The position numbers and the translations under genes are program-made. 64,000 nucleotides of DNA from Trichoplax adhaerens. Its lineage: Eukaryota > Animalia > Placozoa. Numbering within the stretch: position 1 is the first letter of the stretch; the number at the start of each line of letters is the position of its first letter. This document shows positions 1 to 64,000 of this stretch, piece by piece. The DNA is taken from positions 81,669 through 145,668 of the forward strand of contig NW_002060963.1 of the NCBI RefSeq assembly GCF_000150275.1. The letters are read 5' to 3'. Below the pieces are notes generated by a model that searched no databases, was not told the DNA's origin, and saw nothing but the letters and a program-made list of their open reading frames with translations.

Positions 1-1348
1 TTAATTTGTATAAAGTACGAATGCATATTAATATGAAAAGCAGCGTACAAATTTATAGCTACATAGTGCTGATGCATATCATTAAAAATTTTCATAATAC
101 ATAATATAAATAATTTTGCTTCCTGATTGCTTTTCACATGTACGCATGATTGAATATTTTTCTAGAATCTTAGACAGTTGGATTGGTACTATCTACCAAG
201 GGTTGGAATGTTATCAGCTATCTTTTTGCGACGATATAATCTAAATTTATTTTATAGTATTGAGGCATTTACGTACGTTACTGAGTTTTAAGGTAGAATT
301 TACATGTAAATTCTTTCATCTAATCTACGAACAAAGTTTTCTAAATAATTAATGAAGGCTAGGATTATTCAAGAGGAAGCTCATTCTATGATAGTATCGT
401 GTTATTTGATTACTTTTAAGGACTTAAGCTTTGAAATGTAATTAGATTTTTGCAAATTGGATTAGCTCCATATTGAATATGGTGTTGTTTAAAAGAAGCA
501 TCAGATAAGCAAATATTTAACTGATAGAAAAGGGAATATCAGCATGTGCCTCATAAAGAAATTTAAATCTAGTATAAGATTGATCATATAAAATGTCGGC
601 TTTGTCAACATAGTGATTTAATCAAAAATATGTTATGAGTCGTAGCCATATATGTTATATTGCGTCGCGTTATAAAATGTTTGAAAATAGTTTGGTTATG
701 GTCATTATGGGTATTATATGATTGCAAGCATAGGCTAAAGTCAGGGCATTCCAATCGTTTGCTGTTGGCCAGTTCATTGCAAACTACAGTTGGTGTCGCG
801 CGTCTTGATTACAAAATCTGTTAAGATATTATCATAAGTTGTTAATAAAATATTGACTGTGCACGCGCTTAATAGTACATCTTTGAGCAACTATTTGGAA
901 CTACCAGTCAGAGCAAAGCATAACAGTTTCAAGCCTTTTAGGGGTAGCCACTGATTGGTTGCTATAAATGTAGCGCCTAGTAACTTTTTAAGCCTTTGTT
1001 ACTAAAGCAAGCATGATTAGCAATTAAATGTATGCGATCTTGTGTGCTGATAGCAATACCTGTAATACGCTATTTTAGTATGATGCAACATTAATTTTGT
1101 AATTTGACTATTGAAAATCGTAAAAATTTGTAGGATGATTGCTAAAATTAAGCATACTTAACAGTCTGTGAAGCAAAAAATATAGTGCTTAGCATTATAG
1201 CAGTTCGTGCAGTAAAAATTTGAAGTAATAAGAAAAGCGTGAAGCGATTACATCAGTGCAAATAGCTGGCAATGTTTACAATAAACCATGGAAAGGTTGA
1301 ATAGCTTTAGAATTTAGGAATCATTATTTTCTTTATTACTATGCGTAC

Positions 1349-5543
<4,195 letters not shown>

Positions 5544-5666
5544 ACTGCAATTAGTAAGTGGATTTTCTTCTTTTCTCCCTTGTACGCGTGTCGTCAAGTA
5601 AAATCCCTTTGCAATGGGCAATATTCCTCTCGTTCCAAGTAAGAATGACTACTACACCACCTTACC

Positions 5667-6562
5667 TCGTCTCCCACTCGATCGATAAGCGTCCAATAAC
5701 GAACTATCAAGTAAGACGTTGATTTCGATGGCCAACAAGTCAAGCAATTTCCCTTTCCAACCAACTCACTTCTACTCGATTCGATTAATGAAATTTTCCA
5801 CTACAAATGCTGGACAAGATTAACTCCAGTTTACGCCAATCTCTTCGGCTCCCTCTTGGCTACCGAATATGTCTGCTGTCTCCTCCCGACTCTCTCTCTC
5901 TCTCTCTCTACCGTAGTTACTCAAGCAAGGGGAACGAGGACGGTCGTCTTGACGCGGCTGATTGGCTGAAATGGACTGGACTGGCCCAGCTGGTCCCTAC
6001 CTATTGATTTAGTACGACATGCGTCGACGATGCCAGTCACAAGCTAGAGGGTGGGTGTACCCATCAGATAGACAGACAGACAGCTAACTTGCCCACTAGA
6101 GTCCAGTATGGAAGACCCGGTAGCAAACTGGATGGGGTGGGGAATGAGTATGGGAAAAAGAGGCAGGCCGATTCTTTTTTTTCGACTTGTCCGTATGTCG
6201 ATGTTGACAAAGAAGTAGAATCTTATTATTTCACTGGAGTAGTTTTACTCACTCACCAATATACTGTATTGGACTAGTGAAAGCGTCTACCGTATTGTCT
6301 AAACCATCAGTTACTACTAGAAATAGAAAACTGGTCAAAATTTCTCCAACTTTAAGTAGTAGTCGATGGCCTCTCGCCTTCTCATAGGCACGGATTGCCA
6401 GAAAGACGGCACTCTACTTTCCAGTACTATTCTGTACAGTGTACAGTACACACCTACAGTACCGTATTGTACTGTAGGACTATAGTACAAGCGTCAGTGT
6501 ACGGTACGGTACAGTACCATAGTGAACAGTCTATACTCCACCGAAAGCAACAACATCGAGGA
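5667..6562. promoter_or_regulatory. Probable bidirectional promoter between KLC (-) and RRP36 (+)
   Basis: Divergent gene starts about 1 kb apart, raised GC, a (CT)n tract at ~5890-5909, GATTGG (reverse CCAAT) at ~5960, and a GTAC-rich patch at 6420-6520. Confidence 0.6.
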
Positions 6563-9500
6563 ATGGATGAAGAAGGTAAGATGGCCACCAATTTACTGTA
6601 CTTTAACCTTACTTTCAGTTGGATATTGCTTACCTACAACGTGTGTCATAGGTTACTGGGCGATAGATCATGCTTTTGCCATAACATTTCATCTATTTGA
6701 CTATTGTATGCAATTATTCTCTCAGTAGAGCAGCCATCAGTAGCAACTGTCTAAGCAATGTGCTGTATGCAGTCTGCAAAGGAGTCCTACATGCAAGTTG
6801 CAATCAATGAATGTGCAACCGATAGTTCAGTCAGTCTATTCGATCCTTTAGTTCATGAAGGATGGCCTGTTTGGCCTATTCGCTATAGGTATACAGTAAT
6901 CCATGACAAGTGTTAGAGAATAATAAATGCAACATCTACAGTACTGTGCGTTTCAGCCACTACTATTCTTCCTTATTAGTCCATGGACTATTTAATATAT
7001 AACTATACTTACGGGATCGATAGCATCATAGAGTGTCTTACAGCTACTGGAAGTCTGCAGTATTAGGCAACATAAATATATTACGTATAGTCTGCAAACG
7101 AGTCCTACATGCAAGTTGCAATCAATGAATGTGCAACCGATAGCTCAGTCAGTCTATTCGATCCTTTAGTTCATGAAGGATGGCCTGTTTGGCCTATTCG
7201 CTATAGGTATACAGTAATCCATGACAAGTGTTAGAGAATAATAAATGCAACATCTACAGTACTGTGCGTTTCAGCCACTACTATTCTTCCTTATTACTCA
7301 ATGGACTTGCAGTCCATGGACTATTTAATATATAACTATACTTACAGAATCGATAGCATCATAGAGTGTCTTACAGCTACTGGAAGTCTGCAGTATTAGG
7401 CAACATAAACATATTACGTGTAGTCTGCAAATGAGTCCTACATTCAAGTTGCAATCAATGAATGTGCAACCGATAGTTCAGTGATCCTTAAGTCAATGAA
7501 TGATGGCCTGTTTGGCCTATTCGCTATAGGTATACAGTAATCCATGGCAAGTGTTAGAGAATAATACATGCAACATCTACAGTACTGTGCGTTTCAGTCA
7601 CTACTATTCTTCCTTATTACTTAATGGACTTGCAGTCCATGGACTATTTAATATATAACTATACTTACAGAATCGATAGCATCATAGAGTGCCTTACAGC
7701 TACTGGAAGTCTGCAGTATTAGGCAACATAGACATGTTACGTGTATAACTGATCAGTTTATGTTACATGTAAATGCTCAAATATCAATCCAACACCGATT
7801 CGTAGTAGCAAAACAGAAAGTGAGATAGATTCCCATGATAGGGTAGCAAAAATATCATAGGCCAGACAATCCACATGGAAGAAGTAGAGTTGGACCTCAA
7901 ACGAAATAGATATAGCAGTAATATACTGTAGTTTGCACTATACGCATGCTTACCTTGTGTAGAGTAGTTTTCATGGACTAAAAGTAATTCTTGTCACACC
8001 AATGGGTCTGAATAAAGTTTATTTATATATTCTGTATATGTTATTCTATTTTAGATTTAACCGATATACCCTTTGCAGACCTGCAAAAACTTCGTGATCA
8101 AGTTGGTATTAAGAGGTGCGTCTAGCGTTCAAGTTGCTAACACCTGACCATCTTACATCTTTTGGTAGTTTCAGTTGTGTCACAGTTTGAAGACGTGATT
8201 AAGTTGATTTGTTAGTATAGTATGCATAGACACTAGTATCTTACTATAGTTTATAAGAGGTATGAAAAGTGAACTAGCTTACAGAATGATGAAAGCATGG
8301 CTAATATACTTTTATTGATCAGCTTAATTTGGTATTTTGTGTGAGGCCAAGTGCACAATAAATTACTGTAAATGATACATTTTTAAGGAGAACACCAAAT
8401 ATAAACTTGCCATATTTTCCATCTTATACTTGTAACTGATAACTACAGGTATAACCAGGCCATCCGCAATACCGAAGGCAAAAAAGGAAATAAACTGACG
8501 GACAATAATACTAAATATAGGTATCTTTTGATTGAAACTTGATCATAGACTTCAGCAAGCTGTAGCGATCATGCAGTATTTTCAAAATGATAGATGCGTA
8601 AAAACCAGTGCCATCAGTTTGATTATCCTTAAAACATCTTCAAGGATAGATAATACTAGACCTCAATTTTTTCCATTGTTAATACTAGACCTCAAGAATT
8701 CTCATCCAAGAAACCAGTTTCAGTTTTAAGACAAATTCATCAAACCAAAAAATCCGTAAGTAGTCTGCCGCATAGCATAGTTTATAATAATATTTATGAA
8801 ATCGTACATATATTTTGGTAATTACAGTCTAGTTAAAAAAGTAATTCTCACGTCGGTTATTGAAGTCATTAGAAGGAACATGAATCCTATTGTGAGTTGC
8901 ATTATCATGCATTGGCCTAATAAACTAATCAATACTTTATGATCAATTAACGGGATACACAAATTTAGAAACCGAAAGATCCCAGATTCACTAGAAAGAG
9001 TGGCACATTAAACGAGGACTTATTTGAGAAATCCTTCGGATTTATCAAGGAATTGAAAACAAATGAAGAGCAGGTTAACTTGTTTATTCATTAAGGCGAA
9101 ATTTTATAGTTCGCTGGGATACACTGTCCTAATCGATCAATGTAAAGCGTTAGCTTTGTAATCGCTGCGTTCGTTTTCTGCCTAGATGTTAATCAAGCAA
9201 TTGCATAAAACGAAAGATAAATCTCGTAAAGCAGAGATATCAGCTGCTTTGGAAAGACTTGTGAGTCTAAAGGCTGTTTAACTCTGGTTTTTAGATCACC
9301 AGACTTTTCATGTTTGATTTCTTTCGTTAGAATCAACAACAACAACATATTACGGAAAGAAAACAGAAGCAAGAGATTATCAAGCAGCATCGTAAGAAAG
9401 AAATTGAACTTATCGAAAAGGGAAAGAAGCCTTTTTATTTAAAGAGATGTAAGTGCAGTAAAATTGTAGGTCCTTCAATTTTATTATGATCATGACGTAG

Positions 9501-9707
9501 TGATATTGCTTTTGTCTCTATTAACGTTGTAATCCTAATTTTGATCGATCTGTTTATTTAGCAATGAAAAAACAAATGTTTGTAGAGCAAAAACATGATA
9601 CACTAAAAAAGCAAAGAAAATTAGATAAATATCTAAAAAGGAAAACTAGGAGAGATACTGCAAAAGAAAGAGCTAAGATGCCAAAATCTCGTCAAGTAAC
9701 GGAATAA
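6563..9707 (+). CDS. RRP36: Ribosomal RNA processing protein 36 homolog
   Basis: Exons 6563-6575, 8055-8115, 8449-8520, 8689-8755, 8969-9073, 9186-9260, 9331-9448, 9562-9707 join in frame. Peptides: DLTDIPFADLQKLRDQVG, RPQEFSSKKPV, KDPRFTRKSGTLNEDLFEKSFGFI, EKGKKPFYLKR, LDKYLKRK. Absent from the ORF track because the exons are short. Confidence 0.9.
6771..7745. repeat. Three-copy tandem repeat, ~320-333 bp unit, in RRP36 intron 1
   Basis: Units start with AGTCTGCAAA.GAGTCCTACAT at 6771, 7089 and 7422. Copies are nearly identical apart from small indels. Confidence 0.95.
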
Positions 9708-10603
9708 AATTTTATTCGGTTGGCACAGACGATAACTTTTTGTTGAAAGTCATGATATCTAACAGTTGATATCATTAAAATTTCAACGGCTAACTTGGTA
9801 AAGGAGCATCTTTGCTAAGCATGTGTGTGATTTGTAGCTTATGATCTTTATTATGTACATAACATTAATATGTTTGTAATGTAAATTATCCTGTGTAATG
9901 CCTTTACTAGGTGTTTAAAAGTATGCACGCATGTTTGCAAATTTAATGTAATAGCAATAAATTTTTATTAAATTTCTTTACGAACTTGAAAGGATTTAAT
10001 GCGATGCTTGTGATAATGATGAATGTCAATTAATATGTATTCTGCATGGCAGTAAATGCCTGCAGGGTTATTGAATTATCTATCATATTCACGTTGTTGA
10101 TATTTCGGAAATATTTCATCTTGGATAGCAGACTGGGCATTTAGGGCAAACAACTACGCCAAAGTGTACAGATAAAGCCGCGACAGTACTGTAGAATTAC
10201 ATACAAGTATGATTGTACTGATGATTTCGTATTGTTTCTAACTTCATGTATGACATTTGCAATCCAAGTCAATAATATATTCTTGTCTCATCTTCATTTA
10301 AGTATATTAATGATCATTTTTATCAATAACATGGACTGCAAATACATGGATAATTTATGATGAGCGCATACAAATTGGCAATATAAGACAATTGGTAACA
10401 AAGTATATTTCTTTAGTACTGCAACATATGATTACCATCTAGAATCCTTGCGATATAGTACAGCACAAACTTTTTCGTGATGTACGCTTCCATTTTCAGA
10501 TAAAATATTACATAAATGGCTAGATACAGTATCATAATTTTTAAAAAATACTCCAAGAGCGGGATTACAGTATATGGTAGTTTTACACTTATTCATTCGT
10601 AGA

Positions 10604-11473
10604 TTATTCTCTGACAACCTTGATTCCAATACTTTTTGCGCTACCCATTATAGCTTTACATACATGTTCCAATGTCATGTTACGAAACTGCTCATCGTTG
10701 TGTTTAACTTTGGCAATTTCGTAAATATGCTTTAAGGTGACAACGCCAGCAACTTCTTTACCTGAATGAAAGATAGTATGTATGTTCGATTTAGTGACGA
10801 CATATACAGCATCTAACTCGATATTTGCGATAACTATATGGCTATGTGATATCAATTGTAGTATTGTTAACCTTGGTGCGCGCTTCCTTTTTCAATACCA
10901 GCTGCTGCTTTTAAAAAATACGAAGCAGGAGGTGCGGAGGTCGAGAATTTATATGATCGATCAGCCTATGAGAACAGTTTAAGGATACTCAGTATAGTAA
11001 TGAAATAGATAAAAGCAAATATTACAGAAGAAGATGGAATTGTTAGGATAGAAGTTGACTACCAATTTTATATGATTTGGATTATACTTTAAAGTATATT
11101 CAATTCAGTCTATAAAGGTATAACTTACATAAATAAAAATTTTGGTTGGAATGGGGATGCCTTCTTCCATATTGGCGGTTTTATCATTAAATTCTTTACA
11201 AAACTTTCCAATATTTAAGCCACGCTAGTGTGAATACAAATTAAAAGTAATAGGCATTAATAGAAGATGATATGATTGTATAAATGGATCTAACCGGCAA
11301 CAGATTCTTTGAGTAGACTTAAACTGTAATAAAACGAAATACAGTACAGTACTTCTCCATGTTATAGCTTTGTCATTTACCTGTCCAAGGGCTGGTCCGA
11401 GTGGCGGTGATGGTGAAGCCTTCCCAGCCTTGATATACATTTTATGCAATTGGACTAATTTTTTGGACGCCAT
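10604..11473 (-). CDS. MRPL11: Mitochondrial ribosomal protein L11 (uL11m)
   Basis: Exons 11473-11381, 11224-11129, 10965-10872, 10761-10604. Peptides: [85 protein letters not shown]. Confidence 0.96.
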
Positions 11474-12713
11474 ATCGTTCTAAATAAACTAATGCAATAT
11501 ATATATATATATATTTATATACATATTAAAACCAGGAAATGATCTTGATATCGTCTTTAATTTATTCTTTCGATCAATCACTAATATACAAATTAAAGGC
11601 ATAGCAATGATAATAATAATAACAATATACTCGTAAGATTACGCCAAAGCGATAGCAATGCATTACTGTACAGTATGTCGATTTTTAACTAAATTCTAAG
11701 ATAAGAAATAACTAGTACAGTATATCTACTGCATGACTATGGGCTATGCTAAAGCACTTGATGGCTGTGCATCATGTCAGCTAAGCTATATTATTACACT
11801 GTTTAATTGTAACAAATTTATTGATTACTGTCTATGACAAGAAAATACTGTTAGGGAATAGGAAGATGGTCAACGAGCTTGAAGTCAATGCGAGCATACT
11901 GACTGCTCCAAACAAATGATACAGTACCTGTGAAGATTCAATGCAATTGGATTTAATTTCGGTGTCAATAATATGGATTGGGTAAACATACACACCTTGT
12001 CAAATAGATTTTTTTATGTTGGCATGAGACAAAATTGAAGATGAAGAGACATCAATTAGACTTGCCACGATAGCTGAGAAGCAAAAGCAGGCAATAACTG
12101 CAGGCAACCTGCAAACCTGCTGCAGCTCTACAGTACTGTAGGCTAATGCACGCCAGGAAAATACTGTAGCATGAAGGAAAGACTACCAGTACATACAATA
12201 TATTGTACTGTAACACACACAGTACAATACACTGTAGGAGACCCTTTCGTCTGGGCACTTTTACTGTACTAAGTACTGTAGCTGCTGGACACTCTTAGGG
12301 TATCGTATTATGCAAAATAGATAGTCATCATTTAACCGTCTCTTCTTCAACAAGTGTATAGGAAAACATGATAGAAAAGAGTTCTAGTTTTGAACGAGGG
12401 GTGACACACTGACTGCTTGTTGTAAAACACGAATAGACAGTATGAAAGTGCACCTTGGATAACTACCTACAGTATCAGGAGTTATTTGACATTGAATACT
12501 ACATTGCCGACATGGGTACACTTACAGTACATTAAGTACAGTACCAGCCATGATTTCAAAGAGAACCATGTGGATCGTTTCATTTGACACTACAGTATAC
12601 TGACGGCAGTAATAATCCATACTGAAATAACATTGAACATTTAACATTATATAACTCTCGCTAAAAAGGAAAATCTTTTTTCTTTTCCCTATTCCAACTT
12701 TGAAAGCATAGCC
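11474..12713. promoter_or_regulatory. Probable bidirectional promoter/5' UTR region between MRPL11 (-) and the SLIRP-like gene (+)
   Basis: Divergent start codons 1.24 kb apart, with an ACAGTAC/TACTGTA-rich patch at ~12120-12280. Confidence 0.55.
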
Positions 12714-14048
12714 ATGTTTGCCTCCTATGTTGATAAAGCACGATCTCTATTTGTTGCCCGTTTGCCATGGTTTACATCTCCAGGTATACATAAACAGGGA
12801 TTGATTCTACAAGTGGTAATAGCGCTCAATGTGTGTAATAAATCAGGCGCACTTTAGGCTGCAGTGTGCAGTGATATGCCATGTGCAATTGTGCATTGGT
12901 GGTCTGTCTGACAATTATCCTGCTGCAACATGCATACCATATCATTACAATATCAAAGTACTGTATAGATGTTATAGATCAATGTCAAGTACAGGATATA
13001 ATCATAGAACGTAGAATATATTGGATATATCAAGTCTTCATCATCGATACTGTCTAGTGAGATTGAACTTCATGTGTAGCTGCATTGGTCATTAACATTC
13101 GAAAGTACAACAGCTTTAGCAGTCTTTTACCTACTAAAGTTGTTTGTTACCAACATCGACATGTTCAGTTACAGTACAAGTGTATTAGCAGGCTTCTAGA
13201 CCTGGTAGTATTGTTGGGAATATCAAATTGGTGAACAGTTTTAATCCTTATATAGTAAAGCTTGCGAACGATCTTAGCTGTATAAACTTTCTAACCAATC
13301 CCTTTTCATCATTACAATATGATTAGAAATCCTTAGGCAATATTTTAGCAAATACGGCATTATTACCCGGGCATCAATTGTATACGTAAGTATGGATTGG
13401 TTTAAATAACATACATAGGGCTTATTATTCTATGTAGTGTACATAAAATTAAAGGCTCTTGCAATAACTTTAGATACTTTTAAAAGTATCTACAAATATG
13501 CTTATACCATAATTTAATTCTGTATTAAATACCTTGCATACCTAGTATCCATCGTACTGTAATATCTTGCATTCTATACCTCGTATAGAATACGATATAA
13601 TGCACGCGTACTTTCAAGATATGCGATTTGCGAGTGAGACTACTGTTTAACAATCTCGCTGTAGTAAATACAGCGTATTCTCTCATGTCTGAATCGTTCA
13701 TTGTGCTACCTTATCGTATGCTAATACGTATTTTCAATCATATACCATAGGATAGAGATACTGGAAGATCGAGACGTTACGGATTTGTTGAATTTCGTTC
13801 AAGATCATCCTTACAGCAAGCGCTAACGGAGCAACCCCATGTGATTGACGGAACAGAGGTAATTATGATGTTATTATGACAGTTAATTGTACGGCATACA
13901 TTCATTTAAACTTATCGTAATAAATGTGTAATATAGATACCTAATAACACAGTATATGTTGATTTAGGCACTCGTAAAGGAAGTTTTGACACAGCCCTCG
14001 GAGCCAGCGCAGAAATCTGGTCTTGCTGATGAAGAGAAACAAATTTAA
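12714..14048 (+). CDS. SLIRP: Small single-RRM protein, SLIRP-like (mitochondrial RNA-binding)
   Basis: Exons 12714-12783, 13327-13385, 13751-13858, 13968-14048 give MFASYVDKARSLFVARLPWFTSPEILRQYFSKYGIITRASIVYDRDTGRSRRYGFVEFRSRSSLQQALTEQPHVIDGTEALVKEVLTQPSEPAQKSGLADEEKQI. Contains RNP2 LFVARLPW, RNP1 RYGFVEF, H-x-IDG and a DEEK tail as in SLIRP. Not in the ORF track. Confidence 0.8.
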
Positions 14049-15438
14049 TTTATGTGCTTTTTGGGGAATATGTGAATGCTTCTATAGCCTATATTTATAC
14101 AGTTATGTTTAAAAACTATCTATTTAAACTTAACATGGCTTAGCATTCACCTTACAATATACGACGTTTCGTATAATTGAAATAATGTAATATACAGTAT
14201 TTCCACTCACGCGTTCTATGACTAGTTGCAAAATTGTATATGGAAGCTACATGAAAATCAAAGAGTAACAAAAAATTTGTATTAAACAACTATGGCTTTT
14301 AATGTGCTAGCATCTGAAATTAGTTTTTACGCGTGTTTAAATTTTACGATTTATACTTTATGCAATGATATTAAAAGAATTAATATTATTTCGCATGCAT
14401 ATGCCATAATAAATCCTAAATTGCAGATACCGTTAGTGATTACATAGCACAGCGTATAAGATCTAAAGGTATTCGGAAACGAAATAGGACCACAATACTG
14501 TACAGATCGATTATCGTTGCAATGTATTTTCTCCACTACAGTATAATCAGTAAAAGTATAGTAATTACACTCCGTATTAATTTTTGAGCTAAAAATTGAT
14601 GTTCGTTACGTTCTTTGTAAACACTGCTACATCATCGAATTTAATATGGACTAATTACAGTACAGTATACGAGTATGTTCGATTGCAACACTGTCTATCA
14701 AAAGGAAATCATTTAACAAAGCGTCTAGCTTATTTTTGATTCCATACTGGTGCATCTTTTAGCCTCAGGCCTAGCATAAAGTATTCAGTTCGTAGTAACA
14801 TCGTGGTTGTATTTACAGTACCGTGTAGATATCACATAAGAATTTTTCAGAATAACGTATGAAAATTATGCACTATCTGCAATATCTAGCGAACCTATAA
14901 TTAACCAGATAGATTAACACAGACATTATCCAAGCCTATTATAACTTCATACCAGTCTTAAATAAATTGGTAGTGTTACATTTTAATTGGTGTATTCTCG
15001 TAAGCATTAATCAATCAAGTAATTACTGTATACTACATCAAGTCTACATGTACTGTACATGAGGAATTGCCGACAACGATCGTAATACACTTTATAGTAA
15101 CTTAAAGCTCTCATACTAAAAGAATTGTAGATAAACAATCATTCATACTGTGAGGATATCCCTTAATAATGGGCCGTATTCGTAATCAAGTGCAAAGGGC
15201 TATCTTCATAACTTTCAATAAGTTAAACACACAAACACTACGCTCTCGTAATATTGTCTTCGTAAGATTTTTAATGCGTATATTCTTGTTTACAGATCGG
15301 ATCTAATATTGTTGTATTTAAGAAATTTCATACAGGTATTCCTGAATCAAAAGCACGATAAATACAAGGATTGATGGACTACATCAATTACATATATATA
15401 TATATATATAAAAATTGAGCATTCTAAGAAAATGTAAG

Positions 15439-18400
15439 CTAGTTTTTGCTCTTTTTACTCCTACTGTCTTTCGAGTCTTCGGTGGGTCTTTTAGACTGTT
15501 TAGCTTCAGTCAAGAACTTGTCAAGACCAAATGGATCATCTTCATCCTTTTCAAATTGAACTGGACCATCACGTTGTAGATTATGATCTGTACCTTGGAA
15601 TTCAGTATCAGCGGCAAACCTAAAACAGTATAATTATCAGGTTAACGTTTAAAGTCAAATATGTTAGGGAATTTAGTTATTAGTCAATAAGTATATACTG
15701 ATATATTAAAAAAATTATCAACGATAAACAGCAATATCAACCGTTTCGTCTTGACCAGTGAATCCAGGTCATCACCATATATGTCTTTATCCAAATTTTT
15801 AGACGGTCTATAAATTGATGACGCGGAAGTTTTCTTCCAGGGTTTATCATACACATTGTAAGCATCATCTTCCGCAAAACCAGAGCCAACACCCTTTGAA
15901 AAGCAGTTTAGAAAGTTATCAATTTGTCCATGTCGAAAGATATAAAGTATGGTCAAAAGATAATTATACAAAGGGTAATATTATCCGTACTTCTGCTTGG
16001 TTAAAGAGTCGCTGATCGTACATTCCTTCGTCAGATTTTACATTGGCGGGCATTCCAAGAGCAATTTTCTCACTAATATCTCGATCACGTTGCCTTTCTA
16101 ATTTTGAACGTTTATCAGGAGCAGCTCTTGCAATTCTCCTATCTCGCTCACGTTCTTTGTGTCTGTCGTGTCGTAACTGATCACGTTCTCGGGCATCCTC
16201 GCTAAAGTCTATGGCAAAGATTAATACATTTGTACGTTGTAAGAAAATTATAATAGCTTTACAGATATCAGTAATAATTCTACCAGAATCTTGGGTTCGC
16301 AAGCCAATTCGTTCTTCACGTGCTTTCTGAGCTAGAAGTCTTAAACTTTCTTCTTTTCTTTCCTTTTCTTTCTGGGCTAATTTCTTTTCCATTTGGGCGC
16401 GAAGTTCAACAGATTCACGTGCTTTTCTGTCAGCTATATATAAGGCATCCGCCAGTTTAGAGAAATTTTCGTTAATTTTGACTTCTTGAGCACCTCGACC
16501 ATCCGCTGCAAGTCGTTTGTCCAAAGGTATTGTGTAGCCCTATATTATTGGATAGGGTATACAGAAAATATTTGTACATTTTGTATTTACGAACGTAGGT
16601 GAAGCTTCACTTTCAACGCGAATGAAGCTGTAAAAACTCAGCGTATCGTACCTTAGGATTTTTCCAGTTGGATATACACGGCGGAATTTTCCACTCTTGC
16701 TGCTCTTTAACGGTTACCTTGCGTGGCGGTGAATGCATAACAGGTGCAGGAGGGGATGGAGGACCTCGTGGAATCTTTTTGTTTGTTTTAAATTTGGGCG
16801 GATCTAAAGGATCTTTCTGCATTTCTACCATTCTAATTACTCTTTGTTTTGCGCCAGAATTATATGCAGGTCCTTGCTGAGCAGGTGTGTATCTGTCAGT
16901 ATGGAATGAGATGCATTTTTATTTAGAAGGAACTATCATTTTAATTCTACTATAATGTCCTGACACCTATTACTGTACGAGTATACTCAATGATTACAAA
17001 AATCTATGCAAATCTATGAAGGGCAACTAACCGAATGTATTGTGCAGGGGCCTGTTTTTCAGCAGGCCTGGCAGGCATTGCTGCAGAAACTTTGGTCTGT
17101 ATGATCTTTTCCAATGCTTCTCGTGTTTTCTGAGTCGTCTACGTAAATAGATATTTGAAAAGTAAATAATGAATCCCTCTTCATCAATCTCTTAATTTTA
17201 TGCAAAGCAGTAATTGATATTTATGATGTATAACTAGCAAATTTAGCACTACCTCTTCAATTTCTTCTTCATCTGGCATCGATAAAGACGGATCTTCCTG
17301 TTTTAAGTGTAATGGAATTAAATCGCGAAATTCTGAAAAGACAACCTTGTCTTTACTTTGTCCTTGCTTGATAATTGAATCATACTTGACACGACCTTCG
17401 GCATCAACTTGCATTGCTAAAGCGTTCCCAGTAGCCTAGAGTATATGTATATGCGTATATGTAATCGTATAAAGGGCGTTGTGTTAAAAATCTGTGTGAT
17501 TTATTCAGATTCCTGGTATAGATTATAGTACATCGAGGTAACTATCAGCAGTAATGTATTTTTTCCGATAATTAATTTAAATCGTAATGTATATAAGCCC
17601 TGGTCTAACCTTCTTGCGTCCCATGTTTAAAGGATACCTAAAATCCAGCAAACAAATATACATAGTGAGTTTGTTAAAAAAGTGATGTCAGATTTCATGG
17701 AAACAGAAAATTACACTGATTTCATTTGATATTTCATCTATAGAATATGAATAAAGTTACTTTCAGAACGATGAGCAGTAAATTGTTGTATTCGTATAAC
17801 CCTAGCCGCTAGAATGTCACTCCGATATACGTATACATACAGTACTAGTTGTCATACAGCAGATGTACCACACTAGTTACAAGCAAAACGAAAGCAATAC
17901 TAATAGTTGTTTTTATTTCCGAAATATATCAATCGCACTGCACTCACTGCGCCACATGAATTTCAGGAAAAGCTCCTCCGCTGCCGAAATCCTAGGGGTA
18001 AAAGAATATGTAGTTGATATTAGGAATAAAATATAAATTTAGCATTACAAAGTTTTAACGCTGATAAGCATTTAACCCTTTTTAAGTGATATTTTGCGAT
18101 TAAAGTTTAAAACTGGTGTAGATGCACCCCTTTATATGCTCTTGCTTAAGTATCCTGAAATGTTTACTATGAATACAATACTTATAAATATGATAACGGT
18201 TGGGTATGCATGCGGGAGCTTGTGTTGATTATTTCGCACTATGCCAGATTACCTCTGTTTATGAATAAAATCTGATAACTACTGGATTGAAGTACGACTC
18301 TGACGTAACCATTCTGCTCGCAACAGATACAGTATGTCTATGTAGCTGTCTATAAGAAATGAGATGGACGACTACTTTTACAAGTTTAAACCAATTTTAA

Positions 18401-19786
18401 TAACAAATCGTTGTCATTGCATTTAAAATAATTTACAGCAAGCTTGTAAAACCGCATAAATGAGTTGCACAACTTGTAATACCTTTGGAATATGCTACTT
18501 TACAAAATTACTGTATCTCTGGGACTATTACTATTTTGTACCATCATCTTCCACATATTACATACTTTGATTGTAAAAAAAGTAATTTTATTAATTTGCC
18601 AGAAGGCAAGCTGCACTCCAATACGTAAATCTACAGTGTCGCCAACAACTACAGTATTCAATCACTACGAATTGTAGTGCCAACATTACACACTTTATAG
18701 TGATCAAGTTATTACTATGTAGTGGCCCTTTAATACTTTAATCCATTGTTCATTACACATTGAAGGCTGCGATAAACCTCAATAGCTTGCTAATAAGTGA
18801 TTTAGAAGAAGACGATACAAAAGTATATCAATACCTCAAGAGATCTTGGTACCCAGCCTTTCCGATGGCCGTAAGGTGGCGGTTCCTTGGTTGATTTCTT
18901 CTTTGAGACTAACTGTTTGATAATTAAGTAAATAAGTGGGTAATATCTTTAGCTTCAATCAACAAAATTGGTTTACATGTCTAGCACTGACAAAGGTTAT
19001 CATGGCAAACACTTTATATCCATTTTGGTGAGTGTAGGAAGTAATTAGCAAGATTGATACTGAAAATCTGACTAACTTTAGTTATGGTTAATACTGCACT
19101 ATAATTATGTCACAATCCAAGATTTTATGTCTACCATTATGCATTCATAATTCTAATTAGCTAAGAAAGGGTGACCCCAATAGTCCAAAATTTGATTCAT
19201 TACAACTGCTAAGGTAATATCCGTTGGGTAAGGTATAAAAATGAGTGCGTATAACCTGATAAAAATGCCACGAAGTCTTAGTATTAATAATATTTTAGCA
19301 GAAGGGGATTACAGTCATAACTTGATCAATCAGTTACACGCAAAAACTGGCCTATTCAGGTATACAAGTATAGTAGATGTATGGTGATCCATGTTGACGA
19401 AGGATTGGATAAACCAAATAGTAAATGCAAACCGGTCATACTTTTGATACATCCTTACTGTCTCTATCACTGAAGTAACTGCAAATAATCATGATTATCT
19501 TACCTCTGAATGCGGAAATGGCTGATCAGACTCATCTTCTGCTATTGATCGAGATTGGGTAGGTGCCGGTAATAGCCTAAAAAGGAAACGTATTTAAATT
19601 ATACATACTGCTATATATCACTGATTTCCATCTATTTTCACGCTACGGTACATTGATCAAAGAATATGGCAGTAAGTTCTGTCTCCTTGTGATGTAAATT
19701 ACGATAGAATTGAAAATACTGTAAGATCGTTGGAATTTTTATTCTTTTCAATTACTTCTATCGAAGGCTAACCTAGCTAACGACAT
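15439..19786 (-). CDS. SNW1: SNW domain-containing protein 1 (SKIP/Prp45 splicing factor)
   Basis: Exons approx 19786-19773, 19576-19504, 18912-18835, 17991-17948, 17637-17610, 17435-17253, 17138-17032, 16892-16652, 16539-16284, 16208-15991, 15893-15742, 15619-15439. Motifs: [77 protein letters not shown]. Confidence 0.97.
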
Positions 19787-20210
19787 ATTGATTAATGGAC
19801 GTCGCCAGTAGTCTTTTCTATAATTGATAGTGTTGTTTTCAACAAGAAATGGCGTAAAAGCTGCAAATCCACTTGGCGTCGCAGTTCTCCGTCCAGTAGT
19901 GACGGTTTCTCGTTCAGTATGGTCTAAGGAGATGAGTTAAACTCTTGTATAATTTACTATAACGTACGACCTAGTGTATACGTCTATATTTGTTCAGTGT
20001 TCAGTAGACGAATGGGCAGTGTATTTATAGCATATACTGTATACTGTACACTGTACTGTATTGTAGTGTACTGTATATGCTGGGCAATTGACGATCAACA
20101 TGGTTGTGTTCTATCGCATATGCTTTACTATAAAGTATAGACTGGTGTATGCGTATGCTGTGCGAGTATGCTGCGCATGTGCAGTGATGGACAGCACGGT
20201 AAAACGTACT

Positions 20211-21209
20211 GTATAACATACTGTATAGTGAAGGTCTATAAAAATGCCATCTCTCCGAAATCTATGGAGTCTGACTGACTGCGCATGTGCAAAGATGTAC
20301 AGTGAAGGACTGAAGGTCTATAAAAATGCCATATCTCTCTTCGAAATCTGATGAGTCTGACTGAGTTTCAGTGATGGCGTATAGTAGAATAACTAAAAAA
20401 ACAGTCAGCCTCATCATTATTTTGCATCAAATTCCCGTTTCTAGTCCCTCTCTCAACTTTTCAGCGTATAACATACTGTATAGTGAAGGTCTATAAAAAT
20501 GCCATCTCTCCGAAATCTGTGGAGTCTGACTGACTGCGCATGTGCAGTGATGTACGGTGAAGGTCTATAAAAATGCCATATCTCTCTTCGAAATCGGATG
20601 AGTCTGACTGAGTTTCAGTGATGGCGTATAGTAGAATAACTAAAAAAACAGTCAGCCTCATCATTATTTTGCATCAAATTCCCGTTTCTAGTCCCTCTCT
20701 CAACTTTTCAGCGTATAACATACTGTATAGTGAAGGTCTATAAAAATGCCATCTCTCCGAAATCTGTGGAGTCTGACTGACTGCGCATGTGCAAAGATGT
20801 ACAGTGAAGGACTGAAGGTCTATAAAAATGCCATATCTCTCTTCGAAATCGGATGAGTCTGACTGAGTTTCAGTGATGGCGTATAGTAGAATAACTAAAA
20901 AAACAGTCAGCCTCATCATTATTTTGCATCAAATTCCCGTTTCTAGTCCCTCTCTCAACTTTTCAGCGTATAACATACTGTATAGTGAAGGTCTATAAAA
21001 ATGCCATCTCTCCGAAATCTGATGAGTCTGACTGACTGCGCATGTGCAGTGATGTACGGTGAAGGTCTATAAAAATGCCATATCTCTCTTCGAAATCGGA
21101 TGAGTCTGACTGAGTTTCAGTGATGGCGTATAGTAGAATGACTAGAAAAACAGTCAGCCTCATCATTATTTTGCACCAAATTCCCGTTTCTAGTCCCTCT
21201 CTCAACTTT
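20211..21209. repeat. Four-copy tandem array (255/247/255/~242 bp, A-B-A-B higher-order structure) upstream of SNW1
   Basis: Units start with GTATAACATACTGTATAGTGAAGG at 20211, 20466, 20713 and 20968. Each unit holds two related sub-repeats (TGAAGGTCTATAAAAATGCCAT...GAGTCTGACTGA). Confidence 0.96.
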
Positions 21210-23054
21210 CCTATTATTATAACTTACAAGAAAGCAAGAAACTCTCTCTTTCTCTCTGCTTTTAGTACTATAGTTCCTCGGTCGAACCACTTGTACTGTA
21301 CTATAAAATGTCGACCGTCCTATTTTTTGGCCAGTTCAGTAACGTTCATGCTATTAGCGAAGTATGGCTGGACGGAGGGACACCTCATTCGTATGCGTTG
21401 TTACTCTGCACTACCGATGCTCGATTTTGTAATGACTTATTTTTTCTAAATTAAGTAATAATATTACATTAAATTTTATTCCTTTTACTAAATCCTGCTC
21501 CACAGCATAATGTCATAAATGTTTTAAATTGGTAAGAATGGTTTAGAAAGAGATACAGAAGATCCATACTACGCAACTATTTCATCAATTTTTCAGACAT
21601 TTTTGGTCTTTCTCAGCTGGGGGGATAGTACAGGTACATTTTGTGCCAGGTATTATAGGCATATTTTCAAGTTTTCTTCAATTAAAGACTCTACGCGTCT
21701 ACCTGTTTTGCGGTACATGCCATTTGGGTGTTTGCTATTCTACTCCATGGAAGGAATGATATTAGACCTTATGCCGAATTATATTTTAGCAATAAGCGTG
21801 ATGTAGTAATTACCTGTTGAGCGCAGTTATCAGTACGAAATACTCGTGTTGTATAAGGATATACTCGTATACAATATACAGTACTGTAGAGTATAGAGTA
21901 TAGAACATGTACTATAGTGTCAATTAATTAAAAGAAGTATCAAATTACTTATAGCGAACATTTCTCAACATTCGTGTGCATTCTACTGATTTATACTGTT
22001 AAAATATAAAAAAAAGAATTGAAAATTAATTTGCACCTAATGTCTACATTATCATAACATATCTGGTTTGTTTGGCCCACGAATGTATTGTACTAGAAGT
22101 GAGCAATTTTTGCTTCAGTTTTATCGAGTTAGTAAAGATGGTGGTTTACATATACACGGTATAAGTATCAATGTGGATGAAATAGATATTAAATCCAACA
22201 ATATTTTATTGCATTGAAAAAATATTCGCCGTGGATAGATGCCACAATCTTACTTAATACAAAAATCGAATTTAAATTTAAATTTAAAATTGATTTCGAT
22301 CGAACGGAGTGAATTAATCTATGAATGGTAGTGTGGCATAGACATAGGCAATACTGTAATCATCATGACATTAAACTACTGTATTACTGCCACAGTTTCT
22401 TGTTCCTGTCAAATAAAACGACAAATAGATTCAGGCTAAGAAATTACAATTGCGTATTTACCGTACAATAGATCGTCCACGATTATCAATCACAGAAGAT
22501 ACAACTTTCTCATGATTCTACTGTAATTAAGTGTAAACATAAATTTCTTTTATTGATTTCAATATTTCGCGAGTATAAATGGTAAGAAATGCTTCATAGT
22601 GGTTGTATAGGTAATCTTGCTAGAAAATAATTTTATCATGATAGCTATCTGATGGCTATTTATCTAGAGATTGACTGTTTTGATTAAGTCATACTCTCCA
22701 TTTTTGTTAAGGTATGCGTAGATTCCTCTATAAACAGTAGCCATCGCATCATGGTCAGCGTTATTACGTAGAATGAGGCATAATCAAATAAAACAAATCG
22801 GATAAAGTTATAAAAGGAAAACTATGTTAGACAATCTAATCGATTGTTGTTATACGAAAGCAGACAGAATGAGTGATGGTCATTCGAACATAGAATTAAT
22901 AAAGTTCGGTCAAATTTTATATTACTGAGCACAATGATAACTGTAGTCATAACACAACAATTTTGACAATTGATATAAAATTCGGATTTGGCCAATTTAT
23001 TTTATAAAGAATCAAATATAAATAAGGGTTTATTATAAAAAATTACTGACATGG

Positions 23055-30509
<7,455 letters not shown>

Positions 30510-33500
30510 TTATAATCAGCTTACTCTTTTTTTTCAACTAATTCTCATACCTTGAAAGCAAGAAAGCGACATGAGTAAGCCTCTGAATCAAGCTAAAATG
30601 ATCAGTGATATTTCCATTGACTTATAATAGGAATATAAGTGTAAAAAATAAATAGGGGGAAATACATCATATCGATTGACGGTTGTACAAAGATAATATC
30701 ATCGGTTATCCTGCAATGGAAGGTTGGAAAATTATGGAAATAGTTGTTATGTTACCTTATAATTTAAGTTCCGTGAAATCATTTTGTTTTTCCTGTTTCA
30801 GCCAATTGTATGCTATAAATCGATTTCCAAACGATGTCAAGGTTGAGGTTAAAAATTCGATTTATCTTTTCTCTACTACAGATAAAGCTTACTAGTATAG
30901 TATTATTCGAAATTATGAAAACGTCGAGAGTATAAAATTAGATGACGGCATTAACTGCGTCATTACAATCCTCTTTAAAAAAACTACAAAATGAATTATG
31001 ATGACGGTTTCCTACGATATAGTCTGTATTGTAAGGAGTACATTTGGTTATTATTATTATTCTAATGAATTGTCTTTTATAGGCTGATTAACATTTTACT
31101 CATGCATTTATTTCAACTAAACTATAATTTTAAATTGTTACTTAAGGTTGGCATTATGCAATTGTATTGTGTCCTTTTGGATGAGAATAATACTTTGATG
31201 AATCATTAACCGATTGGACTGAAATGACCGTTAACCAATCACGTTACCAAATTCACTTGCTATTTATATACAATCATGCATCTATTCTGTATCCCCGACC
31301 TGTCAATAACAATGTTGTCTTGTTTTACATATGGTGGAATGGGTAGCTATTGTAGCTTTGATGTCTTGTGCTAACTAATTGCCCTAGCAGCAAGTTACAG
31401 TTGTATCATCAATTGTCTCTTTCATGTTCACTATAATAAGTAAGTCATTATTTAGCGGATTAGGGACAATCTATTGCTTGAAATACCATTAGCTAATAGT
31501 AGTGCTTAACCAAGCTATCAATCCTGTTATTCCCGTACTCTTTGTATAGTATTTAATCCACGCATGTGAAAAATTGTACAGGTGATGTTTTGTCGATAAT
31601 TCCTTGAATTCCTATCTGTCATATGCTGACTCACTGGTCTAATACTTGATCATGGAAATGTATTTGTAAACATGATAAACCAGCTTATCATTTATATCTA
31701 CAAGTATTTCTTTTCCTTATCTGTTATACACTATAATACAAGTAGTTATAATTTTCATCTATTCAGCGCCAAGTCGGTCAAATGAGAGTAATAATGCATC
31801 AGTTTAATAGAATAGATTAAATTGAATAAGTACAATATCATGAAGGCGTTATTATACTTTCTTATTCTTCTGATGCTGTGATTCGAGTCGTATGGAATTG
31901 GTCATGATATAGAAAATTTTCAATATCAATAGATAAGGCTATTTTTGTTAGAATAGCTGAATAAGTAATGATAGTTGGTTACCTCGTTAATATAAATAGG
32001 ATATAGATGTTCTTTCGATTATCAATATGGAGATATTTGGTAAAGAATTCGTGAGGGAATGATTTACTTATTTTATTATAACAGTAGGATGCGAAGTATT
32101 GATTGTGGGATAAGCATAAATATAATTAGAGTGTGGTTAAGATATTATGTACATAAATATTGCTAGAGATTGCAAAACTAGATTTTCTTCATCGATATTG
32201 ATCCTATTAAGTGTTAGTTATTTATATTTTGCATTCATATCAATAGCTTGTATGAATTTTACGAATTATATTAGTGGAGAAAATGGTACAATGTTTAAGT
32301 AGTAGCTAAGTCAGTTTCGCATTTCCTCTCTTTTCGATCAGTGTTTGAAACATTTCTTGACTATGCTAAGAAGGTTATTAGGGATTACTAGGATTGGGAT
32401 GGAATATGCAACGTAGTGTAGTTTAATAAAACGACATTTATGTAATAGCATATCTCGAGCTCTTAAATGCGAAAAGCGTAAATTTTTAGACATTGATGCA
32501 GAATTATGATGGACAATAAAAATCACATGGAGCTATGCAGCTCTTAGAGCACAAAGTGGTGAGTTTATTCGTACATATATGAGATAAAACCATATTTGAC
32601 TGACAGAATAAAACTAGTATACAGCAATTTATAGTGAACTCAAATGGGAAAAATAGCTAATACATATGAGGATATATGAATTGCTGTGATAGTTATTGAT
32701 AAAATGATGTCGTTATAGCTTTCAAATTATAGGTCCCAACTTATTGGTAGTATAGTCGTGTTCATTTTTCTGATTAGTAGTTACATTTGTACGGGTAAAT
32801 TATAAATGAAGCACAATATTATACAAATGTACCTTTCTATATGTATAGGTTGATGTGTATCGAGTATTGCAATAAGTTTTATGTTTATGTTGCACTGTTA
32901 TCTTGCTATTTTAATTCGCACATAAAATTCTTGTTCTCGCACAGAATCAGGATTTGTCATTGACACTTTCAGCTATCTTCTTTACTCATTACTAGCTTTC
33001 AATATTAACAATACAGGATACTATCTGAGCAGGGAATACACATACTGAAGGATTAATTATATCGTCGCACTGATTATATTTGAACCGATAATTGTACCAG
33101 TATGGTTACAAATTTTATTGGATATCGGAAATCGTTCGATGTTAACCAACTATTGACTCATTGATTCAAACTTAATCTGAAATAGTGTATACTAACGACA
33201 AACTGATACAAAAAGCAACTTAATAACTTGCGATACTTATAGTAAATCTTTCCTTAATAAAAGCAAACTGTTTTGCTCTTAGAAATATATTTCATACTTC
33301 TAAATTGATGCGACTCCGTATAACTTTGATACCATAACTCAAGATCGGTAATAATAGAGTATGAAGTATGATTTAAACCGTACATCGATTCAAGTACTGA
33401 ATTTTAAACATTTTGCATACCGCTGAACAATAAAATATCAGACAAAAATTACTAATCGTAATTCGCAAAACCAATCAGCAATCGTTTGCCAATTTTATTC

Positions 33501-33780
33501 ATGTTTTATCTGGTTAAGACGATTACGGATCATGTAATAACAATGAATATTTAACACTTACTTGTATAGATTAGTCAGAATTGTGTATATTCATCGAAGA
33601 AACAAACATACACTTTTATATACACTAAAACGTAAGTATTTAGCAAAACTTGTAGACTTTAATCGAAAATGGAAATGAAAGCCACGCCAGGATTAATGAA
33701 AACTGACTTCATTGACCAGATTGACTAGTTTTTCATATAATAAATAGATTTAACAGATTTATTTATACATTAAAAAATTC

Positions 33781-36176
33781 TTAATTTTCACTATAATTGC
33801 CAGCATCTGATTCTATATCTTCAGGTATTGAACTATTCAAATATTGATTATCGGAAATCTCTTCTTCATTATTACTACTAGTTTCAAAAGGTACCAAATC
33901 CTCATCTTTGTGACTTACAGACGGAATATTAGACAGCAAATTGTCGAATTGATCATCGTCGTCACTCTCTGTTGCTGGTATCGTTGATTCATCAGCCGAA
34001 TATTTTACTTTTCCATCCGTTTTAAGCTTGGTCATATTAGATACTGTATCTTCAGTTAAACCTAGATCCTGTAACTTTTTGGCAAATTTCTTTTCAGCCG
34101 CATTCTTAGCGCTCATCTGAGCTACCCGTTCGAACAAGAGTGGTCTATTTTCAACTCTATTTTTCATTTCTAATATACCCCGATCATATTCTTCCAAACG
34201 CAGACGGTCAGATTCTCTGTAGAGAAAAATTGAAAATGTAATCTTTTACATTTTAATACGATATTGATTAATTATAGATTCAAATTTCATTTAGTAAAAT
34301 AGCGTCAGATATTTATGCTTCATGATTCATACTTATAATTTTGAATTTTCTGTTGACTTTCAAATTCTAGGTCTTTACTGCGATCATTTCTGCGCACTTT
34401 CTTCGAAATGGCTGTTTTCAAATTTCTCTCGCGTTGCTTACGAAATAATTCTTCTTCCATTTCTTTCCTTTCCTTTAGTGCCCGCTCATCTAAACTTTGC
34501 CGGATTTTCTTTTCTTTTAGTTTGGCTGAAGTTGTCATACGAATAGGAACGAAATTATCTGTTGATTTAGATAAACTGTTTTGTCTAGTTTTGAATAATT
34601 TCGGATCCTGTGTTTCCTTAGGTATTGGTTTTTGTCGACGATCGATGAAGGATGTTCGCAATGTAAAAGGTTCTGTCACAGTTGAGTAAATGGAACGTTT
34701 CTTTTTACTGAGTTGCCTTTGAAATTGTCTTTGCAAATAATCAAAGTCTGGGACGTCATGATTAATTTGAGGATGAAATCGGTGCTGTTTGGTTACAAAT
34801 GGTTGTGCATTTCGATCTTTGTCGTATGTAGCTTTTACGTGTTGATTTCTTGCTTCCATACTTGCAGGTAATCTAGACTGATGTAATAATTCCTCCGCTC
34901 TCATGCGCATATAGATTTTTCGGTATTCTTCCTGCTCTCGTATTCTATCATCAATGGAAGCGTCGTATAGATACTTTGGAACGGGTTTCGCTTTAAATGA
35001 TTTGATATCATTAAATTCATCAAATGACACAGCATCGGTTAATGACATTGAACGTTGGCGTTCCTTCCTACTTTTTTCTTTAGTGATAAATGAAAAGGGT
35101 TTTTGCACTGATTGCAAATGCTCTTTGCTCTTCTCTCGCCTTTTCTTGCTTTTAAGGTCTTTTCTATTCTTCATAACTTGATATAATGGTAAGAAAGTTG
35201 TGGCAGGGATAGGCGTGGATTGAAATTGTTTTCTGCATTCAATTTCATCTGCAATTCGTTGTTGTATTCGTTTTTCCTCTAGTTCTATCTGAGCTGCTGT
35301 TTTTGTTTTTGGCTTACCCTCCTCACGGATGGTCATAGAGAACGGCCTTGGAATGGTAATCTTACGACGCTGTATATTATCAGAAGTTGCCTTGCTACTC
35401 TTATTTAATTGAGTTGGCGAATCGACTGAAGTTGTATAGTTCTTAATATTAAATTTATCCCACATATTTTTAATCTTGTCTACGCTGTCAGTTAAGTGAA
35501 TCTCATCATGATACTCTCCAATGGTATCTTGATAGCCGGAGGGCTCATATTTGTTCTTTGGCAAATATGCACTTTCGTCATCGTATGAATTATCGCCGTT
35601 ATCATTGCTATCAGATCTAATCTCATAGAAAGGATCATTATGGCTTGGATATAATTGCGATTTGCCTGTATTAATCTGTTTAGGATAACTTACTTGTATA
35701 TCTTCCATTGACGCTGGACTTTCGTCACTCGAGTATGCATCTCTATAACGGGCCCAATCATATTGTCCTGTAGTATTGACAGGTCGATATGAATGCATAT
35801 CTTCCCTTTCTACATCATGACTACTCTGACTAATCTCCTTTCCATAAAATTCATTTAATTTTCTATCATATAAATGCTCTAATTGCTGTAAAGTTTGACG
35901 TTGTTGCGCTTTCAATTTGGACAGTTTTATATAAAAATCTTCGTCATCTTGATGGATTGCCTCTCGTTGATCAGCTTGCTGATTCGACTTGGCGACTAAT
36001 CTAACTTTAGTCATTACGCGATTATCATTGTCTCGTTGATTTGATGTATCTTCATGGCTTTTAATTTCTACACTTTTGACGGTTCTTTCGTCGAAAGTTG
36101 CTGCTAATTTGGAATTTGGCCGTCTCGGCATAACGATGCAGCTGTTTTTGAAGGCGCTGGAATGGCGGACCGCCAT
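33781..36176 (-). CDS. FAM161: FAM161 family (UPF0564) centriolar/ciliary microtubule-binding protein
   Basis: Likely ATG at 36176 (MAVRHSSAFKNSC); exons 36176-34333 and 34216-33781. Motifs: ITIPRPFSMTIREE, KPFSF, FKAKPVPK, FHPQINHDVPDF, TEPFTLRT, RVENRPLLFE. Confidence 0.88.
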
Positions 36177-36500
36177 GGTAACGCATCCGAAGCGGTTGGA
36201 GAAATGATTGTACGCATGTACAGTACTGAGGTGTGTTGAACAGTCTACAGTGTACAGTACAGCACAGTTACAATACTGCGCACTGTAAACGGTACTGGAC
36301 TGTACTGTACTGTCTGTAGTTCTGAACCTCAAACTACAGTAGTTCAGAGCATGGACTTCGTTTCTCTCCCTCTCTCTCTCCGTCTGATTTCTAAGGATGT
36401 CGCAAACTGTTCACTTTGAATTACTATAATTAACAAATGCTGCAACTAGAGATTGTAACTGGGGTAGCAAAATTCGGACAGGTTGCAAACCCTGGCTGCA

Positions 36501-36825
36501 ACTGGATCGGCTAATGAACTAATTCAGCAAGTATCCCTGAGTAATTTGAGTGTGAATAATTTCTCTTTTAGACGATGGCTAACATATCTACTGTTGTTGG
36601 AGTATCTACATTATATTATCAATATAATTAATTGACTAGCGATTAACTGGATCGACTCATTAACTTAATCATCAAGTGTTCCTGGCTAATTTGAGAGTGA
36701 ACAATTTCTATCTTATAGTCGGCCGCTAACATATCTACTATCGTTACAGTATCTACACTATCAATATAATGAATTAATTAGCGAATAACTGGATCGGCTA
36801 ATTAACTTACTAATCACGTATCCCG
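36501..36825. repeat. ~2.2-copy diverged tandem repeat, ~143 bp unit, upstream of FAM161
   Basis: ACTGGATCG at 36501, 36646 and 36788. GCTAACATATCTACT and AGTATCTACA are also repeated. Confidence 0.85.
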
Positions 36826-39330
36826 GTCTATTTATCTTGCAACGTATATCCTTTCAGGCGTGAAGAACAATATTCATAATAAAATAGAAGATTGATGATT
36901 AATGGTAATATCTATTTGATAACTTTTTTGATTGTCAGCTTTTAGTTCGTATCTATAAATAGTTAAGCAGGCTTAAATACTTTTATTTGACTAATATATG
37001 ACTCTTGGGCAACATTTAATTATGCATAATTATTTGATCCTTAATAATGTATTTTACAGATATTACTATTTTAAATTGGTCATTAATTTATACGATTAAT
37101 TTTATATTTACTGTATATTACCTCAATTGATCGTAATAAAATTATAAATCAATTTTTAATATACTTGTTACGGTGCATGTGAAGCTTGGTAAATGCTTAT
37201 TACTTTCCAGATGTTAATTGCCTGAAGCTGTGAACAATTAATTAACTTTATATTGTTAGATAACAACTCGTGATTGTAATTTAATAGTTTCATTATTTAT
37301 GTCTGTGTTAATTGATCATGCCTAATTGTGCTCAATGCTACTTTATTATTGTTAATATAAATTTCTAAGATGGAGAATATTGTTGATACTCAAGGTTATG
37401 AGCTAATATTAATTAAATGTAGTGTAGTGCAATTTTATGAATCCTGAAATTTTCCCTGTTGATTGTATTTGAACGAATCCAGTAAGCAGCATGTGTACAG
37501 CAGTTGTAATTATGTTTGCTAACCTATTAAAATGAAACTGTTTTCAAAGTATATGCCTGAGTTTAAATTTAACTAGCTGTAATTTGTTGCTAACAGTATA
37601 TTTATATCTACTACATTATGAATTAGTCATGAGAGTCTGATAGTATCTTTATCTTCCTTAGCTTTACAGCTGCGTAAATTATAATTGCTGTATACTTCCA
37701 GTAAATTGCTAAGTCATCAAAGTGCTGTAAGTGTACATTCTTAAATTACCTAATATCCTTCAATTTTTTTCTTAGAGTGTAGTTTAATGTGATAGTAGAT
37801 GTTTATTATCGCTATCTGTACAATTGCTAGTTACCTTTAGTGAACATACGAGTATAGTTCAGTAACATGGGATGAAGCAATAGGAATGGCCAAGCACTTA
37901 TGTAATTTGTGCTTTAATGAACGTATTTTTAATCATTACATTTTATAATATGTTCTCCATAAAGATTACTTATGTATTTTTAATCTATATAGCATAGAAA
38001 TTGATGTTATTATTCCATATTTGCAAATATCTTGTTTCTATTATGCTATTATCACAGTCTACCATTTTACCTTGTATATCTTCTCAATATACTTTATTAT
38101 ACAGATTTAACCCATTCACTGAAAGAAGATGATAATAACAGCATAGTAGATTACTAAATTCCTTTTAAATATTCTATTGCTTAGTATTATAATTTGGTTA
38201 TTCTCATTTGTAATATAAGGTATCACATTGTTTATTATTAATAGATCGATTAGTATCATGCTATCCTTTATGATGCTTTTAATAATATTTTACTAGTTGA
38301 AACAAAAAGAAAATGATAATTGATATTAATATTGGTTTGCCATTTGTGATCATGACCTTTAGTTTTTATTTGTAAAACAGCCTAAGGATGGAAGATATTT
38401 CAGAAAATCGAAGGATGGGTGGGAGATATAATGTTTAATAAAGAAGGGTATGTTTTACTAATATCTAACTGATAACAGTTTATAATTATTTGAACAGTAG
38501 GTAATTTCGTGCATAACACAGTATAATTCAAATTTGTTTCTTTATGATCAAGTATAATGACTTTAAATCTGTCGTATTAGTCTATAATTTTACTGAAGTA
38601 GAAGTACATCCTAGCATAAAACATATTTGAACGTTGAAAGTTCATGCATATTGAATGTTATTTTATTGGTAACTAGCCGAGCCATTACCATTCTTGATAG
38701 GAGCAATTATTAATTACATATGATATAATTATTACTTAGTACTTGTTGCGATGAGCTTGAATAATTGATTTAGATAAGAATTATGGATGAATCATAATCG
38801 TGTAGTAGAAAATATCAACCATTTATTAGCTTTATGAATGTTAGGTTAAGATGCGCTAGATAATTACATGTTGAATTAAACGATTAGAATGAAATTTTCA
38901 ATATTGACAATAACTTGTTAAAATGTGGATTTCTCCCTTTATTACTGTAATAGGGATTTTTGAGTAGTAAAATTTGTTCTGGGACTGGGTTGTACCTTAA
39001 TGTAGAAGCTTAGCAGTATTCATAACCAGGAAAATTTTTTTTTAAGTCCAACTATAATACTTTCCTGTCTCAGAAGTAGTTAAAGATAAACAAGTTATGT
39101 AAAACTATTAATTAAAGTTATTATCAGCTATCAAATTGTCCACAACATAGATAAATGAAGTAACTATGTCAAAAGCTGGTTCATAGATAAAAATTTTTGA
39201 AGGTAAATTGTGTGAATTCACATTAACTCTTTTACTGTATACTGCACGATAAACTCATTTCTATAATACACTGGTCCATTTTAGACTAGTTGGTTTGGTT
39301 ATACACAGAGTTTGCTTGCGTAAATAAATA

Positions 39331-40431
39331 TCACGGATGACCACGATTAAAAGGATGAAAAATTATACAAGAAGGAATTTTAAAATTTATAATGGTTTCT
39401 CGCCACTTTTTGGGTAAGTAAAAGAAATAAATCAGTACAAATGCTGATTTGATAGCTTTGTTATACGAAGCTATAAGAGCTGGCGTTACGATACAAGTTA
39501 ATAGGTAGAAAAGTTGAAATAAAGGAGCTAGAATGATTACAGTAGTATTATTATAATTTACAATGTCGCTAAAATTAATTTGAAGGAATGATATTATTAA
39601 CGAAAATATGGCCCAAGGAGAAGCTGGTATTAAGAAAAAGAAAGTTGTCACCATAGACATTTTGATAACACGATTGCGCCTTTTTCTCTTTATTTTAGCA
39701 ATGGATTGGATCTGTGAGTGTTCTCTTTTTAAGTAACGTATGATTAGAATATAGGACGTGACGATGACTATTGTTGGTAGAAGATACGTAAGGATAAAAT
39801 TGATCGTAAAATAAGCCTGAGCAAGTTGAGGGGAATCAAATTTAAGGTCGCATACTGTTAAGGAGAGTACATTATGATCAATAAAGTTTGAAAAAAAGTA
39901 TCCATTAACCCATCCAACGAGCCAAATCAGCACGTTTGTGACAAGGATAGCCTTAATATCATAGTTTTTCGCATTTGATTGAGTAACAACTCGATATCGA
40001 TCAAGTGCAATAAAAGCCAAAGATAGAACAGATACCGTGTACGAACCGTGATAAATCATCGAAGAAAGGGCACAGTTGCTATAATTACTAATCGATGATG
40101 CCGATTGTGACTGTGTTATGTTATTAGGTATGCTATTAGACGGAGCGGCCGAAACGGTTAAAGTACTCGAAAATATGAACACACAAGTGAGACATATAGC
40201 GTTAGCAAGTGCTTGATTGCATAATAGGTAATAGGTCGATTTATGGAAGGCTTTTTCGCGAATGATAACGAGAACCAGCAAGGAATTATTTATTATCGCT
40301 ATAATTAGGATTGGCATTAAGATTTTCGAGAAGGAAAATTGAAGTAAACTCATTGATTGCACAAACGACAGTACCAATCGTAAGCCGTCATTTGTCGGCG
40401 CCATGTTAACTTCATTTGATGGAGTTGTCAT
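39331..40431 (-). CDS. Single-exon class A (rhodopsin-like) orphan GPCR
   Basis: 366-aa ORF with 7 hydrophobic segments, TM1 INN, TM3 ALDRY, TM4 W, TM5 YLLP..SY and a basic ICL3. Confidence 0.92.
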   Translation of the reverse strand: MTTPSNEVNMAPTNDGLRLVLSFVQSMSLLQFSFSKILMPILIIAIINNSLLVLVIIREKAFHKSTYYLLCNQALANAICLTCVFIFSSTLTVSAAPSNSIPNNITQSQSASSISNYSNCALSSMIYHGSYTVSVLSLAFIALDRYRVVTQSNAKNYDIKAILVTNVLIWLVGWVNGYFFSNFIDHNVLSLTVCDLKFDSPQLAQAYFTINFILTYLLPTIVIVTSYILIIRYLKREHSQIQSIAKIKRKRRNRVIKMSMVTTFFFLIPASPWAIFSLIISFLQINFSDIVNYNNTTVIILAPLFQLFYLLTCIVTPALIASYNKAIKSAFVLIYFFYLPKKWRETIINFKIPSCIIFHPFNRGHP

Positions 40432-43176
40432 GATGAGTTAAGGCAACTGAAAAAATAGAGAAACGGTTATCTAGTAGTTCCTTTCATATTTTAATTCTGG
40501 CATATCTTGTTATTTTTTGATCAATGTATTTCTATATAAAGTAAGTACTATACGCCAGAAATATTTGATACTAGGTATTCTGATAATTATTGTTCAATTT
40601 CAGTAGTAATAAAATCGATTAGAAGATAAATTTAGTGATGAGCTATTCAGGCTTCTTAATTGGGCATCGTTTTTATTCTATAAGACTGACTGATTGATTC
40701 TAATTGAAATTAGAGATACATTATCTTTCAATTAAATCAAATCAATTGATTAGCTGCTATCTTATGAATACTATGCGAAAATTTAGTAATGAGATTATTA
40801 TTTAAAGTATAATAGTGATAGATTTACATTGGATCGTATTTATTCATATATTAAAGACAATTACAAATGTATAAACACAAAGTACTCATACTTAATATTA
40901 GTAGGATTTTATTGCTGGTTCATAGTCCCAAGATGTAAAATATATCCTAAATGAAAGGAGTAATAGATTCAATTTTATCATTGTCTCTTGTCTGTATTTA
41001 GTTAATAAAAGTACCGTATCTTATGTCAATTATCACAAATTTTATAAATCTCATTTTTGATGAATTACATCTTGATATACAGAGTTTACTTGTATATTGC
41101 TCTTGCAGGTATAGTAATTAGTGATACAGTACTGGACTTTAAAATTATTAAATTTATAAAATGCTGTAGCTATCAAAAACTATGAATGTGCTCGAGTTAA
41201 TTAGACAATTTCTTTTGTGCAAACGCGTGTATTCAAGTATTGTTAAAATAAGAAATTTTAAAATACGATAATTATAAGGCAAGATAATGAAAGTTTTGAT
41301 GTTCTTAAAGTATCGTATTCAATAATTAAATGGAAGTGAGTTTACATTAAATGTGTGTAACACAATCGATGTAGGATGTCATTTAAAAATTTTTTTAGTT
41401 CTAGACACTTTTCTTCAGCTCATTAATCTAACGTTGAAAAGTCTCGGTTATTTAATTTAATGGATTTTGAAGCCAGATAATATCTTTAATTCGTATCACT
41501 TTTACTCTGAAGGTTGCTATAAATATCAAATTTTAAGATTCCTAATGAGAATGATAATTCTATATTTAAATAAGTGATTGCCATTACTATATCTGGGTAC
41601 TTTATTTTCTGATGTAGAAACAGCTATCTCTACGTATGATAGATTATAATAACTTCTTCACAATCTGATATGCAGATACGGATTAGCTAATTAAAAATGT
41701 ATATTCTTAAGTGGTAGATTACGTATGTCAGACTCTGCCTACCGTACAAAACAAAATTTGAGATAGCTAATCCATCATATATGGCCAAATTATTGTATTA
41801 ATTATGCGGGGTATTGTAATATCTCCATTAATTTTCATGTTATTAAGATATAGTAGCTAGACGTACTTCAAACTTCTATATGCCACTGCAAATACTGTTC
41901 TATATGACTTGTTCTTAGAGCTTAGTATAATTTGATAAAATTGAATATTATTACCATTGTTTGTATCTTTTGCAACGTGGACATTAGTCAACAATTGATT
42001 TGTGGTATTATTGTTTATAATTTTGCTGCCATATTGGATATTACATGCCTTGTTAACTATTTTAAGGTATTTAAAGGCGGCAGTTTTAGTATAATTGAAG
42101 TCACATGTAATCGTTTTATATTACACCTATTATCTATTCGATGTTATTGCTTATGATAACTATTCTTAGATACAATTTAGCCTAGTAAATTATAATTGAT
42201 CGCTGTTATCTTTGCTATTATTTTTTTTTTTTTAAATACACGTTTGAAATAGAAGATGATGCAATAAGGATAGGCTGAGTTTATTTGTATCATCTATGTC
42301 GTTACAAATATCTTGAACCGTATTTTAAGCACACGATTTTTAAAGAGATGATCTTCAAATCGTTATAGCTTACAAACTAGGGTTTCTAATGTACTTATTC
42401 GTAGAACAATTATATCATCAATAATAGTTATATTTTGTCGCCCTATCATGATAGTATCCAATAATAAGCAGTAATAAAGAGTAAAAAAGAAATCTTAATA
42501 TTGTCTTTGGTTGATATATCTTGTATTTTACTAGCAGTATAGGTGAAAGTGAAGAAGAGAGCAAGTAATACATTAAGAACATTTTTTATATACCGCATTT
42601 GACTGATTACTATCGAAACTAGTCTTTTTTATTTGCGAGAAAATGTACTGTCATGTTCACTTCGTTAATATATCGATTACATATATCTTTATTTATAGTA
42701 TACGATCCGTAAAGTGAAGGAAAACTGTTATTGATATTAATTGTATCAATAATTATTTATTTGTGATGGTTTGATTGCAAGTATTAATTTTTTATCGGGT
42801 AGATATGACCTAAATTGAAGTTCTTTCAGAAGATTGACAAAAGATCAATGACTGTTATATTTGATCGAGAAGGATATGTTTTGGAAATATTTCATTTTAT
42901 GATATTAACAAATATTATTAATTATTTAGGAATATATAATACATGAACGGCAAAATAGATTTCAAACTGTTTCTTCATAATGAAGAACGAAAAATAGCAA
43001 CAGACTGCTTTCCATTCAAAACAGGTAGGAAATAGTCGCTACTAATTAGTTATTATCAATCACCAGGTTAAATAACAATTTAAAGAAGAAATTATTTACG
43101 CCAATAGCGCCTGATTACTTTAGTTGCTGAATACGCTGCTATGTAGTGTGGGAGTGTTAGTTCAGTTTAAAATAGG

Positions 43177-44313
43177 TTACTTTCCTTGTATATGGATAGA
43201 GCTTACTAATGTTACAGAGTGCCTTGTTTGATCATGAGTAAAGGGATGAAAAATGATGCAAGAAAGCAATCTAACATTTATCATAGCTTCTCGCCACTTT
43301 TTGGGTAGGTAAAAGAAATAGATAGACACATAAGTTGACTTTATAATTCTATTATATGCAGCAATAAGACTTGGCGTTATTATACAAGTTAAGAAGTAGA
43401 AAAGCTGAAAAATGGAATATAGAATGATTATGGTTACACTGTTGTCACTTATTAAGTTTCCGAAAGTAAGTTGAAGGAATGCTAGTACCAACGACGATAT
43501 AGCCCAAGGAGATGATGGTATTAAGAAAAAGAAAGTTGTTACCATAGCCATTTCCATGACACGATTACGTCTTTTTCTTTTTATTTTAGCAATTGATTTA
43601 ATGCCTGAATGTTCTCTTTTTAGATATCGCATGATTAATGAATATGAAACAATAATAATTGTTGCCGGTAAGAGATAAGTAAGGATAAAGTTTATAGTGA
43701 AATAAGCACGAACAAGTTCATGAGAGTCAAATTTGTAATCGCACAGTGACGGAATGAGTTGGCTATTTCCAGTAAAATTTGAAAAGAAGTATCCGTTAAC
43801 CCATCCAATCCCCCAGATCAGGGTATTAGCGATAAAGATAACTTTTGCATCGTAATTTTTCTTAGTATGTTGGGTAAGGACTCTATAGCGGTCGAGTGCA
43901 ATAACAGCTAGTGATAGCACCGATACTGTGTAGGAACTCTGATAAATCATAGAGGTAAGAGCACAGTCACTATAATTACCTTCTAGATATATTGATGGTA
44001 ATTGCGTAGTATTCATATCATTGAGAGAGCTAACAGTGCTTTTTACATCAAAAGAAAATGCTAAAATGCAGGCGAGACATATAACATTAGCGATCGCTTG
44101 ATTGCATAATAAATAATACGTAGATTTATGAAATGATTTCTCGCGAATGATAATTATAACCAGCAAAACATTATTTATTATCCCAATAATTAAGATTGGT
44201 ATTAAAATTCTCAAGAACAAGATTTGGAAAAACCCAAGAGATGCTATCCATTCACTAATTTTGCTATAAGCCTCTGTAGGAGTCGTGATGTTGCTATTAG
44301 ATTGGGTTGACAT
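43177..44313 (-). CDS. Single-exon class A orphan GPCR, tandem paralog of 39331-40431
   Basis: 378-aa ORF with the same motifs (FHKSTYYLLCNQA, ALDRYRV, AYFTINFILTYLLP, YLPKKWRE). Confidence 0.92.
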   Translation of the reverse strand: MSTQSNSNITTPTEAYSKISEWIASLGFFQILFLRILIPILIIGIINNVLLVIIIIREKSFHKSTYYLLCNQAIANVICLACILAFSFDVKSTVSSLNDMNTTQLPSIYLEGNYSDCALTSMIYQSSYTVSVLSLAVIALDRYRVLTQHTKKNYDAKVIFIANTLIWGIGWVNGYFFSNFTGNSQLIPSLCDYKFDSHELVRAYFTINFILTYLLPATIIIVSYSLIMRYLKREHSGIKSIAKIKRKRRNRVMEMAMVTTFFFLIPSSPWAISSLVLAFLQLTFGNLISDNSVTIIILYSIFQLFYFLTCIITPSLIAAYNRIIKSTYVSIYFFYLPKKWREAMINVRLLSCIIFHPFTHDQTRHSVTLVSSIHIQGK

Positions 44314-46199
44314 GATGACTCGACGTAATGTGTTAAAAATGAAGAAATCTAAGTATGCGGATTCCTTTTATATGGTGACCTAGTTATATTGTCTGATATG
44401 CGACCTTGTATTTATATAGAAGCAAGGATGATAGCATGACGTAACGGGCTTAGATGATTATTGTCTAGCTCAAAAGATGGCAAAGGTTAACTTTTTAAGA
44501 TGATTTGAATGACGAGCTATTCAGAAGTTTTTATTGTATTTTAATTTCATTCGGTAAGATTAAGTAAATTTAATTAGAATTTTGAGATACAATGCTGTTC
44601 AGTTAATTAATTGTTACTTTTGTTACAATTGTTGTGTAGTATATATTAGTATGATATCCATAGAAAATAAAATAGTAATGTTTTTTTAAAAGATTTATTT
44701 ATATGTTGATCGATGAGTATTTCATTGATACATTTAAGTAAACTATCAATGCAAAATATAATAATAGACCTGATTGTTATTTCTTGCCCTGTAAATTAAC
44801 ACGGTAATTAATGTGGTACAATTTGAAAGACTATTCTGCCAATTTTACATTTGATTGCTTTCAATTGATAAAACCCGCCGATATCACCATTTGGCTACTT
44901 ACCGTAATTATTATAATTATTGTTAGATTGGATAGAATTTAACGTTGATCTAGACTTTCTTCCTAGATACATGATCCATATGTGCAACCCGATATCTGGG
45001 TATCGAAAATGACATTGACAAGTGGATAAAAAGACACCGCATATTCAAATACGGATATAAATGTTAATTATTTAAATATCAATGTTAATGGGATGAAGTT
45101 GAAACGTCTAGCACCTACGGGATACAACCTATCGTGTTGTTTACGCTACATCAACTCGGATATGATGTCATATTACATTAACTTGGAATATAATAGATGT
45201 TGTATATTAAGTAGATTTCAAGCATGATGTTTTTGTATTATTTACTCTTAATAGCTACATTATGTAATGGTCATGTAGAGCGATACCTTATTCTCGATGA
45301 CATCATTATTTATAATTTTTGTAGTAGACTGCAGTCGGTGTTCTTAATGGATAGTTTAATATTGTATTTTTGAGGTTATTGATCCGTTGTTATCTACTTG
45401 ATTATGAACAAAGAAAACTATACGCAGACTAATCTTGATTCGATAACTATAAATTTCACTGATTTGCTTTTCGCAACGAGTAATTCATTTGTAGCGGCAG
45501 TACTTTCATTCTATCTGGATATTATTGTAAAGTCGCAAATTATCATTGCAAAAGGTTCAATATTCATTACTTCAGATCCTTCTTCAGCTTTACTAACAAT
45601 CTAGTAACTTGACATTATATTTCCTATTTATTTCCGATCTCTTTCTAGTTGTAGATACTACAGACTTTGTGGAATAAAGAGTCTACATGTCTATTGACGT
45701 AATTTGGCAATGTCGCGTAGTCCTCCATCGCTGAATATGAAATTAATTCTGACTGATTTAGTATTTATTACCAGATGATGGATTTGTATTGCAAGTACTA
45801 TATATGGTATAGCAATGATAAGAAGCTTCGTCTGCCTAGCTTTATCATTGATTAAAAGGATTTTTCATATAATACCCTTAATATCCGACTTTTAAATGAG
45901 TTTGTTGTTTTCGGGATTCAAGCGATGCACTGAATCACTTCTTGTACTCGTCAAGGACAACGACTACTCATCGGAGTTTTATTTCCTATATGACCCCACT
46001 TGAATATCATCCATTCTAATTAATCAGCTAGACAAAAAGGAAATGATCCAACAATGAAACTGCTTGTATATATACTTGATGTAAACCGTTTAACCTTCGT
46101 TCTACACGCTAAATCAAGCTGCTTACATATGAAGATGAAAGTTAATATCGACACAGTTCATAACAGTATGTACATGGCCATCTAAGATAACGCTAAATA

Positions 46200-48550
46200 A
46201 CCTTCGGTTTTAATCGAATTTACCGAATCACCGGGCTCTCGCGCCATTCTTATGTCATGAAACTCTATTTTCTCATTTGTTGTTTGGTTTCCGCCATAGA
46301 AGTAGTGTAGAATGCCATAATAGTCAACTGTATTAGTATTTGTATGTACCTAGTCGCAAGGCCTACAACACCAAGTAATCAAGAATCAATCAATTGATTA
46401 TTATTACGCGTATTTATCTTCCTCAGATACGAGTATACTGCGTTAAATACGCATAACTTTCTCGATTCTAATTGAAGTTACTATTCACTGGGATCTCGTA
46501 TCATTTTCTTGTTATGAGACTTTATTCTCTTGCTGGATTATACTGTCGTAGAGGCAGTCTACTGCAATATTCACTCGATTTCCATCGTGGTCGGCTGTAA
46601 CTGAATATACCTAGTTGCAAGGATTGTAACACTAAATAAACTAGCCATACACAAAGCTATCGTATGATATTATAATTGATCCTCCTCGTGTAAAACATGC
46701 GCTCGAAATATTCCATTTTAATTAAATTCACAGCATCACTGGGCTCTCGTATCAATTTCTCATTTGTTTTTTAGCTACGGTGATACTGTCAATACAAGTA
46801 AAGTATACTGTAAATCAGGGCTCCAAACAATGATATTACTCATTGTGCTTTAGTTGTCCATCTCAATATCAAATTCAAGGGACATTCTCATGTGCAGTTT
46901 TACTTAACTATCCTATTAGACACACAATAGAAAAGACATGATTTTTTCAATATCAAATTCAAGGGACATTCTCGTGTGCAGTTTACTGAACCATCATTTT
47001 AGGCACACTATAGAAAAGACATGATTTTTTCTAATATAGTACAGTGCGGTATATGGATATAGATATAAAACATGCGCTAAACACCTTTGGATTTACTGTT
47101 CATTAACTTCCAATTTTACTTGGCTCTCGTATAGATCACGGTTACGGCGTGAATTGTATACTGGTTGAACCGACCGTATATGTACCAATGACTGTTATTA
47201 GTTTGCATTAGAAATTTGAAAGAAATAAAATAACTCTACACTGCAGTAGAAATGAATGGAAACATGAAGAGCCAATTGCTCAAGGTTGTAGTGATCTCTT
47301 GTGGAATTTGAGCCAAATTTAATGGAAATGCTTTGAAAATTGAAATGATTTAATTAAAGGCGGCACTATAGCTGAACTACTTTCAACTAGTATAGAGAGC
47401 TCGCCATGCTCCAGAAATAGTGGTCTAATATTAGTTCTTGTCATGAAGCTCCATTTATTCGCTTATTGCTTCGATCAGGTGTGCTCTCTGTTTCATTCGG
47501 TCGACCACCATACTGATCGACTGTTGGCAGTACAGTATGTACCGAGTGGGCAGGACTATAATACTAAATAAGTAGTAATTATTATTTTATTTTCAAATAG
47601 AAAACATGCACTCAATACCTTTCCATTCGAGTTGAATTTACTACTTTCCTATTCTCCCATGCCATTCTCTTGTCATGGAAGATTCAAGGATTTTCTCTTG
47701 GGAGTCCTTGACGCCTACTATCAGCTTTACCGTACAGTAGTATAGCATGTACCGAGTGGGCAGGATTATAATACCGAATAAGTAGTAATTATTATTTTAT
47801 TTTCAAGTATAAATCGTGCATTCAATACCTTTCAATTTGAATTGAATTTACTGCTTTCCTATTCTCTCATGCCATTCTCTTGTCATGGAAGATTCAAGGA
47901 TTTTCTCTTGGGAGTCCTTGACGCCTACTATCCACTTTACTGTACAGTATGTATCTAGTGGCCAGGATTGTAATACCAAATAAGCAGTAATTATTATTTT
48001 ATTTTCAAATATAAAGCATGCCTTCCATACCTTTCCATTTGAATTGAATTTACTGTTTTGCAAGGCTCTCATGCCATTCTGTAGTCATGGAAGATTCAAG
48101 GGTTTCTCTCGGGAGTCCTTGACGCGTACTATCGGTTTTACCATACAGTAGTACAGTACGTACCTAGCGGCCAAGACTAGAATACCAAATAAGCAGTAAT
48201 TATTATTTTGTTTTCAAATATAAAACATGCCTTCCATTTGAATTGAATTGATTGCTTTTCAAGGCTCTCATGCCATTCCCGTAGTCATGGAAGGTTCAAG
48301 GGTTTTGTCATGGGAGTCCTTGACGCGTACTATCCGCCTTACTGTACAGTATGTATCAAGTGGCCAGGATTATAATACCAAATAAGCAGTAATTATTATT
48401 ATATTTTTAAATATAAAACATGCCTTCCATTTGAATTGAATTGATTGCTTTTCAAGGCTCTCATGCCATTCCTGTAGTCATGGAAGATTGAAGGGTTTTG
48501 TCATGGGAGTTCTTGAACGCGTACTATCTGCTATACGGTCCCATACAGTA
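46200..48550. repeat. Tandem array of ~200 bp units upstream of GMF: five well-conserved copies at 47530-48550 plus degenerate copies back to ~46200
   Basis: GTCATGGAAG at 47672, 47882, 48084, 48284 and 48477. Related AAAACATGC and GGCTCTC..GCCATTCT..GTCATG motifs at ~46234, 46490, 46692-46750 and 47067-47130. Embedded ~84 bp dimer at 46862-47030. Confidence 0.9.
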
Positions 48551-48906
48551 GTGCATGTACTGGTCAGTTTTCACTACTGTGCCGTATTGTACAATGAAGA
48601 GTATGGTCCAAGGTGCGATACCAAACGCCCAACCACTCGCTCTATGGACCGATTTGGCTTGACTGCAGGAAACGCCTTTCCTGGCAAGTTGATACGTCCA
48701 AGTAGGTAAACGACTCAAACACTCGTTTGTGCATGCATGCCTACTAGAGAATGGCGCTGTTGAATCAGCAGATCCTTCGTCGTTAACCCAACTTTTTAAT
48801 AGTAAACCTGTTGAGCACCAAGCGGATTATCAAAATTTTGTAGCTAGTAAATGTGATCTTTCGCCGCTAGAATTGCCTCCCAACGGATAAAGTCTGACTA
48901 GAAAAC

Positions 48907-51745
48907 ATGGTAAGATTGCTATAACGTCTAAACTACTGTACATGGAGAGGAAGTATTACTGTCAGCGAGTAGTTTGATGGCAGTGATGATGATAAAGGAA
49001 AGCATGACAAAATGATACAATGTAAAATGTCTTGTAGAGTGCTACGACTGCCTTCAGCAAGGTGTTGTTGATGAAGTAGGCCCAATTTTCCATCCAATGG
49101 AGAAGTAAGCGATGACCAAGCGATCACAGCGGGTCTTGAGCAACGAACTAGACGTAGGCTGTAGCTAAGCCCTGTATCTTTGGCAAAATAGAGCTTTCAT
49201 GCTTCATGTCTTTGGCAAAATAGAGCTTTCATGCCATCCTTTTTCGACACAAGCACTGTAGATTGAAGAGCTGGTAGCATCTTCACAACAACTAGAAAGT
49301 ATGGCATCTACTTGATGCTGTCATACTGTATGCCGTAATCAACAAATGAAAGACGTAAAATACGATTAAAATTGTGTTCATCTGAACTTTGCCAGACATA
49401 TAACTTCTTAATTCTAGAAGAAGAGCTAAATGGCATGTACTGTATATACACTTATGTAGTAACGTAGAATTTGATCTACTGTATACCGTATCCAACAATC
49501 CAAAACGTAACTTGATGTTGTAATGAAGTGCATCTTGACTTTCCCAACAAGTATGGTGGTCTTGACTATATGCTGTACTAAAGAACTACTGATTCATCAT
49601 CAGTATTAACCTAATTGATGGGCATAATGGAGCATTTGCTCCATTCGGTATTAAAAGACGTAAAATGGATCTTCATTCGGTAAACTTTTACTTTTGACTA
49701 TACTACACGAGATACTGTGCTGCAGCAGAAGTGTTAGTACTATCTATCGGACTATCGATCATGAGAAATAACTTGATAGTGAGTAGTATCTATCAAATTA
49801 AAGACGTAAAAATGTATTGTAATCCAGAGGATCTTTTACTTTCTGTGTAGAAGGGTAATAATTACGTAAGATTTGAACGTTATTTCGAGCGTTGATGTAA
49901 TACAGCGTTTCGATCTTTGCGGCGGCGTCTGCCGTATTAAAATGATAAATGCATTTACTCGCTCGTATTTATAATCTGATACCCCCAAGAAAAAATTTAA
50001 AATCGATATACTTCCATTACAGTGTAGTTTGATTCTGATCATTGAAGGCATGGATTTTGAGTGTACAAGCTGTATTCTATGGATATAAGTCATGTCGTTC
50101 ACTGTGTTGTCTACTCTACAGTAGAGTAGACATCTTAATAAGACGTCGTATCTGTAGATACGTTTATGTACAAAGTTTAAGATTAAAGTTGGATTGGTTT
50201 ATACTGTATTGTATACTGTTAATCGTAATTGCTTTGAATGAGACTTACATTCACTTTCTGTCCTTATATTTCTTTATTGTATTCGTACATGTCAAGTCTC
50301 AAAATCTTAAAATTTGCGATATTGGCGACGATCTGAAGAAGAAGTTACGAAAGTTTCGATTTCGCCAAGAAACCAATAACGCAGCTATATTATGTAAGTA
50401 TCAATTCAATGGAATATTTGAAGTAGTGGATAAAATCAATTTGCAAAGACACAGTGCACAAGTATGATTCTATTATTTCTGCTTCTTGACCTTTTCAAAT
50501 AAAGTAGTTACCAAGTGTTGGAAAATGATGGTAAAGTATCCTAAATAGTTGATATCCACTACCATATGTACTAAGTTATTATCTCTTGTATTGATTTGGA
50601 GGACTACCAAAACCGATAGAACCGCACAAAACTGTATTATACCTATCGAATAGCATGCTGTAGTAATAGTATAGTTCAAGAATTGGCATCGATAAACACA
50701 TAACTATTTTGAGATCGTGCAATCATTGTGTTAATACAGACCAATAGGACCTTACAAACTTCCTGACGAGGTTATACTCTAAGACAGTACTATAGATATA
50801 CAGGGTATAGTAGTTGTTGATGAACCTTATAGTTAAATCGCCAATTTGACTCGCTGACGTTAACTTTGAATATTAAATTTCAATATTTATACCAAGTAAC
50901 CTCTCTGCAAGTTGAAGTTTTGACGTTGTATGGACCTTTTGACGATATTATTATCTCAAGTGTATTTTATTTTACTACCTGTGTTACAACAAATTCAGCA
51001 TTACTATCTGACTTTTAGTGAAAATCGATGCCGAATCTCGGGAAATTGTCTGGGATGAAGAATATGAGGTACTACTAAGTTTATTTCACAAATTACCTAC
51101 CAGATGCTCTTTACCAAGGCGCCATTTCTAACCAACATTCAAAATTGATGCTTATGTGCTTTGCAAGTAATTAATAAAACGCTTTACTTTGGTTACAATA
51201 TCGTAATAGGATGTTACCTTAGATGATTTACAAAGTGAATTGGCAGAACATTTACCCCGCTATATCTTGTATTGTTACTGCCACGAGCATCAAGATGGTA
51301 GAAAATCTTATCCCTTATGCTTAATTTTTTACAGCCCACAAGGTAAATTGATTTTATAAATGTATCGTTTATCTTTACAGTATTCGTATATTCTTCCGGC
51401 TTTAGAAAAATGGCTATTCGGAAGAAATGGATACCGCTAGTACATTTATGTATATCTTATTCCTAAGCATTTAGTAGGTAATGTTATAATTTATATACGA
51501 TGCAGGTTCTAAGCCTGAAATTCAAATGATGTACGCTGGCTCAAAGAATAATTTAGTTAAGACGGTAGAAGTTAGCAAGGTAATGTCGAATAACGATTTG
51601 TAGTGAACTGGTTTAGGCAATGTACCCGATACTTCATAAAGAATTGGATTTATGGTTATTTCATTTACATTAGGTATTTGAAATTAGAAGCCTGGATGAA
51701 CTAACTGATGAATGGGTGAAATCGAAATTATCATTTTTTCGTTAA
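48907..51745 (+). CDS. GMF: Glia maturation factor (ADF-H family, Arp2/3 debranching)
   Basis: ATG-only first coding exon at 48907-48909 (ATG|gtaag), then 50297-50393, 51019-51068, 51210-51342, 51506-51579, 51674-51745. Peptides: [67 protein letters not shown]. Confidence 0.93.
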
Positions 51746-53410
51746 TATTGTAGATATTGTCTGGTAATACGGAATAGCTGTGATTCTAAGTTAGAATATA
51801 GCCCTTCTATAATTATGTCACTACTGTATGCTACCATAATATGAATGAATTGTTGATAGTATGCAAGGAGTAAGATAAATTTTGAAAAGATACAGCTCTG
51901 TATCCATTTAACGTGTAACTGTAGACAATAATCAAACTATATTGGTAATTGTTGGTGTTTGATATTTCAGCTGCACAAGCTGTCATTTCATGCATATCGT
52001 AGCAAACTGTGATAAAACGAATATAATATTAAGAACATCATTTATTGTAAGAAATGTAATGAACTATGATTGATTTTTACAAATCCAACGATAGTAGATG
52101 TGGACATGGATCATCTAGTTGCTACGTTATACAATACGGTATACTGTGAGTTTTATTTCTTAGATTATAGTGGTCAAATATGCGATTGGGAATTGTGCAG
52201 AATTACTACTTCCTATTGTACAGTACTTTGTAACTCATTTGTCGTTGTTGCAGTTAATATTGCGAATAGGTACATATTACAATTTCGTAATTAACCTGGC
52301 AACTAGACTTTTGCATGTCTGTTGGGCATATTAATTCTATAAAAATTAGCCACTATTTGTTTCAGTGTTTATTGGATTTGTGATTACTACAAGTCATAAG
52401 ATAATAGTTTTTGGTATAAATAAATTCTAGTTGATCCATATCTGTCACTTCGGTTTGTTAATGAAAATAGCTTAAGACTATTCCTATGTAGCTTCAGTAT
52501 ACGAAAAAGCTGTTATTTCGCTATTAACCTAGATGTTAACAAACTACAATAATTTCATTAGTATGCGGATTTAAATGTTGATATTAACCGTCTTAAATAG
52601 TATCAGTTTTGAAGTGTGTTACGAACGAAAAATTGAAAACAGCCGTTAATGCTTACAATTATTATGACGGCGGGTAGTAGTAAGATACAAGCTAATACCT
52701 TCTAGAAGGGGCGTAAATGAGTATTTATATGCCTGGTATGTGTCTCAGAATGCGTCATTTTATTCTACGTGTTACATAGAATATTTCCATGCTAGTTCAG
52801 CCTGTTATCGATGTACGTCGTATTATCTTTTTATATGATTTATTTGACTTCATAAATTACAGGATTTAAACACGATAAGGAAGCTATATCGGTATTATGT
52901 GATCATCAATTACGCTTATGATGATAGCACTATGATTACCTATCATAGCATCAGACAGATTTTGAATCTTCGATTAAAAATACCTTGATAGAGGTTCAAT
53001 CATAGTTATCAGTTGATTTCAGTAATATCAGGCTCATTGTGCTTACAATATGCTCGACTGGATATTGTTAAATATACGTAGATGATAGCTAAGATTTAAT
53101 TAATTATTCCGATCCTTCACTCGCGTACTAGCAAGCAAGATGAAGATATCTCTATTATCAGTCAATTTTCGAGGAGTAAACTATTGAATCATACTATAGA
53201 AAGCTATTGTGCGTAATTTCTACTTAGAATAAGCGTGTAGCTTATTGAAATCATAATTATTAGATATTAAAGGTTTAAATTAAATCGTAACATAAGATGG
53301 AAGATTCAAGAGATAATACGTAAAAGGAAAAGAGTTAGGAATTAGATTGATGCTAGAGGGTGGTCTACAGATAGCGGATCAGTTACGACCTCAATCCTAT
53401 CGAAGCACCC

Positions 53411-56400
53411 TTACTGCTTCTTAACATTTGGCTCCAAAACGAGAAGAAGTTGTGCAATTTGAGTTTCAGGTAATAGTTTTTTCGTCTGAAAATCGGCCAT
53501 TGCAGTTTTGACTTTGTGTAACTAATTCGAAAGAGTTTTCAAGTTTAGTCCAATTTATTCGCATTAAAAAGTATACGTAAAAGTATCTAAATTTTAGAAC
53601 TATAATTGATCCTAGTATATTTTTTGAAGTTTGTGTATGTGGCCTGGTATAGTATTAATTACTGTTTATAAAATTTAATATGCCTTAATCTCCTAAATAA
53701 TAGTTACTGGCATAAGTAATACTGCTATTTTTTTCTGCGAGTGCTATTATTTTACAAACTAAAGAATTTTATTACATATAAATAGATTATAGAGTAGCAA
53801 TATTTATTATAGAACAACTTTTCAAAAGTAAGTAGGCCGTCTATTTGAATTAGCTATTGCAGAACCTGTAAGCTGGGAAATGTTGCAGGTAAATTGAAAA
53901 TAGAAATGGATAACTTCTTATGTATCCAATATACATTGTACTTACTAGAGCTACTACCTCTATCCAATTCGATGTTGCAGGCGATGTAAGATTTTGCTTA
54001 GGGTTGCTCGTTGGATCCATTTTCGATTGACAGAAAGAAATAAAGCATTGGCATAATTGACTTATATCCATGATATCGTCTAATTTGGGATTGATCTTAT
54101 GTGTTATGTCAGCATTCTCGCTGTTCGTATTTTGCAGTATTTGAGAACAGGAAAAATTACCCAACAATACTCTAATCTTTTCAATCTGCTAAAGTTTTAA
54201 ATTTAAAGAATGACCTTGATCAGATAAATTACTTAGCAAATGAGCTATATTTAAGAATAATATAGTAGTGCTAGTTTCAAGGATACCGCATGCAAATTGT
54301 AATAGTATATGAGCACGCTTTGTGTAGAACTAAAGCAAGTAGCATTTAATGCAATAGAACAGTCTGGTATCAATATTAAAATGTATATGTAACCTGACAC
54401 ACTAAGCAGTTAGCTTTGATCATATTTCAATGGCTATGATTGAACCAGATAGTAAATTACCTTATTGCTGCTGACAATAAAGATAGAATCAGTTTTAATA
54501 CAGCCATGAATAATATCACGGGCATGGAATGACTGCACAGCAAGGGTAACATCGCGTAGAATGTGGAAAAAAGATTGAGGAGTTAGGTAGCAAGGCTGGT
54601 AAGCTATCAGATCGCTAAGTAGTTCTGTATCCTGATTGTTTAAGGCATAGCAGGTAATTCTAGTAAATTGCAATTAAATAAAATAATCTTTTAGATGAAT
54701 TTCTAGCTTAATCTAAATAAAACTTCAATCTTTATAGCATATCTAATACTCACAGTTTATTGCTAAGCGAAAATGACGGTTTTTCGTGAGAGCTTTTACT
54801 TTCACTTTCATCCCGAAACCATAAACATTCTACAATATTTTGAAATTTGTAATTACTTGATTTTACTTTAAGAAAAAATGCTTTTTCTCTTTCCCAACAG
54901 GATCGATCCTCGAGGCTATAGATTTTAAGTAATCCAGAGGTGGATAGATTTTCTGGACTTAATTCGTTGACTTTCATATGAATCTATAAAGTAAATACGC
55001 ATACGAATGTGTACCAGTATGCAAACAGATATGAAGCTTAATAATGAAATAGTAGACACAATTTCAAAAAATTTAAAATTGAATGTTAAGTATCGTATGT
55101 TAATGATCTATTGTTGATGTTTCAGGAATATTAGCTACTATTAATTAGTTGTAGGATAGTCATTTATAATTGCATGGGAGAAAATTACTAGCAGTATCGG
55201 AATGATTATCTGGTTACGTGATTGATGTACAGCAAATCATGTGATTAACTAAGCCGATTATTATGGATTTGTTCCATTTATTAGGGCAGAATTTAATCCC
55301 AAGTTGTTAGAATGAGCGATTCTATATACTGCGATTGAAATTTACCGATTCGATATTGCTAGTGTAGAATACCAGATGAAGATCGAGTAATTTATGACGA
55401 TTAACGTGCTCTAGGAGCTTAATCACTTCCTGTAATTGAAGCTGGTAACATAAAGTAACATTATCTGCTTTATATAATTATATATGTTGAGGTAAAGTAT
55501 ATACAGAATGGAGCAGCTTTAGTTATATCAGCTTAAATATAGAATTTTCAAAGTAAGGAGGTTAAGCCAGATTGTAATTGAAATAGGATTATATGCCATC
55601 AGCATAGGTTTTACGTAGAATTACTGCAGCTTAATTTGCCTTACAGTGATGATTTGAAGAGTATAAATAGGATAGTAAAATATAACGTAGCGTACGATAT
55701 ATGATTTTTTATATTATGAAAAGAATTGATTTGGTTACCTTTGGGTTCGTGTTCTGTTTAGCTGCAGCTGCTAGTGCTTTATTTCTGTTAGGTTCCAATT
55801 CTGTTTAAAATAAGAAATAATAGTTTGCTCGTAGTTAAGACACATAAGAGCATCAAATTTTCGAGTTCTTTACGTCTATCTCCCTAAGATAAGGTGATAT
55901 TATTATAATAGATTACTTAATTTATGATACAGTATAGATTTTATGTATCAATATTACTGTATACTAGAGAAGTAAACAAGACCTTGGTATAACATGATCA
56001 ATATTAATATTATGCAGTATCATACGTATTATCATACTCTGAACTTATTTTGTGGTAGATTAAAATATAATAATTATATAATATTTAGGTGGTAAGTTTA
56101 TAAAGACTTTACTAGATAAAGGAACCGTCATAAACTAAATTAATTATTGGTGACAGCATTGAATTAAGATCTTTAAATTTTGATCTGCAATAATTGCCGT
56201 ATTTCAGGTTACGATTTAAGTTCGATTATAATTGCAGTCAATAGCTGTTTAAAATATTTGGATAAGGCTTTACTCTTTTATCAGATAATGCTTGTTAGCC
56301 TATTTTTATATTTGTAAATTTTGACGGATGTGTAAGGTTATAACTATAAATACATGAACATGTGAAATAGTCAACAGGTGAAACACATCTCTAGATTCAC

Positions 56401-59400
56401 ATTTATAATACGTTATTACTGATTATGTACTTTGATTACTAGTTATTTATGTGTATTTAGTATTTATAGTAGCTATTTATTTTACAGCCGTTCAGTATTC
56501 AATTGTAGAATTATTTCTCTGCATTTATACAGCAAAAAATTTAGTTTAGTGCGCGAACTTTAGAAAGCTTATTCGAAAAATCTTTTTAGATTGCCTTGCT
56601 ACAAACTACAAGTTTTTCAATTGATAGCAAGTAGTAACAAGTGATATATCATACCAAGAATTACTTTTATTAATTCTTGATTATATATACTTTAAAAGCG
56701 ATTGCTTATGTTATTGTCAATAGATTTAATTCAGTTGCGGGTACTTACCTCCACTACATGCGTCAGAATTAGCATTAGCTTCATAGGAGCAAAGTATACA
56801 ACAAGAGCAGCAGGATCGTATTTTTGTTATTATCAGCATAGCGTTATTAACAAAAGTTGTTGTATAAATTGTGTAAATAATAGGATTGATACATGAATTA
56901 AGAGGTAGAGATAAAACTGCAATAAACGGCAATACATGGGTATCAAGTTCTTGTTCAATTGTCGCTTGAATTAATACAACATATAATGGCATCCAACAGA
57001 TTAAGTCGGTGATAACAATAGTGATCATTTTAGCTCGGACGATTTTTTCGAATTTGGAAATTTCTCGTTTAGCTTGTTTCCGTGATTTTGTCAAATAAAC
57101 CAAGATTATTATATACATAATTGCGATAAAGATCCAAGTTAGTAGAGTAGTACCACAGTAAGTTAGAAGCCAGCTTAGGTAATAAATATTATCTGTATTT
57201 CCAGGTAAGCAAGCGCTGTTCGTACCATACAATCTATAAGATGCAGGCTGATTATAGCTATAAACAAGTGGCAAAGCGGTAAACGTAGCTGATACGGTCC
57301 ATAACACGATTAAAACGAGAGTAATTAGCTTATAAGAAAGGCGATAGTTCTCAAAAGGATAGACTAGAAATAGATATCGATCCAAAGTGATGAGGAAAAG
57401 GATAAATGTTGACATTAGGCTAGAGATCGCTACTAAAAATGAAGCCATAACGCATATAACACTATGTAACCATGTCTCGAGATATTGAGCATAAATACCA
57501 AAATAGTAAATATCAGTTACGGCAATCGTGATTAAGTAAATTCCCATAATGAGATCAGCAAAGGACAGATTTATTAACAATGTTTGAACCACCATATTAT
57601 TCTTTACAAAGCTTTTAACATGCCATACAATGGAAATAATGTTGCCTACTATAGATAAACTACCAATAATCCAGACGAAGATACGTAATACGTCATGAGA
57701 TAGGATATTAGAGCAGGTTGATATGCTAAATTGATCTGGTAAAGGCTCGCAAAGAGTTGTAGTTGGCGGCGCGTCACAGCATAAGTATTCTCGTGTTGAA
57801 TATCTATATGAATTTTGTGTCGTGTAGAGTAAATACCATGATGTGATAAAGTGCTTCAAAATGTTATAATAAGAACTAAGATTTATCGTGCAACATTATT
57901 AGATAACATAAATTGGATTCGTCCAACACGACTTGGAACTAACTACTGCACTTTCAATCAAGATATCTATGATTTACATATGCAATTTTTTACTGGTATT
58001 TTTTAGCAAGTTAATTATATCTTGTGAATTAAGTCGCAAGATCTAAACTGAATTTACTATTGCAAGGTCGATCAATGGCTATCACTTTTAATTAAAGCAA
58101 CACATCGAATTCTTTATAATACTAAATTACTTTGCACAATCCAATAATATCTCAAAATCTTAATATAATAGTTACTATAAAATGTCTACAATATATATTG
58201 TTAATATCTTTTAGAAATAGATACTTGTATAAACATGCAATCAAACGTACAACTTGCACTATTCTCTTCCAATCTCATGAATAATATTTAGGACTTAATT
58301 AATCTATTATCGGTAAATCAATCTTAATCTAATTTTGGGACTGTACTACATGTGAGTTGTCGAGTAACTTACTCGTTCTGGTAGTATTTGACAATAATAT
58401 AGAATTTGATCATATCCTGAATTAATATTTACTATATTTCATTAAGAGTATGGTTTCAGAACTGACTGGCAATTTAATGGATTTAACTTTAAGATTATGA
58501 CAAAAGAAAAATAGTACGTTAAATTTTCAAACCTTTTCATATCAACTTACAAGTCACGAATGTTGTAAAGAGTAATAAACGCTTCTCTACTAAATTCTTG
58601 TATAGGATTATTTCGTAAAATTCTATCAAAAGTTAAACGAGCGATAGTTGCTAATATTTAATTTTTACTAAATCGTCTGTATTAATATCGTTGTTATAGT
58701 AGATTAAAAGAAATGAACAATAGTAAGAATATCATTACCGTACGTATTTATGGTTATTGATCGACTTACAGTGTTTTAAGATTTGATAATTTCGAAAAAC
58801 ATCGGTCTTTTAATGTACTTATTTTGTTATCACTTATATCGCTAAAATATATACAAATGAAATCTTGCCGATTAATAAATAAATTCTAAGAACATAATTA
58901 TGCGATTGAGTATCATATTAAATGTTGCAAATTCTAAGATTTACTACATCAGCTTTGCCATCCATTACTACTTTTAAATCGTTAACAAGCTTGGATCAGA
59001 AATAAGAAAGATATCTTATAAAAATTTAAAGCTTGTAATTTTGAATAAGATAATTAGTTTAGCAAGTTCAGTAGCAGGATAGACTTTAAATTATGATCAT
59101 TTAATCGATGCATGTATTTTAAAAGATTGCATAGATCTCGGTTTCCATAAGATTGAAGACTTAGTTTATTCCTCTTTTGTATTATTGTGCATTTATATGC
59201 GTATATTAGATTGTTCCGCATTAGTATATTGTGAAAGCTTGACTACTTTGCAGTTACTGTATGCATTTTTATACATACACTTTATTAGTAAAGCGTGAAA
59301 TGAAGATAAAAAATTTACTAAATATCTTTAAATATTAATCGTAATTTCGATTTTTTTAGTCAGTAAACCTATATACATTATAGTACGCTATCGGAAGTCA

Positions 59401-62400
59401 ATATGTGAGAGGGTAATTCTGTCTTTAAAACTTGAAATTTTACATTGCTATATTTTAGGTGCAATCAAACAATTAAATAATTTAAGACAATTCTTAGGCC
59501 ACGAAATTAATTTACGAATTTTATCACTTACAGTGAAAAAAGATTTGCGACTTTATCTGAAAGCGATGATGAAGGACAAACATCCGTGATATTATTACTA
59601 TTTAGATACCTTTTGTAGAATCAGTTATACCACTGTTATTTACTATTAATAATAATCTTATTTAAGCTATAAGCTACGAATAGAATAATATTCTTGTAAA
59701 CAATAGCAAATAATTTGAACAGTACTTACAAATCCGTCAGTTGATGTAATTTTATTAGTGAGATGAATGCATCATTTCCCAATTGATTTCTTTGTAAGCT
59801 ACTAAAATATTAGAATGATTTATCATGTTATGATTATTTGTTAGGATATGACTGTTTACTGAATTTAATATAAATTAATATTATCAGGACTCTCATTAGC
59901 ATAGCATGATGTGCGAGTTCAGGTACTTTAAATAAAATATAATAATTGAACTACTGAAATTGCTTAACATCGTGTCGCGGTGTTTTCTGAACGCAATTAA
60001 GATAGTAAAGTTTAGGGGCTTTACTTTAATTTTGATCAAAAGATAGCTTCTAGTCTAGACATAGCACGCCCGAATATAATCAGACTTGTTCCGATATTAT
60101 AATTGTAATAAGTGAAAGTGCTTAGTATTTATGAGAATGGCTGACTATACTACCAAGACCACTTTCGTCCAATTTGATTGATTAGTCTTGCTGAATTTGA
60201 TTGGTTAGTTTTGTTTACTACTAACAAGATCAAACGAGATCATTTTCGTCTAATTTCATTGATTAGTCTTGCTATCCTAAATTAGCATATCTCTTCAATC
60301 GGGCTTTAGCCGAATGGACATTGATATTATGCATAATAGTCGTCTATTATGCATACTGATCGAGATCGAGTTTTAGCCGGAACAAATACATGAACTCAAT
60401 GTATCATATAATAAGGTTAGGGTTCCAACGTTTCAGTATCTAAATATAGCATAAAAATGACCACGGATCTCTGCAGAGTCTATAAGATTAGGGGTAAGTG
60501 CTATCGCAAGTTTCTTAAACAGATTAAGGTCCTTGATACCTAATTCAGAAAGACATTTTAAATTTGAACTTTATCGGCTATCTCAGCATTGATTTCTGAT
60601 ATGTTAGCTATCTAGTTCATCATTGATCATAACGGCAATTCCGTTTAAAAGCTCAATTAATATCTGTTAAAATTAATATCAATGGTCAACAATTTATCTT
60701 TGCATAAGGGTGTAGATTTATGGATTCTTATAAAAAAACAATAGTAATACACAAGGATTAATGCTTCTAGGACGAGAATCTTACAAGAATTTAATATATT
60801 GTAGGAAAGTTATTGCAGTTGGGCTAATCGTTTGGATTTTATGATCATTCAAAATCCTATATTTAAATAGAGTTATTACCGATTTTAAATATAATGTATA
60901 CTGTAATTGTAAGCAATAGCATTGAAAGTTATACTGAAAGTTATACCGAAGATATGCGATAAATTGCTTAGCATAATTTACTGACAAATTTCTGGTTTTA
61001 GTTGATGTTCTGTACAGCTCTTTAGGTATAGATTTTAGGCCAAGGCCACTTATTGTCCTTGTATGTATTCAATCGCAAAATGTTGAGAAAAATAAAATGG
61101 CATAAAAAATGTGATGCAGCTTAATAGGTTAGCTATTTTAAATTTTATAATCACTCACAGAAGTAAGTACTGTGGCTTCTTCGATAGAATATCACCGACT
61201 TGGTATGATTCCAAGTGACTGTAACTAATATCCCTACAAATATCGAAATCATGATTATAGCCTTTAATCAAGTATACATGGCAATCTAAAGTTAAGTGAA
61301 AGACCTCCAGTTGTAATGCATCTATAGCTAACGTCTTGTAAAATAGACAGTCATAAGTTGCATCTTTACGTGAATTTTTAACTCGAAAATGTAAATTATA
61401 ATCTTATGATACCCATTGCCGTAAATTAATGACAAAAACGAATCTTAAAAGCTCTGAGGTCAAACGAATGAACTGAGTAGATTTACATTCGTTAACATTG
61501 ATAGTAATAATTAATAAGTTTATGAAAATTTTCATTGCGACTATAGTGAAGCTGTTAGACAAGCTATAGTTGTCAACATGTTATGTAGAAAGTGAATTAG
61601 ACATAACTTAAAAATAATACCAAAATCTATGGTTGTTAACGATAATATATATATATAAGCAGTGTTTGTGATAATTCAAGTATGTTGATTTCAGCTTCGT
61701 AGAATGTGATACTAATTGTAGTGTTTACTTCTAAATACGGTATAGTCTATTTTTAGTAAAGGTATTAGTTTTCACTAGGCAGTAGTATAATTCTAAGACT
61801 GTAAGATAATTCTAAATATGTATGATATACATTTAACAAATTACTCAGTAGAGATATCTTATACTCTAGCTAACTTATGTCGTAGCACTAGCTTAACATA
61901 GAAGTAACCTATTTTTATGAATCATTCGCGACCATAAATAATTTCCTCCTGCTGTGCTTCTAACATTATAAAAGCTATCTTCTTTCGTCTATCTCGTTCG
62001 TTAGTTCTGGTAGTTACACGGTAAGCTTGCAGGCTTTACCTATTCTACACTACTACAGTAATTCGACTAGTCACGTCGTTACTCTCACGATAATCTTACA
62101 CGATTATTCTCTTACACTAGCTCAATAAAGGTTACTTTTCTGTAAACTATTCTATTGTAATTTATTGCGACTAATGCTGAAATCTCAACCTTCCGAAACA
62201 TCGCACTAATCAAATAATTTTATTTTCATACTAAGTTCTGTAAATGTTAAATTATGTTTTTCGCAATTATCATATTGTAAATATGTTAGATAAAATATTT
62301 AAGCAGCTACGCTTTTCTGTAATTGTTATTCTTAGTCCTTCTTTTCTAAGATCAGCTGTTATAGAAAGTTTTCCGTGTCTATCAGAGCTTGTTATACTAT

Positions 62401-62880
62401 TATGTACGTAGTATCTCAATCGATAGAGAACCAGTAATAAAACCTGCTATTCTAGAATTACTTGTGTGAACTACACTTTAATTGCAGTTAGTAGAACAGG
62501 TTATGTTACAACGACATAGTTTAGTAACAGTTTACTATTAAATTAAGTGTCAGCTTAATATACTTACATGATATTCCTTGGTGATTAAACTATGTCGTTG
62601 TAACAAAACCTGTTGTCTATTAATTCTCCTCATTAAATCTGTTATTTAAGTTTTCACTTACAGTATCCTAATAAGGTTACATCTTTCTAAAAATGTTGGT
62701 TCAATCGTTGATAAGTTATTACCGGCCAAATTTCTAGGTAATGATAAAAAATACAACCACATCTTCATGTGACTTACAATACTTTCAATTATTGATAATT
62801 ACAAATTTTTAATGCGGGTAATTCTAGGCAACAGATCTTGGTTGAGAGTTGAGCCATTAAAACGGCAAAATGATAAATCT
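53411..62880 (-). CDS. LRR-ectodomain GPCR (LGR/RXFP/GRL101-like) with a putative C-terminal pseudokinase domain; 5' end incomplete
   Basis: Phase-2 LRR exons of 72-78 nt at 62880-62803, 62733-62662, 61233-61159, 61057-60986, 60856-60785, 59801-59730, 59609-59532, 58841-58770, 58622-58551. Hinge+7TM exon 57803-56749 (LCC..C.P.PDQFSISTCSNIL, NLSFAD, LDRY, CWMP, NPIIY). Tail exons 55800-55739, 54983-54754, 54659-54461, 54185-53946, 53521-53411. Confidence 0.85.
62495..62614. repeat. Intronic inverted repeat (34 bp arms, 52 bp spacer), possible MITE remnant
   Basis: 62495-62528 AACAGGTTATGTTACAACGACATAGTTTAGTAAC matches the reverse complement of 62581-62614 at 31/34 positions. Confidence 0.8.
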
Positions 62881-64000
62881 CTGGAATTGAAACAATATAG
62901 AGTGGATTAACGAAAAATAAGATGTTAATGATAATGATATTTTTATCGCCAGTAAGATAAAGTTAATAGTAACTTAGGCTATATTAAAGAAATATTAAAA
63001 TACGGCCATTATGACGAATTTCAGACCTGTAGCTATCGAATCATTGTAATTATTAAATCGGATCTGGCAATCTTAAAAATTAGCTCATGAGAATCGCTCA
63101 GTCGATTATTTTGGGGATTTCTAACCCTAACCCTAGTCCTAGCCCTGCAATAAACGCATAGCCCTGTATAAAAAATGTATCGCTGTATCTCCTAGGAAGT
63201 GGAAATGATTTATTTCTTCTTTCATTATAGGGGGTAGATTTCGATTTGCACATAAAATTTACATAGCTTAGAGAAAATATATTAATTTCCTATAAATTTG
63301 AGGTGATAATCATCAAACAATGTTGATGCGAAAGAATATATGTCATGCTATTAGTTTTCTAACTGAAAAATTGTGATCTTCATCTGACGCACACCCACTC
63401 TTCTACCGAACATGCGATAGCATCCTACCTATAGTATATAGAAACTAGCACTAATCTGATGATTTATGTTAGTCATTATATATCTATATTTATGAACACT
63501 GTTTTTTTTATTAGGAAGTGACATAAAAGATCAGCCTGTAAATCATTGTAAGAATTAAAAGCTATAATTCTAAATAGGACTCGTGAACTATTGTAGAAGC
63601 ATATTTAAATCGCACTTTGTTATACAATAAGGAAAGTTCTAGAGAGTCTTTGTATAACATAGACTATAAAGTCTTATCTATTAGAGTAGTAATCCTAATG
63701 ATAGGACAGATATTATCCCCGATATGTGGTTCAGGGAGTTAGCTATTAACGTAAGTGGCATTAACATATTTAATCCTTTACCAATACTTAATTTAGTTAA
63801 GTTAATATCTCGCTTGTTGCGCAAATATGGGTGCTTGTATAATATCATACAAGTCAAGCATAAAGGATTACTATTTCGGATTAATTTCCAGGCATAGGGC
63901 ACTGTACAGTAGCCTATTATTTTAAATCTAAAATTTAATACCGTACCATAACCTAAAAGCTTAATCCTAAGCAGGTATTAGGAGTTACTCCAAATGATAT

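What the first reader, a model, noticed from the sequence alone, without database searches (positions are those of the whole stretch)
53411..57803. LRR-GPCR fused in frame to a degenerate TKL/TGF-beta-receptor-like pseudokinase
Seen in sequence: the 7TM exon has a strong donor (G|gtaag at 56749, phase 1). It joins four further exons in matching phase (55800-55739, 54983-54754, 54659-54461, 54185-53946) and a plausible last exon (53521-53411), with no stops. The tail reads GLLKIYSLEDRSCWEREKAFF...FQNIVECL...KLITCY...LSDLI...HILRDVTLAVQSFHARDIIHGCIKTDSIFIV...VLLGNFSCSQ...DISQLCQCF. Established knowledge: this is the order of kinase subdomains II-VII, and it resembles type I/II TGF-beta receptor kinases (VKIF...SW.RE, HENIL, LIT.Y, IAHRD.KS.NIL, .ADFG). 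The beta3 Lys and alphaC Glu are kept. HRD has become HGC and DFG has become NFS. No Gly-rich loop or APE is visible, and the C-lobe looks shortened. Inference: a single-chain LRR sensor + 7TM + dead-kinase scaffold receptor. GPCR-kinase fusions are known mainly from oomycetes and amoebae (GPCR-PIPK, GPCR-TKL). I do not know this architecture in animal LGRs, but cannot check the literature here.
Basis: partly seen in the sequence, partly recalled or inferred. Interest (0 to 1): 0.9.

Follow-up and report, generated by a model that had tools for sequence, protein, structure and literature searches.

The report
LRR-GPCR with fused dead-kinase tail
This Trichoplax gene splices a hormone-receptor-type (LGR) G-protein-coupled receptor in frame onto a shortened, catalytically dead protein-kinase-like domain, a design I found described in no paper on animal receptors; it is one of about 15 such genes in this genome.

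Summary
RNA contigs from two separate studies join the 7TM exon (57803-56749, minus strand) through every proposed exon to the stop at 53411. All introns are GT..AG. The one correction is that the fifth tail exon mostly starts at 54188, not 54185; both are in frame.

The 7TM exon is LGR-type (best solved relatives RXFP1, LHCGR, TSHR, FSHR). It follows a long run of 72-nt LRR exons.

At least 12 paralogs in the genome (Trichoplax adhaerens, 105.6 Mb) have the same 7TM-plus-tail layout, with the same intron phases. Tail dN/dS is 0.22-0.41.

Kinase evidence:
- The exon-4 family profile hits solved protein kinases (best E 1.2e-5).
- The exon-3 profile hits only the TGF-beta receptor 2 N-lobe (E 0.24, weak).
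- An AlphaFold model of a paralog's tail (pLDDT 82, pTM 0.80) matches kinases only: ACVR1 Z 14.8, ACVR2A, TGFBR2, IRE1, SYK.

The beta3 Lys and alphaC Glu are kept. The Gly-loop, HRD Asp, catalytic Asn, DFG Asp and APE are missing, and the C-lobe is shortened, so this is a pseudokinase.

The scan had already noted the same design at three paralogous loci in this genome. I did not search or fold the joined spliced protein of this window. Function is inferred, not shown.

The parts
58770..58841 (-). 72-nt LRR exon, reading DISDNKISTLKDRCFSKLSNLKT
   Evidence: The RNA joint 58622|58770 is seen in X5 and X6. The upper boundary is predicted from AG/GT sites and an open phase.
58551..58622 (-). Last 72-nt LRR exon before the 7TM exon, reading ILRNNPIQEFSREAFITLYNIRD
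   Evidence: Both boundaries are given by RNA joints.
56749..57803 (-). Hinge end plus the whole rhodopsin-class 7TM domain and helix-8/Cys-rich segment. The donor is G|GTAAG in phase 1. Unspliced read-through would stop at 56728-56726.
   Evidence: Pfam 7tm_1 E 4.2e-28. PDB best hits are RXFP1 2.5e-38, LHCGR, TSHR and FSHR. RNA joints are seen on both sides.
55739..55800 (-). 62-nt linker exon (phase 1 to 0) with no recognisable Gly-rich loop
   Evidence: RNA joints 56749|55800 and 55739|54983. No Pfam hit.
54754..54983 (-). Pseudokinase N-lobe exon (beta2, beta3 Lys in LLKIY, alphaC Glu in WEREK, beta4 QNIVE)
   Evidence: RNA joints. Family alignment A2 has invariant Y, W, E, F and N. The A2 profile hits only TGFBR2 residues 23-79, E 0.24.
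54461..54659 (-). Hinge (ITCY), alphaD, alphaE and the catalytic-loop remnant, where IIHGCIKTDS stands in place of HRDxKxxN
   Evidence: RNA joints. Pfam Pkinase E 0.013, positions 83-134 of 263. PDB hits are all kinases. Family profile A1 gives best E 1.2e-5.
53946..54188 (-). DFG remnant (LLGNFS) plus the helical rest of a shortened C-lobe. A minor alternative acceptor lies at 54185.
   Evidence: RNA joints 54461|54188 (X5, X6, X7) and 54461|54185 (X7). Family alignment A3. No sequence hit outside the family.
53411..53521 (-). Last coding segment (36 codons plus TAA). It is not conserved in the paralogs.
   Evidence: RNA joint 53946|53521. Only a self-match in the genome.
52828..53410 (-). 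3' UTR with AATAAA at 52844-52839
   Evidence: The X5 and X6 contigs run on unspliced to about 52858 and 52828. Sequence.

Best explanation
The locus is the 3' half of one gene of Trichoplax adhaerens. It encodes a very large LGR-type receptor with three parts: a long LRR ectodomain built from one-repeat 72-nt exons, a rhodopsin-class 7TM domain closest to relaxin and glycoprotein-hormone receptors, and a cytoplasmic tail of about 280 residues spliced in frame behind helix 8. Exons 3 to 5 of the tail form a shortened protein-kinase-like fold. It cannot transfer phosphate. There is no Gly-rich loop. The HRD Asp is Cys here and is never Asp in 12 paralogs. The catalytic Asn is Ser. The DFG Asp is Asn. 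There is no APE, and only two helices follow the DFG remnant. The beta3 Lys and alphaC Glu, which hold the N-lobe together, are kept. The gene belongs to a family of about 15 paralogs with the same 7TM-plus-tail layout, and the tail is under purifying selection. Shown: the single transcript, the LGR identity, the kinase-like fold (on a paralog), the loss of catalytic residues, and the selection. Inferred: the dead kinase works as a receptor-tethered scaffold or docking module. In this view, ligand binding to the LRRs moves the 7TM bundle, which repositions the pseudokinase. The pseudokinase then pairs with or allosterically controls a partner, most plausibly an active TKL or TGF-beta-receptor-type kinase or its substrate, or it tunes G-protein or arrestin coupling. 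My odds are about 0.9 for the architecture, 0.85 for the pseudokinase call, and 0.4 for the scaffold mechanism.
For: Transcript: spliced contigs from two studies cross every junction, with no depth in the introns. LGR identity: Pfam 7tm_1 4.2e-28; RXFP1 2.5e-38, LHCGR, TSHR and FSHR; at least 26 clear 72-nt LRR exons upstream. Family: every 7TM paralog at 53-63% identity has exon-3- and exon-4-like exons (exon-5-like ones were located in most) 1-2 kb downstream on the same strand, with the same lengths and phases. About 20 exon-4 copies score at least 61 bits, and the next hit scores 27 bits. Kinase homology: exon 4 gives Pfam Pkinase E 0.013, PDB kinases only, and a family-profile best of 1.2e-5. 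In 1.84 billion representatives, the ten hits I scanned against Pfam were five family gene models and five true kinases. Paralog gene model P0006 (TRIADDRAFT_60495) scores 7tm_1 5.5e-26 plus PK_Tyr_Ser-Thr 2.4e-4. Fold: AlphaFold2 of paralog tail P0001 gives pLDDT 82 and pTM 0.80. Foldseek finds at least 500 hits at E<=1e-3, and all those listed are kinases. VIA-align gives ACVR1 Z 14.8 (185 aligned, 3.6 A), ACVR2A 14.6 and TGFBR2 14.4. The ESM Atlas gives feature score 0.95 to kinases and TM 0.65 to a TGFBR2-type cluster. Dead motifs: alignments A1-A3. Selection: dN/dS is 0.22-0.41 for unsaturated paralog pairs, and both strain differences in this gene's tail exons are synonymous.
Against: No tail sequence reaches Pfam's gathering score (15.4 bits for exon 4; 20.9 against 23.1 for P0006). 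Exons 3 and 5 alone, the exon-5 profile and a 3-sequence whole-tail profile found no kinase in the PDB. Contigs cannot exclude a second isoform that keeps the first tail intron and stops at 56726. No partner, ligand or cell type is known, so the mechanism is inference only.
Confidence: 0.82

Rival explanations
1. The tail is an atypical but active kinase that uses non-canonical residues, as WNK or CASK do, so the receptor phosphorylates targets directly.
For: The beta3 Lys is kept in 10 of 12 paralogs and the alphaC Glu in all 12. One paralog keeps H-R-H, and two keep the Asp of the DFG remnant.
Against: No paralog has the HRD Asp, and only 1 of 12 has the catalytic Asn. There is no Gly-rich loop and no APE or activation segment, and the C-lobe is shortened. 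This is more loss than in any known atypical active kinase (my knowledge).
Confidence: 0.07
2. The tail is a decaying relic of an old GPCR-kinase fusion and has no present function.
For: The catalytic motifs are gone. Exon 5 and the last exon diverge fast, and exon 6 has no paralog match. Several family members are pseudogenes with stops.
Against: dN/dS is 0.22-0.41. Reading frames are open with conserved intron phases in at least 12 paralogs. Core residues are invariant. Where a copy decays, stops appear in both the 7TM and the tail (C1394:267-269 kb). The same layout occurs on an independent metagenome scaffold.
Confidence: 0.08
3. The 7TM gene and the kinase-like exons are two genes, or the fused mRNA is a rare read-through form.
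For: Unspliced read-through of the 7TM exon meets a stop at 56726, which would give an ordinary LGR. Contigs drop rare variants and show no transcript ends.
Against: The only assembled form in two independent studies is the fused one, with a canonical GT..AG junction 56749|55800. The phases match. The same adjacency holds at every close paralog. Older gene models of paralogs also join the 7TM and the tail (P0005, P0006, P0008).
Confidence: 0.04

Closest known systems
LGR receptors (RXFP1/2, FSHR, LHCGR, TSHR, LGR4-6), including the 46 LGRs reported in T. adhaerens (PMC9545775)
   Same: LRR ectodomain, hinge and rhodopsin-class 7TM. The best PDB matches of the 7TM exon are RXFP1 2.5e-38, LHCGR, TSHR and FSHR. 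The very high number of LRRs fits the 41 'T. adhaerens-specific' LGRs described in PMC9545775.
   Different: Known LGRs end in a short unstructured tail. This one carries a kinase-fold domain of about 225 residues. PMC9545775 never uses the word 'kinase'.
GPCR-TKL/K of acanthoecid choanoflagellates and GPCR-TK of choanoflagellates and sponges (PMC12716839)
   Same: A 7TM domain with a C-terminal protein-kinase-family domain on one polypeptide. In GPCR-TKL/K the domain is TKL-like.
   Different: Their 7TM domains are not LGR-type (the GPCR-TKL/K 7TMs clustered with no other eukaryotic GPCR family), and no LRR ectodomain is described. Their kinase domains are recognisable by Pfam/InterPro and presumably active. 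[quoted passage not shown]
GPCR-bigrams of oomycetes and amoebozoans (GPCR-PIPK/RpkA, GPCR-TKL; PMC5784254, PMC6033456)
   Same: The principle of a GPCR fused to a C-terminal signalling-enzyme domain.
   Different: The 7TM families and accessory domains differ, and the accessory domains there are catalytic. [quoted passage not shown]
TGF-beta/activin receptor kinases (STKR family, TKL group)
   Same: The N-lobe signature K-[IL]-[FY]..W..E..[FI][FY]...N-I aligns with TGFBR2 VKIF..SWKTEKDIF..HENIL. ACVR1, ACVR2A and TGFBR2 head the structural matches (Z 14.4-14.8, up to 18% identity). An Atlas TGFBR2-type cluster has the best TM by query, 0.65.
   Different: Those are single-pass receptors with active kinases and full C-lobes. 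Here the likeness is statistically weak (E 0.24), and structurally it ties with IRE1, SYK and IRAK4.
Receptor-tethered pseudokinases (kinase-homology domain of receptor guanylyl cyclases, JAK JH2, plant LRR-RLK pseudokinases); named from my own knowledge
   Same: A dead kinase fold attached to a receptor and used as a regulatory or scaffolding module. Plant LRR-RLKs also pair an LRR ectodomain with a (pseudo)kinase.
   Different: All of those are single-pass or soluble. None sits behind a 7TM bundle.

Membership tests
LGR (LRR-containing rhodopsin-class GPCR) | Rhodopsin-family 7TM domain | tested here: met
   Pfam 7tm_1 E 4.2e-28, 99 bits against a cut-off of 30.5.
LGR (LRR-containing rhodopsin-class GPCR) | 7TM closest to the glycoprotein-hormone, relaxin and LGR4-6 receptors | tested here: met
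   The top PDB hits are RXFP1 2.5e-38, LHCGR 1.6e-32, TSHR and FSHR. Non-LGR GPCRs score 3e-17 or worse.
LGR (LRR-containing rhodopsin-class GPCR) | N-terminal LRR ectodomain on the same transcript | tested here: met
   Two LRR exons are joined to the 7TM exon by RNA contigs. At least 26 further 72-nt LRR exons lie upstream on the same strand. The X5 contig extends 4378 nt further 5'.
Eukaryotic protein kinase (ePK) fold | Bilobal kinase fold | tested here: met
   This was tested on paralog tail P0001, not on this gene's own joined tail. AF2 gave pLDDT 82 and pTM 0.80. All listed Foldseek hits are kinases, best 3e-6. VIA-align Z is up to 14.8 over 185 residues.
Eukaryotic protein kinase (ePK) fold | Pfam Pkinase or PK_Tyr_Ser-Thr above the gathering score | tested here: not met
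   Exon 4 scores 15.4 bits against 31.7. Paralog P0006 scores 20.9 against 23.1 and 20.0 against 31.7.
Eukaryotic protein kinase (ePK) fold | beta3 Lys and alphaC Glu | tested here: met
   The window has LLKIY and WEREK. Lys is kept in 10 of 12 paralogs and Glu in 12 of 12. Both align with the TGFBR2 Lys and Glu.
Active protein kinase | Gly-rich loop GxGxxG | tested here: not met
   Nothing like it occurs in exon 2 or at the start of exon 3. One paralog (P0006) has a remnant, LGEFPLKSGY.
Active protein kinase | HRD catalytic Asp and the catalytic-loop Asn | tested here: not met
   IIHGCIKTDS aligns with IHRDIKPEN. The Asp is kept in 0 of 12 paralogs and the Asn in 1 of 12.
Active protein kinase | DFG Asp and the APE motif | tested here: not met
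   The window has LLGNFS. Two of 10 paralogs keep GDF. No APE is present anywhere. The DFG register rests on motif spacing and the model's strands.
TGF-beta receptor (STKR) kinase family | Sequence or structure closer to STKR kinases than to other kinase families | tested here: inconclusive
   The only PDB hits of the exon-3 profile are TGFBR2, but at E 0.24. ACVR1, ACVR2A and TGFBR2 rank first, but within 1 Z of IRE1, SYK and IRAK4.
TGF-beta receptor (STKR) kinase family | Single-pass receptor with a three-finger ectodomain, and a GS box in type I | tested here: not met
   The domain sits behind a 7TM bundle. No GS-like segment is seen in exon 2.
GPCR-bigram / GPCR-kinase fusion | 7TM and a C-terminal kinase-family domain on one polypeptide | tested here: met
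   In-frame RNA junctions run from the 7TM exon to the tail.
GPCR-bigram / GPCR-kinase fusion | A catalytically competent accessory domain | tested here: not met
   The catalytic residues are missing. Biochemical activity was not testable here.

The most novel reading that the evidence does not exclude
Placozoa evolved a class of rhodopsin-type (LGR) receptors that signal through a tethered, TGF-beta-receptor-derived pseudokinase. The dead kinase would pair with an active receptor kinase or its substrates, so that one ligand-binding event feeds a G-protein-independent, kinase-type pathway. This would be the first such link between the LGR and TGF-beta-receptor signalling modules in an animal.
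Probability: 0.2. Interest if true: 0.85.

Novelty: new variant of a known kind. Interest (0 to 1): 0.68.

Why it matters
GPCR-kinase fusions are known from oomycetes, amoebae, choanoflagellates and sponges, and none has been characterised functionally (PMC12716839). PMC5784254 states that such fusions are rare or absent in metazoans. This locus shows, with transcript evidence, a rhodopsin-class hormone-receptor-type GPCR of an animal carrying a kinase-fold domain. The design is expanded to about 15 genes and kept under selection. That gives a concrete system for asking how a 7TM bundle can drive a tethered kinase-type module. It may explain part of the puzzling LGR expansion in an animal without neurons. 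It also shows that domain surveys relying on Pfam thresholds and old gene models miss such architectures: TRIADDRAFT_60495 carries only PF00001 on record.

Tried and rejected
- Single-sequence PDB searches with exon 3 and exon 5 found nothing, and neither did the exon-5 family profile.
- A whole-tail profile of only three gene models (A6) found no kinase. I read this as too few sequences, because the 12-sequence exon-4 profile does find kinases.
- A five-protein profile (A5) was swamped by the 7TM part and only confirmed the LGR kinship.
- The top five hits of the exon-4 profile are TALE-repeat proteins. They are summed weak matches of an 'LTPE..V..I' word to many repeats, so I treat them as artefacts.
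- The search for homologous proteins with the tail of P0006 returned only P0006 itself, because of its word and length limits.
- A weak exon-3 profile hit at C1412:807525 is a Lys/Glu-rich frame, not a kinase.
- The search of earlier findings by place was blank.
- The 'two genes' reading is rejected on the RNA junctions.
- Chance similarity to kinases is rejected. Sequence profiles, Pfam on a paralog, an AlphaFold2 model searched with two structure aligners, the ESM Atlas and the position of every hit (alphaE/catalytic loop for exon 4, beta2-beta4 for exon 3) all agree.
Exons were searched one by one by reference, and database gene models of paralogs served as stand-ins for the spliced tail.
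- No complex prediction was run, since I claim no specific binding partner.


Full report
**What is in the sequence.**
On the minus strand, 57803-56749 is one open exon. It encodes the end of a Cys-rich hinge, a complete rhodopsin-family 7TM domain (Pfam 7tm_1, E 4.2e-28) and a Cys-rich helix-8 region. It ends at a G|GTAAG donor in phase 1. The window is AT-rich eukaryotic DNA. The assembly has 105,631,681 bases in 1414 contigs. A paralogous gene model on its 1,607,406-base contig is named TRIADDRAFT_60495 of Trichoplax adhaerens, so the organism is T. adhaerens.

**Transcript evidence.**
I laid Logan contigs of four runs on 52900-58800. In X5 (study P2, a 6903-nt contig) and X6 (study P3, a 2941-nt contig), a single contig joins ...58770|58622-58551|57803-56749|55800-55739|54983-54754|54659-54461|54188-53946|53521 and continues unspliced to about 52858 and 52828.
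- Every skipped part is CT..AC on the + strand, which is GT..AG for the minus-strand gene.
- These runs have no depth inside the introns, so they behave as RNA. They differ from the window at a few bases, so they are not the assembly's own reads.
- X7 (study P4) shows the last two junctions in smaller contigs.
It is 54188 in X5, X6 and one X7 contig, and 54185 in another X7 contig. This NAGNAG pair is in frame either way.
- An AATAAA lies at 52844-52839, just before the X6 contig's end at about 52828.
Contigs cannot exclude a minor intron-retaining isoform.

**The receptor part.**
The 7TM exon's best solved relatives are relaxin receptor 1 (2.5e-38), LHCGR, TSHR and FSHR, far ahead of other GPCRs. 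Upstream, two 72-nt one-repeat LRR exons are joined to it by RNA. A simple scan finds at least 26 more 72-nt LRR exons on the same strand, reaching about 18 kb past the window's end. The X5 contig extends 4378 nt further 5'. This fits the 'T. adhaerens-specific LGRs' with unusually many LRRs described in PMC9545775, which counts 46 LGRs in this species and never mentions a kinase.

**A gene family with the same design.**
- Searching the genome exon by exon shows about 20 copies of the exon-4-like sequence. A few are assembly duplicates or pseudogenes. There are also 16-18 exon-3-like copies.
- Every 7TM paralog at 53-63% identity has exon-3- and exon-4-like exons 1-2 kb downstream on the same strand; exon-5-like ones were located in most.
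- Exon lengths (76-77, 64-68 and about 70-83 codons) and intron phases are the same, with AG/GT at the expected places.
- 7TM paralogs at 41% identity or less mostly lack the tail. One distant copy (C1407, 33% identity in the 7TM) has a much more diverged version.
- Copies that decay carry stops in both the 7TM and the tail (C1394:267-269 kb).
- Older gene models of paralogs already join the 7TM and the tail (P0005, P0006, P0008).
- An unrelated ENA metagenome scaffold carries a 7tm_1 gene followed about 900 nt later by an exon-4-like frame. Other short contigs show exon-3-, exon-4- and exon-5-like frames in order.

**Is the tail a kinase?**
I searched the window's tail exon by exon and did not join the exons.
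- Exon 4 alone gives Pfam Pkinase E 0.013 at profile positions 83-134. It also gives 18 weak PDB hits, all protein kinases, all aligned at alphaE and the catalytic loop; IIHGCIKTDSIFI lies over IHRDIKPENIFI.
- A 12-sequence profile of the exon-4 family (A1) finds 452 PDB sequences at E<=1. Apart from five TALE-repeat artefacts, the 60 listed are kinases, best 1.2e-5.
- Against 1.84 billion representatives, the same profile finds family members first and then many multi-stretch hits. The ten hits I scanned against Pfam were five family gene models and five true kinases.
- The exon-3 family profile (A2) hits only the TGF-beta receptor type 2 kinase, residues 23-79 (beta2 to beta4), at E 0.24. 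The family's K and WxxE lie over the receptor's VAVK Lys and alphaC Glu.
- The exon-5 profile finds nothing.
- Paralog P0006 scores 7tm_1 5.5e-26 plus PK_Tyr_Ser-Thr 2.4e-4, just under Pfam's cut-off.

**Fold.**
As a stand-in for the spliced tail, I folded database gene model P0001. It is exons 3-5 of the paralog closest in exon 4, and is 33, 48 and 20% identical to this window's three exons. The alignment had 34 rows and included the window's exons as separate rows.
- AlphaFold2 gave mean pLDDT 82 and pTM 0.80. The order of elements is beta2, beta3, a long alphaC, beta4, beta5, alphaD, alphaE and four short strands, then only two helices.
- Foldseek against the PDB returns at least 500 matches at E<=1e-3. 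All those listed are protein kinases or pseudokinases, best 3e-6.
- VIA-align gives ACVR1 Z 14.8 (185 residues, 3.6 A), ACVR2A 14.6 (18% identity) and TGFBR2 14.4. IRE1, SYK and IRAK4 lie within one Z unit.
- The ESM Atlas, with its own model, agrees. The feature score is 0.95 to kinase clusters, and the best TM by query is 0.65, to a TGFBR2-type receptor cluster.

**Dead, shortened, but kept.**
Across the family:

| Kinase feature | This window | Paralogs |
|---|---|---|
| beta3 Lys | kept (LLKIY) | 10 of 12 |
| alphaC Glu | kept (WEREK) | 12 of 12 |
| HRD Arg | Gly | Gly in 11 of 12 |
| HRD Asp | Cys | never Asp |
| Catalytic Asn | Ser | 1 of 12 |
| DFG Asp | Asn | 2 of 10 |
| APE | absent | absent in all |
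| Gly-rich loop | absent | remnant in one paralog only |

About 70 residues follow the DFG remnant, where a canonical kinase has about 110-120 (my knowledge). The last coding exon of this gene has no match in any paralog, so the conserved domain is exons 3-5. dN/dS for the tail is 0.22-0.41 in the paralog pairs whose dS is not saturated. The two differences between the RNA contigs and the window inside the tail exons are both synonymous.

**How it most likely works.**
Shown: one mRNA encodes LRRs, an LGR-type 7TM and a conserved kinase-like domain without catalytic residues. Inferred: the domain is a pseudokinase that acts as a receptor-tethered scaffold or switch. Ligand binding at the LRRs would rearrange the 7TM bundle and so the position or surface of the pseudokinase. 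The pseudokinase would then recruit or allosterically control a partner, or tune G-protein or arrestin coupling. An active TKL or TGF-beta-receptor-type kinase is the most natural partner, given the N-lobe likeness. I put this mechanism at about 0.4. Residual catalysis gets about 0.07 and a functionless relic about 0.08.

**Comparison with what is known.**
- GPCRs fused to kinase-family domains are described in oomycetes and amoebozoans (PMC5784254, PMC6033456), in acanthoecid choanoflagellates (GPCR-TKL/K), and in choanoflagellates and sponges (GPCR-TK) (PMC12716839).
- PMC12716839 included the T. adhaerens proteome. [quoted passage not shown] It notes that no such receptor has been characterised.
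- PMC5784254 calls metazoan GPCR-bigrams 'rare or even nonexistent'.
- Full-text searches for Trichoplax or placozoa with GPCR and pseudokinase, kinase domain or fused found nothing relevant.
- I therefore file this as a new variant of a known kind. The principle (7TM plus kinase-family domain) is known. The LGR-type receptor, the animal host, the dead and shortened kinase and the gene-family expansion are not.

**Earlier notes of this scan.**
After my own analysis I found three earlier follow-ups in the same genome that describe the same architecture at paralogous loci (s1-749458, s1-771347, s1-760346). They agree with this report. They are not independent evidence and did not change my reading.

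**Limits.**
- The fold and the Pfam near-hits are for paralogs, not for this gene's joined tail.
- The TGF-beta-receptor origin is suggestive only.
- The run types are guesses by the index, supported here by the spliced contigs.
- Function, ligand, partners and cell type are unknown.

Noticed in passing
window 54185-54190: The acceptor of the fifth tail exon is a NAGNAG pair. 54188 is used in X5, X6 and one X7 contig, and 54185 in another X7 contig. The difference is one Gln.
   Followed up: partly
G000:C775:2-661 (outside the window): A small contig is 100% identical to residues 1-220 of this window's 7TM exon. Likewise, C1288 repeats C1394:307-312 kb and C1266 repeats C1400:1540 kb. This looks like assembly redundancy or allelic contigs, so raw paralog counts are slightly inflated.
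   Followed up: no
window 39334-40437 and 43180-44367, minus strand: Two long open frames (368 and 396 aa) look like intronless rhodopsin-type GPCRs and are similar to each other. They have no LRRs and no tail.
   Followed up: no
window 25795-26307, minus strand: These exons belong to an apparently intact protein kinase with HRDIKP and DFGLA motifs, CK1/TTBK-like by eye. It is unrelated to the pseudokinase tail.
   Followed up: no
window 20494-21223, minus strand: Three tandem copies of a short open frame start CKIMMRLTVFLVILLYAITETQSDSSDFEERYGIFIDL. This may be a repeated small secreted-protein exon or a repeat element.
   Followed up: no
window 15967-16918 and 2455-3986, minus strand: By eye, these open frames resemble an SNW/SKIP-type splicing factor (the PPKFK..NWKN stretch) and a kinesin-light-chain TPR protein. 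They look like ordinary housekeeping neighbours.
   Followed up: no
L042 = G000:C1407:2280000-2285500, minus strand: A distant LGR paralog (33% identity in the 7TM) is followed by much more diverged exon-3-, exon-4- and exon-5-like frames (LKSFSNKERNMWANEARIL...). The fusion may therefore predate the expansion of the close subfamily.
   Followed up: partly
L048 (ENA metagenome scaffold, 2961 nt): A 7tm_1 gene at 873-1754 is followed by an exon-4-like frame at 2629-2895 on the same strand. The scaffold comes from an environmental assembly, presumably another placozoan. The organism was not established.
   Followed up: partly
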